Below are positions 1-64,000 of a DNA stretch of 64,000 bases, piece by piece (the stretch's first letter is position 1; the number at the start of each line of letters is the position of its first letter). The notes beneath the pieces were generated by a model. The model saw nothing but the letters and a program-made list of their open reading frames with translations, was not told the DNA's origin and made no database searches. The stretch comes from Pelagomonas calceolata (taxonomy: Eukaryota), in contig CAKKNE010000001.1 in assembly GCA_918797485.1 (NCBI GenBank), positions 4,650,001 through 4,714,000 of the forward strand. The letters are read 5' to 3'. The translations under genes and the position numbers were made by a program.

Positions 1-71
1 AGAGATCTCAATTGAGTCACAATTTGAGTGCTTTGGCCCTGGGAAGGCCCTGGGAAGCCAATACGCGCGAG

Positions 72-1361
72 ATGGTCCTGGACGAGCATGTTGTGGACGC
101 CGCGACGTTCGGTGACGTCAACCTGGTGTCGGCCTGGCTCCACAGCTTGGAGCGTCCAGGAGACATAAACGAGGTCGACGCCGACGGAACGACGGTCCTT
201 AATCTGTGTGCAAGAGGTTTTGACAATCATTATCTTGACGACGACAACGAGGCGGTGGAGAACGAGGTCGCCATCGTAAAAATGATTCTAGCGAAAGGAG
301 GAGCAAACGTGAACCTCGCGGATAAATACGGCTGGACACCGCTACATCATGCTTGCGATTCGAACCCCCTATTTGGCTTGGCTGTGATTCGTGCATTACT
401 CGCGGCGGGCGCCGACATCAACGCGAAGACATCAGGGGTTCGGAAAGAAGACTCCTTCGGGGTAGTCGCGGCCGTCCAGACGCCGCTCGCTACTGCTATT
501 GACTGGTTTCGGTGCGCCGCTGACGACACGGCCCCGGCTGGCTTCGATGCGGAATGCACGCGCACTGCGCTGGAATATGTCGCTCTACTTCTACGTCACG
601 GCGCGTCACTTGATGACTGCTGGGCCGGCGCGCCGGTGGAGAATTTGCTGCGCCACGTCGAGGACCGGACGACGCCGGCCATGGAGATGTGGTTCGGTAA
701 TGATAAGTGGGCTGCCAGCACCCCGCAGGACTTGTCCCAAAACGAACATTTCCTCGCGTGTAAGGCTCTTGTTAAGAAGGCGCGCAGCGAACCGCGCAAG
801 ACGGTCCTCACGCTCCGGGCCCTCGCGATCAAAGGCCGGGCCAAGACGACCGACCCTGTTATGAAATTTCTCGTCGGCATTCCCGACGGCGTTACCGGAA
901 ACGTCCTCTCATTCTGGCCCCCGGCAACGCGATATATCGCGGCGCGACGGCCGGGCACGAGCCAGCTGCCGTATCGGCCGAAGCGCGAAGTTGAGGTGGT
1001 GAAGGCCCCAACGTGTTACGTCTGCGGCCGTAGCAATCGTCCCAATGGTTGTCCGGGCTGCTTTGGTGCCAGGCCTGGGTTCGACAGGCACACGGAGAAT
1101 GTCCACCACGCCATCAGTATGAGCCCGGCCTACAGCGGCAAGTCGTTCGAGGAGCTGCGGCTCGAGGACTACGAGCTGGGGCGGGACGCCGGGAAGTGGT
1201 GGATCGGGGGGACGTTGCAGATCAACAACGATAGGGATATGGCCGCCGCGCTAGACGCGCTCCAGCTCGGTCTCCCATCCGACAGCAACTTGATCTGTCG
1301 ATTCGAAGAGCCCACATACGGCTCCCCCAGACTAGACAATGAAGGAAACATAATCACGTAG
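72..1361 (+). CDS. Ankyrin-repeat protein with C-terminal Cys-rich motif and Nup98-like GLEBS motif
   Basis: Ankyrin repeats (GANVNLADKYGWTPLHHAC; LLAAGADINA), then CYVC..CPGC and HHAISMSPAYSGKSFEELRLEDY. First ATG at 72. Confidence 0.8.
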   Translation: MVLDEHVVDAATFGDVNLVSAWLHSLERPGDINEVDADGTTVLNLCARGFDNHYLDDDNEAVENEVAIVKMILAKGGANVNLADKYGWTPLHHACDSNPLFGLAVIRALLAAGADINAKTSGVRKEDSFGVVAAVQTPLATAIDWFRCAADDTAPAGFDAECTRTALEYVALLLRHGASLDDCWAGAPVENLLRHVEDRTTPAMEMWFGNDKWAASTPQDLSQNEHFLACKALVKKARSEPRKTVLTLRALAIKGRAKTTDPVMKFLVGIPDGVTGNVLSFWPPATRYIAARRPGTSQLPYRPKREVEVVKAPTCYVCGRSNRPNGCPGCFGARPGFDRHTENVHHAISMSPAYSGKSFEELRLEDYELGRDAGKWWIGGTLQINNDRDMAAALDALQLGLPSDSNLICRFEEPTYGSPRLDNEGNIIT

Positions 1362-1395
1362 TAACACTTAAGAACTTATGGTCAATATCACGAAA

Positions 1396-4300
1396 TCACT
1401 CCCCGACGATCGCCCGCGTCGGCTCCTCTTGTAACAAGCGCGCCACGACGTCGATCGCCGACGTCGTGTGGTCGCTCAGGCCCGACGACGCCGGCGGCCG
1501 TTCAAATAACTCGGCGAGCGTCGCGTTCAGCTCCCGTCTTAATTCCCTCAGTAAAACCGCGGTCCGCGCCGGCGTCTTCACGAGGCGGATCCAGCGCGCG
1601 ATCGTGACCTCTCGTTTCGCGTGGGCCACGTCGACGTCGCCCGGGTACATCAGCAACAGTGCGAAGGGCGTCGCCACGGCGCAGCCTCCCAGCAACAACC
1701 GCCCGCGGCCCGCCTCCCATCTCCTCGAGAAAAAGGCCACGTGGCACGCCTTCTCATCCAGATCGGAAGCTGCTAACATCGACGACTGGGCCAGTCGAGC
1801 TCGATCGAAGCGCACGGCCGGTCTTATACGTTGCGTGGACGTGTCTTCGCCGGAGGCTTTTGCTGAAGCTATCTTCGGTACACTTAACTCCGTATGCGAG
1901 GCATTCAGCGAACCTTTCGAGCCGTTCTGCGCCACAGCGTCGACGCGCGCGACATGGGGAGCTAGAGCACCCACTAACACCGCAGCAATGACATTTGCGT
2001 TCGCAGCATGTCTGTTCGCGTGAGATCTAGCTTCGTCCGCCGTGCCCCGTGCTAGTAGACCAGCTCTCTCAAGTACAAGGACAAAATGGTCCCGCGCATC
2101 CAGTGCATCTCTCAACGCCGGCTCGTGCAATCCTAGCTTCTTCGCTAACAACTGCCGCGCGCCGCCTCTAGCTTCCCTCCACGCATCTAACGCCCTCCCA
2201 CAGGCCACCAAGTCCGCCCGCGGCGGGCAGAGCTTCTTCCGCTCTTCGCGTTGCCCCCGGCCCGGATCCGGCGCCCAGACGGCGTCCGGCCGGCCACCCG
2301 AACCGACGGCCGCCGCTACTGATAAAACGGGTCCGACGCAGCCCAACAACGTCCCATAGACCAGGATCTTTCCTAGTCTAGGATGCACCGGTAGTCTAGC
2401 GAGATGCCGTCCTAGTGGAGACAGTAGTAACTTTTCATCCGAACCGGCATGCAACGACTGTTCAATGGCGCCCCACGACTGCTCCTCTTCGTCGACCAAG
2501 ACTAAAGCACCCACACTCACAAGCTCCGAGAGTGCCGCCGACAAGGCATGGAGAGGCGGCGGCTGGGCGCAGTCCCGCAGCCACTCTGCCGCTGAAGCGA
2601 AGAACTCGGAATCCTTAGACCTTTTCGCATCGTCGCAGGTGGCTTTGGTGGATAGTATCAACTCTTCTAACGGTACCCTTTGTAATTCCGGTTCCTGGTG
2701 GTCCGGCAGTCGTTGTTCAAAGTGGTCCTGCGTATATAACCGGACACATACGCCAGGCCGAACTCTACCAGCCCGACCAGCTCGTTGCCGAGCCGAAGCC
2801 CGAGAACACCAGGCCGTTTCCAGCGTCGGACAAGCAGAAAACAACTTCTCGGAGCCGTGGCGATGGTGCCTCACTTCCTTGACGCGGCCGCAGTCGACGA
2901 CACAGGTTACGTCAGGTATGGTAACACTGCTCTCAGCCACATTTGTGGCCAGTACAATTTTACGAGCATACCCATGAGGTACTGGGGCGAAGGCCGCCCG
3001 CTGATCTTCTCGCGGGGCGTTCGCATGTAGTACCACACATAAACAATGAGATAAGCGACGAGACGCCATCACGCGATCTGCCAAACGCCGGATCTCGCCC
3101 ACACCCGGCAGGAAGACCAGAACGGCGCCATCATCGACCTCCTCTTCCGTATCTTCCCAGCTCTCGGCCACCTCATTCGTAGCAGAGGGAAAGCAGCCCT
3201 CCACCACGGCCTCGATGGCTGCAATCACCAGGTCGTAGTCGAGCTTATGTATATTCCAGCCGTTCTCCTCCTCTTCCGCTTTGTAGCGGTTGACGGCTCG
3301 CTCCACCAACTGGTCCGCATCACTTTTATCCGATTGCCTTACAGTCCTTACGGACTCGGTGCCCTCGTTCCGCCTACCTACTTCGCGATCGTTACCGCCA
3401 CAGGCCGCAGCCACATACCCCGTCGCCGCCACGACATCTTCCAAAAAGTAATTTTGCACGGGATGGGCCCTACCGGATATAGTAACTAACGGCGTCGTCT
3501 GCGCCTTCTCTGAACCTCGCAACGCGGCATCTAGGTACTTCTGGAAGAGCTGCGCATCTAACGTAGCCGACATTAACACGAGGGAGAGTTTTCTAGCTTT
3601 TTCCCGTCTATGTTGTGCTGCCACCGTCCTTCTTAGAGCCGCTAATAACAGATCACTGTCTGCTGCTCTCTCGTGTACCTCATCAAGGACTATATGCGTC
3701 GCATTTCTTACGAAGTCCGCGCCGTCGTCTCCATCGCTGTGGGTTGACGTGGCGCCTCGCAAACATCTCAACAACACTCCAGCCGTGCAAAATAAGATCT
3801 TCGTCCGAGACGAACAGCGGCGCTCGTGCCTTATATGATATCCGACAAGACCACCAATCTCGTCCTCGCCGCACTCCTGGGCGACTCTCGTCGCGACGGA
3901 CGTCGCCGCTACTCGTCGAGGTTGCGTCACGACAATCCTGATGCGCGCCGCCCGTTCCCCACCAGCACAAAGAGCAGCATCCAACAAGTAATGAGGTAAT
4001 TGCGTCGTCTTCCCCGACCCGGTCTCGCCACATACCACCACACGATCCCGGTGGCAGTCCCGCGTCGCATCGCCCGCGAGTTGCACGAAGGACTCCCGCG
4101 CATTATTTGCTGGTAACGAGGCTCGTTGATCCCTCATGGCAGCGTACTCTGGAGAAGCCTTCCTATCCAACCACCACGTCCGTAGCTCGTCGCCTCGTGA
4201 TCTTAACTCCTCGATATCCTCCACTACTTCTTCCACGATAGGCGACGTGGGCTCCTTGTCAGCGTCCCACGCGTCGTCGTCATCACTCTCCAGTAAATCC

Positions 4301-6003
4301 TCCCACGACTCCTGGGGCTCCTCTGTTTCTACTTTCTTTGCTGGAACCTTCTCCCTCTTTTCCAGCTCTTGCTCTTCAGCAGCATCCGCGGCTTCGTCGT
4401 CCGCCGCCGCCGCGTGGAGTAACACTCTCCTCACCACATCAGCGATGATCTTGTCCGACCGGCGCTGCTTCTCCACGGCGCTCAGTGACGCCTCGGCCTC
4501 CTTCTCGGCCTTGATCTTGTCCAGTTTCGCCGTCCACCACTGCTTGAAGGGTGGTGGTAAGACCCTATACAAAGGTAAATCCGGCGCGAGAGCATACAGC
4601 GCCATGCACGCCGCCAGATCGTGCGGCGCCTTCGACGGACCTCCACTACAAGCTCGCGACTTCGCCCAGGGCCGCAGCATCGGGTCTTCGGCGTCTGCTA
4701 TGAGGTTGACGGTCGGTTGTGTACCAGGTGGTGGTTTACTACCTTTGTTGGCTCGAGCGGTCTTTCGCTGGACTCGTTCTCGAGACAGAGCCCACACTCT
4801 GCATCGTACCGTAGTTCTAGATGCAACTTCGTAGGACGGCTTGGGATTGCCGCGTTCGCGACACCACTGCTCCAATTTCTCGCGAGGCGTCGCGCCGGAC
4901 CACACGACGGCCGGCGGCGACGGCGGTCGCGCCACGGTCTCCTTGGGCTCGACTTTCTCCACAACTGCCGCCTCTGCTTCGGCGAACATGGCGCCGACGC
5001 CCTCGTCCTCCTCGGTAACCGTCGTAGACACCTGCGACACGTGGCTGCCCATGGACGCCGCCGAGCCGGATCTCGATCTAGACACGTTTCTGTTGGCCGC
5101 GACGCACCCGAGACACCGTCTTGACGACGACGAGGCCTTCCATTGGGCCTTCGAGTAGTTTCCTCTCGGTTTGTCCGTGCCGCAGGCAGCACAGGGCTTG
5201 GGCTCCTCGAGTTTTTTGGGCCGCTCCGGGAGTTTTCGTAGCTCATCATTCGCTCTTTTGATGTCCTCGCCGACAGAATTCATCTCGTCGTACGCGCGAG
5301 CTTTTTTGAGCGCGCCGTGCTTCTGCCTCAAATCTCGTAGCGTCGCTTCTAATTTGTCGCGCTTCTGGTCGTCGGGCAACGCGTCGAACTCCCTTTGGCG
5401 CTGCTCTTCTTCCTTAGCTTTGATTTCCGCAGCTTTGGCCTCGGCCTCCTGTCTCAATACGGCTTGCAAGGCGTACTGCTTCAGGGCTTCCTCGTCGGAA
5501 TCTTTCCGTCGAGGAGCTCTCTCAGCCTCAGGTGGAGGCGCGTCGGGCACTTGTATCGGTGGTGGCTTGGGCGGCTCCTCCTTCAGACCCATGAGGCCCA
5601 ATAAACTAGGTGGCTCCTCCTTCTCCGGTTCCGGGGCACCTCGCGAAATGACCTCCAAAGAGCCTTGCGACGCATTTCTTTTCACTCGATCTTCTTCCAC
5701 TTCATCCTCCCGAAACGTTTTTGGGAGCTCGTCGTACGATAGCCGCAGGCACAGCCAATCTAGCGCGGCTCTGCTGGTCGTATTGCGCGCGCCTCTCCTT
5801 GCTGCTACTGCAGCTAACGCTCTAGCGGCGTTGTCCTCGTCGAAGCCCGCGGCGGTCACGCCCGCGAACGCGCCGGCCAGAGCGGCTCCAGCCTCCTTGT
5901 CGTTTGCGGTTTCTCTTGTTAAACGACTGGCGGCGTTGCCGAAGGGGCAGCCCTCCTCGAGGTTTAATACATCACCGATGGCGTCGTGCGCCGCGCGCGA
6001 CAT
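1396..6003 (-). CDS. DEAH-box RNA helicase, DHX29/DHX57-like
   Basis: 1535-aa intronless ORF with GETGSGKTT, DEVH, MSAT, ATNVAESSVTIPDV, QRAGRAGR and HA2 region. N-terminal ALDWLCL motif and a C4 zinc finger (CAAC...CLGC). Confidence 0.93.
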   Translation of the reverse strand: MSRAAHDAIGDVLNLEEGCPFGNAASRLTRETANDKEAGAALAGAFAGVTAAGFDEDNAARALAAVAARRGARNTTSRAALDWLCLRLSYDELPKTFREDEVEEDRVKRNASQGSLEVISRGAPEPEKEEPPSLLGLMGLKEEPPKPPPIQVPDAPPPEAERAPRRKDSDEEALKQYALQAVLRQEAEAKAAEIKAKEEEQRQREFDALPDDQKRDKLEATLRDLRQKHGALKKARAYDEMNSVGEDIKRANDELRKLPERPKKLEEPKPCAACGTDKPRGNYSKAQWKASSSSRRCLGCVAANRNVSRSRSGSAASMGSHVSQVSTTVTEEDEGVGAMFAEAEAAVVEKVEPKETVARPPSPPAVVWSGATPREKLEQWCRERGNPKPSYEVASRTTVRCRVWALSRERVQRKTARANKGSKPPPGTQPTVNLIADAEDPMLRPWAKSRACSGGPSKAPHDLAACMALYALAPDLPLYRVLPPPFKQWWTAKLDKIKAEKEAEASLSAVEKQRRSDKIIADVVRRVLLHAAAADDEAADAAEEQELEKREKVPAKKVETEEPQESWEDLLESDDDDAWDADKEPTSPIVEEVVEDIEELRSRGDELRTWWLDRKASPEYAAMRDQRASLPANNARESFVQLAGDATRDCHRDRVVVCGETGSGKTTQLPHYLLDAALCAGGERAARIRIVVTQPRRVAATSVATRVAQECGEDEIGGLVGYHIRHERRCSSRTKILFCTAGVLLRCLRGATSTHSDGDDGADFVRNATHIVLDEVHERAADSDLLLAALRRTVAAQHRREKARKLSLVLMSATLDAQLFQKYLDAALRGSEKAQTTPLVTISGRAHPVQNYFLEDVVAATGYVAAACGGNDREVGRRNEGTESVRTVRQSDKSDADQLVERAVNRYKAEEEENGWNIHKLDYDLVIAAIEAVVEGCFPSATNEVAESWEDTEEEVDDGAVLVFLPGVGEIRRLADRVMASRRLSHCLCVVLHANAPREDQRAAFAPVPHGYARKIVLATNVAESSVTIPDVTCVVDCGRVKEVRHHRHGSEKLFSACPTLETAWCSRASARQRAGRAGRVRPGVCVRLYTQDHFEQRLPDHQEPELQRVPLEELILSTKATCDDAKRSKDSEFFASAAEWLRDCAQPPPLHALSAALSELVSVGALVLVDEEEQSWGAIEQSLHAGSDEKLLLSPLGRHLARLPVHPRLGKILVYGTLLGCVGPVLSVAAAVGSGGRPDAVWAPDPGRGQREERKKLCPPRADLVACGRALDAWREARGGARQLLAKKLGLHEPALRDALDARDHFVLVLERAGLLARGTADEARSHANRHAANANVIAAVLVGALAPHVARVDAVAQNGSKGSLNASHTELSVPKIASAKASGEDTSTQRIRPAVRFDRARLAQSSMLAASDLDEKACHVAFFSRRWEAGRGRLLLGGCAVATPFALLLMYPGDVDVAHAKREVTIARWIRLVKTPARTAVLLRELRRELNATLAELFERPPASSGLSDHTTSAIDVVARLLQEEPTRAIVGE

Positions 6004-6675
6004 GTTATTGCTTTGCGAGCGCTCAGTATCGACGCGTTTGCTTTCTTATCGATGCGTTTCTCGGGTTTCTTGCACAGACGCGCGGCCGCGCCGCCGCCGC
6101 TTGGCTTTTCGACCGGCGCTCAGCCCGCTATACCCTTGATTGCCGAGGAGAAGCTTGTAGCTGCACTTTTGCACCCTGCGCTGCTACGCGGGCTATGAGG
6201 CAAAATTTGATTGCTTGTTGGCTCGGCCAGTAAGAAAACAATTGCTACGTGATCTATACGCCGTCAGGGTCTTTTACACGGTACGCAGTGCCTTTTTTTC
6301 ACGTAGTTTCAGCCTTTGCTTGCTTGCTGGCTAGTGGCTCTACCGCTGGCTGCGCATCCAGCGCTCCCGTAGTGGACGTGACGAGTCTGCCGCGCTGAGA
6401 GCACTAATCCGCGGAAGCCGGGGGTCCGCAGCGCCTTTCAGGTTTTTGGTAGGCAGGTTGGCATCCACAAAAGGCTGCCCTCTACGCCGCGCACACCTCG
6501 GGCCAGGACGGTAGACGCCAGTAGACGCTACCCCGGGACCGGACCAGTGCCGCCGCTAGACGCAGCACCCCTGGGAACGCCGGCCGAGGCTGCCCCAGAC
6601 CAGTGTGCCACCAGACCCTGCGCCGGCGGACGCGCCGCCGCCCGCGCGCCACGCCCGCGCGCCATCGAAACCAAG

Positions 6676-7293
6676 ATGCCGCTACGCTCACCCAAACCCA
6701 GCATTAGAGAAATGAAAAAGGCCATCATAGACGCCGGCCTGGAGACCGAGGACCTCGTGGAGCGGTCGCATGTGGAGGAGCGCTACGAGGAGGCGCTCGC
6801 ATTGCAGCCCCGCGAGGTCGATGAATCGTCGAGCAAGGCCAAGGGCATGGCCCAGGCCGCAGCACTCCAGAAAAAGGCGTCCGAACCTCCGAAGGCGCGC
6901 CCGCCCGCGCCGAACGAGAGCGGCTGGTGGCGCATGGAGGACCTGTCCAAGGCCTTCAAGAAGTACTCCGAGGACCCCAGCGCGCCCGAGGCCAACTACT
7001 TCATGGGCAAGGCCCTGCAGATGGCGGGCCAGGCGGACCAGGCCGACGAGCAGTATTCGCTATTCTACGACCGGTGCGTCGCGATCCACCAAAACAGAGA
7101 CAAGGCCCTCAAGTTCTACGAGCAAAAGATCCACATCCTCAAGAAGAAGCAGGCCAAGACTCTGCTGCGGGGCGCGGAGCCGTCCGTCGAGGACGCGAAA
7201 AAGTTGGAGGACTACGAGATGATGGCCGCCTGCCTTCCAAGGGTCGAGGCGGAGCGGGCGAAGCGGCGGAAGAAGACGTGCGTGGTCTGCTAG
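6676..7293 (+). CDS. Hypothetical protein with SAP/ARMET_C-like N-terminus, TPR-like helix and C-terminal prenylation-like motif
   Basis: SIREMKKAIIDAGLETEDLVERSHV at the N-terminus; ends RRKKTCVVC*; strong GC3 codon bias. Confidence 0.7.
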   Translation: MPLRSPKPSIREMKKAIIDAGLETEDLVERSHVEERYEEALALQPREVDESSSKAKGMAQAAALQKKASEPPKARPPAPNESGWWRMEDLSKAFKKYSEDPSAPEANYFMGKALQMAGQADQADEQYSLFYDRCVAIHQNRDKALKFYEQKIHILKKKQAKTLLRGAEPSVEDAKKLEDYEMMAACLPRVEAERAKRRKKTCVVC

Positions 7294-7629
7294 TCTTGTA
7301 ATCTTGTGTTCGGTCGTAGTTCGTAGTGCGCGTTCCCGGCGACTTCCCGCGTCGCTAGAGCTCCTCGCTAGAACCCGTCTCAGATACACTAGGGAAGCTT
7401 GTTCGGGCCTTCGAGGAGCCTTCTGACGCCTCGGCTCATCCTCGCCCGATGCGGCTTCGAGGCCTGCTTCGAGACTGTGCTGAGAGCCATTGCAAAACTC
7501 AATCCACAGATCATTGCTCACTCAACGACTGGGTAGAGAACAACGTCCACGCGCACGAACTAGTCCATAACGACGATATTCACAAGCGTATAGCTCGCTC
7601 GACAAAAGTTACAGCCACAAGCACTGAAA

Positions 7630-9123
7630 ATGCAAGACCTCGAGAGCCACGAGACCAGCGGTCTCCTCAACAAACAGTCCTCTACAAGCCAGACGCAACC
7701 CCAGAGACGCGCCGTGGCGCTCACGATCGTCGTCGCGTTGGTCGCGACCACCGCGCTCGTCAACCTCGTGCCGAGCGGCCGCGGCGGCGGCCTCCGCGCG
7801 ACGCGCCTCGAGGTCGGCGCCGCGGCCGCGGACGACGACGCAGCGTCGGTCGCAACCGGCTCCGCAGCAGCCGTCACCGACAGCACGGTCAAGGCGGGCT
7901 CAGCGCCCGCGGCGGGCGCCTCGCTCCAAGATAAGTTCGCCGCGGCGTTCCAGAGCATCCTCGACGAAGAGGCGACGGCGTGGGATTGCGCGTTCTCTGT
8001 CGCCGTCAAGACAGAGGGCGAGAGCGCCGCGCTCACGGCCGGCGTCATCGACAAGGCGACTGGAGCGACGGGGAAGCCGTCCGACGTCTGGGCGTGGGGC
8101 TCGGTGACGAAGCCGCTGACGGGCGCTCAGGTGTTGCACCTCGCGGACGAGGGCAAGTTTGACCTCGACGACGCGGCGGCGCCGATCATCGATGAGTACA
8201 TTCAAAACATCGCACAGCAGCAGGGCGACGCCTGGAACTTTACGTGGACGTCCCTCGAGGAGCTTTTCCAGAACGCGTCCGTGAACGATATCACGATTCG
8301 GCAGCTCCTGGCGATGCAAGCTCCTATCCCCGACTTCGACACCGGCGGTCTCCGCGACTATCTAGCTTCAGGAAAATCTGGGACCGCCTGGCAGGTTCTG
8401 GACAGCGTCAAGGACGCGTACCCGCTCACGCCGCTCCAGTACAGCTCGACAAACTTCGTGCTGCTAGGCATGATCGTCGCGCACTTCGCGGACGGGCTTC
8501 CTCTGGAAGAGACGGACCAGGCGTATTACCTACCCTCGCATCTCAAAAGCCAGCTCCACTTCGGACAAAACGGCCAGACGGCGTCGGAGTGGACGGACGT
8601 CAAGTTCTACGACCGCACTGCGGGCAAAGCGGGCGAGGTCCGACACGACGAGTGGTCCGAGAAACCTGGCATCTTCATCGGTTGGGGCGCGTCAGACCTC
8701 GCGGCAAGCGTGCCTGTGGTCGCCGAGCTCTTCTACGAGATCTACGGCGCGCAGACCGTTACGAAGCAAGTCGATGAGATGTTAAAGTTCCACCACGACC
8801 CAGTTTGGGGCTACGAGTACGGCCTCGCGACGATGAGCGCCGGGGTACCGGGTATACCTATGTACGGCCACGGCGGAGACACGTACGGCGCTGAATCGCA
8901 GGCTCATTACAGCCCAGTGCTCAAGGCGTCGGTCGTCGTCGCATCGAACGTGGAGATTCCTCACGAGTCTCAGACCAAGTACGTTAACTGCATGGCATGG
9001 GCGGCGCTCGTGAAAACCATGACCCCGCTGGCGCATTCGATCCGCGAGAGTTGCAATGACATTGGGAATACCGTCCCGAGGGATCTCTACCGCGACCAGA
9101 ACCTGCGCAAGGCCTCCAACTAG
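7630..9123 (+). CDS. Beta-lactamase-family serine hydrolase with N-terminal membrane anchor
   Basis: SxxK (WGSVTK), YSSTNF and HGG motifs; N-terminal hydrophobic helix. Confidence 0.85.
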   Translation: MQDLESHETSGLLNKQSSTSQTQPQRRAVALTIVVALVATTALVNLVPSGRGGGLRATRLEVGAAAADDDAASVATGSAAAVTDSTVKAGSAPAAGASLQDKFAAAFQSILDEEATAWDCAFSVAVKTEGESAALTAGVIDKATGATGKPSDVWAWGSVTKPLTGAQVLHLADEGKFDLDDAAAPIIDEYIQNIAQQQGDAWNFTWTSLEELFQNASVNDITIRQLLAMQAPIPDFDTGGLRDYLASGKSGTAWQVLDSVKDAYPLTPLQYSSTNFVLLGMIVAHFADGLPLEETDQAYYLPSHLKSQLHFGQNGQTASEWTDVKFYDRTAGKAGEVRHDEWSEKPGIFIGWGASDLAASVPVVAELFYEIYGAQTVTKQVDEMLKFHHDPVWGYEYGLATMSAGVPGIPMYGHGGDTYGAESQAHYSPVLKASVVVASNVEIPHESQTKYVNCMAWAALVKTMTPLAHSIRESCNDIGNTVPRDLYRDQNLRKASN

Positions 9124-9208
9124 CGGCCACCACAAAGCGGTATAGGAGCTGGAAAGTCTCCACGAGCTCGGGATAAAACTCGACGAGCGCCGCAAAATAA
9201 GAGTAAGA

Positions 9209-10693
9209 TTACATATACCGCACGCCGCCGCGCCCCGTCCTGGTTGTAACAGGCGCGTCGTAGCGCGCCGTCGACGCCGCCGCGCGTGCCCGCGCGCGGC
9301 CCACGAGCCGCTTCCTACATGCAAAGTCGAACTTCTCGTCCGTCGCGCCGAGCCACGCGCCGCACAGTCTTCTGATAGAGGGCACGTGGTAGACGTGGTT
9401 CGGTGAATAGAACTCGGGCGCGATCCGCTCCAACTCGGGGAGGCGCACCCAGGGCACCCAGGGGAAGTCGTGGTGCTCCAAATGTCTCAATTCTTGGAAC
9501 GTGAGCCAGTGCCAGAGCTTCGAGCCGCAGTAGCTGAGCGTGGGTTGCAATCTTCCTAAAGACGGCGTGTTCGTTCTACCTACTAACGGTTTTGAGAGTG
9601 CCGGCTTTATCCTCGACTCGTTGTCCAAGTCGGTAGCACAAGCGTGCTGCATGAGCCAGAAGCCGATGCACGGGTGGCAGAGGAAGCCCACACTGAACGC
9701 CGATGATAACGCTAAGTACAAGACGACCTCGAAGCCATGATTTGAGTACGAGGTGAGTGTCCTCATTACCAAATAAGAAGCGAAGGACTCGGACAGCCAA
9801 AACAACGTCTCGCGCCAGTTCGCCGCCCAGTCTCGCACCAGACATCTCAATAAAGCGTAGGCGTAGGCGATGGGTAATAATAAAGCTACGGTCGACGCCC
9901 ACAATATCCCACCTACGATTGAATCGAGCCACAGCCACTTGGGCGACGGCGTCGGTTTCTTGATGCCGTATATATCGGCCTCGTGGACGGGCTGCCTTTC
10001 CCACAACCAGAACAGCGCGTCGGCGTCGGCATCTCTAGGCGTGCCCACGTGCAGGTGGTGTCTTTCATGTCCTCCCGCGAAGTAGTAGCTGAACCAGGGG
10101 AACGTCGTCGTCGCCGAAGCGAGCAAAGCACAAGGCGCCGCGAGGGACGTCCTTCGATCGTGACTGAGCTCGTGGTTCAGGGCCTGGGACCCGAAGGCCG
10201 CCGTCGCTCCGATCGTCGCGGCATACACGAAGGCCGATGACATAGAATGAACCAAGAAGAGTGCCACGAACGCTTGGAGCAAGACCAACCCAACACAAGC
10301 AATGAACGAGGCCCAGGACGGCTTGAATAACTCGGCAATCTCGGGATGTTTTTCCAAAATAGCTTTCCTCCGCCGCGCGTGCCACTCGGCGACCGAAGGC
10401 CTTCTAACTTCTGTCTCCACCGTCACAGCCTTCTGCGCCGTCGCCTCGAACGCTGATAAAGCGGCGTCGCGCTTCCGCGTCGCATTTACCAAAGCGGGGT
10501 CGTCATTTTCCTTGTCCATTTCCGCGACGTCATCATCAAGAGCCCTTAGCAAATGGCCCGCCGCGAGGGCCCTTCCGGCGAGGAACCGCGCCTCGGGCGC
10601 GCACCAGTGCTGTCTTCTTGTGAGTTCGAGGACCTCGGCCGCCGGCTCATTGTTATCGACGGCGTGTCTGAGTTCCTCGAGGTCGACGCCCAT
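9209..10693 (-). CDS. Sphingolipid delta-4 desaturase-like fatty acid desaturase
   Basis: HARRRKAILEKHPEI N-terminal motif; His boxes HELSH, HERHH, HLEHH; DFPWVPWVRLP and APEFY. Confidence 0.88.
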   Translation of the reverse strand: MGVDLEELRHAVDNNEPAAEVLELTRRQHWCAPEARFLAGRALAAGHLLRALDDDVAEMDKENDDPALVNATRKRDAALSAFEATAQKAVTVETEVRRPSVAEWHARRRKAILEKHPEIAELFKPSWASFIACVGLVLLQAFVALFLVHSMSSAFVYAATIGATAAFGSQALNHELSHDRRTSLAAPCALLASATTTFPWFSYYFAGGHERHHLHVGTPRDADADALFWLWERQPVHEADIYGIKKPTPSPKWLWLDSIVGGILWASTVALLLPIAYAYALLRCLVRDWAANWRETLFWLSESFASYLVMRTLTSYSNHGFEVVLYLALSSAFSVGFLCHPCIGFWLMQHACATDLDNESRIKPALSKPLVGRTNTPSLGRLQPTLSYCGSKLWHWLTFQELRHLEHHDFPWVPWVRLPELERIAPEFYSPNHVYHVPSIRRLCGAWLGATDEKFDFACRKRLVGRARARAAASTARYDAPVTTRTGRGGVRYM

Positions 10694-11047
10694 GCTTCTT
10701 TACGGGACCGCTGGAGCGACGGCGCGTCTTTTTACGGCGCGTCTACGAGGTATAGCGCCGCGCCGACGCCTGCCGCTTGTGCCTTCTTTGCGCACCGCGG
10801 CGTCTGCGGCGGCAGAGGCGGCTTCTGCGGCGCTGCTTTCGACGCTACCCGACGCTACGGTCTGAAAGCTATGTGAACGCCGATTGGTGCGTGCTGATGT
10901 ACACTAGCGGCCGCGTTTAACGCCACTGCTGTGCTCGGAGCTAGCGTATCGACACACTAGGATTCATCCAAACTCTGCAGCGCTGGGTCTGAAGGCAGCC
11001 CGGAGGCAGCCTCGGAAGCCAGAACAAGTCGAAAGGCACCTATAGCC

Positions 11048-14000
11048 ATGGCCGAGGGGGAGGCCCCAGCGCCGGCGGCGCTCATCGAGCCCGACGAGCG
11101 CTCGACGGTCTCGTTATGGTCCAGCACCATGCGCCAGGCCAATAAGGTCGACGAGATCGCATTAGTACTAAAGAAGATGACCGCGCTCGAGACGAAGCTC
11201 GCCGATCTGGAAGGGGAGCGCATACGAGTGCGGGAACGCCAAGACGTATTGCCGAGCGGTCCTTTACAAATACACGGTGCCCAGCTGGACTGCGCCAAGG
11301 AGGTGCGCGTTTTAACCGGTCCAGTAGTAGGCCGCGTCGACAGCCGGTCTGCCGTGATTTTACTCGAGACTGATGTCTCTGCGAAATTAGAGGTTGTGGT
11401 GTGTCTGCAGGCGGAGGGGAAGGAAGTGCGCAGGCAACCCTTGAAACTTAAGAGTAGACGACCGGGTATAGTAGTACTGACACAGTTACAAGATGACACG
11501 CGGTATCAAATTTTATTTAGTGGCATCCACCGACAGGACGCGCAAGAGCGCATCGCCGAGTTCGTCACATTGAAAAATAGTGTGAGAGCAGGTGCCTTGT
11601 TCCAGGGCATCGAGCAGGGCGACGAGCGCGACAACTACGACGAAGCGCGGTTCGTGGCCGTGGCTAGAGATAGACCTTCTCTGGTAAAACCGGGCGAGTT
11701 TAATCGCTGGGACACGATCTACGAACGCGTGTCCCAGAAAGATTTACCGCCCGTGAATTTTATGTTGCATGTGGGAGGCCAGGTGGACCTTCAAAGTTCT
11801 TTTGAGGAGGCCTGGACGCTGCTGAAACGAGGAACGATAGGAGAGGACGACCAGAAAGCTTTAGAAGATAAAGCTCGAGAGATTCTGAGGAGAGCCTACA
11901 GGCATGCCTGGAACCTGCCACATGTCAGGGAGACGTTAGCGTCGTGTCCGCACTTTATGTTGTGTGGCGAGGGTGACGTGTACCCCAAGTTCCTCACGAA
12001 TAAGGACCTGGGGGATGACGTCGGCGCTTGTGCGTTGAGGTGCGCGCGGCGCGTGTACTGGGAGTATCAACGGCAGCTCTGGGACCCGCGCGTGCACGAA
12101 GTCATAGAGTATGAAGAATCATACGGGAAGACCAAGGAGAACATCGAAAAAGCGAAAGAAGCCGTGAAGACCGCAGAAAAGGCCGCGCTGGCCGCGGTCA
12201 AGGACTGGGAGCGTTATATGAGTGAGAAGGCGGAGATTCGGAGCCAGGTCGCGCACTTGGATGGTGTGGAGTTAAGGAGAGAATTAAGGAAGGTCAAGTG
12301 CCCGGTAGTGGATGGGAGGACCGACGCGCAACTACGAGAAGACTACCTCAAACACAAGGCTTTGGGCCTGGACGAGTCGAAGCCGTTGCCGACGTGGCCG
12401 CCCCACGAGGCCCACCAGGCGGTCGATGCGGCGCGCGCCGCCGGCGCCGCGAAGGATGCCGGTGCTTCCGATAGTTTCAGCTACGGCATGGCGGCGCCGG
12501 CGCCCGCGGCGAAGACGGTGTCGTTCCAAGAGGATGGCTTGGATGACGATTCGGAAGAGGAAGAATCGGAGGAAGAGGAGGACGAGGACCTCGTGAAACG
12601 GGATCCTGATGATACGAAGGAACGAAGGTACGAAGCCCGAGTCGCGGAGTTAGGTGCCGCGGTGAACGAGGCCGAACAAACAGCAAAGGACATGCAGGAG
12701 CGCTTCGAGAACTGGGGCAACGCGGACACGCCGAACGCCGGGAAGGACAACGAGACGGCCCTACATATTTTGGGGCGGATCGGCGTGCTTTTGTTGGATA
12801 CGAGGTGGTCTCAAATTAGCGACAGAGGCGCCCAGCAGAAGGACGAACCTTTAGTAGCGGAGGACACCTGGAAGCAGCTCGAGCATTTGCTGTTGTACGG
12901 TACCTATGCCGGTTCGATAACAGCATTAGTGGTGTGCACGGACGAGCCGCCCGTGGACCCTTATGCTAGAGACGACCTCCCGGAGGAGTCCTATGCGAGG
13001 TTGGAGGCCATTTCATCTCGGTGGGCGAGGCACGAGAGTGATCGCGAGGCGTTCCTGGGGCTCATGTTTTGATCTGTGTGGAAATCAAATTTACGGCGCG
13101 TTCGTCCTGAATCGCCATGTCGACCTCCACGCCATTGACGCAACACCTGCTCGATGGCGTGGCGATGCTAGTTCCTCACCGCTCGACCGAGTGCACCCGA
13201 CACACTGGCTGATTTCCACACAGGTTTAGATGGCTCCAGGGCATGCAGAATAGATCATTGGTCGTGATCTGTGGCGGCGACTTGTGCGGAGGCGTCGAGA
13301 CGCAGGTTGAAGACCAGCAGCAGGCCGAGGAACGGTCCAAGCGGCAGGAGGACGCCAAGCCGAAGCTCGACGAGTGGGGCCAGCCCATTCAAGAAGGTCT
13401 GAAACCGGTAAGCGAGGCCTCGAACAACGACAAGTTCTACCGCCAGCTCGTGTGCGGCGGCGTCGCCGGCTCCAGTACTAAGAACGTCAATCATCTCATG
13501 GGCGACGGCGGCGAGCTCGAGTTCAATTCTAAAGATGATCGCGGCAAGCGGCAATTACTGAAACTCCAGTACGACCACCGTCGGTTAATCCCGTCGGAGC
13601 ACTGCGCCTACGTCGAGGGGTTAGTAAGGGCGCCCGTCGACGCGACGGAGCCCGTGGACATCCGGGCGGACATCTGTTCGCTGTTTTTTGGGGGCGTCAA
13701 GGTCACCGTCGGACCTGTCATTGGTCTCGTGACGGAATCCACAGCCATCATTTTGTTGGAGGTCGAGTGGGAGGCGCCGGTCGGGTGCGTGGTCACGGAC
13801 GCGCTGTCGGGCGAAAGGATGACGATTTTGAACCACCTCCCCAAACTAAGGCCGCACGCGTTCCGGGTCGAAGGTTTAAAACCGCACCGCCACTACCACG
13901 TCCGCTTCGACGGCGTCGAGGATCCTGAAAAAAGACGCGGCTCCTTCACGACGTGTGCTTCCTTAGCGGCGCCGCGGCGGCCGCAGCCCGGCGACGACGT

Positions 14001-16300
14001 CGACGGCTGCGGTTTTGTTCGGTGTCTTTTCACGCCTTCGACGCGCACCGGTCGCTTTACGCAGGCGGGAGCCTCACGGCGCCGTACCAGAAGTCCTTTA
14101 GAGGTTTGTGCCTCGCGCGGGACGCGCCCGCGACCGACTCGACATCGGCCGCGGACGGCGCGGCGTTGTTGAGTGCTTGTAGAGAGGCGCTCGACGAGGC
14201 CTTCGCGGGGACGGACTGCGTCTTCCACCTCGGCGGTTCGTTTCCCGCGTGGACGATTCACCTTCGACTTCAGCGGATGTAGTAGATCCAAGAGTCCGGT
14301 GCGACCAAAGCTCCGCGACCGCCTTCACGCCTTCGCCGCAACCCATCACACGCGCAGGTCAAGTGAACTTGGATGCGGTCCAGGCCGACGCGGCCGGCGT
14401 GCTCGCGCAGGCGGAAAATGCTTACGTGCGCGGCGACGAGGCGCAGGCGGGCATGCTCGAGGACCGCGCGATGCAGCGGCTCCGCGACGCTTATAGGACG
14501 CACTGGAACCTGCCCGGCACGCGCGAGGTTCTTTCAAGAGGCGGCCGCGTCATGGTACCCGGGGACGCAGACCTCGGGCGCACGCTCCTCCGCAATAGTA
14601 CGGAGGGCTACGTGCGCCGGACGCTACGGCGCATGACGCAGCGCGTCTACCGTGAATATCAAAGACAGCTCTGGGAGCCGCTGCTGCCGACGGCGGAGGC
14701 GGCCGTGTCCTACGCGACGGCGGCCGTCGACAGCACGACGCTGCGCTTCGGCGCGACGCACCCCTGGGGCGCGACGCCCGGCGTCGCCGCCGAGGCGCGC
14801 CGCGGCTGCGCGCCGGTCTCGTCCCACGGCGAGTGGCACTTCCACCAGTGGTGCGGCGGCGCCGTGGGCCTCTTCGCCATCGACACGAAGCACGAGCGCC
14901 TGTACAACGGCGGCGCCTGTTTGATCGGAGAAGACCAGTGGGCGGCGCTCGACGCCGCGCTCGACGCGCCGGGCCTGCGGTGCGTGTACGTCGCGTCGGA
15001 CACGCCGTTCGTCGACCGGTCGTTCGCCGACGCGGCCGCGCTCGCGGCGTCTGATCCTAATTTCTCTCACACGTGGCCGGCGCGCGGCGACGAGCTGCTG
15101 CGGCTGTTTCAGCGGCTGGAGGACTGGGAGGCCGGCGGACAGCGGCGCGCGTTCTTGTTAAGTGGTGGGACGCCCTGCGCGTTGCAGACGGAGCTCGCCC
15201 TGCGCGGCGCGGGGAACGCGACGGCCGCGGCGCTGCGGGCGGCGGCGCCCGCGCCCGCGCCCCCGGCCCAGCCGCGGCGCCAGCTGCTGATCCACGCGTG
15301 CGGCCCCGTGACGGCTTTTCCCAGCGTCCTGTTTGAGCTTTTAGCATTCGTTCGACATAGAGAGACGTCTGAAGTCCACACCCGATCCATGGCCAAGCCT
15401 ACGGCGGAGCCCGCGTAACACGCCTTCGACGCGACCGCCGTCGCCGCAACCACTCACAAACGTACGAACGCAGGCACCGGCGGACAAGCTCGACTTTGAG
15501 CTGCGCGGCACGCTCAACGCGGACTACACCTACGCGCACACCGCCACGAAGCGCCAGAGCGTCTCGATCGTCATGGCGACGTGGGACGCCGAGGCCGCGC
15601 AGATGGCCTGCGCCGTGGTGCCGCCCGACGGGACTCGTTTTTTTTCAGCGTCCTGCTTTGGGTGTTCGTCTGACAGAGAGAGAGATGTCTGAGTCTACTG
15701 CGGAGCCTACGGAGCCCACGCCCCCCGAATCCAAGTACACGCCATCGACGCGACGCCATCGACGCGCCACGCCGCAGCGACCCCAACACGATACCAAACG
15801 CAGGCAACAACCCGACGCCGCCGACGGGGGGCCTGCCGCCGCCCAGGAGGCCGGCCTGGCTCCGGGAACTCGTCGCGCACGGCGGCCCCACGCCGAAGGC
15901 CGACGAGTCCTTCGAGGAGGAGATGCTGCGCGGCTATTTGAAAGTGGGACCGGTCCGCGCGGACCTCGAGGCCGTGTTTGGAGATGTCGGCCCCGGCCAG
16001 GACGGGCCCCGGCACTACGCGAAGAAGGCCTTCGGGCCCCTGTCGCACTACTGGCACAACTACGCGCCGTCGCAGATCCGGGAGCTCTGCGCGCCGCCGT
16101 CCGTGTTATCGATCGAGGCCGTCGCGGCGCGCTGGGAGAAAAGTGGTTTGGCCGACGGCTTCGCGGGCACGACTTTGGCTCTAATGGACGCGCGGGCCTT
16201 CGTTGTGTTTGCCGGGGAATGCTTCCGCTTCGGGCTCGTCGTTTCTGGAAGGGTGGCCCTTGGTGCGGCGGAGGCTTCGCGCGTAAGGTTCTCCTCGTAG
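11048..16300 (+). CDS. Large protein with two PhoD-like phosphatase repeats, 5 introns
   Basis: Repeated modules GPVVGRV/GPVIGLV, HVGGQV/HLGGQV, YRHAWNLP/YRTHWNLP, YWEYQRQLW/YREYQRQLW. ORFs join in frame after removing introns 13066-13223, 13955-14064, 14236-14357, 15326-15473 and ~15637-15803. Confidence 0.75.
13074..13223 (+). mobile_element. Introner element (MITE that forms an intron)
   Basis: 14-bp perfect TIR CTGTGTGGAAATCA/TGATTTCCACACAG; 8-bp TSD GTTTTGAT/GTTTAGAT. Donor GT comes from the TSD and acceptor AG from the TIR; splicing restores frame (LMFRWLQGMQ). Confidence 0.9.
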
Positions 16301-16424
16301 GGTTGTCTTTTGTGGCGTTCGTGGTCTTCTTGCCTCGTCGCGGGCCGCGTTTTTGTGAGTTGAAAAAACGGGTTTTCCAAGCGTCATCGCCGCGCAAGCC
16401 CAATAACTCACCGCAGAACGCAAG

Positions 16425-17534
16425 ATGATCCTCACAACTTGCGCCGCCTGTGCCGCCCCACTGGCCCACGACGCGCCGCGATGTGTTAGATGCAAGCTCA
16501 GATACTGCAACAAAACTTGCCAACATGACCACTGGCGCCGCGGCCACAAGCAGATGTGTAAGAAAATACACCGCGGCGGCAACGCTGAGCAATACCACGC
16601 CGACAAAAAATACAAGGAGGCCGTCGCGGAGGCCGTCGAGGCGTGCGCCGAGGACACGAAGGGGCAGACGTGCTACATCTGCACGCAAGCATTGCATTGG
16701 AAAACGAAGGAAGGCCTCGTGCGCGGGTGCGCGTGCCGCGGAACGGCGGGGTTCGCGCACGTGTCGTGCCTGGCGGAGCAGGCGAAGATTTTGATGGACG
16801 AGGTCGAGGAGAACAATTTGGGCACCAAGGCGGTGATTGAGAGGTTTGGGCGGTGGGATACGTGCAGCCAGTGCGAGCAACACTACCACGGCGTCGTGCG
16901 GTGCGCGCTCGGGTGGGCGTGCTGGAAGACGTACGTAGGGCGGCCTGAGGCGGACATGCTTCGGCTCGGCGCAATGGGAGCGGTTGGGAACGGTTTATCC
17001 GCTGTAGAACGCAACGAGGACGCGTTAACCGTGAGAGAGGCCGAGTTGGCTACGAAACGGCGCCTAGGCGGATCGGAAGTACATATGCTCGCCGCGCAGA
17101 GCAATCTTGCAGTTGCGTATGAAAAGACTGGGCGGCTCGAATCGTCCCTAGAGATTAAGCGAGACGTATACTCCGGACGTTTGAAGCTCAAGGGCGTGGA
17201 ACATGAAGATACCCTCCGAGCAGCCAACAACTACGCGGCGTCCCTTCTTGGTCTAAAGCGCTACGAAGAAGCCAGGTCGCTCTTGCGGGAATTAAGACCG
17301 GTGGCGCAACGTGTTCTTGGCGAGAGCAACGAACTCACGCTCAGGATGAGGTGGGTTTACGCGCGGGCGCTCTACCAGGACCCCGCCGCCACGCTCGACG
17401 ACCTCCGCGAGGCAGTGGCGACGCTCGAGGATATGGCACCGACCGCGCGGCGCGTGTACGGTGGCGGGCATCCACTCGCCTCGGCGATTGACGACGAATT
17501 GCAAGACACGCGAGCCGCGCTCCGCGGTGCGTAA
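16425..17534 (+). CDS. MYND zinc finger + RINGv-like + TPR protein
   Basis: CAAC..CVRC..YCNKTCQHDHWRRGHKQMC; CYIC..CACRG..HVSCL; kinesin-light-chain-like TPR repeats. Confidence 0.85.
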   Translation: MILTTCAACAAPLAHDAPRCVRCKLRYCNKTCQHDHWRRGHKQMCKKIHRGGNAEQYHADKKYKEAVAEAVEACAEDTKGQTCYICTQALHWKTKEGLVRGCACRGTAGFAHVSCLAEQAKILMDEVEENNLGTKAVIERFGRWDTCSQCEQHYHGVVRCALGWACWKTYVGRPEADMLRLGAMGAVGNGLSAVERNEDALTVREAELATKRRLGGSEVHMLAAQSNLAVAYEKTGRLESSLEIKRDVYSGRLKLKGVEHEDTLRAANNYAASLLGLKRYEEARSLLRELRPVAQRVLGESNELTLRMRWVYARALYQDPAATLDDLREAVATLEDMAPTARRVYGGGHPLASAIDDELQDTRAALRGA

Positions 17535-17587
17535 AATTTGGTACACATTTTAAATCAGCCCCCGACGCCATCGACGCGCCGCCGCAT

Positions 17588-18528
17588 CTACTCGGGCGGC
17601 TCCCGCACGACGAACTCGTCCTCGCCCTCGCCCGAGAGCCAGGGCGTCGGCGCGCCCGGCCCGAGCATCGCCGCCGTCTCGGCCGCGTCGATGACGTCCT
17701 CGTGGAGCGTCGAGAGCTTCGCCGACGACGCCACGACCTTGCCCGTCGCGCGGTCCCGGTCGAAGTACCGGATCTGGCCGTCGCGGAAGGCGCGGACGCG
17801 CTCGACGGCGCCCTCGACCTCGTTGACGAGCGGCACGACGCGGATCTCCTCGGGAGGCGTCGCGTAGACGTGGGACGCGCCGCCGCTCGGCCGCGTCACC
17901 CGCAGATACCGCACGTTCTCCTTCGCGAGGGTGTCGACCTGTGCTTGTTACCGTGATCGTCGCCCCGCCGCGAGTGTTCCCGTGGTCGCGTCCGCTCGTC
18001 CACGCCGTCGACGCGACGTCGGTGCAGAAACCGCGGCTGCTCGACGGTGGGGAGGTGCCACCGATCGACGCGATGGTGTCACCGCGACTGCGTCTGCTCG
18101 ACTTCATGGAGGTGCCGCGCTATCGACGCGACGCTGTCCACGGAACTGCATCCGCTCTTTTCACGCCGTCGACGCGACGTCGTCCCCGAAGATAACGAAG
18201 GCTCCTCGCTGATTTCCGCGCAGTTGTCGACGTGCGGGCACGCCGCCTCCTCTTCGTTCGAGAAAATGCCCGGAAACTCGAGCCGCAGGCACGTCGCGGT
18301 GAAGAGCTCCCGCTTCGAGGCGCCGCCCGGCAGCGGTGGTGATGTCCAGCCCTCGTCCAGCGTGCCCTCAGGCAGCAGCGAGAGCTTGGCTCGCAGCTGG
18401 CAGACGACGTTTTTCGCGCCCGTCAGCACCGGGTCCTCTTTTGGCGCATTTTGCTGCGCGGCGTCGCTCTCCGCGTCGCTGCTGTCGTCGATGGCGTCCC
18501 ATTTGGAGTAGTCCGTGAGGGCGGACAT
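17588..18528 (-). CDS. Hypothetical protein with N-terminal DYSKWD motif, one intron
   Basis: Starts MSALTDYSKWDAIDDSSD. Intron 17939-18231 (GT..AG, near-TSD GTCGACAA/GTCGACAC, TIR-like CTGCGCGGAAATCAG) joins in frame to ORF 17588-17914. Confidence 0.65.
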
Positions 18529-18704
18529 GGTTTTGGGCTGTCTTTCCCTCTGGGAGGTTTTATTGGTCACTGCGCGTTGTGAAGGAGGTTATCGCTGCGA
18601 ATTTGCGTTGTGCGCTGTCTGGGCTTAGCCCGCGCGCCTCTGGATGGTGGGTATGCGGCCTCGATCGCGCTGGGTTTTTTACCGGCAGCTAAAAACCCGA
18701 AAAA

Positions 18705-18757
18705 GGGTTTTTCTATCGCACAGTGTAAATTTGCCGGATTCGCTGCGACCAGCTTTC
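18705..18757 (+). promoter_or_regulatory. Candidate upstream Pol III promoter of permuted tRNA-Ser
   Basis: GGGTTTTT-N10-GTGTAAAT-N19-CAGCTTTC; same blocks and near-identical spacing upstream of the permuted tRNA-Leu(CAG). Confidence 0.5.
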
Positions 18758-18778
18758 CATACAAGAGTCAGACGAATG

Positions 18779-18947
18779 ATCGAGGCGTCTTTACATGCGT
18801 CATCACCATTAGCGTCAGCTGCGCAGATCTATCTCCTACGGAGAAAGAAGCGTCTGTTCGAGTCCTGTCCGTGTCGAAACATATTGAGACACGGTGTCCG
18901 AGAAGTGGTGAAACCCACCCGGTCTTGGTTAAGGAGATCGACTAGAA
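18779..18947 (+). tRNA. Circularly permuted tRNA-Ser(AGA) with three ectopic introns
   Basis: 3' half 18779-18876, spacer 18877-18887, 5' half 18888-18947; introns 18783-18807, 18827-18855, 18903-18925. Reassembles to GACACGG TG TCCGAGTGGTTAAGGA G ATCGA CTAGAAA TCGAT TAGCGTCAGCTGC GCAGG TTCGAGT CCTGT CCGTGTC G. Confidence 0.9.
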
Positions 18948-18954
18948 ATCTGGC

Positions 18955-18963
18955 TTTTTTTTT
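18955..18963 (+). terminator. Pol III T-run terminator
   Basis: T9 immediately after the trailer of the permuted tRNA-Ser. Confidence 0.75.
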
Positions 18964-19135
18964 GTTTTTTTATGCTCGTGACGTTGCAACTCGCCGTGGA
19001 AGGAGTTTCGGCTTAGGACCCGCGAGGACGCCGGAAGGCGCACCGAACCGCCTCGAAACGCCCCCCGGCGCCCTACAACAGCCAAACCGAGCGACCCGTG
19101 TACGCCGCCGCCAAAAGTATATCCAAACACAAACC

Positions 19136-20066
19136 TTACGAAGCCCCCTCACCCTCCGAACTCGACGACGACGAGTACGCCACCAACCCCCCCAATTTGG
19201 GCTTCTTCTCGACGGGCGGCGGCGCATCAGCCAAACGCCGCTTCAGCACGACGGGCGCGGGCGGCGACGGCGGCCGCGCGGGTTCCGGCGCGGCGAGCGT
19301 CGGCGGCGGCGCTGGAACGGCCTCGTCCGACGACGACCCTTGTAGTGGCGGCGGCTTCGCGTCGACGGCGCGCGCGGCCTGGGCCCGCTTGAACGCGGCC
19401 ATCTCGTCGCGCTCCTTCGCGCTCATTTCATCAGCGGGCTTCTGCGCGGACCCGAGCTCCGCCCTATCGACGCGCTCGTGGCGCTCGTTGTAGGCCTTGA
19501 TCTCGTCGAGCGCGTCCAAGATGTCCATCTCGATCTTCGAGTCCAGCGTCTTCGACTCGAGCGCGGACATCGCGTTCGCCTCGGCGGCCTCCTTCCGCTC
19601 GCCCTCGAACTTCTCCTCGGCCTCGTCCTGCTGGCGCCAGGACTCGAAGTTGCGCGTGGCGCCTGCGTAGCGTGTCGCGTCGATGGCGTGCGGGCGGTCC
19701 CGAACTCTCTCGGCGGAGGCGCATCGCGTAAGCAAATAACCAGGACGCCGAACGCAAACCGCTCTCACACACATAATCCTGGTTCTTCGGGTCCGTCTTG
19801 AACGCGATCTCGTTGTTGCAGACGCAGCATTTTATATAAAACCGGTACTTCTTTATGCCCAGATAGTCGTCGCCAATCACGTCCTCCTTGCGCGAGTTGA
19901 ACTTCTTGCCCCGGTACATGTACTCGCCGCACTTGATGCACTGCAGCGAGAAGGGGATCATCATGCGTACTTCTACTTGTTTGTACGGGTCGTACTTCCG
20001 CTTCGGCACGAGCAGCGGGTCGAAGTCCGGCGGGAAGTATCTGTTAAGCACTTTCCGCTCGCCCAT
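19136..20066 (-). CDS. YJU2: Splicing factor YJU2/CCDC94
   Basis: MGERKVLNRYFPPDFDP, C..C...RGKKFNSRKE, YLGI, KTDPKNQDY; intron 19663-19759 gives ESGATRNFE. Confidence 0.92.
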
Positions 20067-20500
20067 GGCTGTCTAACGTAGCGCGCGGCGGCGGCGTCGA
20101 GAATCGGCGTCCGCGTGCGCGTGCGTCGATGTGTCTCGAGCAGCGTGGGGGGCGCCTCGGCTGGCGCGCGCGCGGCGGCGGCGTTGAACTGGGGCTGGGC
20201 TGAGCTCTTGGAAAGTAGTGAACCAGCGCTAAAAGCGGTAACGCGCGACGTAGGGGCCGCGTCCGCGTACGCTGCTTTTCCTAGTGCCTTACAAGCGCTA
20301 GCTACGCTGCTGCGGCTGAAGTGGCTGCAGCGAGCGTTTGGACCCAAAGAGCTCACCTCCGCGCGTCCAGGGGCGCTTCTGAAAAGGTTGACTCCTTGCG
20401 CAGCCGGTGTGCCGGTCTATCGGCAGCGGTACGGCCAGTGCCGCCCACTCAAGGACCTGTGCAAGTGCAAACAGCAGACGGACGACGCAGCAGCGGAACA

Positions 20501-21800
20501 ATGCGGTGGCTCACGCTGCTCGCCACCGCAGCAGCGCTCGCACCAAAGGACGACAAATCTTTAGCGCTGTGGCTCCTCGAGCCGTCGCGGACCATCGACG
20601 AGGTGCGGGCCGGCACGGAGACGCTCGCGGCGCGGCCGCCGACGCAGCCCTGCGACGCGCTCGCGCTGTGCATGGCCTCGTGGGCGGCGTCCCAGAAGCA
20701 GCAGGGCGACCTGCTGCCGAAGCTAGCCGCGAAGCTCGCCCCGCGCCTGAGCGAGGCCGTCGACTCGCCGCGCTGCGCCGAGGTGCTCTCGAACACGGCG
20801 CGCGCGTTCGCCGTCGAGGCGGCCCGGTCCGACGCGCCGGAGGCGTTCCAGGGGCTCTTCGCGGCGCTCGAGGAGGCGTGTCGCGCGAAGCGCCTCTCGG
20901 TAGACCGCCGGTGTGGAAGTCAACGTCGCGTCGATGGCGTAACGATCACACACAGGTGGACGCGGGCAACTTCGCCGTGGTCTCGCGGTCCTTCGCCGCC
21001 GCGCGGGAAGTCGGCGCCTGCGCGGACGACGCCGCGCCGTTCCGCGGCGCGGCGCCCGCCGACGTGGCCGAGGCGTGCCTGCGCTCCCTCGACGCGCACG
21101 CGGCCACGGAGCGGCTCGGCGCCCTCGACGACTTCGCCGTCTACTCCGCGTCGGGCGTCATCGACCGAGCGGACGCGGACGAGCTGCTGCGCCTCGCGGA
21201 GGACCAGTGGACGGCGAGCGCCGCGGCGGGCGACGCCACAAACAACTACCGCACGTCCGAGACGGCGTCGCTGCGGGACGACGCGTCGCGCGCGTCGAAG
21301 GCCGTCGACCGCGTCGCCGCCAGGGCCGCGGCGCTGTTTGGCCTGCCGCGGTCGGGCTCCCGCGTCGTTCCCGTCAGCTCACCGGTACGCCATCGACGCG
21401 AAGGGAAGACGAGACAACGCCACACACAGCGAGAAAACACCACGAAGAAAAACACAGGTCGTGCTGCGAGACGCTGCAGCTCGTGCGGTACGCGTCGCCG
21501 GCCGCGTTCTACAAGCCGCACCTCGACTGCCTCGAGGAGGCGGGCCAGGTTTTGTTAGGAGGCCAGCGCGTCGGCACGGTGCTCGTCTACCTCAACGACG
21601 TCGAGGACGGCGGCGCGACGCGCTTCCCGGCGCTCGGCTTGGAGGTGGCGCCGCGCGAGCTGCAGGCCGTCGCCTGGGCGAACGTGCGCGCGGACGGCGT
21701 CCCGGACGTGCGCGCGCGCCACGAGGCGCTGCCCACGGCCGCGACCAAGGTCGCGGTGAACTGCTGGGTGCGGGCGTTCCCGGGGGCGGACGCGCTCTAG
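20501..21800 (+). CDS. Prolyl 4-hydroxylase-like 2OG-Fe(II) oxygenase with signal peptide
   Basis: YRTSET, ETLQLVRY..YKPHLD, LVYLNDVEDGGATRFP, HEALP, KVAVNCW. Introns 20900-20955 and 21351-21457 keep frame. Confidence 0.85.
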
Positions 21801-21901
21801 TTTCCCATGTTAAATTTAGGTGTGTTGTCGTTCTAATTATTCGTCGCTGCGCACCGCGGGCTTCGTTGAGCGGACGTCTGGCGGCCGTCGGCGCCACTAG
21901 G

Positions 21902-24900
21902 GGCTTGCTACGGATGCTGGTAACCTGAAAAAAAAAAAAAGAGGGGGGGGAAAAGGAAAGGTAAGAAAAGAAGGATGCTGCCTGTACACCTGGGCGGCAA
22001 GCTTTCGTACGACTTTCGATAGCAAAATTCCAATTAATTTCAATTTTTAGCAGCTAACAGAGGCTCAAAGGGGAGGGAGCGTACAGAACGGTCCCGGCCT
22101 GCTTTCCGAGACGTGGCGAGGGTCATCAAAAGGGCGCCCGCATTTGCAGGGGTTGGTGCAGTGTTCTCGGCCGCGGACGAGGTGGGCGCCCGTGGGCCGG
22201 CCGCACCGCAAGCACGTCGTCCGGCCGTCGACTCTTGGAGCAGGCACTGGCCTTGGTGGCGGCGGCATAAAGCCCCACGGCGTCGCCGGAGCCGTCGGGA
22301 GGGGCCTGTGCGGGAAGAAAAAGCCGGGCGGCGGCGGCGCGTTCGGGAGGGCGCAGCAGAAGGGCACGACGCCGGGAAACTGGATCGGCTGCCGCTCCGC
22401 GGGCGGCGGCGGCGGCACCCGGGTCGGCCCGCCGGGCTCCGCGGGCGGCGCGGTCGTCGCGTCCCGATCCGCGCGCTGATACCGGTATGCTTCCCGCACA
22501 TTCTGCTGGTCGGCCGGCGTCAGATCTTGAACTACTTCCACTGGATTATACCGACGGTCATACTCGTCGTAGAGCTGCTCCATCGTTTTCAACCTAAGCT
22601 TAAGATGAGCGTCGCCGGCGAGCTGCTTGTGTACCTCCGTGATAACACGTTCGGTCCACTCCGTCATGAACTTCTGGTAGGAGCTCGAGCTACTGCGCGT
22701 ATACTTCTTGTGGAGCTCTTCAAACAGTCTGCGCTCGTCCTCGCCGTCCGGGCCCTCGTTGAACGGCGTCGGCGCCTTGTCCTTCATGCCCGAGAGCTTC
22801 CCTAGGTGGTCAAACGACGTCGTGCGGTTGTTGATGGCCTTATTAACACTCACACGTTTCAAAGAATCGTCGCCGCCCTGGTCGACGTCCTCGACGATCA
22901 CGTCAAAGTGCCTCCCGTCGCCTTGATCGTCTACGTGCCACGCGAGGTGGATGGACGGCGCGTCGACGTCCACGGTTCCGTCGGGAAGAAGCTCCTGGTG
23001 GTACGGCACACGGCTCTCGGTTCGTCGGACACGACCATCAGGATGTATGATCGAGATGAAAATAGAAAAGCCGAACGCGAGGCCCAACCCCATCAACATC
23101 AAGTGGTCGCCCCAGCGACTATTTGGCGCCTTCTCGTTGTGCAAGTCATCCTCATTGGTCATCTCCTCGAACCAGCGGTCCCACGACCCGTGCCGCGCAG
23201 AAGCTTCGTTGTCGAGCGGGGCGCGGTCGGCGTGCACACGACTTTCTCGGTGCGTGCGCATACGTCGTGCCGCTTCAGTCCGCAGATTTATGATCTCTCG
23301 GCGCACCACAAGATCGTTGCCGTCCTTCCAGTCGATTTCAGCAGTAAAAGGGCTGGCCTTATACGTGAGGCTGCAGCCGCAAACGCCCGGTAGAGGCACC
23401 TGCCGTCGCCACGCACGGTCTGGACGAAGGATTGCGGCTGGGGCACGTCCGGGGGCGCGTCGTCCTCGGGGCTGACTGGCGTGGGGTCGTCATTCAAGTT
23501 CAGACGCGACAAGTCGACGATGTTCTGGCACTCCATTCCAAACTTTTCGTCCCCTCGGCCACGCTCATTAATGTTGAGCTTTGGGAAGGGGAGGTCGTCG
23601 GTCTGAGGGGCGAAGGATGCGGCGATACTATTGATCACCGCTAGCGTCTCGTGGTGGTACGTGTGGTAGTCCACGTCGCCGAGCTTGTCGATGCCGCGGT
23701 CGATGTTCCAGCGGTAGATGAAGGACCCGACGGCGTGTTCCGCCCGGACAGTACCACAGGTCGTCGAGCCGATCGCTGCCCGAAGTAGGCGATGCATCGC
23801 TTCCGACTGCGAAGAACCACGGGAAGTAAAGTAGAGCGGCGGCGCAGGCCGACCAGGTCGCCTCGATCGTGAAGCCTTCGCTGGCCGCGACGTGTAGAGG
23901 CGCGCTCCGGGCGGGTCCGACAGGCATCCCTGGCATGCAGCCCTAGGCGTCGTGCCAGGCGTCGGGCACGCGGCATTTAGATGGACCCTGCACACATGCT
24001 TCATCTGCTTCTTTTTGACCGAAGCAAATTTTTTCGGGTTGAAGAACAGAGGCCTATCAGCCACGGCGGCCATCTCCGCGTCGGTCTCGTTACCCTGAAT
24101 CTCGTTTTGCGCCGCGGCCGCGAGGATTGCGGTGTCTCGCTTCACGAAGACGTTCAGGACGTTCTCGATATTCTCACGAAGTTGTTTCGGCGGCGGCACC
24201 ACGCGGCGGCACATGCCGTAGATCTCCCCGCGTTTCTTCTTCGGGTAGTAATCCGTAAGTAAGGCGACGTCATTGGGGTCTGGTACAAGCACGGCGTCGC
24301 GTAGCATCGCCCGGAACTGCCAGCGGAGCTTGTGGGTCGATGGTATCGAGATGGCCTCGTCCCAGCGAGCAAACCAGTGGAACGGGTCCAACAAAATAGG
24401 CACGTCGGGGAACACGCGGTTGAATGCTGTTCGCCGAGAACAGCAGTTGTCGATGTAGATTGCACTGGGCATGTAGTCGTCGCCGTGCATCTTTTTAAGG
24501 CGTGCCAGAAGTGCCGCGAAGTGCGGCTCGGTCTCCTCAAAAGCGTCCTCGCGATGGTGAAATCCATACCACATGACCTGTGTAGACCGACGGCGTCGAC
24601 GCCGCGTCGATGGCGTCGATGGAGTGGACGTCTGATTCGACGCTGTAGTAGCACCTGGCCCGCCTCGTTTACGACAGAAGCGAACCCTCCAAAAGGCTTA
24701 AACAGCATGCCCGAGTCCGGGTGGTAGCACACGATTTTCTCGGCGATCTTGTAGGTGAAATCTGTCTTAAGTACCTGGCCAGACAGACCGGCGAGTTGGG
24801 TAGTGACAAACTCGCGTCGGTCAGACCACATCCCTGCAGCAATATCATCAACGATGTCTCGGCCCACAAATACGCCGTTCCACCCATTTTTATCGTCGAA

Positions 24901-26327
24901 GTCCAGGAAAGGAGGCGGGACGTAGCGAACAGTTCCGTTCTCAGCGTTCTGCGCAGCTTCGCGTTCTTCCATCGCGGCCTTGCAGGCAGCAGCCGCAGCG
25001 CGCCGGTCGGCGAGCTTCTCCACGTCGTTCGGTTGCTCTGGTTGAGAAGGAGGAGTAGTAGGCGGCGGCCACGAGCCGTACTTCTCCTCGAGATACTCCA
25101 GCGCCATCGCTTTATAATGTTGGAGCGCCTTCAATTGGTCAGAGCGGTCGCGCTTCTTGGACACTGACCGAGCAATCAGCGCCGATTCCTGCACGGCCTC
25201 CAGGTCCTGGATACTATGAACGTTGATTTCTCTGAACATCGCAACCTTCCCTGGTCCAAAACCCCTCAGTTCTGATAGTCTATCAATGCGAGGGGCTGCT
25301 CGCCGTTCGTCTCGAGCTCGCCGCGCAGCGCCGAGTTGATTCACGACCTCCGCAGCAGTCCTCGCATCTGCGAGACTACCTCTAGCAACACCGAGCGCTA
25401 GTCGAGCTGGACGTTGATTGGTGTTGTTTGTCCTCTCGGCCGAAGTGAGACGACCGTGAAGTGCCCAATAGTTCAGCTGCTGGCCGTAGTAATATTCGAT
25501 GTAGAAGTGCTGGAGTATTCGTACTGTAGGAGCTGTTCCGAGCGGGTCCCAGGCGTCCTCGATCAGCTTTGCCTGTGTGTAAATCGACTATTACTGACAC
25601 GTCGACGCCGTCGACGCCGTCGACGCTGGGCCGCACGAGGTCAGCTTCCACGGCGTACTTCTTGCCCTTGAAAATGTTGAAAAACGACCGCACATGGATC
25701 GGGCACTGCGCGATGGACTTTGGATCTGTCAAGCGAAAAAGTATACCACAACGCTTGCACTTGAGCCGCACGGTGTCCAACCACCAGTGGTCGTGGACGC
25801 CAAAGACGCGCACGACGTTCGATGGCCATACTTTCGACTTTACGTCCACCATCGAATCCTTGCCAATGCAGCAGTCATTTGGACAAGGTGGTGCTGGTAG
25901 TTCATTATGGAAGAAGATGTGTGGCAACCACACGCCGATGGGGCGTCGGTACCACTGCTCGCGCTGAGGCGGTTGGCGCGTGCGCGCCGCGCGCCATGCC
26001 GCGTCCGGCGGGTTCCAGTGCCAACCATTGGAGAATATTTCTTCGCAGAGCTGCTGAGGGCTGCCCCACAACGTGTCGATGCGTCGCCGCAGCCTCTGGA
26101 CGTCGTCGCGGACGTGCGGCCCACAGGACCACTGGCCAGTGTTTTTTTTGGCCGGTGCTGGCGCCGGCGCCGGCGCCGGGACGTCGTCAGCAGCCGCGAG
26201 GGCCGCTAGGACGCAGCCGATCACAGTCAGGGTGCGCATTTTACCCTCTCCCGGCCAAAAACACGCTGCCGAAAAGGTAAACTTACACATACCATAAGTG
26301 CACTTTTACCGGTATCCGTAGCCGGTC
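21902..26327 (-). mobile_element. 4.4-kb DNA transposon with imperfect TIRs and 8-bp TSD
   Basis: CCACTAGG flanks both ends (21894-21901, 26328-26335). Termini GGCTTGCTACGGATGCTGGTAA vs reverse complement GACCGGCTACGGATACCGGTAA (17/22). Encloses a transposase gene. Confidence 0.82.
22065..26290 (-). CDS. Dada/DUF6729-like DDE transposase fused to OTU-like protease; two introns and one apparent frameshift
   Basis: Motifs WLP..CP..R...CKRC, LKTDFTYK, VVNEAGQV, YIDNCC, LDPFHW, RGSSQSEAMH; OTU GDGRCLYRA..WGDH..HFD; C-terminal Cys/His knuckle. Introns 25573-25636 and 24578-24654 restore frame; frame change near 23340-23390. Alternative start at 26239. Confidence 0.75.
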
Positions 26328-26526
26328 CCACTAGGAATCGTTTGGAGCTGCTGCCCCTTCGGAGAGCCGCGCGCTGCCTGGCGCATCGCTGCCTCCGCCG
26401 CCGCCGCGAGCTCACGACCGCCCACGACGCCGCCGCCGCGCCGCCGCCACGCTGCCCGCGCCGCTCCGCGCGCCGGACTCTGTCCGCACCACCTTGGCAG
26501 CCCCTGGGGCGCCTGCGTCGCGCAAT

Positions 26527-26730
26527 ATGTCCGACGATCATAGCGCCACGCGCAAAACGGACCGCACGTCGCAGGAGCTCGACGCGGTGCGCGCCATGGT
26601 GGCGGAGATGCGAAGGGATATTGCCGCGCTCCGGGCCGAGCTCGGGTCCGACGCGGAGCCCCACCACGTCGCGCCGTGGCCCACGGCGGCCTCGGCCTAT
26701 GCGTCCATACCCACCGTGCCCCGCGTGTGA
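26527..26730 (+). CDS. Possible small coiled-coil protein
   Basis: 67-aa ORF with heptad-like ELDAVRAMVAEMRRDIAALRAEL and GC3 bias; no recognised family. Confidence 0.35.
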   Translation: MSDDHSATRKTDRTSQELDAVRAMVAEMRRDIAALRAELGSDAEPHHVAPWPTAASAYASIPTVPRV

Positions 26731-27081
26731 TCATGTTTTCCGTGTAAATTGATTTGTACCTGGCCGCGGCGTCGTCGGCGGCGTGAGCGTAGTCCGCGGC
26801 CCGGCTCCTTTCGAGCCGGCTGGACGAGGCTCGGCGAAGGCTCGGGAGGCCTCCATAAATGACACGGTCGCGCGGTGACTTGGGCTAGCGCTTAGAGGCA
26901 CTAGCCAACTTCTTGGCTAAAAACTGAGCAAGGCGCAGCGAAACGCAGCAGCGCAGGGTTTATCCGCGCTCGAGGGCATTTCAGAGCTAGACCAACGCTC
27001 TCGCCGCGGACCCAGCCAAGCCGCGCCGAGCGCGCTCCCCCGCGGCCGCAATTGAAGCGCACCACCTTGGACACCAGTAGA

Positions 27082-27720
27082 ATGCTGCGCGCAGCGTTCG
27101 CGCGCGTCGCCCGCGCGGCGGCGCCGCCCGCGCGCGCCGCCATGCGGCCCGCGCGCGCCGCCGCCCCCCGCACGACGCAAACGCGGTTCTTGGCCTCGTC
27201 CCTCCAGGAGACGAAGTCCGTCGACGACTTTTTACAAGCCCCGCCGGAAAATAAAGTCGAGTTCATGGTCACGAAGGTCGATGAATTGGTGAACTGGGCG
27301 CGCAAGGGCTCGCTCTGGCCCATGACCTTTGGGCTGGCCTGCTGCGCGGTCGAGATGATGCACTCGGCGACTTCCAGATACGACATGGAGCGTTTTGGGA
27401 TGGTGTTTCGAGCCTCACCTAGACAGTCCGACGTCATGATCGTCGCCGGCACGCTCACGAACAAGATGGCGCCGGCCCTTCGCAAAGTCTACGACCAGAT
27501 GCCCGAGCCGCGCTGGGTGCTGTCCATGGGCTCGTGTGCCAACGGCGGCGGCTACTACCACTACTCCTACTCCGTGGTGAGGGGCGTGGACCGCATCGTG
27601 CCCGTGGACATCTACGTGCCGGGCTGCCCGCCGACGGCGGAGGCGCTGCTGTACGGGCTCCTGCAGCTCCAGAAGAAGGTCAAGTCGAACCGTAGTTTAT
27701 TGCTCCGGCTGCGCAAGTAA
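27082..27720 (+). CDS. NDUFS7: Mitochondrial complex I PSST/20-kDa subunit
   Basis: [52 protein letters not shown]; Arg/Ala-rich presequence. Confidence 0.97.
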
Positions 27721-29597
27721 TTTGCTGTTTATATATTGCGTGTTCGTCGCGGCGACGGCGTGCGGGGGTTTCGAACGTCTGTCGGCACGCGACGCGCACG
27801 TCGTCACGCCATCGCCGCTTCAACGACGTCTAAACGGGCTCCCAAATTCAAGATTCATCATAGTCGTCCACTGAGACCATTTCTGTACGAATAGCGCCCA
27901 GGAATGCAGCAGCAAGAAACTAGCGTGTGACATACTAGCAAATCCAAAGATACGCTCCGATAGCGTCCAAAGAATGACCGAAAATCAGAATACATTCCTG
28001 TTGATCGCCGCGACCAAAGAGTTTAGAATAGAGGCCCGGGAACATACCCTCGCGCCTCCCGGAAGGCACCGCCCGCGACATTCGCGGACGAGTCTTACGG
28101 CTTGCCAAAGTACACCAGCGATTGACGCCGCAATCTACCGTCCAGATGGGACATTATATCAACTCCAGCCCAGTTTTCATACAAGTTCGACGGAACCGGA
28201 GCCGACGGCCCGCGCTCGGAGGGCGGGAAAAGAATTCTACTAGACAACTCCCGAGTTTATGTTCGTTTCCTTCCGTTTGTTGGGGGTAGAGTCCATCCAG
28301 CCCGCCTCAACATTTACTGAGCCCAGTCTCTTGATCCGTACGAGCCGCGGGATTCGACGACTTCGGTACCGCGCGTTTGTGCATAGACAAGCCTAGAACC
28401 CAAAACCGCGAGTATCAGCGACGACACCATCCAGATGGACCATGACGCCGTTGTTCTATTCACAATCGACCGACTTGCCCGTTCTCCGCGGACGACGGTG
28501 CGTACGCGGGGCACTGGAAAGGCCCCAGACCCGTGAGTTATGAAATAAAATTGCGTTTCAGGCGCTTCGGTTGAGGGACGGGCCAGCTAACCGGGCTGAG
28601 CGGCTACTACATGCTAGAGACCCAAAGATGCTCGGCGCGGGTCGTCGGTCTCGCGAGCCCACAATCTGGCTATATTTGGCTCCAGACCCGGACCTGCGGC
28701 CATCAGCCCGTGTACCATCACCATGGACCATGAAACGATCATTTGTTCTATGATTGACCGACTTGCGCGAGGTCCAGATCAAGATGTTCACGTCCCGAGC
28801 GTGGTCGGCCCAAAGTACCCTTCTCATGGTGTAGATGTCATATACTTGTAGTTGACTATCGGTGGGGTAGTATGGGGTCCGACGGGACCGCTACGGCGAC
28901 TACTGGGTGCCCTCGGGTAATTGACGTTTTTGACGGGAACGGGGCGCCATCGGGCCCAAATTGCACACTTTTTTCGGATGTAGATCGGCTCGCGGACTCC
29001 CTCCGGGATAGGTCTGGGGTCGGGTGGTCGCCGAAGCCGCATGCGCCGGTGCTTGGGGCTCTCCAGAGAGCTCTGGATCCAAAACCTTGGCATTTTGTGC
29101 AATAGCTATTCAGCTGGAGATGCATCTTGGCAGATGTATCTGAAGCGGGAAGCGGCCGCGCATGCGGCGTAGGCGATTGCACATGTATTGTACCGACCCC
29201 GAACGGCCTCCGAGGGACCTCGGGACCACGAATCGACAGGAATCCACCGACGCGCCCGCCATGGCGGCGTCGTCAATTTCGCGAATTAAAAAAATTAATT
29301 TTTTCGGCCCCCAGGAAGTGTCCCATTGATCTCTTTGGACCACGAGCGAACCGAACGCTCCTCAAACAGCTGCAATGCGCGTTCCGAGTGCATGCTAGTG
29401 TCTTACATCGCTATCCAGGCTCCCTGCGCAATCGAGCTTGACTGCCAGTATTCACCATCAAACCGCCCTCCGCGGGCGTACAGAGCCATGCGAGCAACCC
29501 CTGTGAACGCTCCGCTCCCTCATTGCATCTGTATCGGCATTCTGATTGCAGGTGACACCACAAGCCACTGCACACTGCACAGACAGCACCTCCTGTG

Positions 29598-31163
29598 ATG
29601 GCATCATTAGACGCCCTCGCCGCGACAGCAGGAGGCGCGGCACCAGCAGACGCCATCGCCGCGACAGCAGGACACGCGGCGATCGAAGCGGCCAAAACCG
29701 GCGACCTCCCAAAACTAGCCGCCGCGGGCGACGGGGCGCTGCGCGCCGTCGACGCCTACGGCTCGAACGCGCTGCACTGGGCCGCCGGCCGCGGCCACCT
29801 GGCTTTGGTAAGGCACCTCGTGCAGGACCGGGGGATGGACGCTTCATTTCCAGCAAATCCGCCGCGGCGCCGCGACGCGCCGACGACGCGCGGCCGGACC
29901 GCGCTCCACTACGCGGCGCGCAACGGCCACCTTGACGTCGTCGAGTATCTGGTAAAGCGGCCCGACGTCGACGCGGACGCGCGCGCCGAGGGCGGCGTCT
30001 CGCCCGCGCAATTAGCCTGCTGGCGCAACGAATTTGACGTTGTGAAACGCCTCGTCGCCGCCGGCGTCGACGTTTCACAAAAAAACGACGCCGGCTGCGG
30101 CTTCGCGCACTGGCTCGCCTGCGCGCCGCGGGACGCGGGCGACCTCCGGCCGCTCGCGGCGTGGCTCGCCGCGCGGCTCGGTCCTACTGCTCTTGCCGTC
30201 GAGCCGAACGGCCACGGCCACACGTGCCTGCACAAGGCCGCCTTCGCGGGCCACTTTGACTTGTGCGCGTATCTGGTCTCGTGCTTTTTTGCGGCGTCCT
30301 GTTGTTCCTTCGCGTTGTGCATCGCGCGTTGTCTGCCGTCGTCGCGTCGACGGCGTGCTGACTGTGTACGTGTTCGTCGCGTCTAAAGCGTACCGATGGG
30401 GACGCGTCCGCCTCGACGCTGTCTCCTCTACGCCGTTGACTGATGTACACGTCCGCCTCAACGCCGTCGCCGCGCCACGTCCAGAGAACGGGCGCCACGC
30501 GCCACGCCATCGACGCGCCACGCACGCAGCCTCGGCGCCGACGACGCCGTGCTGGACGCGACGGGCGGCCGCGCCTCGGACGACGCCGACGCGGCCGGGC
30601 ACCCCGAGCTGCGCGACTTTTTGCGGCGGCACGCGGACCGCGCGAAAGATAAAGCGAGTCGCACGGCGTTGGGTTTGCCCGCGGCCGGCGCGCTCGACGC
30701 GGTTCACGTAAGGGACGCGTTTCGGGAAAAAGCGCTCGCGACGCACCCCGACCGGGCGGTCGGCGACGACGCCGCCTTCGTGGAGGCGCGGGCGGCGCGC
30801 GATTACTTGAGCGGCGTGGTTGATGAGGACGCTCGAGTGACACGGCGCCTGCCGTTACTGATCGAGGCGCTCGGGCCCGCACCGGGCGAGGCGCGCGCTC
30901 ATGTGTTCGCGGCGCGCGTCGTCGCCGCGATTCTAGAACACGGCGACGGCGGCGTCGCGCTCGCACACCTCCCGAAAAAGTTCCGTCTTTTATGGGGCCG
31001 CGAGTTCGGCGAGGCGGCGGCGGCGGCCGGCTTTCCGCAGCGGGGCGTGAAGCGCGTTCTCTGGCGGCTGAAGTACGCCGTCCGTATTTCGAAGGGAGAG
31101 CCGCCGATGGCTTTTTCGCGGGTGTTGTGTTCGGAGGTGCGGGCGCGGCTCGAGGCTTCTTGA
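29598..31163 (+). CDS. Ankyrin-repeat protein with J-domain-like region and possible LOTUS/OST-HTH-like C-terminus
   Basis: Ankyrin repeats (GSNALHWAA, GRTALHYAA, GHTCLHKAA); intron 30281-30529; then VRDAFREKALATHPDR (HPD). Confidence 0.72.
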
Positions 31164-31239
31164 CTGGCGCGATGTTTGTGTGGTGGTGGTGTTTTTGTGC
31201 TTAACGATTGTCACTTGACCCGTGATCTTGCCTTGGCGC

Positions 31240-31291
31240 GGGTTTTTTGTCGGTCCCGTGTAAATCGCAAGGAATAAGGGAATCAGCTCTC
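31240..31291 (+). promoter_or_regulatory. Candidate upstream Pol III promoter of permuted tRNA-Leu(CAG)
   Basis: GGGTTTTT-N10-GTGTAAAT-N18-CAGCTCTC; matches 18705-18757. Confidence 0.5.
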
Positions 31292-31305
31292 GAGACGCTT
31301 GGAAG

Positions 31306-31443
31306 TACTGGTCTTTTCGAAGGCGTGGGTTCGAGTTCTCTAGTCGGAACGATCCTAACCCCACGGTCCGTAGATACATCGCGGATCTGAAACCTGAACA
31401 TCAAGGTTGAGTTTGCCGAGCGGTCTAAGGCGCCAGTTTCAGG
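31306..31443 (+). tRNA. Circularly permuted tRNA-Leu(CAG) with two ectopic introns
   Basis: 3' half 31306-31372, spacer 31373-31380, 5' half 31381-31443; introns 31334-31356 and 31390-31414. Reassembles to GCGGATC TG GCCGAGCGGTCTAAGGC G CCAGT TTCAGGT ACTGG TCTTTTCGAAGGC GTGGG TTCGAAC CCCAC GGTCCGT A. Confidence 0.9.
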
Positions 31444-31453
31444 TAGATGTCTC

Positions 31454-31461
31454 TTTTTTTT
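31454..31461 (+). terminator. Pol III T-run terminator
   Basis: T8 right after the trailer AGATGTCTC. Confidence 0.75.
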
Positions 31462-31790
31462 GTTTTTTTTGTTTTGTTTTTTTTGTGCCCCGGCCGCGCC
31501 CCCGTCTTTTTGAGCCACCCCGAGGGCCGCGCGCGCGCCGTCGGCGAACTAGTCTCCTATTATCTCCACCAGGGGTCTCTAGGCGCTCCAGGAGAAGCCT
31601 CCGTACTCGTATCGAGCGCACCAAGCGACCCCGGGCAGAAAGCTCCTCGGATCTCAGTTCCAGGTGTCCTCGCAGTTGACCGCGGCGCACGCACGCGGTG
31701 AACGAGAAAGGCTGCGGCAAAGCAGCTGAATCGGCTCAGGACATCCGTCGCGCCGCCCTGAGAAAGCAGCGCCGCGTATCAACGAGCACA

Positions 31791-33279
31791 ATGCGACTAC
31801 GAACCCAATGCTTACTACTCTGCGCAACAAACGCAGCCGCGCTGCAGCTCCAACCAGCCCCGCAGCTCATCTTACTACTCTGCGCAACAAACGCAGCCGC
31901 GCTGCAGCTCCAACCAGCCCCGCAGCTCATCAAAAGACCACACCAGCAGCCGCGCGTCATCCTCACGACCGAACAAGTGGAAAAGCTCGAGCGCAGCGTC
32001 GCCGCGGCGCTGCCGGCCGTCGGGCAGTGGGCCGCGTTCGGCGGCGTCGTGTCTGCGTTCACTGGTTTCCTCTGGGGATGGGCCGGCCTGCCCGCGGCAG
32101 GGCTCTACGCGTCGTCCGTCGCGAGCGGGACGGCGTGGGCCCTCGCCTGGGATCACATCATGCCGGGCGGCTCGTACGCGGCGTCCTTTTTATATCGTCT
32201 CCACGCCATCGACGCGTCTGCTCGATGGCGTCTGCTCGATGGCGTGCCGGTGACGCGATGTCAGCTCGCTGGACCTCCACGCTATCGACGCGACGTCAGC
32301 TCGACTCACTGGTAACACACGCAGGTGGCCGGCGAGTCGCCGAGATGATGGGCGGCACGACGGTCGGCGTGCCGTGTAGCGTTCGCGACGCCGTGGCAAA
32401 GACCGCCGCCGCCGCGAAAATGCCCGCGCCGGCCGCGTACATCGTGCCGACCAAGGAACCGAACGCGTTTGCCGCGGGCCGCGGCCGCGACCGCGTCGTG
32501 GCCGTGACGCAAGGGCTCGTGGATCTCCTCGACCGGCGCAGACCCGTGCCGAAATCTCGACGACGTACCTCGCGTCGATAGCGTGCCTGCGCGTCGAGGC
32601 CAAGCAGCCACACCACGCCATCGCCACGCCGCGCAAGTCGCGAAGAAAGGACACCGCGACGCAGGCGGGAGCTCGAGGCCGTCGTGGCCCACGAAGTCGG
32701 CCACCTCAAGCACGGCGACACGGGCCGCGCCGCACAAGCCGCGGCCATGCTCTCGGGCCTCTCGGCCGCGAAACGCGCCGGCGACCGCATGGTAGCGAAC
32801 AAGCGAAAAGAGAAATCGGACGCGTCCGTCGCCGCGGCCCTCGCCGCCGCGGGCGCCGCCTCGTCGGCCGCGGGGCTGCTGCTCCGTCTCGCATGAATCC
32901 GCGCGCAAAATCACGCGGGCGATGGCGTGGAGGTGGGAGCCTCGCCGAAGACTAAAAAATCGCAACGCAGGCGGGAAGCCGGCGCGACGAGTTCGCCGCG
33001 GACGCCGTCGCCGCGCAGTTCGTCGACGCCGGCGCGCTGGCGGGCGCGCTCAAGAAGATCGAGGCCGCGGGCGCGCCGCGGGACAAGCTGCACGCGCGGG
33101 CGGGCGCCTACGCGCACGCGTACTTTAGCAACGACGACGGGCCGTCGCGCTGGCTCCGGACGCACCCGACCGTCGAGGCTCGGATCAACGCTCTAAAATC
33201 GGGCGCGCCGCCCGGACGCGCGCCGCCGCCGGCCTGGGCGCGGTTCGCCGCCGAGGCCGTCGCGGAGTCGGTCTCGTAA
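31791..33279 (+). CDS. Peptidase M48 (HtpX-like) with three GC-AG introns
   Basis: EPNAFAAG, VAVTQGL, ELEAVVAHEVGH, SRRDEFAAD, RTHPTVEARI; introns ~32167-32324, 32536-32664, 32891-32970. Confidence 0.85.
31811..31930 (+). repeat. Perfect 60-bp tandem duplication in signal-peptide region
   Basis: LLLCATNAAALQLQPAPQLI encoded twice by identical DNA. Confidence 0.95.
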
Positions 33280-33544
33280 ATTTCCCTACTTTTCTCTTCT
33301 GCGGCGACGCAGCGGCGTGGCGCGTCGATTGCGTGCGACCTCAACGCACCGCCCCGACATCACTCCACGCCGTCGCCGCGGCCGGGAAGCGACGCGAAAG
33401 CAGCACGCCGTCGCCGTGATGCGCAGGACGCCGCGCGCAATCCGCTCTGTCACGGAAACGACTCCTAGTCCACCAGATCTGAGGATACCACGGCACCGCC
33501 GCGACGCCGCCGACGCGATCAACAGAAAGTGAACAAAAGTAAAC

Positions 33545-34549
33545 TTACCTCCTCCGCCCCATCCGCGGGTGCCACGGCGACGCGATCGTCCGCATGAGTT
33601 CCTTCCGCAAGTCCAACATGTCGCCCAGGACGCGGCCGTGCTGCTCGCTCTCGGCCATGGTGCTCACCTCGGGGCCGCCCACGAGGTCCGACTCGAGCGT
33701 GATTAGCTCCTTCTTGAGCTTCTCTCTCCGCCTGCGTGTATCGAGAGCGTCGACGCGGCGTAGCGCGGTGACGGCGGGCGGTGCACGCCATCGCCGCGTG
33801 GAGGTCCGCGGGGCGTGGCGTACGTCTCGCGCAAACGAAAAACACAAGACGCGGGAAACGAACCGGGTCCGGACCTTCTTCGACAGGAGGTTCGACGAGG
33901 GCGTGGGAAACAGGTACGTGCCGTTCGGCGCGTAGGGCGCGCGCCGCACGTGGCCGTGCGAGGGCAGCCACGGCGTCCGGAGCGTCCGGCGCGTCCGCTC
34001 GACGCGGCGCCTTCGCCGCATCTCGGCGAGCGAGACCTGGTTCGGCGCCACGACGGGGTTCATCATGCTCAGCTCCGCGGCGGGCGGCGCCTCGGCGACG
34101 GGCCCCGGCCGCGCGTTGATGTCGACGCCGTGGACGAGGACCTTCGCGGGCGCGTTGAAGCGCCACTCGTAGTCGAACTTGCGCGGCGGCGGCATGGCCC
34201 AGATCTTCGACGGGTCCGGCACGTCCTCCGGCTCGTCGTCGCTCGACAGGACGCTGCCGGCCGTGCCGGGCGTGAAGCGCACGCTCTTGTTGGACTTGGG
34301 CCGCCGCTCGCCCTTGGACAGCGGCGGCAGCAGCGCGGACCGCGGCTTCAGCGGCGACCGGCGCTTCGGCGGCGACGGCGCGGCGCGCAGCGGCGACTTG
34401 AGCGGCGACTGGGGCCCCGGCGTCGAGACGTGGTGCTCGGTCGACGCGGCGCCCACGTACTCGTCGAGGGTGAGGCCCTCGTCGACGCCGCAAAAGGCCA
34501 GCGCCGGCGCGCCGCGGCGCTTGCCGCCCTTGCCGCGGCGGCCGCCCAT
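33545..34549 (-). CDS. Hypothetical Pro/Ser-rich protein, probable intron ~33732-33870
   Basis: ORF from MGGRRGKGGK with GC3 bias; introner-like segment ending ACACGCAG; exact structure uncertain. Confidence 0.55.
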   Translation of the reverse strand: MGGRRGKGGKRRGAPALAFCGVDEGLTLDEYVGAASTEHHVSTPGPQSPLKSPLRAAPSPPKRRSPLKPRSALLPPLSKGERRPKSNKSVRFTPGTAGSVLSSDDEPEDVPDPSKIWAMPPPRKFDYEWRFNAPAKVLVHGVDINARPGPVAEAPPAAELSMMNPVVAPNQVSLAEMRRRRRVERTRRTLRTPWLPSHGHVRRAPYAPNGTYLFPTPSSNLLSKKVRTRFVSRVLCFSFARDVRHAPRTSTRRWRAPPAVTALRRVDALDTRRRREKLKKELITLESDLVGGPEVSTMAESEQHGRVLGDMLDLRKELMRTIASPWHPRMGRRR

Positions 34550-34819
34550 CGTCTTGGGGTTTGCTGCTGTGCGTGGGCTGCCTCGCTCTCGCACCTGCAG
34601 CGCACTCTTGAGGCGCTGTTTGAGCAGGCGGGGGGTCCGCCGCCCTACGCGTGCGCGCTCGATAGTAGACCTCGTCGGAGCGCTCTCTGCCTCAATTCGA
34701 GAGCCCACGAAATTCGGACGAAGCGCGCTGCGCGATGAGGCTCAGCTCGACCAATGTGGCCCAAACTCCGGCAGGATGGTCGTCTCGTCGTCGCAGACAA
34801 AAAAAAATCAAAAAAAGAG

Positions 34820-34922
34820 TACAGTCTGCGGGATTCGAACCCGCGCCCGAAGACCAGTGCCTTAAACTGGCGCCTTAGACCACTCCGTTGGGACGTGGTT
34901 TCACACGTCTGGCCAAAACTGC
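34820..34922 (-). tRNA. tRNA-Leu(AAG) with 25-nt ectopic BHB intron at 12/13
   Basis: GCAGTTT TG GCC[intron 34886-34910]GAGTGGTCTAAGGC G CCAGT TTAAGGC ACTGG TCTTCGGGC GCGGG TTCGAAT CCCGC AGACTGT A, followed by T-runs. Confidence 0.93.
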
Positions 34923-35210
34923 ACTCAGGGGTCTTGCGACTCCTATTTTTTCGTAAGGACACCTGATTTCGCCGGCGGCAAGCTATCTAAATTGTTCATT
35001 TGCAAACCCCTAAATTTTTTGATTTGGCCCGCTAATTGCCCGATTTGACCGCAGCCAGGTCAATTCTCGACCTTCGAGCCCGAAACTCGCAAAAACCCAA
35101 ACTACGCAGCCCACAGCCACACCTCGCGAAGCCGGCTGCGAAACGAGCGCCGTCACGCGGAGATAAACGCAAAAAACGCGACCCTGGCTAGCAGGCCGCC
35201 TTGCGGCAGC

Positions 35211-36569
35211 ATGGCAGCAATCACCACTCGAAAAATCGAAGCCGTAGTCCACACGAAAATCGACGCCGCACGCCGAAGAACAGTCGCCAAAACAATAGCG
35301 CTAGACCGGCTGTCCGCGTTCCTCGGCGACGCCGCGCCGGCGCTCCAACCGCCCGCGCTGCCGTGGGTGGACCTGGAGATCCGCCCGGCGTTCCGCGAGC
35401 CCGTCGAGATCTGCGTCGACTGCCCCGAGAAGGCGACAAATGGCCCGGCGTTCAAGGTCCACTTGCCGCGTCTTGTGCGGCGCCTTCGTGGCTGGTCTCG
35501 TCTGCTCGATGGCGTCATCGGGACGACGTCGCGGCGATGGCGTCATCGGGACGACGTCGCGGCGATGGCGTCTAGCTCTCGTGATTCGTCTCGCGCCCTT
35601 GATGGCGACGCGTCGACTGGCGTTTCTCTGGACGTCATGTTTTGGATGAGAGAGTCACAGAGTCACGAAGTCGCAAAAACACAGGAGGCACGAAAAAAAC
35701 AGGAAAAAAACACACAGGTCCTGGTCCTGCTCGAGCCCGAGGAGGTCTCGCGGGCGGCGCAAAGAGCCAAACCAAACTACTTCGACCTCGTCCTCGGCCA
35801 CGACGCGGCCGCCGTCGCGGCGGCGCGCGGAAAAGCTTCGGCGCCCTTCGCGCACGGCGGCACGTGGGTGCCGCGCGACGTCTGGGCAGCGCCGCCGCGC
35901 AGCAAAGCGCCGAAGGCCTCGCTCGTCTGCGGCGCCCTGCCGCGTCCAAAGTACTACTCAGAGGGCCGCGGCCGTCCACGCCCGTGAGTCGCGGTGATGG
36001 CGTGGTGGCGTGGGGGTGGAGCCGCGGCCGTCCGACGCAAAAAACACGCAGGCGACAAAAAACTAACGCGCGGCCACCGTATCAGAAGAGCGGTCTGGGA
36101 CGCCGCCGCCGCGGACGCTAGAATCGTGCGCTTCGCCTCGGAACATTCAAAGCTACCACGTGATAAGGGAGTCCGCGTCCTCGCGGCCGCGCCCGAGGCC
36201 AAGGCTGGTAGTGTAGCGCCCTTCGCCGTCCACGTCGCTATTGAAAATGTGCGGCGCGCGGGCTACTTCACGGAGAAGCTCCTGGACTGCTTTTTATTGA
36301 GAACTGTACCCGTCTATTGGGGCTGCCCGGACCTCGCGGCGCACGGTTTTGATGTTGACGGCGTCGTGTTCATTGATGATGGCGGCGACGTCGCGGCCGT
36401 GGCGCGCGCCGCCGTCGCGGCCGTTGGGCGCGCCCTCGATGCGCCGCCTCCCGCCGCGGCGATCGAGCGCAACTACGCGCGCGCCCAGGACTTCCTCGAC
36501 CTCGAGGGCCGCCTCGTCGCCAGTATCGACGCGGCGCTCATAGCTAGAGAGCGTGATCTTTGTGTGTAA
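35211..36569 (+). CDS. Glycosyltransferase family 10 (alpha-1,3-fucosyltransferase-like)
   Basis: HVAIEN...YFTEKLLDCFLLRTVPVYWG; introns 35457-35717 (GT-AG) and 35932-36051 (GC-AG). Confidence 0.75.
35507..35572 (+). repeat. 28-bp tandem repeat inside an intron
   Basis: CGATGGCGTCATCGGGACGACGTCGCGG, about 2.4 copies. Confidence 0.85.
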
Positions 36570-36636
36570 GCCTAGTAGATGTGTGCGAGGTCCACCGTGG
36601 CGACGGCGCGCCAGTTGTAGGCTCCGCGAGGTTCGA

Positions 36637-36677
36637 CTCCGCGCGGTCGACGCGCTCGTGGCGCTCGTTGTAGGCCT
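36637..36677 (-). pseudogene. Short duplicated YJU2 exon fragment
   Basis: 31 bp (36647-36677) identical to 19467-19497; encodes AYNERHERVDRAE. Confidence 0.75.
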
Positions 36678-37159
36678 GCGCGGGGGGCGCGTCGATGGCG
36701 TCAAGGGGGTCCGGACATCTAGGGTGGTGTAAGACGCGACGCCATCGCCACGATAGACCAAGGACGAGCGACGCCACGGACGTCGGCGCGACTTTTGCAA
36801 AGACTACTCCGAGAGGTATCTAGGCGTCGCGACGCGTCCGCTGGCATGCGATAGCTGAGGAGGGTAAAATACAGGGACAGGGAAGGGGCTGGGCTAGAGC
36901 GGCGCAACGGCTCCGAGCCGTCGCCCGGAGCCCTAACGCACGCGGCGCGCCGCTGGAGGCGCGGGTCGCCGCGCAGCGCACATACTAGCCTCACGGGCCG
37001 CTACAGCTGCGCGTTGCCCCAACCAGTTCCCTGCCCCTACGCGGACGGGAGAGAGGAACGATGGCCGCCGGGCTGCCCGCGGAAGGCGCCGCGCACGCGC
37101 CAGCGATGGGCTAGTGAAAGGAAGCCCCACACCTAGGGAAAGAAGGTACCACTACTAAC

Positions 37160-40100
37160 ATGGCCGACGTCTTCAGCCTCGACAAGCTTTCCATCAAGAA
37201 GCTCAAGGCCCTCGCCGGGCGGAACAATGTCAGCTTGCGAGGCTGCTTCGAGAAGTCGGACATCATCAAAACTCTGCGTGACGCTGGCGTGAAGGAGCAC
37301 TCGGGGCCGCCGCCGGCGACGTCCTCGTCGAACGAGGCGACGCCGAGGCATGCCCAGCAGTACAACGCCACCGTGCCCGGCCAGGCGTACACGTCGGCCT
37401 ACTCTTCGCCGATGCCGTCCGCGAGGAAGCCGCGGTCGAAGGAGGCGGACCTGCAAGCTTTATCTATATCTCAGCTGAAGCGGGTCGCTCGAGAGCGTAG
37501 AATAGACACGTCGCACTGCTTCGAGAAGGCTGATCTCATAGCGGCGCTGCGGCCGCCGCCCCTGCCGCCGCCGACGGCCTCGTTGTTGCCGTGCGTGCGC
37601 GTGCTGCCTCGCGTGCGACCGGCGCCGCCGACCGGCGCGCCGCCGAAAACAACACCTAGAGCCGCGCCGCCGCCGCGCCGCGAGAACGGCAAACCCATCA
37701 CGCCGCCGCAGCGGCCCTCCTTCTCGAGCGGCTACGACGAGGTCTGGGACGTGCGTAGAGAAGGAGACAAGCTCACGCCGCGCATCAACACGCTGACGCG
37801 GCGCGACTCGTGGCGCGAGCGCGACCCCTACGCGTCTCCCTATAGACGGGACCCGTACCGGCGCGACCCGTACCGCGAACAGCCGAACAGCGCGAGGAGC
37901 GACCGCAGCGAGTCGTCGTCGTCGTCCTTACGACGGCCGAAGCCGCGGCGCGCCTCCGACGAGCTGCCGCCGCGGCGCGACCTGCCGTACCGCGACCGCG
38001 ACCCGTACCGACGCCCGGACCCGAGTCCGCGCGACCCGTATGCGCGCGACCGCGACCCGTACGCGCGTGACCGGGACCCGTACGCCCGGGACCGCGACCC
38101 GTATGCGCGGGACCGCGATCCGTACCGGGAGCGCGACCCGTACGCGCGCGACCGCGACCGAGACCCGTACGCGCGGCCGGCGTCGCGGGACCGGGACCCC
38201 TACGCACGGCCGCCGTCGTCGTCGCGGGACCGCGACCCGTATGCGCGGCCGCCGTCGTCGTCGCGGGACCGGGACCCCTACGCGCGGCCGACATCGTCGT
38301 CGCGGGACCGGGACCCGTACGCACGGCCGGCGTCACGGGAACATTCGCGGGACCGGGACCCGTACCGCCGCGACCGGCCGCGCATGCGGTCGCCGCCGCG
38401 CGAGTACGAGGGCGAGCTCGACCCGCGGTCCGGCACGGAGCGCTGGCGGCCCGTGCGCGACGAAGAGCGGCGGGGCGAGCTGAGCCCCATGGAGAAGGCC
38501 GAGGGCTGGGGCCGGTCGCGGCGCGACGGCAACGGTTCTCCCACGTTCGGACGGAAGGACTCGTGGCGCGACGCGCCCGACTCGGCTCGTTCTCGCAAGC
38601 TCGAAAGGAAGGAGTCGTGGCGGACGCGACGGCGGCCGTCGCGCGACTTCCTGGACGACGACGGCGACCAGTCGCCGATGGACCGCGCGGCGGCCTACGG
38701 TAGGGCGCAAAGAAGGGGAAATTTCGACGACCACCCCGACGCCCAGGGTCCTGGTCGGAGACCGCCGGGCGACGACCAGCCTAAATTGCGGCGGCCGCCG
38801 TCGTGGCGCTCGTCGGGCGGCGACGCGCCGTCCACGAAATCGCCCCCACCACTCGATCGCGTGCCGTCGTGGCGCAAGTCCCAGGACACGTCGCCGCCTA
38901 CCTTGCAACCGTTGGAACCGAAGAAGCGCAAAAGTCCGCCTCCTTTATGGGGGAAGAACTCTCCGAGAACTACGACGAAGTCGCCGCCACCGCTCTGGAC
39001 GGGGAAGAAGAGTCCGCCGCCGCTGTGGAAGACGAAGGAACCAGATAGACCGCCGCCGGCGTTTGATTCTGTAGGATTGGGCGGTGCTCCGGAACGCGCG
39101 CCGCCGCCCTGGAAGACCGACGACACGCCGTCGTCGTCTCAAAGAAGTGCCGCGGACGGCTCATCTAGAGCGCCGCCTTATGGGAGACGCCCAGCACCGT
39201 CGGACGACGACGACCCCTGGGCCGACCTGGAGCGCGAGGAGGCCGGCGAGCCCTGGGAGCCGCCGTCCTCGACCAAGATCCGCGTGAACGACTCGTCGCC
39301 ACCACCAGAACAGGGCTCGCCCATGTCGACGTGGCAAAAAGAAGCCGAGGTCGAGGACAAGGAACGTAGAAGGCGTAGAGCCGAGGACCAGCGGCGGGAG
39401 GCGGAGCGGTTGGAAGCGAAGAAGCGCGAGGAGGCCCAGGAGGCCGATCGTAGAAGGCGGGAAGAGGATCTGCGGTTAGCTGAAGAAAGACGTCGAGAGG
39501 AGGATGAAAGGCGTCAAGCAGCATTGAGGCTGGCCGAGGAACGCCGTAGGGAGGAGGAGCGGCTCATCGAGGAGGCCGCCGCCAAAAGAAAAGCCGAGGC
39601 CGAGGAGCGGCGCCGCGAGTTCGAGCGCCAGGAGGCGCTGCGGGCGCAGGAGGCCGAGAATGAGCTGAGGAAGGCCCGCGAGGCGGCCGAGGAGCGGCGC
39701 CGCCGCGAGGACGAAGAACGCGAGCGCGAGGCCCAGAAGCGGCGCGAGGAGCTGGCCGCGCGGCGGCGCGAGTTCGAGCGGCTGGAGGCCGAGGCCGAGG
39801 CAGCCCTCGCGGAGGAGCGCGCGGCGGCCGAGCGGCGGCGGCGCGAGGAGGACGCGGCGCACGAGCGCGAGATTCAGCGCCGGCGCGCCGCGCGCGAGGA
39901 GCAGCGCCGCGAACTCGAAGAAGAGGCGGCGCGCCAGCGCGAGGAGGACCAGCGCCTCGAGTTTGAAAGAGAGGAGGCCGCCGTCGCGCGGCGGCGCGAG
40001 GCCGACGCGGCGCGGCGCCGCGACTTCGAGCGCCAGGAGGAGGAGCGCCTCCGCGAGCAGTCGTACCAGCGGCGCGCCGACGACTGGCGCCGGTCGCCCG

Positions 40101-40498
40101 AGCCGCGCTGGGATGAGGGGATTGAGGCGGCGCCCGAGCCCGCGCCCGCGCGCGCGCCGGCGCCCGCCGCCGCCGAGCCCAAGTACGCGCCTCAGCGGCA
40201 GCGCGGCGACTCCGAGTCCAAGGAGCGCGCGCGCGAGACGACGTCCTGGTGGCGCCGCTCGAGCCGCGGGTCGTCGTACGACGAGCCGCGCGACCGCCAG
40301 CCCGCGGCGCGGTCGTCGTGGTGGCGCCGAGCGCGGCCGACGTACGACGGCGACGACTCGCCGACGGCGCGGCCCGAGCGGCGGCGGCGCGAGGACTCCT
40401 ACGACGGCCGCCGCCGCGACGAGCGCGACACGCCGTCGCCGCCGAAGGACTACCGAAGCGACTACCGCGCGGAACGGTCCTTCGAGGCGACGGGCTAG
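37160..40498 (+). CDS. Low-complexity protein: two SAP/ARMET_C-like motifs, RDRDPYA repeats, E/R-rich coiled coil
   Basis: LSIKKLKALA..CFEKSDII and LSISQLKRVA..CFEKADLI; 1112-aa open frame. Confidence 0.75.
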   Translation: MADVFSLDKLSIKKLKALAGRNNVSLRGCFEKSDIIKTLRDAGVKEHSGPPPATSSSNEATPRHAQQYNATVPGQAYTSAYSSPMPSARKPRSKEADLQALSISQLKRVARERRIDTSHCFEKADLIAALRPPPLPPPTASLLPCVRVLPRVRPAPPTGAPPKTTPRAAPPPRRENGKPITPPQRPSFSSGYDEVWDVRREGDKLTPRINTLTRRDSWRERDPYASPYRRDPYRRDPYREQPNSARSDRSESSSSSLRRPKPRRASDELPPRRDLPYRDRDPYRRPDPSPRDPYARDRDPYARDRDPYARDRDPYARDRDPYRERDPYARDRDRDPYARPASRDRDPYARPPSSSRDRDPYARPPSSSRDRDPYARPTSSSRDRDPYARPASREHSRDRDPYRRDRPRMRSPPREYEGELDPRSGTERWRPVRDEERRGELSPMEKAEGWGRSRRDGNGSPTFGRKDSWRDAPDSARSRKLERKESWRTRRRPSRDFLDDDGDQSPMDRAAAYGRAQRRGNFDDHPDAQGPGRRPPGDDQPKLRRPPSWRSSGGDAPSTKSPPPLDRVPSWRKSQDTSPPTLQPLEPKKRKSPPPLWGKNSPRTTTKSPPPLWTGKKSPPPLWKTKEPDRPPPAFDSVGLGGAPERAPPPWKTDDTPSSSQRSAADGSSRAPPYGRRPAPSDDDDPWADLEREEAGEPWEPPSSTKIRVNDSSPPPEQGSPMSTWQKEAEVEDKERRRRRAEDQRREAERLEAKKREEAQEADRRRREEDLRLAEERRREEDERRQAALRLAEERRREEERLIEEAAAKRKAEAEERRREFERQEALRAQEAENELRKAREAAEERRRREDEEREREAQKRREELAARRREFERLEAEAEAALAEERAAAERRRREEDAAHEREIQRRRAAREEQRRELEEEAARQREEDQRLEFEREEAAVARRREADAARRRDFERQEEERLREQSYQRRADDWRRSPEPRWDEGIEAAPEPAPARAPAPAAAEPKYAPQRQRGDSESKERARETTSWWRRSSRGSSYDEPRDRQPAARSSWWRRARPTYDGDDSPTARPERRRREDSYDGRRRDERDTPSPPKDYRSDYRAERSFEATG
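37988..38371 (+). repeat. Coding tandem repeat (RDRDPYA / RPPSSSRDRDPYA)
   Basis: More than 10 copies of CGCGACCCGTAC-type units with synonymous variation. Confidence 0.85.
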
Positions 40499-40672
40499 CT
40501 ATCTTTGCGCGTGTATAAGGCGCTGTTTTGGCCAACTACTTTTGTCGGGGCGTTTCGCGGCTCGCGCTCAGTCTGCGCTCCGAGCGGGTCTTTATAAAAT
40601 GCCAGTGTGCATTCGATGGGGTATATTACCACGAAACGGGGCTGGCACGACGGGGGGATGGGGAGGGATGGC

Positions 40673-41970
40673 CTAGAGCGCGGCGCCGGCGTAGTAAAAC
40701 CGCATCGCGACGTTCTTCGTCGCGCCGGCCTTGTAGGCGTGGACCGCGCAGACGATGTCGTCGGCCTTGGTAATCACGCCGATCTCGGCCGCGTGCTTCG
40801 TGCCCTCGGCGACCATCTTGGATTCGTCGTCGCCGGCGGCGTTATTGTAGCCGTAGTTTGTGTACTGGGGCGTGTGCACCTGCGCGCAAATTGTGAGTCG
40901 GGGCGCGTCGATCGCGACATTTTGATTTATGCACCGGTGTGCACGGCCTGGCAGCCCGGGATGAGGGCCACGCACTGGCGCGCCACGTAGTCGAAGCACG
41001 TGACGACGATCACCGGCATGGGCAGCTTGTACTTCGAGAAGAGCTGGGCCGTCGCGCCCGTGCGCGCGAGCACGACGACGGCCTTAGCGCCAGCATCCAC
41101 CGCCGCTTGCACGCAGGCGGAGACCGTCGACTCGACGATGCCGAGCGTCTCGCCATGGCCGCGCACGGCGGCGTGGATAGCACCATAAGCCTTCTGGAAG
41201 TCGATCTCGGCCTCGGCCTCGACGCAGGTGCGGGCCATGATGGACACGGCCTCGCGGGGGAACTTGCCGCCGGCCGTCTCTCCACTCAACATGACGGCGT
41301 CGCAGCCGTCCAGCACGGCGTTCGCGACATCGGAACACTCGGCGCGCGTCGGCCGCGGGTTTGACGTCATCGACTCGAGCATCTGCGTCGCCACGATGAC
41401 GGGCGTGCCCGCTCTATTACAGGTGTCGATCATCATCTTTTGAGCTCTAAACACGCGCTCGGGCGGGATCTCCATGCCCAGGTCGCCGCGCGCGACCATG
41501 ACGGCGTCCGTCTCGTCCGCGATGGCCGCAAAGTTCTCCAGACCTTCTTGATTTTCAATTTTGGAGATGATCTGGATCTGCTGGCCGCCCGCCCCGTCGA
41601 GCGTCTTCCGGATCGTCTTCACATCATCAGCCGTCTGGACGAAGGACGCCGCGACATAATCTACTTTCTGCGGGCACGCGAACTCGACCAAGTCCTTCGT
41701 GTCCTTCTCTTGGAGGACTGGTAAGTCCACTTTCACGCCCGGTAAGTTCATGTTCTTGCGCTCGCCGATGGCGCAGTCGTTCATGACCGTGCAGGCCACC
41801 TCCTTGTCGTTCAGGACCTTCTGGACCTCCAACACGAGCGAGCCGTCCGCGACGAGGATCTGGTTGCCCGCGTGGACGCTCGTCGGCAGCTTGGCGTAGG
41901 TGCAGCCCAATTTTTCGCCCGTGGACTTGTGGTCGTAGTCCGTCGTCAGGATGAGCGTCGAGCCGTGCTT
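40673..41970 (-). pseudogene. PK: Pyruvate kinase lacking its N-terminus (5'-truncated, or exon not found)
   Basis: IGERKNMNLPG, IISKIENQEG, MVARGDLGMEIP, ATQMLESM, DAVMLSGETA; intron 40880-40944. Similarity stops near 41970. Confidence 0.75.
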
Positions 41971-42023
41971 ACTACGCGTATTCCTTTCTTCATCTACGAC
42001 GCTTCGATGAAGCCAAGTCGCTG

Positions 42024-42416
42024 TTGCGTACAAGGCTACTTGTGGCGCGACGCTCTCTTGGAGATAATAATAACACCACGCTCAAGATGAGGGCGATTTA
42101 CGCGGCGGCGCTTTACACGGACCCCGCCGCCCCCCTCGACGATCTCCACGAGGCCGTGACGACGCTCGAGGAGATTGGACGAACCATGCGGCGCATTTTC
42201 GGAAACGCGCATCCGGTCGTACTCGATGTAGAACAGCATTTGAAAAAGTCGCGGGCAGCGCTCCACGCCCGCGAATCCTGGTGCCCTTCTTCGGGCCACT
42301 TGGTTTGTGCCTTCGCGATCGTTTTTCTCGCCTGGATGTGTTGGAAGTTCGGTTGGGGCGCCATGGTTTTTACCTTCGTGGTCATCAATTTTGCCCCCTA
42401 CGTATTTCCCGAGTAA
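42024..42416 (+). pseudogene. C-terminal fragment of the MYND-TPR family with hydrophobic tail
   Basis: TTLKMRAIYAAALYTDPAAPLDDLHEAVTTLEE resembles LTLRMRWVYARALYQDPAATLDDLREAVATLED of 16425-17534; no N-terminal part. Confidence 0.6.
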
Positions 42417-42449
42417 GACTAGTATGAACACAAGTTAGCAACCAACAAA

Positions 42450-44162
42450 CTACTCGGGCACGCCGCCCTCGACAACAACCTCCGCCAGCGCCGCCCAGTC
42501 GAACTCCAAACTGCCACCTAGCGACGGCGGCAGACGCAGCGGATCAAAGTCCGCCAGCTTCGACAGCGACACGTTCACGCGGAGCCGGTCCTTCTGCCGC
42601 TTGGACAGACAGGCGCGGATAAACGACGCGACCGGCGACAACAGCGTCGGCAGGTTCACGGCGTAGATCATGCGCAGGCGGCAGGGGAAGTCGCCGACCA
42701 TGTCCGACCCGCGCCGCGCGTCCACCACCGACAGCTTCCGGAGCATCGACAGCGAGTAGCCCGAGCAGTCCGCCACCACCACCACTCCGCGGCGCACGGT
42801 CTCCTCGTCCCGCGTGATCCGTTCCAGCAACAAACATAGCGACTTCTGCAGAGCCTCGAGGTCCTTCGACTGCCGCAAAGCTCGGGCGTTGTAGACGACG
42901 ACGCGGCGGCCGCGGCGGTCCGTGCCCGGCAGCACCCAGTGCATGTCCGACCTTAACGCTTTGGCCACGCGGTCGTCGACGTCAAGCCGGTAGGCCCAGC
43001 CGTAGCGGTCGCGGAACGCGGCGAGCTTGGTCAGCTTCTTGGCCGCGTACTCGACGTTGCCGCGTTGGACAATCAGCGCCTGGCGCGCCCAGGCCTCCGC
43101 CGACGGATGTTTCGCGAAAGCTTCGGGCACGAGCGCGAGGCACTTGCGGACGTTGTCATGCGTCGGGTCGACGGCGATGCGGTCCTCGGGCCCGTCCAGT
43201 TCCTCTTCATCGACAGAAGCCGCGAGCCAGGAGCGCGCCCGCGCCAGTAGATTCGGCTTCTCGGGCGCGGCCGCCGCCTCGCCGAGCTCGCCAAAGGACC
43301 GGGGGTTGGGCCTCACCGAAGACTCGACCGGTGGCGTGACCTTCACGACGTCCTCCGTCCCGAGCTCGGCGAAGGACCGCGCGTTGCGTCTCACGGCCGG
43401 CTCCGCCTCGAGGGCCTTGGCCACGGCCGCGAGCGTTTTGAGCGTCTTGGGGTCCGGCGGCGGCCGCGCGGCGATCCAGCGGTCCAGGAGGAACGCTGAA
43501 ATCATTCCGACGGCCACGGCTCCCGTCAATCCGCCGCCCGCCAGCGCGCCCAGGATGCCGGCGACGGCGCCCGCCGACAGCGCGTAGAGCCGCGCGAGGC
43601 GGATGTAGCCCCGGAAGCCCAGCGTGAACGCGAACGACACCAGTAATGCTACAAACTGCACCGCCGCCACCGTTCTCAACGTCGCGACCTCGGCGTTCCA
43701 CGCGCACTCTTGAGCCGCGATACAGCGCAGCTGCCGGACCGCATCGAGGCCCACCCCACAAAAAATGGGCACGACGAAGACGAAGGTGTTCCCATTGTCG
43801 AAGGCCTTGGTTGGTGTTAGTTTCGCCGCGAGCAGCGCGCAGGCGACGCCATAGACGCGCGCGCCGAGCAGGTCGCAGGCCCAGGCCAGGCGCACATTCA
43901 CATAAAGCACGACGCCGATGGCGCGCTTATAGGCCTCGCGGTGCGGCGCGACGATGCCGCGCGCGATGACCGTTCTTTCGGGCGCGTGGCCCAGCAGCGC
44001 GTAGCTCCCGTAGGCCAGGCCCGTCGTGATGGGGATCGAGGCCATGATAAGGTACCGCGCGGTTTCCGTGCTGCAGCAGAGCGCGGCGCCGAGGAGCACG
44101 AGGCCGGCCGTGCCGAGAAGCCCGTGGGCCTTGAAGTCGAGGCGGCCGATTTTGATGCCCAT
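42450..44162 (-). CDS. Multi-pass membrane protein fused to a CRAL-TRIO domain
   Basis: Hydrophobic N-terminal half; DRRGRRVV, GVVVVADCSG, FPCRL, LPPSLGG. Confidence 0.78.
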   Translation of the reverse strand: MGIKIGRLDFKAHGLLGTAGLVLLGAALCCSTETARYLIMASIPITTGLAYGSYALLGHAPERTVIARGIVAPHREAYKRAIGVVLYVNVRLAWACDLLGARVYGVACALLAAKLTPTKAFDNGNTFVFVVPIFCGVGLDAVRQLRCIAAQECAWNAEVATLRTVAAVQFVALLVSFAFTLGFRGYIRLARLYALSAGAVAGILGALAGGGLTGAVAVGMISAFLLDRWIAARPPPDPKTLKTLAAVAKALEAEPAVRRNARSFAELGTEDVVKVTPPVESSVRPNPRSFGELGEAAAAPEKPNLLARARSWLAASVDEEELDGPEDRIAVDPTHDNVRKCLALVPEAFAKHPSAEAWARQALIVQRGNVEYAAKKLTKLAAFRDRYGWAYRLDVDDRVAKALRSDMHWVLPGTDRRGRRVVVYNARALRQSKDLEALQKSLCLLLERITRDEETVRRGVVVVADCSGYSLSMLRKLSVVDARRGSDMVGDFPCRLRMIYAVNLPTLLSPVASFIRACLSKRQKDRLRVNVSLSKLADFDPLRLPPSLGGSLEFDWAALAEVVVEGGVPE

Positions 44163-44407
44163 TGTCACTCCTGAGTGCTGAGCCCAGTTCTGGGCAGAGG
44201 AGCGGCGAGTCGACTAGGCAACGCAGCAGCAACTGCAGCAGCGACAGCGAGTCGTGTTGCACGACAGTACGCCGTCCGAGGTCGATTAATGCGGTCAGTG
44301 AGCCGCCAGCACTGCCACTCTGCTTGTCTCTTGCTTGGCAACCGGGCAAAGCGGCATGTGATTGGCAGTTGGACGCACCACTCTTACGCATGCGCGTATA
44401 TCCCCCC

Positions 44408-45271
44408 CTACAGCTCCGCGGCCACAGGCTTCTTTTTCTTCTTCCGTCGTCTCTTCTTCTTCGCGGGCGCGGCGGGCGGCTCGTCGTTGATACCCGCCAG
44501 GATATCTGCGATGCCTTGCCGCTTCGCCGCCGCCTCCACGGCGTCGCCGCGGCAGTCCTTGCGCGTTCCGGAGCAGAACGCCGCCCGGCCCGCGTCGCCC
44601 AACCCGCCGGCGAGCAAAAGCGCCATGATTTCGTCCTCGTGGTCCTCGACGGTTGTAGAACAGTAGTTGACGAGGCTCACGCGCAGCTCGTCCGTCGGCA
44701 GGCGGCCCAGTTGACGAGGCTTCGGCAATGCCTTGCCGGCCTCGAAGGCGGCGACGAGAGCTTTGTCCCTCACCCAGTACGCCCCCTGGGCGTTGTACCT
44801 AAAAACGTTGACGAACTCGCAGACGCGCTCGACGAGGCGTGCCGCGCGGACCTCGGAGGTCGCGTAGCTGTGCTTCGTACCCGTCTGCGCCCCACGCGAG
44901 TCGAGCCGCCCGCCCGCCAATACGTCGGTTCGGTCCTTGTCCATCTTCGGCTCGGCCTCGAGCACGCCCTCCATTGATCGCCACAAGACGAAACACGCGT
45001 CGCATTTATCGAGCGGCGGCAGCGGGTCGTCGTCGCCGAGGCCGTCGTTGCGGTTGATCTTCGGCATCGCCGGTTGCTTGATGATGTTCGGTTTGACGCT
45101 CAACGACGACAGGTCGATTCCAGGCGGGGGACCATCCATGTGGCGGACCTTCTCGGGTAATTTGTAGTCCTTCGGCGCAGCGGCGGCGTCGGGGAGGTCT
45201 TCTTCGAGCCCGTAGACTGCGGCGTCGGCGGCGGCCGCGAGGACCGAGATAATTAATGCAAGGCGGGGCAT
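44408..45271 (-). CDS. Canopy/saposin-like (DUF3456) ER protein
   Basis: Signal peptide; KCDAC, YATSEVR..VERVC, YC..VEDHEDEI, FC...C; ends AAEL. Confidence 0.7.
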   Translation of the reverse strand: MPRLALIISVLAAAADAAVYGLEEDLPDAAAAPKDYKLPEKVRHMDGPPPGIDLSSLSVKPNIIKQPAMPKINRNDGLGDDDPLPPLDKCDACFVLWRSMEGVLEAEPKMDKDRTDVLAGGRLDSRGAQTGTKHSYATSEVRAARLVERVCEFVNVFRYNAQGAYWVRDKALVAAFEAGKALPKPRQLGRLPTDELRVSLVNYCSTTVEDHEDEIMALLLAGGLGDAGRAAFCSGTRKDCRGDAVEAAAKRQGIADILAGINDEPPAAPAKKKRRRKKKKKPVAAEL

Positions 45272-45554
45272 TTCGGGGAGAATTTAATCACGTACGCTCG
45301 ACTATGCAATGCTACGCCGCTGTCGGGCCGTGGCTAAAGTTGGCCTTAAAAATGCTCAGTCTGGGCTCAGTGAGCGGTTTTGAGCAGAATTTCGCTCTCG
45401 CACCACAATTTGCCGTCACAGGGACTCTACGAGCTTGCAAAAAAGCGCGCGCGGTCGCCGCGCGAGAGCGATAAAAACGGGTTCCCAAACTGGCCAGAGC
45501 TTTTTTGGCCATCCATTTGCTCTTACAACGCACAGTACGACACCAAAAGAAGCA

Positions 45555-46268
45555 ATGTACAACACCATACCAGAGACGACGCCCCAGGAGGAGCCGCGCC
45601 AGCCCAGGAAGGCCCTCGGAATGATCGTCGCGGTCTCTCTCCTCCTCGGTGCCAGCACGGCGACGATCTACGCCAAGGCCGGAGTCGCGGCGAGCCTCGA
45701 GGTCACTCCAGGGGCTACTTACACCAAGGAGTGGACCTGCTCCGCGCCCTACGTCGACACTGCCGTTTACGGCCAGTCGAGCGGACCGCTGTCCACCGCG
45801 GGGCTGACCGTCACGCTACAAGGGGTCGAACTCACTGAGACCGGAGAGACTTCTTTCGAGTTCGGACGGTACGAACACGTTACCGCCGAGTTGGTACCCA
45901 GCGCTGGTGTGACGGTGTCCGACTGGGCGTTCGGGGGACTCATAGGCGACGTCTCGGCCGAGGGCGACCGGGCCCTTCCTGGCGATGCTGGAGTTCAGGT
46001 CTCCTGCACCGGTTTGTCGGGGATCGCAGGGCCAGTCGTCAACAAGGAGACGGGAGGCACGCCGGCCACGGCAATTTACGTTGCCTATGGCTACACCTAT
46101 GGCGAGACGGGGCAAATCATTGTCACGGCGTTCGTCGGCGACAAGTACTACCAGAGCACGTTCCAAGTTCACGTCGTGACCAAGGGCATCAATCACGACG
46201 GCGCGATGGCGCGCTCCGTCGGCGTCGCCGCGCTGGCCGGCACCATGGCGGTCCTTCTGATGGTGTGA
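45555..46268 (+). CDS. Hypothetical membrane/secreted protein
   Basis: N-terminal TM helix and C-terminal hydrophobic (GPI-like) tail. Confidence 0.6.
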   Translation: MYNTIPETTPQEEPRQPRKALGMIVAVSLLLGASTATIYAKAGVAASLEVTPGATYTKEWTCSAPYVDTAVYGQSSGPLSTAGLTVTLQGVELTETGETSFEFGRYEHVTAELVPSAGVTVSDWAFGGLIGDVSAEGDRALPGDAGVQVSCTGLSGIAGPVVNKETGGTPATAIYVAYGYTYGETGQIIVTAFVGDKYYQSTFQVHVVTKGINHDGAMARSVGVAALAGTMAVLLMV

Positions 46269-46406
46269 GTCGTGCCTGATACAAGACCGGGCCACGAAGG
46301 GCCCCTTTCGTGTGAACATAAGATATACAAGATATGTCACACGGGTCTCTAGGCCCCGCCCAAGCGCGAGCGCCTAGTGAGACCACTGACTAACAAAACA
46401 ACCTCC

Positions 46407-49400
46407 TTACATCCAAGCCCCCCGCAACATTCGCCGCGCCGCGTCATCCGTCGCCGCGTCGTCGGCCGCGACCGTATCGTCCACCTCGACATCATCATCA
46501 CCACCGACCAGACCGAAAGCCTCGAGCTCCGTGTAGATGTTCACGTAGTACATGCCCAGGTAGAACCAGAGCACGAAGAAGACGCATAAACAAAAACAGC
46601 AGCAGAAGATCATGACGCACCGCGGCCCGAAGAGCTCCTGGAGCACGGCGAAGGGGTTCGTCGACAGGGCCATGCGGCCCGTTCTTGGTGGCAGCGTGGG
46701 GTTCTGGTTCGGCTCGGAGATGCCCGCGCCCGCCGGTCGATTGTCGGCGTCCTCCTTGGGCAGGATCTCCACGGATATCGCGATGGAGCCCCGCGCGACG
46801 ACCCTATGTCGTTTCTGGTCCTTGTAGGTCAGCCGCAGCCACTGCGCCGTCTCGTCGAGCGGCCCGATGCCCGCCATCGTTTTGAGTTGCTCGACGAAGT
46901 AATGCGCGTCCCGGTCGGCCATCTCCTGCTTGTCCGGCGGCGGCGGCGGCTCGGACGCCTCGCTCTTCTCGTCCTTGTCCTTCTTTTTCTTCTTCTTCTT
47001 TTTGCTCGACGCGGACTTCTCATCGTCATTATCTGGTGAGGGCTCCTCCTTCGTCTCCTCGCCGTCGTCGCCGCCGTCACCCTCGCCGTCGCCCTCGTCC
47101 TCATCGGACTCCTCGTCCCCGGAACTCCCGTCGGACGACTCCAGGTCGCTCTCGTTCGCGAGCCCCGCCTCTTCCGCCCTTTTCCGTCGTAAAGCATCGT
47201 TGATCTCCTTGAAAACATTCACGGACCGATTCTCCCGGTAGGCCTTCAATAACCAGCGATATAAATCCAGTTGCGTCTGGCCCACCACATCATTCCACTT
47301 GACGACATCTTTATCCCACAGCAGCACCGACAGCCGGCCCATCTCCGGCGAAGCCAGAGGCAATGTAATGGGCATCTTGATGCGCCAGTTCCACGACGCT
47401 CGTCCCGACCGACAGCGCCAGTGGATATCCGTCGAACGTTTACGATCAGAAGCCCCAAGCTCAAATTCTGCATAGAAATCCCCGCACTCGAACGGGACTT
47501 CTTTGGTCTTCCAGCAGATGATGCGCACCTCGAACTCTTGGGGCTCTGGTGCACTGAGTTCCACGGGAGCTTCCCGTTGCACTTCTCTTTCAGGCCTAAT
47601 CTCGACCCACATGTGGAGTTGACCTCGAGCTACTCTAGAACCCTCCTTCCGCAGAGCTCGGATCTCGATGGGCTTGAGTTTATTCTTCGAGTTGCCTTCC
47701 TTCTCATCCAATTGCTGCCACTGTTTGTGGAACCACCGATCCTCCAAATCTATCTTCGTCTCGCCGAGCAGCTCGTGGACCGGCTTGAAGCGAGAGTAGT
47801 CCTTCAATTGAATTTTGAGCTCCGCGGGACCTGGTAGCGTCGTCCGGAACTCAAAGGTCTCGTAGATGTCCGGCTTGAGGGTCTTCTTCTTGTGCTCCCG
47901 CGTCTCCGTATCTTTGCCGAGCTTCACGCGAACGTAGGGGTCGCACGACGTGCCCGCGACCGGTTGGAGGTTGGCTCCCCGAATACAATACACGCGAATA
48001 GCATAAATCTGAGGTTGTAAAAGAGCCATGGGGAAGAAGGGCTCGTTCTCGAACTGCGGGTCCTCGTCCAGGACGCGTATGATGGCCTTGACGTGTCCTA
48101 CTTCTCTGAGAGTACTCTTGGCGGGATTGGGGTGCCTTTTACCTCTGTAAACCGGATAGGTCTCGAAGGGCCGCGTTTTTAAGTACCTTTCGAGCTCTAA
48201 CCCACCCTGCGCGACCCACCACTCCCGCCCCGCAAGGTAGTCGGCCGCGGCCCACTGCGACGGGAACGTTATCGGTAGCTCGCTGAGTTTGTAATCCACA
48301 TGCGTGTCCAGACCCGTGTCGACCGATGAAAAGCGCGCCCCGAGCATCGACAACAGACCGCCCTTGTTTTCCGATTCATGTTGTTCGTGCTCGATCTCTT
48401 CCGCGATGCGTTCTTGTTCTTCTTTGTAAGTGACATCCTCGTGGATCTCGGGCAGGGCCTGGTCTATGAGCGAATCGAAGGCGCCCACACCACTATCCTG
48501 GTAGTTGTCTCCCACAACCGCGCTTTCTCTTCTTGCTAGCTCGTGGTGTTCAATCGACTCACCATCACTCGAATCCTCGTCGTCGTTATCCCCATCACCC
48601 GCCCCGAACGACACGCCGACCGCGCCACTGTCATCGGCGAACTCGTCTTCAGCATCCTCCTGCGCTTCGAGCAACGCCGCTTCCGCCGCCTTCTTCTTCT
48701 CGGCCTCGGCTTCTCTTTGGCGCTGTTCCGCGTCGTCAAATAACTCCGACTGCGGCGCGACGTATTCTTGTGGATTCCAAGGTAATTTGTGGGACAGATC
48801 GACGGACGTAGCTCCCAACAAGGTATCAGACGTATACCCGGCGTTGTACACTCTCAGATCGAGCTGGGGACCGAATCGAGCTTGTTCGGCCATTTCCACG
48901 CACATGACTCTACGATAGATAAAATTGGCGTTCCTCGCGTTCGGTTTTGATGAAGATAGTGTCCTAAATTCGCCGCCCCCGTCGCCAGGGCCTGGGACCG
49001 CAACTCTAACGTAAGGTGCCGACGGCGTTTGCAGGTTGTAGGTCTTCAACTGGCGTACACCTAGGACCGTGACCTCGACCCAAGCTTGCCTCATTGCTGG
49101 AGTAATGGGTTCCGGTCTGGCCGTTTTTTCTTTGGTGGAGTGTTTCCGGATGCGAGCCCCGCAACACAGCAACTCACCGCCGCAGGGCTCACCACTTACA
49201 TCAGATAAGGGCCGCCACGTCGGCTCCGGGGGCCTTGCCGCTTCCGAGGATAACTCCTCCAGTTCACTCATGGGCATCCTCAGCAACGCCATATGGGTAT
49301 TGGTACCCATCCTATCGGCGTCCCAGACCTGGAGGACGACGTCGGGACCATAGAGCGGATCCTCAGGTAATTCCTCGCTAAATTGCAATGTCTCATAAAA

Positions 49401-52259
49401 CAAGGGACTAGTGGTCATGTCGTGCTTTTTTGTTTTTTGTTTATTCCCACAAAATCGAACTTTCACGTAGGGATCTAGTAGACCATTTTCATCGGACGCC
49501 GGTAGGTGCCTCGCTTGGTAGATATATACGCGTATCGCATAGGGCTTCTTTGTGGTAGCTTCTTTAAGTAACAATTGCTCGTTCCAACTAAATTCAGGAC
49601 AGATCGCATCTTCACTTAAGCCCAAGCCTAGCTTAAGTAATACCGCCCCGGGGTTGTTCTCGAGGTCGACGCCGCCCATCCTCTTGGTCCGACATTTATC
49701 CGGTATGAGTTGGATCCACCTCGGGTCGCCCCGAAATTGCTCCTTGAGCAAAGCGGCCGCCGGCACGCGCGCGTAACACACGGTCATAATCCGCGGCGGC
49801 CCCCGCTGCAGGTAGATACATACATCTGGTAACTCCTCCAATAGCACAGGTAGTTCAACATTTTTGAGTTGTTGCAATTCATGGAATTCCACCAATCCTC
49901 GTTCATTCTTCCGGAACCCGAAGATGAGCTGGTGTCTTCCAATAGAGACGACGAGACGCATCTGCGCCGTTCCACCTTTTACAACAGAAGGACTCCGGAA
50001 GGCGGGGATCTCCGACCCGAGCACGGCGAGGCATCGCAGGTGGTATTTCACTCTTGACGGTTTCAAACCAGGTAAGGCCCGGTGCCGGAAGGCTCGCGTA
50101 TGTGCTACCGTCTTCGCGCCCTTCGGGGGCCGCTCCAACACCTCACAAGATAACAATACTCTCCCTCGATACGTCGACGCCTCGTCCCCGAAACGATTCT
50201 GCAAGGCGCCTCGCTTACCCTGTATACCTAATGGAGCCCCGTACAGGTTGTGCCACCGCGGCCGCGGGCCGGCATATTTCTGCATCGTGAGCATCGAGAA
50301 TTTCACCCGTCGATTATCTCTCTTGATCTCCGCATAAGGTAGATGTAAATGAGCTACTGCTCTGTCACGTGACCAAGAGTTGTAGTCCCACAGGCCTACT
50401 GTGACGGTCGACGCGTCTGTAGGTTCGGTCACTGGTAGCCACAGCTCCTCCCGGAATTCGGGCGCGAGGTTACCTTTACCGGAGACAGACACGGAACAAG
50501 TTCTGGCGTGGATCCCACAAAATTCACAACGCACGTAGGCTTCAATACCACCTGATGAAAAGTAACCGGACGCGTCCATTTGGGGTAAATCTTCGGCCTC
50601 CCACACGTAGACCACCAAAAACCTCAGTTTGCCCTCCACATCTTCCGGTCCACTCACGCCCATGCCGCCCGCATCACCACTTTCCTGTTCTCGCTCGATC
50701 TCTTCTTGGTACTCGCGGTCGACATCATGAGCTTTTTGTTCGTCTCCCGGTCCGAGTACAGTAACAGAAACTTTGACGTAGCCCTGGTACCCGTTATCAT
50801 CTGCATTTTTGTTATCCACGATGCCGCACCACTTCCGGTAGATCTCGTGACCCTCTTGCGCGTGGACGTATCCACACGTAAAGGACGTCACACCTATCAA
50901 TGCATGACTACCGATCGCATCATAATCCAATATGCTAATGTCGACACACGCTTCGGCGATCTTGTTCGGCTTCATATCCCGGAAATTGAAATACAACACT
51001 TCATCGAAGACACAACTGGTACATTTCTTGATGACGCGCGTCTTCCTCACTCGATCCAGCACCTTGACGCGCGCGTAGGGATCACTTAAACCATTCAAGT
51101 CTTCCGCTTTCAGCTCCCGACACTCAATGACGTGCACTTGCACCTGATAGTCGCCCGGCTCGAGCCGATCCGCTAACCGCTGATTTAATTCATCGACCGC
51201 TCGATCGGCCATCATCACGCCCGCATCCCTACGCTCATTCACCTCCTCCTGCTCTTTGGAGGTTAATTTCAGGGGTACCATATCTTCTGTATCCTCGAGC
51301 ATCCAGGCGTCCTCGTCCGTCGGTTTGTCGTCTTCATCAATACGCGGTTCCTGTTTCTTGCGCGCAAACACGTTCCCTGCGGCTGCGAGGACATCCGCCG
51401 CGCCCGCGAGTAAACGAGCGGCGGATCTAGCGTATTTTCTGTCATAAACCCACGCGAGCGATACTTCTACTTGGCCCCGCTCCTCGCCACCGACAGAGCC
51501 CCCAGCACCTACTAACCGGAACCACCTTTGTAAGCCAATATCCCCATGCGCCGCAACTTCCACCATGGGTACGGCACATTCCCCGATGAGCTTCGTACTT
51601 AACACTCCTTTATCTTTGAGTTTTATCAGGACTTCTTTGGTCCCATCAGATACGGGTACCTTGAAGTCGTGGTCGAACAGCGGACCTTTTGTACGCTTTA
51701 TCACTTGGGATCGAGCCTTCTTGCCGTCGCAAGATATCGAGCAATACACATCAGCGGTCTTCTGTAAGCCCCTCGCTCTTTTGAAGGTACCCACGAGCAT
51801 GTTGGGCTTGGCCCCGACATCCTCGTCGTCGGAAGCGTCGTCGTCCAGCAGATCCGTATCGCCCACGAAGTAGGACAATTCTACTCGTAAACTACCTGAA
51901 CATTCATTGGTCTGGCCCGGGACCGGCGTCAATTCGATGCGATCGTCCTGCTCGATGCCCGGTGACAATACAACGGTCCTCAGATACACGATGGCCTGCC
52001 CGAGCGGCACATCAGACCCCCCTCCGAGGTTCTTGTGCCACACAGACAACACGACGTGATCGACGTCGTTCTCGGCCACGTCCAGGAAGATCATGCGCTG
52101 CGTCGTCCACTCGGGATTCTGGCTACTATTCACGACGTGCGTCTGCTCCGCCTCGCCGCCGCACTTCACGAGCACGAACGGATTGCAGTCGCCTCCTTCT
52201 ACTTCGGGCAGGTCCCGCGCGCTCACCACCCTCAATTCTAATCGGTCGTCGACGTCCAT
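46407..52259 (-). CDS. Ferlin-family multi-C2-domain tail-anchored protein
   Basis: 1950 aa; several C2 domains; TKIDLEDRW, STDIHWR..G.ASWNWR, RPAGAG..EPNQNPTLPP; C-terminal TM. Confidence 0.92.
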   Translation of the reverse strand: MDVDDRLELRVVSARDLPEVEGGDCNPFVLVKCGGEAEQTHVVNSSQNPEWTTQRMIFLDVAENDVDHVVLSVWHKNLGGGSDVPLGQAIVYLRTVVLSPGIEQDDRIELTPVPGQTNECSGSLRVELSYFVGDTDLLDDDASDDEDVGAKPNMLVGTFKRARGLQKTADVYCSISCDGKKARSQVIKRTKGPLFDHDFKVPVSDGTKEVLIKLKDKGVLSTKLIGECAVPMVEVAAHGDIGLQRWFRLVGAGGSVGGEERGQVEVSLAWVYDRKYARSAARLLAGAADVLAAAGNVFARKKQEPRIDEDDKPTDEDAWMLEDTEDMVPLKLTSKEQEEVNERRDAGVMMADRAVDELNQRLADRLEPGDYQVQVHVIECRELKAEDLNGLSDPYARVKVLDRVRKTRVIKKCTSCVFDEVLYFNFRDMKPNKIAEACVDISILDYDAIGSHALIGVTSFTCGYVHAQEGHEIYRKWCGIVDNKNADDNGYQGYVKVSVTVLGPGDEQKAHDVDREYQEEIEREQESGDAGGMGVSGPEDVEGKLRFLVVYVWEAEDLPQMDASGYFSSGGIEAYVRCEFCGIHARTCSVSVSGKGNLAPEFREELWLPVTEPTDASTVTVGLWDYNSWSRDRAVAHLHLPYAEIKRDNRRVKFSMLTMQKYAGPRPRWHNLYGAPLGIQGKRGALQNRFGDEASTYRGRVLLSCEVLERPPKGAKTVAHTRAFRHRALPGLKPSRVKYHLRCLAVLGSEIPAFRSPSVVKGGTAQMRLVVSIGRHQLIFGFRKNERGLVEFHELQQLKNVELPVLLEELPDVCIYLQRGPPRIMTVCYARVPAAALLKEQFRGDPRWIQLIPDKCRTKRMGGVDLENNPGAVLLKLGLGLSEDAICPEFSWNEQLLLKEATTKKPYAIRVYIYQARHLPASDENGLLDPYVKVRFCGNKQKTKKHDMTTSPLFYETLQFSEELPEDPLYGPDVVLQVWDADRMGTNTHMALLRMPMSELEELSSEAARPPEPTWRPLSDVSGEPCGGELLCCGARIRKHSTKEKTARPEPITPAMRQAWVEVTVLGVRQLKTYNLQTPSAPYVRVAVPGPGDGGGEFRTLSSSKPNARNANFIYRRVMCVEMAEQARFGPQLDLRVYNAGYTSDTLLGATSVDLSHKLPWNPQEYVAPQSELFDDAEQRQREAEAEKKKAAEAALLEAQEDAEDEFADDSGAVGVSFGAGDGDNDDEDSSDGESIEHHELARRESAVVGDNYQDSGVGAFDSLIDQALPEIHEDVTYKEEQERIAEEIEHEQHESENKGGLLSMLGARFSSVDTGLDTHVDYKLSELPITFPSQWAAADYLAGREWWVAQGGLELERYLKTRPFETYPVYRGKRHPNPAKSTLREVGHVKAIIRVLDEDPQFENEPFFPMALLQPQIYAIRVYCIRGANLQPVAGTSCDPYVRVKLGKDTETREHKKKTLKPDIYETFEFRTTLPGPAELKIQLKDYSRFKPVHELLGETKIDLEDRWFHKQWQQLDEKEGNSKNKLKPIEIRALRKEGSRVARGQLHMWVEIRPEREVQREAPVELSAPEPQEFEVRIICWKTKEVPFECGDFYAEFELGASDRKRSTDIHWRCRSGRASWNWRIKMPITLPLASPEMGRLSVLLWDKDVVKWNDVVGQTQLDLYRWLLKAYRENRSVNVFKEINDALRRKRAEEAGLANESDLESSDGSSGDEESDEDEGDGEGDGGDDGEETKEEPSPDNDDEKSASSKKKKKKKKDKDEKSEASEPPPPPDKQEMADRDAHYFVEQLKTMAGIGPLDETAQWLRLTYKDQKRHRVVARGSIAISVEILPKEDADNRPAGAGISEPNQNPTLPPRTGRMALSTNPFAVLQELFGPRCVMIFCCCFCLCVFFVLWFYLGMYYVNIYTELEAFGLVGGDDDVEVDDTVAADDAATDDAARRMLRGAWM

Positions 52260-52939
52260 GCTTCACTGATATGGTTGGGCTCGCAGCGCTGCTCGCTCCG
52301 GTTTGATGAATGGCTCGCGCGCACGCGTCTCTGGGTAGAGCCCAGGCAGCCCAGGCTGGGCCAGGGCAGCCCCAGACGCAGACGACGATTGGTCCTCCTG
52401 TGCTGATGGATCAGGAGGAGCGCCCCGCGCGCGTCGGCGTCCTGTGCACGGGCCCGACGCGTCTTTTGCGGCCGGCCTGGAGAGGATGCCACTGGAGACG
52501 AAATGCGGGCTTCGAACCCCGCACCCTACCACACGGGGGTGCTGCAACCCATGGGTTCTCGCCGCGAGGCGTTGACACCAGCGGCACGAGAGATGTTACC
52601 ATTGCTAGTGCCTCACAGGCCGCTAGCTCGACTTGCTGGCTTGCGTGCTTTTGTTACGCGTCTGTTCTCTGCCCGCGCACCCAAGCGCTGTTCACAGCAC
52701 GCCTGAACCGTATCCAATAAGCGGCGGCAGTCCGAGCCGCCAAGCTGTAGCTCTCTGTCAGCTGCAGCCACCACAGCACTCACAACACAATCGCAGCGGC
52801 GCCCGCGAGCGACGACCCCACCACCACCGCGCCAGGAAGCCCGAGAAGCCGCCGAACATCCACAGTAGAAGCCATTGAGGAGACACCGCTCCTACAAACA
52901 CCGCCGCGGCGCCGCCGCAGCAGCGGCACGCTGCTGACG

Positions 52940-54364
52940 ATGCCCTGCATCTCGTTAGGAGACTGGCAGGCCTCGGAGACGCCGGGGTTTTTGTGGGACA
53001 ATGTTGCGGCCGGTGGCGTGTTAGCCACGAACGTCTTTTTTAATATTGCGGTGTTACGATTAGCCACTTTGGCAGCAGGATGCCCCGCGCCCGAGGACGT
53101 CGACGAGGACCAGGGCTGCTCGAACAAGGTGTACGGATTAAAACCCTCATCATTCTTAACGACGATAATCATGTGCGGGCAGTTCTCCGCGACGGCGCTC
53201 ATGCCGTTGGTCGGCGCCGCGGTCGACTACACGTCGAAAAGGCGCCATTTAGGCGCCACGTCGGCCTGGATTCTATGCTTTACGACGCTAGGGCAAGCAT
53301 CCATCTCGAAACAAACCTGGTTCTACTGTTCGATAGGCATGGCGCTGTCCATCGCGTCGTACGTCTGCCATCAAGTCTCGGTGCTGTCCTACCTACCAGG
53401 ATTGAGCATGGTAAAACCGACGGAGCACGGCTGGGTTGATGATCCACAAGAAAGATATAAGATCAATTCCGTGGCGAACGCCGCCGCGCTAGCTACCCAA
53501 TTGTCGATCACTTTATTCGTCTCGAGCGTCGCCTTCTGGTTCGATCTAGGGGATACGGCGACGGCGGCCGTCGCGCAAGGTATTGTTGGGAGTTTGCTGT
53601 TTGTGGTCTACGCCTGCGTCTGGACGGGTAGAAGAGATCTAGTCAGTTGCGCCTTCCGCGACCACGCGCCGACCAAAGTCTTACCAGAAGGTGCCTCGTT
53701 ATTCTTAACTGCTTTAAATGAGGTCTGGAACAGCTGGACGACGCTGAAACGACGACGGCCGGCGGCGAGGTTCTTCTTGAGCGGGTACGCGTGTGCCGCC
53801 GCCGGCATGGGCTCCTTCGGGAGTCTGAGTGTCGTGTTCATGCACGATCGATTGCGGGTCGATGGTTCTACAACGGTCTTAGTGATGGCGCTCTGTGTTG
53901 TGTTTGCCGTGCCGGCGTCGGCGAGCGCACCGAGGTGCATGCGATATCTCGGAGCGCGCAAGACGTTGATATGTACCATAGCATATATGGTTTTGACAAC
54001 AATACTGGCGGCGTTCGTATTGTGCGGGCCGGCGTGTCGAGATCGGGTCTGGTTGTTCGCGCCGATCTGGGGCGTGGGGTTCGGCGTGTTCTATGCCGCG
54101 AACAACGCCGCGTGGACGGAACTGGTCCCGCCGGACGCGGTCGCGCAGTTCATGGCGTTGTACTACTTCGCGGCGCAAATATTAAGCTGGGCGCCGCCCC
54201 TAGCTTATGCGGTCCTGAACCAGGTGTACGACGACTCGCAGCTGGCGCTGTTCGTCACAGCTGCCTGGCTCGCGCTGTCGCTGCCGTTCCTGCGCATGGC
54301 GGGGGACCTGCAGGGGGAGAAGGAGGCGCTGATCCGGGACGCCTCCTCGGAGGCGTTGCCCTAA
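52940..54364 (+). CDS. MFS transporter (ATG22/UMF1-like)
   Basis: About 11-12 hydrophobic segments; LMPLVGAAVDYTSKRR, SYLP. Confidence 0.8.
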   Translation: MPCISLGDWQASETPGFLWDNVAAGGVLATNVFFNIAVLRLATLAAGCPAPEDVDEDQGCSNKVYGLKPSSFLTTIIMCGQFSATALMPLVGAAVDYTSKRRHLGATSAWILCFTTLGQASISKQTWFYCSIGMALSIASYVCHQVSVLSYLPGLSMVKPTEHGWVDDPQERYKINSVANAAALATQLSITLFVSSVAFWFDLGDTATAAVAQGIVGSLLFVVYACVWTGRRDLVSCAFRDHAPTKVLPEGASLFLTALNEVWNSWTTLKRRRPAARFFLSGYACAAAGMGSFGSLSVVFMHDRLRVDGSTTVLVMALCVVFAVPASASAPRCMRYLGARKTLICTIAYMVLTTILAAFVLCGPACRDRVWLFAPIWGVGFGVFYAANNAAWTELVPPDAVAQFMALYYFAAQILSWAPPLAYAVLNQVYDDSQLALFVTAAWLALSLPFLRMAGDLQGEKEALIRDASSEALP

Positions 54365-54400
54365 GTATATGTGTTGTTCGAACTTTACTCTGTAGTAGCT

Positions 54401-55798
54401 CTAGTTGCCTCGGCCCAGGCGCAATACCAAGTGCACAATTGCGCCGTCGAAGACCTTCGACTCGTAGAGGCGCTTCTCGTCCTTTAACTGCTTTCCTCTG
54501 ATTATCAAGCGCTGCTGCGCGACCGGGATATTCTTGCTGTCGCAAATCTTCTGCTTTAACGCTAGGACAGTATCACCGGGACGAACCTTCTCGCACCATT
54601 TCTGACCACACAGTGTGCGGACGTTAATCGTACAAAAGGCAGGGTCGCCGTTGAGACTGCCCTCGCGAAACGGGGAGCTGAAGTAAAGCCGGGCCTTGAG
54701 GTAGTAGCGGCTCGTGTTGTGCAAGAAACGAGCCTGGCCGAACACGTGTTCGAAAGCTCCCAAAGGTAGCGCGTTTGACAGCTGCGTGTGCTTGAACTGG
54801 AGCGGGTTGGAACGCGAACTTAAAGTATATTGAACCGTCTTGCCTTCTTCGTCGACGGGCGCAAGCTTGCCAAAGCAAGTAATGAGTTCACGGTCATTGG
54901 GACAGAGCGGCACTAACTCGAGGACTAAGCTATGAGTTTTTGTACCGTGTTCTGGACACTTGCGCACGAGCCAACTCAGCTGCATATCTAGGCCGCTCCA
55001 GACGCTGCACGACGCCAGCTCGATGGTCCGCGTCCCACTACCTCTGTAAACAGCGTTCAGCGCTTGGGCTTCCAGGGCGAAGTCCACGTCTACGACGGTG
55101 CAGTTTTGAAAGAACTTGAGCGAACTCGCCTGCTGCTCCAGCTGCGGTGTCCCTGCATCGTGACCATCAGTCCGGTTGCTGAGGGTCAACAAGCGCTCGC
55201 CGAGAGTGTTGTTATGTTCATTCACGGCGTTCACGTCGTCGACCGTCTCATCTAACAGGGCCTCGAGGCTCTCTATCTTCGCGCATGCCTCGGACGCGTG
55301 CTCGGCGGCCGCGTCGACGTAGTGCTGGGCGAGCTCCTTGCGCGTGCCCTTGAAGTCGCAGCCGTAGAACGGGCACGCGTGCGGCGCGAGCTGGCAGTCG
55401 TTCGCGAGGTGCCCTTTGTAGTCGGCGACGCGGCCAATCCACTTGCAGCAGTCGCCGGGGACGACCTCCTCCGGCGCGTCGGCCGCGCCCGTCCTCTGGC
55501 GCTTCGCGCCGCGCTCCTCCGCCGTCGCCGCGTCGGGGCCGTGGCAGCAGCGGATCCGGAGCTCGTCGAGCATGTTCTCGAGCGGTTTTGATGGCACGTT
55601 AAGCTCCGAGTCCTCGCGGCACGTCGGGCAATTATCGGGCGCCCGGGCGCGCGCGGCGGTGAGACACTCCGCGCAGAAGGTGTGGCCCTTGGAGCACGCG
55701 GTCCGCGGCTTTTCGAAGAGGTTAAAGCAAATGGCACACGTGAAGGATTCGACGAGCGCGGCCGCGCCTTCGACGAGCTTGGGGTCGATGTAACCCAT
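54401..55798 (-). CDS. RING + TRAF-type zinc finger + coiled coil + C-terminal ubiquitin-like domain
   Basis: CAIC..CSKGHTFCAEC..CPTC; C.WIG...HL..C..CPFYGC; ends IPVAQQRLIIRGKQLKD..IVHLVLRLGRGN. Confidence 0.82.
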   Translation of the reverse strand: MGYIDPKLVEGAAALVESFTCAICFNLFEKPRTACSKGHTFCAECLTAARARAPDNCPTCREDSELNVPSKPLENMLDELRIRCCHGPDAATAEERGAKRQRTGAADAPEEVVPGDCCKWIGRVADYKGHLANDCQLAPHACPFYGCDFKGTRKELAQHYVDAAAEHASEACAKIESLEALLDETVDDVNAVNEHNNTLGERLLTLSNRTDGHDAGTPQLEQQASSLKFFQNCTVVDVDFALEAQALNAVYRGSGTRTIELASCSVWSGLDMQLSWLVRKCPEHGTKTHSLVLELVPLCPNDRELITCFGKLAPVDEEGKTVQYTLSSRSNPLQFKHTQLSNALPLGAFEHVFGQARFLHNTSRYYLKARLYFSSPFREGSLNGDPAFCTINVRTLCGQKWCEKVRPGDTVLALKQKICDSKNIPVAQQRLIIRGKQLKDEKRLYESKVFDGAIVHLVLRLGRGN

Positions 55799-56119
55799 TT
55801 GTTGCAAATCGTAGTCTGACTTAGGACGAGTCTCCTGTACGCACCGCCTCGCCGCCGCGTCGCAAGGTTAGGCTAGCGTCAACACCAGTTTGGTCCGATT
55901 TTGTACTGTCTCTGACCGGCAGAGAAAAATGGCCGCTTTGGCGTGAAGATGACAGTGATTCGCCTCGGCGCGCGACGTCGGCGCGGCTGAGAACGCCTCT
56001 ATTGACCGGGCGCGCCAAAAAATCGCGCTGGAAAACCCGTTTTAATTTGCCCGACGCGTGCGACCTGTATAGACTGAATCAACTGGACAGAAAGAATTAT
56101 GCAAAAAAGGGACGAGCAA

Positions 56120-57937
56120 TCAGCCGCAGCCGCCGCAGCCGCCGCCGCCGCTGCACGAGTGGTTCTGGGAAGCGCGCTTCGCGGCCTCCAACTTGGCGTG
56201 GATAGCTTCTTTGTCGAAGCCCTTGTCGTAGAGTTCGCGCTTCTGGGGGTCGCCGAGGATGTCCAGTGCTTCGCCGAGCCGCTTGAAGACCTCGGCCTCG
56301 GCTTTCTGGACTTCTGGGGGAGCCGTCGCGTGCCGGTCCGGGTGGTGTAGGAGCGACTGCGCATGGTAGGCGCCCTTGATCTCGCGCTCCGACGACACCT
56401 GGCGGCAGTTTAAGAGAGCGTAGTAGTCGGGGCGCTTCGTCCGCCGCAGGTCGAAATCGGCCTGCTCGAAGGCATGCTTCACTCTAACATCCGACCCGCC
56501 CCAGCTCTCGTCGATGATGTCCTTCAGATGTTTTCGCGCCTCTGCGTGGCGACCGAGAGCGCGAAGCGCATTCGCCCGGCACAAGTGCGCGTCCACCAGA
56601 TCGTCGACGACGTACAACGCCGCCGCGCAGTCCTTGAGCGCGGCGTCGGCGTCGCCCGTGCGCAGTCGGCACGTCCCGCGCTCGGCGCGGCAGCGAGCGT
56701 ACAGTGGCGACCGCGCGGCCAGCACGGCGAGCGCGGGGAAGCCGTCCAATGCGGCCCCGGCACCTGCCAGATCGTCCGCGAGCAGCCTATCATAAGCGGC
56801 CGCTGCGTCGGCGAACGACCGCTTCGTCGCGAGGTCCCGCGCTTCTTTGCGCCTCTTCACCACCCTCAACGCCGCCCGCAGCGTCGCCTTCGGCGCGGCG
56901 CCGTCCGGATCGAGTCTTAACGCTTCCCGCAGGATCTCGACCGCCTGCGAGCCCTCGTCGCTGAGCAAGGTGGCGGCCCCGCGCACGACGAGTGCGGCTG
57001 GCCGCCAGCGCGCCGCGTCGGCGCGCCGCAGCACCTGGAGGCACAGCCGCAGGCACCGGTCGATCTTGCCGAGGCCGAGCTCCGCCGCCGCGGCGCCTAG
57101 AACGACCGGCGCCGACTCGGCGTCGCGGAGCGCGCCGGCGAAGGACGCCCGCGCATGCATGAGGTCGCCGTCGGCGAATGCTCGTCGCCCATCAGCGACG
57201 GCGGTGGCGACCCTGTCGACGCGGCGCGCCTCGTCGCCGACGGCCTGGCCGCCGCCGTTCGTCGCCGCGAAGTCACGAAGGCCGCGCTGCGCGTCCTCCG
57301 TGCGGCCCAGCTCGAGCAAGGCTCGCGCGCGCCGCGTCGCCGCGTTCGCGAGCGCGGGGTCCCGCCGCAGCGCCTGGTCGCAGTCCTGGACGCATTCTTC
57401 ATACCTATGCGCCATGAGGCGGCAGGCGGCGCGGTTCGCGAAGGCCTGGGCCCGCTCCGGCGCCACGGCGGCCGCCTTCGAGTAGAGCTCGGCGGCCTGG
57501 TCGTAAGCCCTTGCCCGGTACCGCTCGTCGCCTTCGCGCTTGAGGGCGTCGTAGACGTCGCCCTGCGACATGCCTTTCTGAAGGTGCGAGTCTGAGTTCG
57601 TGAGGTGTCCCTGGAGACTCCCGAGGTCCCCCGTCCAGGCGCAGCCCTGCTTGTGGAGGGGGCACCGCGTCTGTACCTTGGCGTAGCAGCGGAAGGCGAG
57701 CGGGTTCGCCTCCGAGAGTTTTGCGGCCGATGAACAATCGGACGCACGACACGTGGGACACAGGGCGTTCTGCTGCCGGTCGAGGCACCTGGCTACATAC
57801 TCTCCAATACAAAATTCGCAGAAGACGTGGCTGCACGCCAACGTCACGGGGCTCTCGCTCAGGTCTTGACAGATAGCGCACGAGAAGTGCGACGCGTGGT
57901 GCTCGTCGCTGAGGAGGTTGTCCTTGTTGATGCCCAT
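56120..57937 (-). CDS. RING finger + TPR + DnaJ protein (DNAJC7-like)
   Basis: CAIC..CSHVFCEFC..CPTC; TPR repeats; DYYALL..HHPDR..EALDILGDPQKRELYD. Confidence 0.88.
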   Translation of the reverse strand: MGINKDNLLSDEHHASHFSCAICQDLSESPVTLACSHVFCEFCIGEYVARCLDRQQNALCPTCRASDCSSAAKLSEANPLAFRCYAKVQTRCPLHKQGCAWTGDLGSLQGHLTNSDSHLQKGMSQGDVYDALKREGDERYRARAYDQAAELYSKAAAVAPERAQAFANRAACRLMAHRYEECVQDCDQALRRDPALANAATRRARALLELGRTEDAQRGLRDFAATNGGGQAVGDEARRVDRVATAVADGRRAFADGDLMHARASFAGALRDAESAPVVLGAAAAELGLGKIDRCLRLCLQVLRRADAARWRPAALVVRGAATLLSDEGSQAVEILREALRLDPDGAAPKATLRAALRVVKRRKEARDLATKRSFADAAAAYDRLLADDLAGAGAALDGFPALAVLAARSPLYARCRAERGTCRLRTGDADAALKDCAAALYVVDDLVDAHLCRANALRALGRHAEARKHLKDIIDESWGGSDVRVKHAFEQADFDLRRTKRPDYYALLNCRQVSSEREIKGAYHAQSLLHHPDRHATAPPEVQKAEAEVFKRLGEALDILGDPQKRELYDKGFDKEAIHAKLEAAKRASQNHSCSGGGGCGGCG

Positions 57938-58378
57938 CGTTACTTAACGGGCGCGTCGACGTCTACCCCGCTCAGACTGCCTCCACGCAAGGGGTGTGTT
58001 TAGGCTGCTCCTGGCTCTCAGGAGGAAATGAATGGGCTTCGAGCGTTGAAATTGAGGTTTAGTTAATCACTTTATCAGGGACTAGCCCGCAGCGGCGGAT
58101 TAATACGCTCTTTTTGGGTCTCATCCACGCATGCGGAGCTAGCGGCCGGTAAGACACTAGCATTGAAGCAGAGCTTGGACCAAAACGCCCTTAAGCGCGG
58201 CATCTACCAGCCATTAGTGGTTGCTGCGGTGCCTCTACGCCACCAGTATAGCTGCAGAACGACCACGCAAGTTTCGGCTGGCGAATCGCGGTCAAACCGG
58301 ACCTACAAGCACTTGACGCCTCAGTGCCTGTGCAAGAGCTCTCACGCGACGTACAAGAGCTGCTCACGCGACGTCAAC

Positions 58379-59047
58379 ATGACCCTCCGCGGCGTGCTCA
58401 CGCTGCTGCTCTGCGCCCACGCTGCGGCACTCGTAACACCACCGCGACGACGACAACACACGCTCTGTCAAGCGAAGAAGAAGGAAAAGAAGGGCTTTGA
58501 CTACAAGCCTCCGCCCAAGCCGCCGGCGAAAAAGGCCCTCACCGACGACGTCGGTGTGGCGGCCGCGACGACGCCCGAGGGCAACTCACAACTTTTGCAG
58601 ACCTTGCTGGCGGAAGAAAAGGACCGCGCCCAAGTGCAAACGGAAGCCATGGAGGATTTGAAGGAGCGCGACGCCTACGTCGCCGAAAAGGGAGTGGAAG
58701 CCGCAAGGGTGCCCGACGCCGTCGCCAATAGGATGATCCTGCGCATGGCGACGTTCGGGGGCGTCCCCGTGTTCCTGGGCATCGGCGTGTTTGTGTGGTT
58801 CTACTTCCAGGCGACAAATGAGGACAACGTCTTCCAGCCGACGGCGGTCGCGGCCGCGACGACCGTGCCCTGGGTGCTGGGGTTGTTGGGGATCGGCTTC
58901 GGCGCTTTGTCGGCGTCCTGGGACGAGGAGGACGAGGGCTCGGCGCTCGGCGTCGACGAGATCAAGCTGAACGTGGGGAGACTGGTGGACGGCGTCCAGC
59001 GCTCGGCGAAGGACGAGCTGATGCGCGAGAAGATGGATAAGGAGTAG
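58379..59047 (+). CDS. PAM68: PSII assembly factor PAM68-like, plastid-targeted
   Basis: VPDAVANRMILRM..GVP, two TM helices, ALSASWD..GSALG; signal peptide. Confidence 0.85.
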   Translation: MTLRGVLTLLLCAHAAALVTPPRRRQHTLCQAKKKEKKGFDYKPPPKPPAKKALTDDVGVAAATTPEGNSQLLQTLLAEEKDRAQVQTEAMEDLKERDAYVAEKGVEAARVPDAVANRMILRMATFGGVPVFLGIGVFVWFYFQATNEDNVFQPTAVAAATTVPWVLGLLGIGFGALSASWDEEDEGSALGVDEIKLNVGRLVDGVQRSAKDELMREKMDKE

Positions 59048-59116
59048 TTTTTCCTGGTCTGAAACCTAGCTCGCAGACGCCGTCGACGCGGAGCATCAAA
59101 ATTCATTTCTACAACC

Positions 59117-60184
59117 TTACCCGAACTCGACGTCCACCTCCCTTCGTTTCTCCAGCAGGTTCTGGAGGTAGAACTCGCCCGCCTTGTAGGAGGACCGGAC
59201 CATCGGCCCCGACGCGCAGTACTCGAACCCGAATTCCGAGACGGCCTCCTCGCGCAGCTCCTCGAAGACGTCGGGGTGTACATATTCCACCACGGATAAA
59301 TGCTTTTCCGTGGGTCTGAGGTACTGGCCGAAGGTCACGACGTCCACCCCATTAGCGCGCAGATCGGCCATGGTCCTTCGTAGTTCATCGCGCGTCTCGC
59401 CCAGACCCAACATCAATGAAGTTTTGGTCAGAATCGGTGAAGGCGCATCGACCGAGGCGGCCTTGGCCCGCCGCAACTGCATCAAACTTTGAGCGTAATT
59501 CGCGCGCGGGTCGCGGACCCGCGCTTGCAATCGCTCGACCGTTTCCACATTATGAGCGTAGACGTCCAAGCCGCACGTCGCTAGCGTGGTACAAGGTTCA
59601 TAGGCGCCCGCGAAGTCCGAAACCAAACACTCTACCAGTATAGATGGTTGTAATTCTTTGAGCAAATTCACAGTTTTGGCAAAATGACCAGCACCACCAT
59701 CATCAAGGTCGTCGCGGTCTACACTGGTAAGGACGATGTAGTCGACGCCCCAGGAGGCGACAGCCAAAGCGGCTTCCAAAGGCTCGTCGGCCGACGGCGG
59801 CGGCGGCGCCGTGTCGGTCTTGACGTTGCAGAACCTACACCCGCGCGTGCACGCCTCGCCCAGCAACATGATCGTCGCCGTGCCGCCCTCCCAGCACTCG
59901 CCCGCGTTCGGGCAGGCCGCCTCGTCGCACACAGTATTAAGCTTCCCGGCGTCGATGGACTTCCGTAATTCAGCGTAGCGGCTGCCGGGGCCGCCCGGGG
60001 CTTTTGCTTTGAACCAGCTCGGTCTTGTGTCGGGCATGGGCGCGAGGACGCTTGGCGTCCGGGGTGTTTTGAGGTGTAGCGTCTTCGCCTTCGGTGTTGT
60101 TGGGCGCACGCCCTCGAGGACGCCCGCGGCGCATCGCAGCAGGAGGACGAGTGGTACGCGTCGTCGTCGTCGGTGCGGCGGCAT
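59117..60184 (-). CDS. lipA: Lipoyl synthase
   Basis: [45 protein letters not shown]. Confidence 0.96.
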
Positions 60185-60472
60185 ATTTTACCGCGGCCGG
60201 CGTCCCCGCGCGCGGCGCTGCTGATGCAGCGCACCTCCCTCAACTCCTGTAGAGAAGAGCAGGCTCCCGGCAAAGCGCTACCGCCTCTCGCACTCGATAA
60301 ATGAGTTGAGAATGGCTTCTGCCCTGATAAATGGCTGCGCAGTGGGCGTTTTGAGCACCACTTCAAGGCCGAGGCTGGAGCTACCTAGACTCATAGACCT
60401 ACTAGAGCCGTCGACGCGCCCCGCACGGATCGGCGACTAGAAATACGTTACCGGGCGACCGACAGACGAACC

Positions 60473-61114
60473 TCACGACAGCGATGCTTTCTTGATGTAC
60501 GACAGCCGCGGGAACGCCTCCTGCAAGTACGCGTTGCCCTGGGACGTGATCTTGCCCTGGTTCGGCTTCTCGCCGTACTCCGCGTTGAGCTTCAACGCCA
60601 CATCTAAGCCAGAAGTGACCTCGCCGATGGGCGAGAAGCCCTGCCGGTCGAGGAAGCCGTTGTCGCCGAAGTTGATGAACATTTGACTCGTGCGCGTGTT
60701 CGGGCCCGCCGTCGCAAAAACTAAAGTGCCCTTCTTGTTGCTGACCTTGACGGGGTCGTCTTTTAAGTTGGCGGCCTTGTACTTTTTATTTAGGGCCGGG
60801 TCTCCGCTCAGGCCGAACTGCACGATGAAGCCGGGCACGACTCTAAAGAATCTCGCTTCGTCGTAGAAGCCCACATTGATCAACTCCTTGAAGCGCTCGA
60901 CGCCAATGGGCGCCCACTCGGGCTTCAATTCTATCGTTATGGTCCCTTCGGTCGTTTCCAGGGTGGCGGTGTCGCCCTTGGCGGCTTGTGCTGGCAGCGT
61001 GGTTGCTAACGCGGCACCGGCCGACGCCTGCAGGACGTTCTTGCGCGTCGGTAAAGAGAGGCAGGCCACGCCGAGCAGGCACGAGGCAGCGACCGTGAGA
61101 GCTATTGTGCGCAT
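60473..61114 (-). CDS. Cyclophilin-type peptidyl-prolyl isomerase, probably plastid/thylakoid-targeted
   Basis: [38 protein letters not shown]; signal peptide plus TRKNVL..AQA transit-like segment. Confidence 0.9.
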
Positions 61115-61482
61115 CCTCTTTTGGGCGTCGCCGCGGCGGATAGGAGGCGCAATGGTGGTGAGCGCTGCGAGAGCGCTTCTTATCACTTGCCGGTCGTGCG
61201 GTAGAGTGCTATGCGGCACCCCTGCGATTGCCAGAGCATGCAGCGAGCTAGAGATGCATGGCCTCTAGCTTTTTTTACGCATACGTAGCGCTGCATACAG
61301 TCACAGTTGTGACCGGTTCTGCCACTCTACGGATCGCTTGGACCATCCCAACAACGGGCACAGCGGCGCGCGAACGCTAAACGCCGCCAGCTCTCCCACA
61401 ACACAAGTGCTCTCATTACTGCACACGCATCACAGCGGCGTAAAAAGACAGCGGCTCCCGTTCACAACCAGCTACTGGACCG

Positions 61483-62454
61483 ATGCGCATCATTCTGGTC
61501 ATCGCTGCGGGCGCGGCCGCCGTCGCCGTCGAGAAGCGCCGAGGCCGGGTGTCGTCGCCGCCGCTGCCACCGCAAAAGGTGCCCGTCATCGGCATCCTGG
61601 CGCAGCCCTCGACGCGCACGCCCTTCAAGCAGTACGTCGCGTCGTCCTACGTGAAGTGGGTCGAGATGGCTGGTGGTGTTGCGGTCCCGCTGAGTTATGT
61701 AGCATCCAATACAACCACCCTCAACCTATTGAAGCAGCTCGACGGCGTGCTCCTCCCGGGCGGCTCGAACCCGCCCCTGCCCGACGCCGCGCGCGTTTCC
61801 GTAGAATACGCGCTCGAAGCGGCGACGCGGAACGAGTCGTTTCCCGTCTGGGGGACGTGCCTCGGCTTTGAATGGTTGGTTGAGATTCTCGCGCCGGGGG
61901 CGTTGCAGACGGGGTTCGATGCGGAGAATATCAGCATGGCCCTGGAGTTAACGTCCAAGGCGGTGGCTTCATATCTGTTGGGCGGCGCGTATCAATCTAA
62001 GTTGAGGAGCGACCTCGCCACGCAGCCCCTGGCGATGAATAACCACTACCGGGGCATCGAACCGGCGCGCTTCGCGGCTGATCGTCGGTTAGCTTCGTTT
62101 GACGTTGTGTCGACGAACAAAGACCGGCAAGGGAGACCCTTCGTCTCGACCATTGAAAGCTCCCAAAATTTGTACGCCGTGCAGTGGCACCCCGAGAAAA
62201 ACGCCTTCGAGAACGCCCTGGCCGGGGACGGGACGCCGTTCGAAGGTATTAATCATGCGCCGGAAGCTGTCGCGGCGACGTTCGCTTTGGCGCAGTCCTT
62301 CGTGGGCCGGGCGCGCGCGTCGCGCCATCATTTTGTGGCGCGGGACGCGTGGCGCTTCGAGAATTGTGTTGTTGGTGAGAAGCACCGGCCGGACTTCGTC
62401 GGGGCCTACGACCTGCCGCTCGCTTGGGATGGGGGGGCGGCGCCTTGTGTATAG
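61483..62454 (+). CDS. GGH: Gamma-glutamyl hydrolase
   Basis: PVIGILAQP, YVASSYVKWVE, PVWGTCLGFE, VQWHPEKN. Confidence 0.92.
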   Translation: MRIILVIAAGAAAVAVEKRRGRVSSPPLPPQKVPVIGILAQPSTRTPFKQYVASSYVKWVEMAGGVAVPLSYVASNTTTLNLLKQLDGVLLPGGSNPPLPDAARVSVEYALEAATRNESFPVWGTCLGFEWLVEILAPGALQTGFDAENISMALELTSKAVASYLLGGAYQSKLRSDLATQPLAMNNHYRGIEPARFAADRRLASFDVVSTNKDRQGRPFVSTIESSQNLYAVQWHPEKNAFENALAGDGTPFEGINHAPEAVAATFALAQSFVGRARASRHHFVARDAWRFENCVVGEKHRPDFVGAYDLPLAWDGGAAPCV

Positions 62455-62461
62455 ATGTGTC

Positions 62462-63235
62462 TTACTTAGTCGCTCGCCAATAGGAGAGGATCTTCCAGAC
62501 GATGCCGTTGTCCCCCTGGCGGACGATGAAGTAGAGGGCTTGGCTCGACGCGGAAGCTTGGCTCCGGCGTCGTGCGCAAGGAAGCTTGGCGCGACCGCGC
62601 GTGACGAGGGAGCGGAGCCTCAACACCATTCGGTGCGGCGCGATGCAATGCGCCTTCCACGAGCCGTGCCTGCGCACGCTCGCGACCATGTCACTCATCG
62701 CAACAAAGTGCTCGTTCCTAGAGCCATACCCGTGTGTCTGTAGTAAAGCATCAAACGAATCATTGTTCCGGACAGAATCCAACGTTGCGCCCGCTCTAAG
62801 TAGTATCTCCAAGATCTTGACGTGGCACGGTTGAGCAGGAAATGCCCAAAACATCCTAGCGAGCGCTCTATGGCCATCATGATCTCCGGCATTTACGTTC
62901 GCGCCTGCAGAGACGAGCAGAGAAACAAATTCTGGGGCGAGCGCTCCTCGAGAGCCACAAGCAAAATGCAGTGCGGTGGCTCCCGACCACCTACTCACCA
63001 CGTCGAGGGCGGCTCCTCGGGAAAGTAGGTAGCGGGCAATCTCGAGATGACCCTCAGTGAAGAGGTGGCCACCATCTGTGCCAGTTCTCGCGATCCACAA
63101 GAGAAGCGGCCAGCCGTCGTCGTCGACGTCGTTTACGGAGCGCGGAGCCGACTCGCTTCCACCGGTTAGCCAAGTCTTGACCCGTTCGAAATCTCCTTCG
63201 GAGGCGGCCCGTCCAATTGCCTGAGGTAGCGCCAT
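62462..63235 (-). CDS. Ankyrin-repeat protein, same family as 72-1361
   Basis: GATALHFAC, LVSAGANVNA; tail VLRLRSLVTRGRAK..GIVWKILSYW parallels VLTLRALAIKGRAK..GVTGNVLSFW. Confidence 0.8.
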   Translation of the reverse strand: MALPQAIGRAASEGDFERVKTWLTGGSESAPRSVNDVDDDGWPLLLWIARTGTDGGHLFTEGHLEIARYLLSRGAALDVVSRWSGATALHFACGSRGALAPEFVSLLVSAGANVNAGDHDGHRALARMFWAFPAQPCHVKILEILLRAGATLDSVRNNDSFDALLQTHGYGSRNEHFVAMSDMVASVRRHGSWKAHCIAPHRMVLRLRSLVTRGRAKLPCARRRSQASASSQALYFIVRQGDNGIVWKILSYWRATK

Positions 63236-63583
63236 GCTGGCTGCCAGTGGCTCTGTGTAGCAGACGACGCCGCGGAGCGCAGTCTAGGCCGCGCGCGCGC
63301 CGCGACCCAAAACAGGTTTCCTCGGCGTTTTTGGTGCTGTATGTTTACGGCCTCAGCCGCGTGCTACGCCGCGTCAAACAACGTCAAACGACGCTCTACC
63401 GAAGCGCGCCCCGACGCCGCGACAATAAATACGTCAAGGTGGACTATCCACCACTGGACCACTGGACCACCAGTGCGAGAAACCCTGATAGAATAGCTGT
63501 TAAGCGGCCACCGGACGCCGGACGGGTTCGCATACACGCACGCTAGATCAGTCAATTTCAATTGCTCCTGATCGCGCGAAACC

Positions 63584-64000
63584 ATGGCCGCCTCGCGAGT
63601 GGAATCCCTGGCCATGAAAACATTCTCGGAGACGGGTTCGCCGCAAACGCAAACGGGCTCGCCGCCGACGCGGCAACGGCGGGCCTCGGCGCCCGCGCCG
63701 CCGCCGCCTCCGGCGCCGCCGCCGCCGCGCCGCGAGTCGGACCTGCCTCCGCCGCCGCCGCCGAGCGACTGCGGGCTCTTGTCCCCCGCGGCCAGCGACG
63801 AGCCCTACCCCCCCATGTCATGGGAGGAGGCGCACGCCCTCATCTCGGAGCCGCCATTGTCGCCCCCGGGCTCGCGGCCCTCCTCCTACGAGGAACCGAG
63901 TTTCCTCGGCCGCGTTTTCGCGTCCTGTTGCGCCGTGGACCCCGACCGGAGGGCGCGCAAGGCCGAGCGGTCCGACGAGCTCCAGCTGGAACGGGCGCGT
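63584..64000 (+). CDS. Partial proline-rich ORF running off the window end
   Basis: ATG at 63584 (MAASRVESLAMK...), poly-Pro, apparently open to the window end. Confidence 0.45.
   Translation, partial: MAASRVESLAMKTFSETGSPQTQTGSPPTRQRRASAPAPPPPPAPPPPRRESDLPPPPPPSDCGLLSPAASDEPYPPMSWEEAHALISEPPLSPPGSRPSSYEEPSFLGRVFASCCAVDPDRRARKAERSDELQLERAR

Follow-up and report, generated by a model that had tools for sequence, protein, structure and literature searches.

We identified a two-box upstream motif, GGGTTTTT-N10-GTGTAAAT, in a 64,000-nucleotide stretch of Pelagomonas calceolata DNA (hereafter the window), with exact copies at 18705-18730 and 31240-31265, each just upstream of one circularly permuted tRNA gene that ends in a long T-run. 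Within the window, the exact motif precedes tRNA genes only. This motif is probably a gene-external RNA polymerase III (Pol III) promoter that would start transcription without an ordered internal pair of A and B boxes. The preliminary description had proposed that transcription depends on the upstream element; that it acts as an upstream element of a Pol III promoter has good support from its fixed position, from its conservation amid fast-changing flanks in an orthologous locus, L163, and from the lack of an mRNA 3' end at the Ser copy, and dependence on it instead of TFIIIC is plausible only. Feature coordinates are given in the table below.

Table. Upstream elements, tRNA genes and T-runs at the three tRNA loci of the window
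Feature	Position	Strand	Remarks
Ser box 1, GGGTTTTT	18705..18712	+	predicted -46 to -39 from A of CAG
Ser box 2, GTGTAAAT, TATA-like	18723..18730	+	predicted -28 to -21
Ser predicted initiator, CAGCTTTC	18750..18757	+	predicted start at A18751
Permuted tRNA-Ser(AGA), junction 37/38	18779..18947	+	cloverleaf after splicing and re-ordering
Ser 3' half	18779-18876	+	introns 41/42 (18783-18807) and 52/53 (18827-18855)
Ser intervening sequence	18877-18887	+	11 nt
Ser 5' half	18888-18947	+	intron 15/16 (18903-18925)
Ser T-run	18955..18971	+	predicted Pol III terminator
Leu-CAG box 1, GGGTTTTT	31240..31247	+	predicted -45 to -38
Leu-CAG box 2, GTGTAAAT	31258..31265	+	predicted -27 to -20
Leu-CAG predicted initiator, CAGCTCTC	31284..31291	+	
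Permuted tRNA-Leu(CAG), junction 37/38	31306..31443	+	cloverleaf after splicing and re-ordering
Leu-CAG 3' half	31306-31372	+	intron 57/58 (31334-31356), inside B box
Leu-CAG intervening sequence		+	8 nt, between 3' half and 5' half
Leu-CAG 5' half	31381-31443	+	intron 9/10 (31390-31414), inside A box
Leu-CAG T-runs	31454..31484	+	predicted Pol III terminator
Weak copy, GGGGTTTG-N10-ATTTAGAT-N19-CAGGTGTC	34958..35010	-	role uncertain
Non-permuted tRNA-Leu(AAG)	34820..34922	-	BHB intron 12/13 (34886-34910) inside A box; B box intact
Leu-AAG T-runs	34799-34816	-	

Both genes behind the exact copies are permuted type II (37/38) tRNA genes: their 3' half comes before the 5' half and the product is a canonical cloverleaf. 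Once spliced and re-ordered, their exons gave full cloverleafs that ARAGORN called Ser(aga) and Leu(cag). The leader and trailer of Leu-CAG form a strict bulge-helix-bulge (BHB) at the junction, with 4/4 central pairs; at the Ser junction, read by hand, the spacing and outer helix fit but two of the four central pairs form. The assembled Ser sequence matches an ordinary viral tRNA-Ser(AGA) that lacks introns at 69 of 81 nt, all four joins being free of internal gaps, and the Ser locus on a relative's contig has the join at 18926, the same permuted layout and a compensatory acceptor-stem change. Each permuted gene is followed by a T-stretch and has no terminator between its halves. Among standard tools run on the window, ARAGORN found one of the three tRNA genes, and that one only partly, and Rfam gave no tRNA match.

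A third element follows the boxes, CAGCTTTC at 18750 (19 nt past box 2, Ser) and CAGCTCTC at 31284 (18 nt past, Leu-CAG). The box starts lie 18 bp apart, and TGTAAAT, non-canonical as a TATA box, begins 26-27 nt before the A of CAG. Scanning the window with up to three mismatches allowed, we obtained three matches against a shuffle mean of 0.11, and 0 of 100 shuffles reached three; the motif has the spacing originally described for 18705-18757 and 31240-31291, is exact there and stands well above shuffle expectation. The motif was derived after the fact from only two places, and duplication does give rise to tRNA genes; even so, we regard it as very improbable that the likeness is due to chance or is a functionless remnant of an old event that duplicated a tRNA gene together with its flank. 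In a post-hoc control we drew 20,000 pairs of AT-richer 80-mers at random from the window, of which one had two exact 8-mers on one diagonal; none of 20,000 shuffles of the two motif regions did, which argues against chance. The single positive pair was itself a local duplication. The spacers of the Ser and Leu-CAG copies are unrelated in sequence, and the copies are therefore not a recent duplication; in L163, moreover, the boxes are unchanged while the spacers have changed by 50%. The caution that there were only two good examples still applies, the evidence now being two genes and one ortholog.

L163 is an orthologous Leu-CAG locus with an identical permuted layout, recovered by a metagenome motif scan. 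Its boxes are identical to those of Leu-CAG at 16/16 positions and keep the 10 and 18 nt spacings, under a search pattern that fixed 18 positions (7 of box 1, 8 of box 2 and CAG) as well as the box spacing; six consensus positions outside this pattern also fit (p about 0.02). Where the window Leu-CAG has CAGCTCTC, L163 carries CAGCTTTC, the 8-mer found before Ser; within it, the search pattern had prescribed no more than CAG. The spacers are identical at 14/28 positions and the 20 nt before box 1 at 6/20, with an insertion of about 38 nt upstream of the motif, and third codon positions in the neighbouring gene agree at 64/68. The exons are fully conserved (82/82), as are the trailer (10/10) and nearly all of the leader (21/22), and the T-rich stretch after the gene is also present. 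The 23-nt T-loop intron is precisely missing in L163, and the 9/10 intron has diverged. Active tRNA genes typically have flanks that change fast (PMC6130373).

The genomic settings of the two copies differ: behind the Ser copy lies the 5' end of a divergent mRNA, behind the Leu-CAG copy the 3' end of a tandem one, and the downstream tRNA is the sole feature common to both. We consider it improbable that the boxes instead serve their protein-coding neighbours, with GGGTTTT as a Pol II promoter word, TGTAAAT as a poly(A) signal and the pairing with tRNA genes incidental. Such a role would fit the frequency of GGGTTTT alone near protein-gene starts (5/10 cases versus 17% background; p = 0.017, uncorrected, 35 words), the 15 identical bases around GGGTTTT shared by the Pol II upstream regions at 16370+ and 56038-, and the use of UGUAA as the poly(A) signal in Chlamydomonas. 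The mRNA upstream of Leu-CAG also ends within 31144-31287, the bin containing the motif, and this copy may have a second role as an mRNA poly(A) signal. At the Ser copy, however, a poly(A) signal is ruled out by RNA reads, as the stretch 18708-19115 had zero depth in 3/3 poly(A) runs and no mRNA ended there; at the Leu-CAG copy, these reads contained no divergent mRNA start. Of 42 cases in the window, no more than five had TGTAA in the 3' zone, three of them as the stop codon itself, so that there is no 3' enrichment. A protein-gene role also leaves the identical 10-nt spacing and the CAGCTYTC at both sites unexplained. The poly(A)-selected runs contained no tRNA-coding-strand reads on the gene bodies and no pre-tRNA 5' ends.

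The A box is broken in all three window genes, none of which has an A-box consensus, and box order is inverted in two; none of the three carries the ordered, undamaged A and B pair of a type 2 promoter. The B-box core is intact in Ser (at +105, with the 52/53 intron at its edge), in Leu-AAG and in L163, and is broken only in the window Leu-CAG, which lacks a B-box consensus because of an intron absent from its ortholog. The internal boxes had been described as reversed and mostly interrupted by introns; this holds for the A boxes and for the order in two genes, but not for the B-box core of Ser. Intact B-box cores are compatible with an unlikely but reasonable alternative, in which TFIIIC is present and recruited by the B box, and the motif is an accessory TFIIIB landing site, like those of plants and fission yeast or the mammalian TATA-like -31/-24 boxes, that replaces only the start-site role of the A box. 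In yeast U6, TFIIIC is recruited by the B box. Upstream TATA-like boxes are known to augment type 2 promoters (PMC7279448, PMC13578239). Against an accessory role stands the window Leu-CAG gene with its disrupted B box. A P. calceolata annotation, presumably of this genome, has entries for Brf1, Bdp1, subunits of Pol III, SNAP43 and three subunits of the splicing endonuclease. No TFIIIC term appears in it across chromosomes 1-5, an absence that covers roughly 88% of the gene table and could include divergent subunits that were missed; TBP and SNAP50 were likewise not seen in that portion. Nevertheless, the fast-evolving Bdp1, Sen54 and SNAP43 were detected in the same table, whereas TFIIIC subunits were not.

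If the motif is a gene-external promoter, a DNA-binding factor, SNAPc-like or other, would bind GGGTTTTT and assist TFIIIB (TBP-Brf1-Bdp1) in loading onto the TATA-like TGTAAAT, which follows after 18 bp. Pol III would initiate at about the A of CAGCTYTC, predicted to be A18751 in Ser and A31285 in Leu-CAG, and terminate at the T-run, giving a single precursor of about 170-205 nt that contains the 3' half, the spacer and the 5' half. The tRNA splicing endonuclease would then excise the BHB introns and join leader and trailer at 37/38, yielding a circle that would be opened at the acceptor stem, as shown for Cyanidioschyzon merolae. As initiation would not need intact boxes, the genes could be permuted, and could gain or lose introns within their A and B boxes, and still be transcribed. 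More tentatively, this lineage may have lost TFIIIC and run its tRNA genes from a compact two-box external promoter with TGTAAAT. Relieved of their promoter role, the genes would have become permuted, and BHB introns, perhaps spread by copying from one gene into another, would still come and go among closely related lineages; a Cyanidioschyzon-like system would then have arisen independently in stramenopiles.

In C. merolae, Soma et al. (2007, 2013) reportedly described tRNA genes that are permuted or have multiple introns and that have a TATA-like sequence upstream. TFIIIC-independent transcription from that sequence has been proposed there but is untested (PMC3978253). The external-promoter idea is thus not new, while the lineage apparently is. 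The two systems share type II (37/38) permutation, including Leu(CAG), non-canonical BHB introns that break A and B boxes, and a downstream T-stretch, and TFC1 and TFC3 were not found in C. merolae. However, C. merolae is a red alga and the present genes belong to a stramenopile nucleus; a single TATA-like element is described there, against two boxes at fixed spacing and a conserved predicted initiator here; and its permuted genes have at most one extra intron, against two in Leu-CAG and three in Ser. Intron presence and absence between close relatives, as seen here, also sets our genes apart. Permuted genes of prasinophytes, Auxenochlorella and the Bigelowiella nucleomorph likewise have mostly 37/38 junctions and are often class II tRNAs (Ser, Leu), but they have few introns, only an "ambiguous AT-rich region" upstream, and all belong to the green lineage.

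Type 3 Pol III promoters (USE/PSE plus TATA; U6, 7SL/SRP, and plant and ciliate telomerase RNA) are SNAPc-dependent and resemble the motif in having an upstream box and a TATA-like box at fixed spacing outside the gene (accessible part of PMC8287931). A conserved spacing between the boxes was likewise found here, with a 10-nt spacer in both permuted genes and in L163, where the search fixed it, and weakly in Leu-AAG. The differences are that our motif stands before tRNA genes and that its box starts are 18 bp apart, compared with the 23-24 bp given for USE-TATA in Arabidopsis thaliana Pol III genes. Among the stramenopiles analysed in that part of PMC8287931, a conserved USE was found only in Blastocystis and Proteromonas. 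The TATA-like and CAA elements of plant and yeast tRNA genes are similar in being AT-rich at about -20 to -35 with a CA-type start motif, but they act together with intact A and B boxes and TFIIIC and lack a further upstream box at a fixed position. A conserved motif supposed to precede the tRNA and U6 genes of diatoms was dropped, as it was not found in the accessible parts of PMC4247016 or PMC4156623. Our literature search returned no report of permuted tRNA genes in pelagophyte-like stramenopiles, and PMC3945056 names none of the six taxa searched for.

For the transcription of permuted, intron-broken tRNA genes, the C. merolae proposal builds on a loosely defined TATA-like sequence and on the lack of TFIIIC homologues. 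A conserved motif that is sharply defined tells which bases to mutate and can guide searches for tRNA genes overlooked by standard tools. These genes extend permuted tRNAs to a stramenopile nucleus and suggest that such genes originate repeatedly and independently once their transcription has shifted upstream. As a practical use, the motif would provide pelagophytes with a short Pol III promoter to express guide RNAs. Were loss of TFIIIC true, a Cyanidioschyzon-like system would be visible while still evolving, in an ocean alga that is abundant and in culture.

As a key to more hidden tRNAs, which had been suggested at the outset, the motif has so far yielded no further genes. Only L163 gave a convincing tRNA among 234 motif matches in viral and metagenome contigs, with a tRNA search that recovered all three positive controls. 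The metagenome scan gave 73 matches, of which L163 alone was pelagophyte-like; that this sole match is the ortholog of a seed gene mildly suggests that the exact consensus is perhaps not universal. Two other matches were rejected: a low-scoring (103) tRNA candidate, L032, taken as noise, and the most GC-rich metagenome match, L167, with bacterial-looking ORFs and no tRNA. Viral contig scans (52 and 109 matches) gave chance matches only and served as negative controls; among the 52 strict matches, none showed a CAG at the distance of 17-20 nt and none a tRNA called by ARAGORN. The two Leu patterns had zero matches in viral contigs, and the permuted-Ser junction pattern had 56 in prokaryote genomes, all titled bacteria or archaea. 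Within the window, we found no U6, 7SL or MRP genes, and a BHB-splice-and-circularise search behind 102 T-run regions gave no further tRNA. At its default threshold this search recovered both Leu genes and missed Ser, and a looser run gave low-scoring noise; because Ser was missed, a hidden fourth gene may exist in the window.

The weaker, similarly spaced version of the motif reported before Leu-AAG is present, though the match is weak (11/16 box positions). It ranks fourth of about 128,000 window positions, outranked among others by a non-tRNA site at 26264, and CAGGTGTC occurs six times in the window. As a promoter, it would imply a start at A34964, as opposed to about 34930, and a 42-nt leader, the folding of which was not significant (z -1.6). 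An AT-rich stretch some 20-33 nt ahead of the mature 5' end of Leu-AAG is an alternative to this copy.

Upstream of both permuted tRNA genes in the window, Ser-AGA and Leu-CAG, lies a two-box motif (box 1, N10 and a TATA-like box 2, TGTAAAT), exact at both sites where the preliminary description had placed it. CAGCTTTC follows the boxes after 19 nt at the Ser copy, and CAGCTCTC follows after 18 nt at the Leu-CAG copy. We consider it probable that this motif is a gene-external, three-part Pol III promoter for the permuted genes, in which box 1 lies at about -46, box 2 lies at about -28 and the CA is the initiator. Such a promoter would recruit TFIIIB (TBP-Brf1-Bdp1) without an ordered A/B pair, and recruitment of this kind would allow permutation and introns to be tolerated.

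Coordinates of tRNA genes, motif copies and associated features
Feature	Position	Strand	Description
Ser-AGA	18779..18947	+	permuted at 37/38; introns 41/42, 52/53, 15/16
Leu-CAG	31306..31443	+	permuted at 37/38; introns 57/58, 9/10
Leu-AAG	34820..34922	-	non-permuted; single intron 12/13
Motif, Ser copy	18705
Motif, Leu-CAG copy	31240
Weak motif copy, Leu-AAG	34958..35010	-
Ser 41/42 intron BHB	18777-18808
Ser D-loop intron	18903-18925
Leu-CAG T-loop intron	31334-31356		23 nt
Leu-AAG intron	34886-34910
Leu-AAG presumed leader	34923-34965	-	42 nt
GTGAAACC	18908-18915	+
GTGAAACC	34897-34904	-
Pol II upstream region	16360-16380	+
Pol II upstream region	56028-56048	-
mRNA intron	32169-32323		155 nt
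mRNA intron	32535-32663		129 nt
AT-richer region	27800-29550		no ORF >=150 aa

ARAGORN detected only part of Leu-AAG in the window, and an Rfam search of the window gave no tRNA match. Once BHB-shaped introns were taken out and the halves put back in order, Ser(AGA), Leu(CAG) and Leu(AAG) each gave a canonical cloverleaf, and long T-runs terminate all three genes. Three independent checks support this reconstruction. First, the rebuilt Ser matches an ordinary, intron-free Ser(AGA) found in viral contigs at 69 of 81 nt, with no internal gaps. Second, the Leu-CAG ortholog on a metagenome contig, L163, has the same permutation and identical exons and lacks precisely the T-loop intron. Third, a contig from sequencing run X15 carries a relative's permuted Ser with an exact join at the 15/16 boundary, in which the spacer is shorter and an acceptor-stem pair is compensatory; this contig may be intronless DNA or spliced RNA. 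Six viral contigs (L291-L296, two labelled GVMAG) hold clusters of ordinary tRNA genes (~985-1310); their Ser(AGA) shares 85% identity with the rebuilt host-type tRNA, and no motif was seen upstream of it. In the BHB of the Ser 41/42 intron, read by hand and folded, two leader bases sit in the central helix; joining at 37/38 is therefore predicted to require prior removal of this intron.

With up to three mismatches allowed, the two-box motif has 3 matches in the window against 0.11 expected. Because it had been picked after the fact, we added a post hoc null test, counting two exact 8-mers on one diagonal in pairs of AT-richer 80-mers: 1 of 20,000 window pairs qualified, a local duplication (~28400 / ~28720, within the AT-richer region), and 0 of 20,000 shuffles. 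The weaker version noted upstream of Leu-AAG is present, matching at 11/16 box positions; with the CAG counted it ranks fourth in the window and is outranked by a non-tRNA site at a protein start (26264). For the two-box motif itself, we regard similarity by chance as very improbable. The presumed Leu-AAG leader folds weakly (z -1.6) and has an AT-rich stretch of its own, so transcription may start nearer the gene than the weak copy implies.

Of 73 metagenome motif matches, L163 alone was a pelagophyte-like locus. Relative to the window, both boxes are intact (8/8 each) and the CAG plus leader matches at 21/22, and identity is 5/10 between the boxes, 9/18 after box 2 and 6/20 in the 20 nt preceding box 1. 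Eighteen motif positions were preset by the search pattern, making their identity conditional, and would seldom be retained at a locus with 50% local divergence; six positions left free also match the preliminary consensus (p ~0.02), and L163 has CAGCTTTC, shared with the Ser copy. Neighbouring third codon positions agree at 64/68. Promoter-zone positions outside the boxes are far more diverged (20/48) than downstream intergenic DNA (169/204), which agrees with the raised mutation described for the flanks of active tRNA genes (PMC6130373). The motif had also been offered as a key to hidden tRNAs; the single pelagophyte-like match is the ortholog of one seed gene and yielded no new gene, which counts against the motif's generality.

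A minus-strand mRNA begins at ~18666-18690 in all three poly(A) runs (strand by the usual library convention, in agreement with an ATG near 18528), and depth is 0 across 18708-19115, ruling out the Ser copy as a poly(A) signal. TGTAA shows no enrichment downstream of stop codons: 5 of 42 occurrences lie there, three being the stop itself. At Leu-CAG, the upstream plus-strand mRNA peters out within 31144-31287, and this copy may therefore have a second role at an mRNA 3' end; RNA reads showed no divergent mRNA start there. Against a background of 17%, GGGTTTT alone occurs near protein starts in 5/10 cases. In two Pol II upstream regions it sits within a stretch of 15 bases common to both, by sequence a candidate general promoter word. 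Box 1 may thus be a general promoter word made Pol III-specific by its spacing to box 2. That the motif as a whole serves Pol II or poly(A) roles we judge unlikely. No tRNA precursor reads were seen in the poly(A) runs, and we therefore only infer the start site of the proposed Pol III promoter. Two spliced mRNA introns have terminal words that recur widely across the transcriptome, in thousands of partial reads, and so resemble pelagophyte introner elements; in P. calceolata, GC content is 63% and introns are of the introner type (PMC9481584).

The internal boxes had been described as mostly interrupted. The A-box consensus is indeed lost in all three genes, whereas the B-box core is kept in Ser and Leu-AAG, and also in L163; it is absent from the window's Leu-CAG. 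The B-box bears on the main rival, an accessory motif acting alongside B-box-bound TFIIIC, which we hold to be rather doubtful. The P. calceolata annotation table, taken as the nearest reference (PMC9481584 supplement file 4; chromosomes 1-5 and the first chromosome 6 genes, an estimated ~88% of genes) lists Brf1, Bdp1, Pol III subunits, SNAP43, two catalytic splicing-endonuclease subunits and Sen54. TFIIIC, B-block, Tau95, GTF3C, "factor 3C" and Tfc4 gave nothing in this ~88%, where "IIIC" retrieved only HAD phosphatases. TBP (PF00352) and SNAP50 were likewise missing from it, so the absence of TFIIIC is only suggestive.

The window is gene-dense, ~63% GC and eukaryotic. Its NDUFS7 protein has pelagophytes among its named close relatives (88-91% identity), a 99%-identical match belongs to a cluster containing an Aureococcus protein, and marine metatranscriptomes are among the runs containing window DNA. 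Together with the GC content and introner-type introns of P. calceolata, this points to a Pelagomonas-like pelagophyte as the probable host. A. anophagefferens has 123 tRNAscan-detectable tRNAs (PMC11237714), hinting that tRNA-gene disruption is lineage-limited. The upstream-promoter concept is already known as a proposal: in C. merolae, permuted and intron-broken tRNA genes have been suggested to be transcribed from upstream and free of TFIIIC (PMC3978253; PMC3728597). As hosts of permuted tRNAs, PMC3978253, PMC13578239 and PMC12633428 name red algae, green algae, a nucleomorph of green origin and archaea. Among the papers listed by literature searches, with subscription journals thinly covered, we found no report from a stramenopile nucleus, and the main text of the P. 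calceolata genome paper (PMC9481584) has no mention of tRNA. What is new is the lineage, the defined architecture of two boxes plus initiator, the two to three additional introns in the permuted genes, and introns present or absent among close relatives.

This variation concerns non-canonical tRNA introns: the Ser D-loop intron is missing or spliced out in the X15 contig, and the alignments of contigs from runs X15 and X16 break off at 34884, the Leu-AAG intron boundary. GTGAAACC occurs only twice in the window, both times in D-arm intron hairpins of two unrelated tRNAs. This sharing could be chance, or may reflect intron copying between tRNA genes, as reportedly occurs in Thermoproteales.

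Follow-up and report, generated by a model that had tools for sequence, protein, structure and literature searches.

What OTU or Ulp1 proteases do on transposases is a long-standing question, and it is raised anew by a locus of the alga Pelagomonas calceolata at which an initial annotation had described a Dada-like transposon with a fused OTU domain. Is this locus a mobile element, to which family does it belong, and what might its protease do? We analysed it within a window of 64,000 nucleotides (the whole stretch studied, positions 4,650,001 to 4,714,000 of contig CAKKNE010000001.1; all coordinates below count from its first letter). We consider it probable that the locus is a recently mobile, transcribed Dada-type transposon that is not targeted to RNA genes and that carries an OTU domain with a predicted ubiquitin-removing role.

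Boundaries of the element

The element, which appears autonomous, occupies 21902..26327 on the minus strand and measures 4,426 bp in the window, or 4,427 bp with a base that is carried by the reads (see below). It is flanked by an 8-bp target-site duplication (TSD), CCACTAGG, at 21894..21901 and 26328..26335 (plus strand), and these are the only two occurrences of CCACTAGG on that strand of the window. The termini are imperfect inverted repeats of 22 bp (17 of 22 positions match, the terminal G included), the 3′ repeat lying at 21902..21923 (plus strand) and the 5′ repeat at 26306..26327 (minus strand). A perfect 9-nt core, GCTACGGAT, starts 5 nt inside each terminus (21907–21915 and 26314–26322). 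Among the 35,896 pairs of identical 8-mers lying 1–12 kb apart in the window, three have an inner match equal to that of the element ends, and the other two are GC-rich low-complexity sequence. The 17-nt end motif alone, allowing up to 3 mismatches, is not found above chance (2 found, 1.09 expected), and no further copy of the element was detected within the window.

Independent support for the boundaries is provided by DNA contigs, which branch exactly at 21902, placing the left TSD outside the element, and after 26327; in run X3, one contig begins with the element at 21902 and another, carrying the flank, begins at 26298. A second copy of the element (described below) shares sequence only inside the inverted ends and diverges from 26328 on. 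Thus, the clear ends, imperfect inverted repeats and 8-bp TSD of the initial annotation are all borne out. The outermost ~57 bp at the 5′ end also occur at two other ends, which belong to a related family.

A spliced and transcribed gene

The element encodes a protein of 1,344 residues in a spliced gene with two introns on the minus strand. Exon 1 (25637..26239, residues 1–201) comprises a signal-peptide-like leader and a CCCC zinc finger (DUF6729); exon 2 (24655..25572, residues 202–507) includes a helix–hairpin–helix (HhH)-like insert (25200–25284) and D472 (24760–24762); and exon 3 (22065..24577, residues 508–1344 and stop) contains D550, D571xxH574, E766, the OTU domain, a helical region and CCHC knuckles. 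Both introns are of the GT..AG type. The junction of intron 1 (25573..25636, 64 nt) is identical in two annotated proteins, P0167 and P0171, and intron 2 (24578..24654, 77 nt) coincides with a dip in RNA depth (14 and 7 at 24602, versus about 55–105 in neighbouring bins). Sense poly(A) RNA covers the element at bin depths of 29–463, versus at most 1.3 in flanking bins, and RNA 5′ ends pile up at 26246.

A one-base gap at 23345 in the window splits the OTU reading frame. The RNA reads supply the missing base in 141 of 167 and 138 of 165 cases, and both DNA contig sets contain it. Because the reads carry it and the frames of P0167 and P0171 are open, a pseudogene is ruled out. Neither the two introns nor the one-base gap featured in the initial annotation.

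The leader, which had likewise been missed, spans residues 1–17 (26189..26239, minus strand) and resembles that of the distant relative P0017. Upstream of the ATG at 26239, the frame has another ATG at 26290. A similar leader opens both full-length families of the OTU branch and is absent from 12 other full-length relatives; the call covers these two families and was made with a home-made heuristic and an identity count.

A Dada-type transposase

The catalytic residues D472, D550, D571xxH574 and E766 are all in place, and the corresponding columns of alignment A4 are conserved in the filled rows (D in 49/49 and 53/53, the two positions of DxxH in 54/55 and 55/56, E in 48/51), confirming the D..D..DxxH..E transposase proposed initially. 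The Dada-like assignment also stood: hhalign matched the region covering D, D, DxxH and E to pufferfish (Takifugu) XP_056904256, a protein not itself named Dada, with a probability of 99.0; the motifs ILCIDGTKK, SVLNEWGQ and VIYADNNCC of Dada-5S-A_CaAu, translated by eye, match around the first two Asp residues; and the zinc finger (C119, C124, C161, C164) matches DUF6729 above cut-off (E 6e-10), with a spacing of 5/37/3 versus 5/35/3 in Dada-U6_DR (C389/394/429/432). The HhH-like motif LRGFGPGK is present at residue 303, and the Cys/His knuckle noted earlier (C1296-C1299-H1306-C1314) is accompanied by a second (C1318-C1320-H1329-C1339), the pair lying at 22083..22214 (minus strand).

The initial annotation had also pointed to Zisupton and MuDR as families to search. 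No KDZ or CxC profile matched the full protein, and the Pfam MULE family PF10551 remained below cut-off (E 0.16). MuDR/MULE elements have long terminal inverted repeats, whereas the ends here are 22 bp. The hAT elements combine 8-bp TSDs with hAT transposase domains; the length of the TSD agrees with this, but the protein has no Pfam domain of the hAT type, and Hermes ranked 50th (E 0.16) in the search with the core model of P0017. The top five PDB matches of that predicted model were all ISCth4 (6xgx, 6xg8; Foldseek E 4e-4), and the core is thus predicted to resemble the IS256/Mutator fold. ISCth4 is the best structural match to the core and shares the C/DxxH motif and a long TSD; it differs in sequence (identity 13–15%), and the present element lacks long inverted repeats and has a Dada-type finger.

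The OTU carriers group as a branch of their own (93/83), in keeping with the distinct lineage that had been suggested, and this branch is split from the fish-containing group by 99/98. In a sister branch (P0034, P0058, P0071), Ulp1 follows the core in place of OTU. Word-index protein searches (returning 2, 2 and 1 proteins) yielded no more full-length members of the OTU branch, and no relatives were found in viral contigs, phages or prokaryote genomes. A metagenome scan gave a single locus (L001), at which ends, TSD and RNA genes were not found.

A second copy and its target

The DNA contigs of runs X2 and X3 contain a second copy of the element, identical in sequence but with an unrelated right flank (AAGCCAAC..); it is absent from those of X1, as judged from filtered contigs. 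In X2, a 4,400-nt contig covers 21902–26300 without a break, and the element has about twice the depth of its flanks (28.4 versus 16.1 and 14.5); in X3, the depth is 333 versus 138 and 140. Database copies carry the label Pelagomonas calceolata, and two annotated proteins sit on different multi-megabase contigs. X14, labelled organism B, has the identical sequence at depth 3–6 and was not treated as independent evidence. We saw neither an excision footprint nor an empty allele. Since two of the runs contain an identical copy with an unrelated flank and the third does not, we infer recent movement. If the locus were instead a host gene derived by domestication, or the product of segmental duplication, and not a mobile element, this would account for the steady expression and host-type introns, and large segmental duplications occur in the species (PMC9481584). 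This explanation is highly improbable, given the TSD, the likeness of the copies only within the inverted ends and the variation in copy number between runs.

In the founding paper on Dada, all elements whose ends could be defined lie in small-RNA genes (PMC3706591), and the initial annotation had judged the empty site here to be unlike one. We found no tRNA gene in the rebuilt empty site with ARAGORN at its default threshold and nothing near cut-off in an Rfam search of both flanks, and the right flanks of the two copies are unrelated to each other, which agrees with that judgement. A tRNA-Arg appears at the empty site only with ARAGORN at -ps80 and is gone at ps90 and default; at -ps80, 196 of 200 random joins also yield a gene.

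Dada elements are 4.7–11 kb long, with 6–7-bp TSDs and tRNA, snRNA or 5S gene targets (PMC3706591, PMC8869645). The present element shares with them the DDE triad with DxxH, introns, the N-terminal CCCC finger of near-identical spacing, the C-terminal CCHC and a 9-nt inverted core near the ends. It differs in its 8-bp TSD, in lying outside small-RNA genes at two unrelated targets (the second copy being read by its right flank only), in an inverted repeat that runs to the termini, in its HhH-like insert, OTU domain and signal-peptide-like leader, and in its slightly smaller size (4.43 kb). Dada had been described in the initial annotation as lacking terminal inverted repeats, but the family is not entirely free of inverted repeats, as sub-terminal ones of 7–9 nt are reported (PMC3706591). 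The contrast is therefore one of degree, the core here being 9 nt.

Could this then be an ordinary Dada, with a true TSD of 6 bp, the usual sub-terminal repeats and an unrecognised multicopy target? The core length fits, and Kojima and Jurka shortened to 6 bp the TSDs of Dada-U1 and Dada-tIA, which had seemed to be 8 bp long (PMC3706591). Here, however, the second copy already diverges at the base immediately outside each end, so that none of the eight TSD bases belongs to the element; together with the unrelated right flanks, the empty tRNA and Rfam searches and the 99/98 separation from the fish-containing group, this makes a canonical Dada quite unlikely.

The OTU domain

The OTU-fold domain spans residues 887–1072 (22884..23440, minus strand; the base absent at 23345 falls within it) and carries the motifs GDGRC901 and H1064-F-D1066, which align among relatives. 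The 39 matches listed by a Foldseek search with the domain are all OTU-family proteases or complexes thereof, and VIA-align superposed it on OTUD3 with Z 12.3, r.m.s.d. 2.6 and 128 aligned residues. The fold (Z 11–12) and Cys-His-Asp arrangement are those of the OTUD1, OTUD3, yeast Otu2 and viral OTU deubiquitinases; identity to these is 14–20%, and the OTU here is a predicted one. Pfam OTU families stay below cut-off (Peptidase_C65, E 0.12–0.28; PF02338, no match), although the UniRef name of P0167 is ‘OTU domain-containing’. A sequence search of the PDB with the post-gap part (22800–23489) returned nothing, and an Atlas search with the OTU region gave no usable match; OTU and DUF6729 do occur together in an Atlas cluster of 59 members. 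Thus, the OTU-type C/H protease described after the catalytic region is upheld by fold and by C901, H1064 and D1066, and not by Pfam. The further claim that the element has its own deubiquitinase is consistent with fold and residues, and the activity is a prediction. Cys and His are both retained in P0001, P0002, P0008, P0009, P0014 and P0017; the Cys is missing in P0003 and P0007, and OTU activity would therefore be dispensable in part of the branch.

Ginger1 and Helitron elements carrying OTU or Ulp1 domains are known (PMC2836005), as are MULE–OTU fusions in Medicago (PMC1702500). In these systems, as here, the OTU lies C-terminal to the transposase core and is swapped with Ulp1 among related branches; their transposases are Gypsy-integrase-like, rolling-circle or MULE, whereas the one here is Dada-type. 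We found no OTU fusion reported in Dada, and since OTU and Ulp1 transposases are known from these three groups, only the combination of OTU with Dada is new. For the Medicago fusions, self-processing has been put forward (PMC1702500); here, the OTU would in that case cut the transposase polyprotein, for example releasing the C-terminal part or the leader, and would be no deubiquitinase. The OTU has the catalytic core on one side and a distinct C-terminal module on the other, joined to each through a linker of low confidence, an arrangement that would suit such a role. We regard it as unlikely: the close structural matches listed are all ubiquitin or ISG15 isopeptidases, and the Ulp1 of the sister branch points to the ubiquitin/SUMO system. 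The domain is thus predicted to be a deubiquitinase.

Discussion

For a mobile, untargeted element of this kind, cut-and-paste transposition with an 8-base staggered cut is the likely route. Contacts with target DNA and with the 22-bp ends may be made by the zinc finger, the HhH-like insert and the knuckles, and the transposase may also mobilise the related ends that this genome contains. Acting in cis on ubiquitinated transposase, the OTU domain would remove ubiquitin and is thereby predicted to shield the transposase or its partners in repair. The least supported step is that the leader would send most of the protein into the endoplasmic reticulum (ER), leaving a small nuclear pool; transposition would thereby be damped. 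A broader proposal seems to us doubtful, namely that a separate, protist-wide, untargeted Dada-type branch encodes transposases directed to the ER by a conserved signal peptide, that the nucleus is reached only by those molecules that are withdrawn from the ER and deubiquitinated by their own OTU, and that transposition is in this way linked to proteostasis stress. A genuine secretion signal would in itself be unexpected on a transposase.

As an untargeted mobile relative with an 8-bp TSD, the element provides a natural comparison for the origin of Dada target specificity. It is also compact, low in copy number and present in a cultured alga, where one Cys-to-Ala change would test why transposases carry OTU or Ulp1 domains.

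Ends, copies and insertion site

The element (21902–26327) is bounded by CCACTAGG, an 8-mer with two plus-strand occurrences in the window, at 21894 and 26328, and no others. Inside this duplication it ends in GGCTTGCTACGGATGCTGGTAA on the left and, reverse-complemented, in GACCGGCTACGGATACCGGTAA on the right, the inverted ends matching at 17 of 22 positions including a perfect 9-nt core. The same inner match was found in 3 of the 35,896 pairs of identical 8-mers spaced 1–12 kb in the window, the remaining two being GC-rich low-complexity sequence. By itself, with 3 mismatches permitted, the end motif is no more frequent in the window than expected by chance; the evidence for the ends is thus the combination of features.

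Assembled contigs from the DNA sequencing runs branch at both ends. In X3, the contig of the element starts at 21902 (depth 345; left-flank contig, 152) and that of the right flank at 26298, which places the branch at 26328 provided that the words are 31 long. In X2, a single 4,400-nt contig without a break extends to 26300 and hence starts at 21902, with a depth of 28.4 versus 16.1 and 14.5 for two differing right flanks. The second right flank, starting AAGCCAACGCGG, is present in both runs. The element is therefore present as two copies, identical at the contig level. At both ends the copies already differ at the first flanking base, so the target-site duplication is 8 bp; a 6-bp re-reading, as applied to Dada-U1 in the available text of PMC3706591, is ruled out. 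The clear ends and 8-bp duplication of the initial annotation are both upheld, the second copy giving the same boundaries.

The X1 contigs show neither the branch at 26328 nor the second flank, and their depths (596 versus 412) are consistent with one copy. Presence/absence polymorphism of the second copy between runs is likely, although contigs of the DNA runs are filtered, which bears on its absence from X1. X1 and X2 are not independent of the window, because both may be its sources. All four DNA runs contain two further ends with 45–57 terminal bases in common with the element (26271–26327), followed by CC in place of TC (GGCC, not GGTC); they diverge inward, on a 190–203-nt contig. They belong to a related or non-autonomous family, possibly non-autonomous partners of the element. 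Two copies of its protein (P0166 and P0167), both labelled Pelagomonas calceolata, lie on separate contigs of 6.3 and 5.4 Mb. The element is real, intact and recently active.

The insertion is intergenic, 93 bp past the stop codon of a 2OG-Fe(II) oxygenase gene (20285–21800) and around 190 bp ahead of a 67-aa ORF (26527–26730), with a complex I 20-kDa subunit gene at 27082–27720. As initially proposed, the site does not resemble a small-RNA gene: the rebuilt empty site yielded no tRNA at the default threshold, and an Rfam search of both flanks gave no match near the cut-off. A tRNA match at the empty site under a relaxed threshold was rejected as noise; the tRNA-Leu called by ARAGORN (34819–34888) is far from the element. 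The two right flanks that could be read bear no relation to each other.

Gene model and transcription

The gene lies on the minus strand and is modelled as three exons encoding 1,344 aa. Relative to the reads, the window lacks one base at 23345, within the OTU domain, and carries four substitutions at 23605–23610. These are most likely assembly errors, since RNA reads (141/167 and 138/165 for the extra base; 86/86 and 100–103/104 for the alternative letters) and DNA contigs carry the other version. Both splice junctions agree with the proteins P0171 (1,344 aa; 1,340/1,344 identical to the model) and P0167 (1,339/1,344). P0166 carries the window's version of residues 830–832, its annotation probably being distorted by the same errors.

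Poly(A) RNA from one sample (X21 and X22, with roughly 6% of either run sampled) covers the element in sense, with bin depths of 29–463 versus at most 1.3 in flanking bins. RNA 5′ ends accumulate at 26246 (16/32 and 11/33) and 3′ ends close to 22050. A further accumulation of RNA ends at 22415–22418, inside the ORF and upstream of the knuckles, may reflect either alternative polyadenylation or a library artefact. In marine metatranscriptomes, 21–32% of words were present. Repeats of the CGTCGACG type occur in both introns (24578–24654 and 25573–25636) and in host sequence at around 20920–20945 (near 20923), which suggests that the introns are members of a repeated family of host introns. The relative at metagenome locus L001 is without introns.

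A Dada-type transposase

Exon 1 matches DUF6729 above the Pfam cut-off, and the protein has a zinc finger (C119/124/161/164) and a C-terminal CCHC, the Cys/His knuckle noted initially. The finger has nearly the spacing of C389/394/429/432 in Dada-U6_DR, and the motifs around the first two Asp are those of Dada-5S-A_CaAu in a by-eye translation (available text of PMC3706591 and PMC8869645, respectively). A representative search with the OTU-branch relative P0001 returned 211 proteins at E ≤ 0.001, 150 of them listed. The catalytic columns of the proposed D..D..DxxH..E transposase are almost invariant in a 61-sequence alignment, and a Takifugu protein aligned over D, D, DxxH and E with probability 99.0. 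For a core model (pLDDT 85) of P0017, a distant OTU-branch relative, the five best PDB matches are all ISCth4 (lowest E 4e-4).

An unrooted tree of the 48 proteins that have the DxxH motif as well as the E motif (fragments and near-duplicates excluded) places the five OTU carriers and one fragment on one branch (93/83, not starred), in line with the suggested distinct lineage. The Ulp1 carrier P0034 falls within a 31-row branch (100/100), and the fish row, a long branch, is set apart with the exonuclease rows at 99/98. Four of the relatives collected carry a 3′–5′ exonuclease, as described for fungal and brown-algal Dada in the available text of PMC3706591. The HhH-like motif recognized earlier is an insert shared by the OTU and 31-row branches and absent from P0100, P0123 and P0147 in the alignment. 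In five environmental variants (P0001, P0168, P0173, P0176 and P0179), roughly 5% of all residues differ; changes are concentrated in the C-terminal knuckles (aa 1297–1342), with the catalytic motifs intact.

The transposase is thus of Dada type. Described Dada elements are defined in part by 6–7-bp duplications and small-RNA targets, whereas this element has an 8-bp duplication and an intergenic site at which no such target was found; we therefore file it as a Dada-related branch, outside canonical Dada.

OTU domain

Matches to OTU sequence profiles are weak (Pfam and related searches); the OTU-type C/H domain of the initial annotation is borne out as a predicted fold. Among the Foldseek matches listed, a P0001 model (pLDDT 78) matches OTU proteases, best OTUD1 (E 7e-4), and its structural alignment to OTUD3 gives Z 12.3 (r.m.s.d. 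2.6, 128 residues). An iterative profile places the domain at the same position in relatives (~25–45% identity). Cys and His are both retained in P0001, P0002, P0008, P0009, P0014 and P0017; among fragments, the Cys is visible in P0019 and P0133, and the His in P0005 and P0010. Two close relatives, P0003 and P0007, have a degenerate Cys motif. P0007 has an additional C-terminal tail that ends with an OTU-like His motif. Ulp1 replaces OTU in P0034, P0058 and P0071; P0058 was deposited under a bacterial MAG name and is probably eukaryotic contamination.

N-terminal leader

At its N-terminus the protein reads MRTLTVIGCVLAALAAA and then DD; P0017, with an overall identity of 27%, starts with MRTGTILLLVLICCFAGSA. 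These leaders (window 26189–26239; L001 554–610) look like signal peptides by a home-made heuristic whose threshold was set on the window protein; the likeness was noticed post hoc and concerns two families, the full-length ones of the OTU branch. The heuristic was passed by 5 of 159 collected Met-starting proteins, all from these two families, by none of 12 other full-length families, and by a background of 3 to 11 of 688 ATG-started peptides in the window. The leaders are identical at five positions among residues 2–11. Of 996 ATG peptides in the window, a single one, that of the transposase itself, attains this identity. The next in-frame Met is within the zinc finger, and an in-frame ATG also exists upstream, at 26290, ahead of the principal RNA start. 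At L001, the P0017-family gene is followed, past its stop codon, by three tandem ~184-bp copies (5136–5572).

Discussion

In the openly searchable literature, with Repbase and subscription journals outside this scope, we found no paper on the element or on Dada combined with OTU or a deubiquitinase, and none describing it under DUF6729, Pelagomonas DNA transposons or transposases with a signal peptide. The main text available for PMC8869645 contains 'OTU', 'protease' and 'terminal inverted' zero times each, and that for PMC9481584 contains 'transpos' twice, with no family described; the available portions of PMC2836005, PMC1702500, PMC5751038 and PMC12062965 did not yield the combination. OTU-bearing members may be present in the protein dataset of PMC3706591. 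Each ingredient save the leader has a precedent, and the combination does not appear to have been described within the searchable literature.

The ends, duplication, copies, transcription, splicing model and intact residues are observed, whilst the folds of the transposase core and OTU domain are predicted. By the established chemistry of DDE transposases with C/DxxH, the transposase would bind the ends, excise the element and join it across an 8-base stagger, the donor being either repaired or copied. The OTU domain, if active as predicted, would strip ubiquitin off the transposase or repair factors, the role suggested for the OTU of Ginger1 by Bao et al. (PMC2836005, available text). More speculatively, routing to the ER through the leader could act as a brake. 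A 59-member Atlas cluster, with a lead score (0.82) under the reliable range, has OTU in 49% of members, DUF6729 in 10% and Cnidaria as its commonest label; OTU-bearing Dada may therefore extend more widely than protists.

Follow-up and report, generated by a model that had tools for sequence, protein, structure and literature searches.

Disrupted tRNA genes of the type considered here have already been described in red algae. Cyanidioschyzon merolae is recorded as having 42 introns in 27 tRNA genes, five in the D stem, together with 11 permuted genes (PMC3728597, PMC3978253). In this alga D-stem splicing was shown by RT-PCR (Soma et al. 2013, PMC3728597), and ectopic introns leave before the 37/38 junction is joined (PMC3728597). 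In Chondrus crispus, splicing of D- and T-loop introns has been shown (PlantRNA 2.0, 10.1101/2021.12.21.473619). Permuted tRNA genes are also listed for prasinophytes, the Bigelowiella nucleomorph and Thermofilum (PMC3978253), and they occur in Auxenochlorella. The tRNA introns of archaea (Thermoproteales, Asgard) are described as forming bulge-helix-bulge (BHB) motifs, as short, as lying at many positions and as repeatedly gained (10.64898/2026.10.13.758758). According to a 2026 review, the origin of the atypical algal tRNA introns is undecided between deep ancestry, convergence and transfer; the available text of that review, in which red algae, nucleomorphs and O. tauri are named, contains neither "pelago" nor "Aureococcus" (PMC13578239). 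We found no report of disrupted tRNA genes of this type for a stramenopile nucleus in the openly accessible literature. Maruyama et al. (2010) reportedly surveyed algal genomes. The PlantRNA 2.0 species set includes two heterokonts, which may bear on novelty (10.1101/2021.12.21.473619).

The tRNA genes reported here lie in a 64,000-nt stretch of DNA, which we refer to as the window, and their disruption is of the Cyanidioschyzon/Chondrus kind. As described for C. merolae, there are ectopic BHB introns (one of them in the D stem), genes with several introns, permuted genes that have a 37/38 junction, relaxed 37/38 motifs, T-run terminators and an upstream promoter, here a candidate; a permuted tRNA-Leu(CAG) is also listed there. 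Unlike in C. merolae, the host nucleus is that of a stramenopile, and close relatives that keep the genes intact are available for comparison. The permuted genes of the window contain two and three introns, whereas all 34 permuted genes tabulated in PMC3978253 (Table 1) contain none or one. The helix of one intron (Ser 41/42) is order-dependent, whereas most C. merolae introns are described as folding independently (PMC3728597). The likeness to Chondrus lies in nuclear tRNA genes that are not permuted yet have introns elsewhere than in the anticodon loop, introns whose splicing is verified in that alga; Chondrus, however, uses two fixed positions (20/21 and 58/59) and has no permuted genes, whereas here six positions are used in three genes. 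With the permuted genes of prasinophytes, Auxenochlorella and the Bigelowiella nucleomorph, as far as these are tabulated, those of the window share the Type II (37/38) arrangement, the predominance of class II tRNAs (Ser, Leu) and a compact algal genome. Those genes differ in being intronless bar one and in belonging to the green lineage or being green-derived. Geometry, shortness and the multiplicity of positions resemble the archaeal BHB introns as described, but the gene here is eukaryotic. What is new is the pelagophyte lineage and an intact syntenic orthologue; the initial annotation of this DNA noted neither of these, nor the precedent in red algae.

The window is pelagophyte (stramenopile) nuclear DNA and is probably Pelagomonas-like. 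Among named organisms, the lipoate synthase encoded in it is closest to those of the pelagophytes Aureococcus (72–77%), Pelagophyceae CCMP2097 (70%) and Aureoumbra (66%). The window is gene-dense with a GC content of 62.6%, and the eukaryotic domains it encodes include PAM68, a plastid domain, and that of a ferlin-like C2 protein. The published Pelagomonas calceolata genome is given as 32.4 Mb in 6 chromosomes with 63.6% GC, and the word "tRNA" is absent from the main text of that paper as accessed (PMC9481584).

The tRNA-Leu(AAG) gene runs from 34922 to 34820 on the minus strand; it is nuclear and collinear, and a 25-nt intron interrupts it at 12/13. The minus-strand sequence is exactly that given in the initial annotation. 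Exon 1 (34911–34922, minus strand) comprises positions 1–12, with 7–10 forming one side of the BHB central helix and 11–12 lying in the 5′ bulge. In the D-stem intron (34886–34910, minus strand), a 6-bp hairpin with a 6-nt loop is followed by the four nucleotides that complete the central helix and then by two from the 3′ bulge. Exon 2 (34820–34885, minus strand) comprises positions 13–73 and has the anticodon AAG, a short variable arm, an intact B box and the discriminator A73; the A box is split by the intron. The insert sits between C12 and G13 in a single junction register. The two halves of the gene are in normal order, so it is not circularly permuted, and the canonical 37/38 intron is absent, the anticodon loop being uninterrupted and the D arm interrupted. 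No CCA is encoded, and runs of T7 and T9 lie 3′ of the gene (34799–34816, minus strand) as a likely RNA polymerase III terminator; both features are those of a eukaryotic-type gene. From the raw sequence ARAGORN reports only a broken, truncated 70-nt Leu(aag), and it folds a complete Leu(aag) cloverleaf once 34910–34886 is removed; its relaxed intron modes return 333 calls, mostly spurious. Rfam gives 0 tRNA matches in the window at gathering scores and, by E-value, only a partial match of the tmRNA model on the T arm. The insert at 12/13 is very probably a real ectopic BHB intron.

The fold bears out the initial description of a D-arm BHB intron in a non-permuted Leu(AAG) gene. The central helix (TTGG/CCAA) has 4/4 Watson-Crick pairs, the intron helix has 6/6, the bulges are of 3 nt on both sides, and the cloverleaf is restored on removal of the intron. 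In the exon-side helix three pairs are possible, two of which are G-U, and the same bases are wanted by the acceptor stem. Locally, the BHB form is the free minimum free energy (MFE) structure at −10.2 kcal/mol. The MFE structure of the whole precursor contains the central helix, the 5′ bulge and the intron helix, while the exon-side helix is not formed and its bases are paired in the acceptor stem. The centroid of the whole precursor is without the central helix, and in the MFE structure of a 43-nt segment the 3′ bulge is of 2 nt rather than 3 nt. The stability of this segment is ordinary (z = −0.54, with 49 of 200 shuffles equally stable). A 4/4 central helix together with an intron stem of at least 6 pairs, G-U allowed, arose in 34 of 2,000,000 shuffles of the intron. 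It is the register of the BHB that is improbable, not its stability.

Relatives of the gene were sought with a motif over positions 13–37, scanned against viral contigs (3 loci) and metagenome contigs (at least 141 stretches); the motif is blind to genes split inside 13–37. The scan gave 132 listed loci with 151 matches and 114 distinct Leu contexts. Among the contexts listed, 112 of the 114 were uninterrupted on both sides of the motif, the exceptions being the loci L005, which is permuted, and L126. The latter has, near its position 300 and within a tRNA cluster, a Leu(AAG) gene whose intron is of the ordinary kind, in the anticodon loop. The intron-bearing Leu(AAG) allele of the window was not among the matches listed, which offer no covariation for the 12/13 intron, and a gapped pattern for it matched neither a viral contig nor a prokaryote genome. 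The spliced Leu(AAG) sequence is nearly identical to intronless metagenome genes, with 77/78 nt in both L024 and L077 and 76/78 nt in L038. The exon boundaries are thereby fixed independently of the BHB.

The locus L038 (11,163 nt) consists of blocks collinear with, and in the same orientation as, window positions 19.1–38.1 kb. Its intact Leu(AAG) gene has the same orientation and flanks as that of the window and is thus syntenic, without the 12/13 intron. One L038 protein is 83–87% identical to its window orthologue and 44–46% identical to those of CCMP2097 and Chrysophaeum, which makes L038 a close relative. It is likely that the Leu 12/13 intron was gained recently, and independently of the cases in red and green algae, in the lineage of the window, a parsimony call against precise loss in which L077 and L024 enter without taxonomic placement. 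L038 also carries, at 7389–7472 (plus strand) and about 490 nt from its Leu(AAG), a different intact Leu(CAG) isodecoder, and no tRNA was called in it at the site matching the permuted Leu(CAG) of the window.

That permuted tRNA-Leu(CAG) gene (31306–31443, plus strand) has its circular permutation at 37/38 and introns at 57/58 and 9/10. The 3′ half (positions 38–73; 31306–31372, plus strand), with a 23-nt intron at 57/58 (31334–31356), is followed by a spacer of 8 nt (31373–31380, plus strand), the sequence of which is the same in L005, and by the 5′ half (positions 1–37; 31381–31443, plus strand) with a 25-nt intron at 9/10 (31390–31414). The permutation junction has a 4/4 central helix, the trailer pairs with the leader, and a T-run starts at 31454. 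L083 and L092 carry intact, unpermuted genes with which the reconstructed tRNA is identical over 82/82 nt. Both of its flanks mark L005 as orthologous to the Leu(CAG) locus (75% identity across about 1.1 kb); it has the same permutation, with the 57/58 intron precisely missing. Its 9/10 intron has the same stem and 3/4 central pairs, and differs in the loop and 3′ end. The intact Leu(CAG) genes of L083 and L092, at 257–338 in each, lie about 190 nt from a flank in common with window positions 31306–31627 and are inverted relative to it. Over about 100 nt the shared flank of L083 is 91% identical to L005 versus 78% to the window. With the flank closer to L005 and the gene inverted, L083 and L092 are only possible orthologues of the window locus, the permutation of Leu(CAG) may have run in either direction, and intact Leu(CAG) paralogues may exist in this group. 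On the minus strand at about 430–460 of L092, 5′ of the intact gene, is a 15-nt stretch like a decayed Leu D arm; it may have been left by a tandem copy, or the likeness may be fortuitous.

The second permuted gene, tRNA-Ser(AGA) (18779–18947, plus strand), is likewise permuted at 37/38 and has three introns. Two of these, at 41/42 (18783–18807) and 52/53 (18827–18855), lie in the 3′ half (positions 38–73; 18779–18876, plus strand), which is separated by an 11-nt spacer from the 5′ half (positions 1–37; 18888–18947, plus strand) with the third at 15/16 (18903–18925); a T-run follows from 18955. ARAGORN folds the reconstruction into a complete cloverleaf for Ser(aga). At the 37/38 junction the central helix has only 2/4 pairs, with flanking helices of 7/7 and 4/4 in register, and the gene has four cutting sites in total. 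The 41/42 intron depends on two bases of the 5′ leader for its central helix and is therefore predicted to be removed before the 37/38 junction is joined.

In both permuted genes the 3′ half precedes the 5′ half, with a short spacer and a single terminator, and leader and trailer pair into a BHB-like motif at the junction; ARAGORN misses both genes. Neither has an intact A or B box by pattern match. An upstream element, GGGTTTTT-N10-GTGTAAAT, is found before Leu(CAG) (31240–31265, plus strand) and, with equal spacing, before Ser(AGA) (18705–18730, plus strand); we regard it as a candidate external Pol III promoter. The element recurs with the same spacing in L005 at 319–344, in 1 of the 132 listed loci; the pattern was derived from the two window sites, which makes its count there circular and L005 the sole outside check. 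In L083 and L092 the first half of the element lies before the intact gene as well. Leu(AAG) is not preceded by the element.

All three tRNA genes found in the window are thus disrupted, with introns at 12/13 in Leu(AAG), 9/10 and 57/58 in Leu(CAG), and 15/16, 41/42 and 52/53 in Ser(AGA). This agrees with the three disrupted genes and six intron positions noted initially, as established by reconstruction and by a scan for T-runs. The scan, 5′ of all 113 T-runs, gave five candidate places, namely the three tRNA genes and two non-tRNAs; it tolerates no more than one insertion in the T arm, and more heavily split genes may escape it. The two other candidates, at 13517 and 48926, were on inspection not tRNAs. 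Over the six ectopic introns 22/24 central-helix pairs are formed (G-U counted). This total was reached by 0 of 200,000 shuffles in the fixed register, by 1 in the best equivalent register and by 24 in the best of three registers. Registers shifted by +1 were rejected for the 57/58 and 41/42 introns, where the central helix falls to 1/4 versus 4/4. The BHB is the local free MFE structure for two of the six introns (Leu 12/13 and Ser 52/53) and lies 3–8 kcal/mol above it for the remaining four, in a fold that omitted the exon-side helix. All six introns and the 9/10 intron of L005 have A as their first base and are 23–29 nt long, and four of the six window introns end in C followed by a pyrimidine.

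From these structures a processing pathway can be proposed for Leu(AAG). RNA polymerase III would make a precursor of about 105 nt, presumably aided by the B box and upstream sequence. Positions 7–10 are predicted by folding to pair with the 3′ end of the intron, so that neither the D arm nor the mature L shape could form until splicing. By analogy with C. merolae and Chondrus, TSEN2 and TSEN34 would cut both bulges, and a tRNA ligase would join C12 to G13. The same machinery would process the permuted neighbours, with the ectopic introns leaving first and the 37/38 site being resolved last, via a circular intermediate. The 12/13 intron is probably removed by the tRNA splicing endonuclease reading the local BHB shape. 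The ruler mechanism of this enzyme is described as reading the mature tRNA domain (PMC10485636). Because the D arm cannot form before splicing, a ruler of this kind should not apply at 12/13. At the canonical site, however, the weak Ser 37/38 helix (2/4) suggests position-aided recognition, which favours a dual mode. We consider an enzyme of two modes most likely, with the BHB as its guide at ectopic sites and position as an aid at 37/38. The earlier suggestion of an endonuclease guided by the BHB rather than by a ruler therefore fits the ectopic sites, with their 22/24 pairs, but is too strong for the Ser 37/38 junction, where the dual mode fits better. The endonuclease domain was found in 0 of the 25 window ORFs scanned.

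That the disrupted genes are an assembly artefact is scarcely credible. A contig of run X4, from another study, spans 33863–34991 including the Leu 12/13 intron, contigs of DNA run X2 cover the Ser(AGA) and Leu(CAG) genes, and both show 0 differences; moreover, 14 of 20 runs contain at least half of the sampled words of 30500–35600. The hairpin might instead lie in a dead copy of Leu(AAG), with an intronless paralogue being the functional gene. Indeed, the A box is broken, and odd insertions among synonymous eukaryotic tRNA genes are usually read as pseudogenes in the treatment given by PMC4090602. That the Pelagomonas-like L083 and L092 have intact Leu(CAG) genes whose mature sequence equals that of the permuted one makes intact paralogues possible. 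The X4 contig holds unspliced Leu(AAG); the run is guessed to be RNA, and either read-through RNA or DNA is possible. In polyA runs X21–X24 of the same organism, sampled at 6–12% of each, depth is zero over 34818–34948, as expected for polyA, and no tRNA joint is present in the sampled reads, where the circular joint of Leu(CAG) is unlisted and depth is low. No tRNA-intron joint is among the best 15 of 219 joints listed, and the tRNA genes are not covered by any piece listed for X12 (organism B) or for the metatranscriptome X15. Against a dead copy, the exons are undamaged and match intact genes at 76–77 of 78 nt, and the BHB register, so rare among shuffles, recurs at six sites. Furthermore, L005 keeps exons, spacer and BHB arms although the contig overall is only 75% identical. 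We consider a dead copy very improbable.

A real intron could also be the work of a remodelled, archaea-like endonuclease (for example one without SEN15 or SEN54) that reads only the BHB and no longer has the ruler. Such an enzyme would suit the six ectopic positions, whose central helices are good, and the C. merolae report states that no SEN15 was found in that alga (PMC3728597). A pure BHB reader should nevertheless manage poorly with the Ser 37/38 junction, which has only 2/4 pairs in the exact register. Also, Xenopus TSEN is described as cleaving a BHB placed in mRNA in vitro (PMC10485636), so that no special enzyme is strictly required and the ordinary one may suffice. Remodelling is accordingly possible but on the unlikely side, and we prefer the dual-mode enzyme. 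As to the age of the introns, a disrupted state inherited from early eukaryotes or from a red-algal endosymbiont nucleus, and lost in relatives, would accord with the ectopic introns known in red algae and a red-derived nucleomorph (part of PMC13578239). The closeness of the unpermuted L083 flank to the permuted L005 also makes loss of permutation possible. However, Leu(AAG) sits in a host-syntenic context and is near-identical to the intact genes of relatives, both L038 tRNA genes are intact, as are 112 of the 114 listed contexts, and the presence of the 57/58 intron differs between close orthologues. An old origin is therefore improbable, and recent gain is the preferred reading. Finally, the introns may have been copied between tRNA genes, as in Thermoproteales. 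The initial annotation had pointed to the TGAAAC loop as a hint of such spread. The Leu 12/13 and Ser 15/16 introns do share this hexamer as their loop, but it occurs 20 times in the window. The two introns have an 8-nt exact stretch in common around the loop, their stem-loop-stem pattern is found at only these two window sites, and all six introns agree in length range and initial A. The family-wise P for the Leu/Ser likeness over the 15 window pairs is nevertheless 0.079 against a plain shuffle and 0.15 against a hairpin-preserving null, and the lowest uncorrected P among the other 14 pairs is 0.23. The hint of spread is not upheld by these values, and copying is doubtful.

The recent gain that we prefer for the Leu(AAG) intron may form part of a wider process. 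A Pelagomonas-like lineage could be in a recent, ongoing wave of tRNA fragmentation, independent of those in red and green algae, in which an upstream Pol III element freed genes from their A and B boxes, BHB introns invaded and genes were permuted in place; we hold the case for and against this scenario to be evenly balanced. If it is correct, intact, partly split and heavily split orthologues should exist among close relatives and allow stepwise tracing on a tree, and the permuted Ser gene with four ordered cuts would exceed any permuted gene in the PMC3978253 table as available. The passages on the known cases describe no close relative with an intact gene. Here, the intact syntenic L038 and the intermediate L005, which is permuted with one intron and not two, make recent gain testable. 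The host is an abundant, cultured ocean alga, and the trait is extended to a stramenopile nucleus. Standard annotation misses such genes, ARAGORN reporting one broken gene of the three and Rfam none, so that in this lineage the counts of tRNA genes and any analysis of codon supply are probably wrong.

Two further observations concern the surroundings of these genes. At about 27950–29400 the window contains a high-copy repeat, for which the summed contig depth in X2 is several hundred times that of neighbouring bins. At about 32199–32304 there are many loose read and contig ends, inside a 155-nt skipped stretch with GG..CA ends (plus strand). The skipped stretch may belong with repeated non-GT introns of the introner type, which it resembles.
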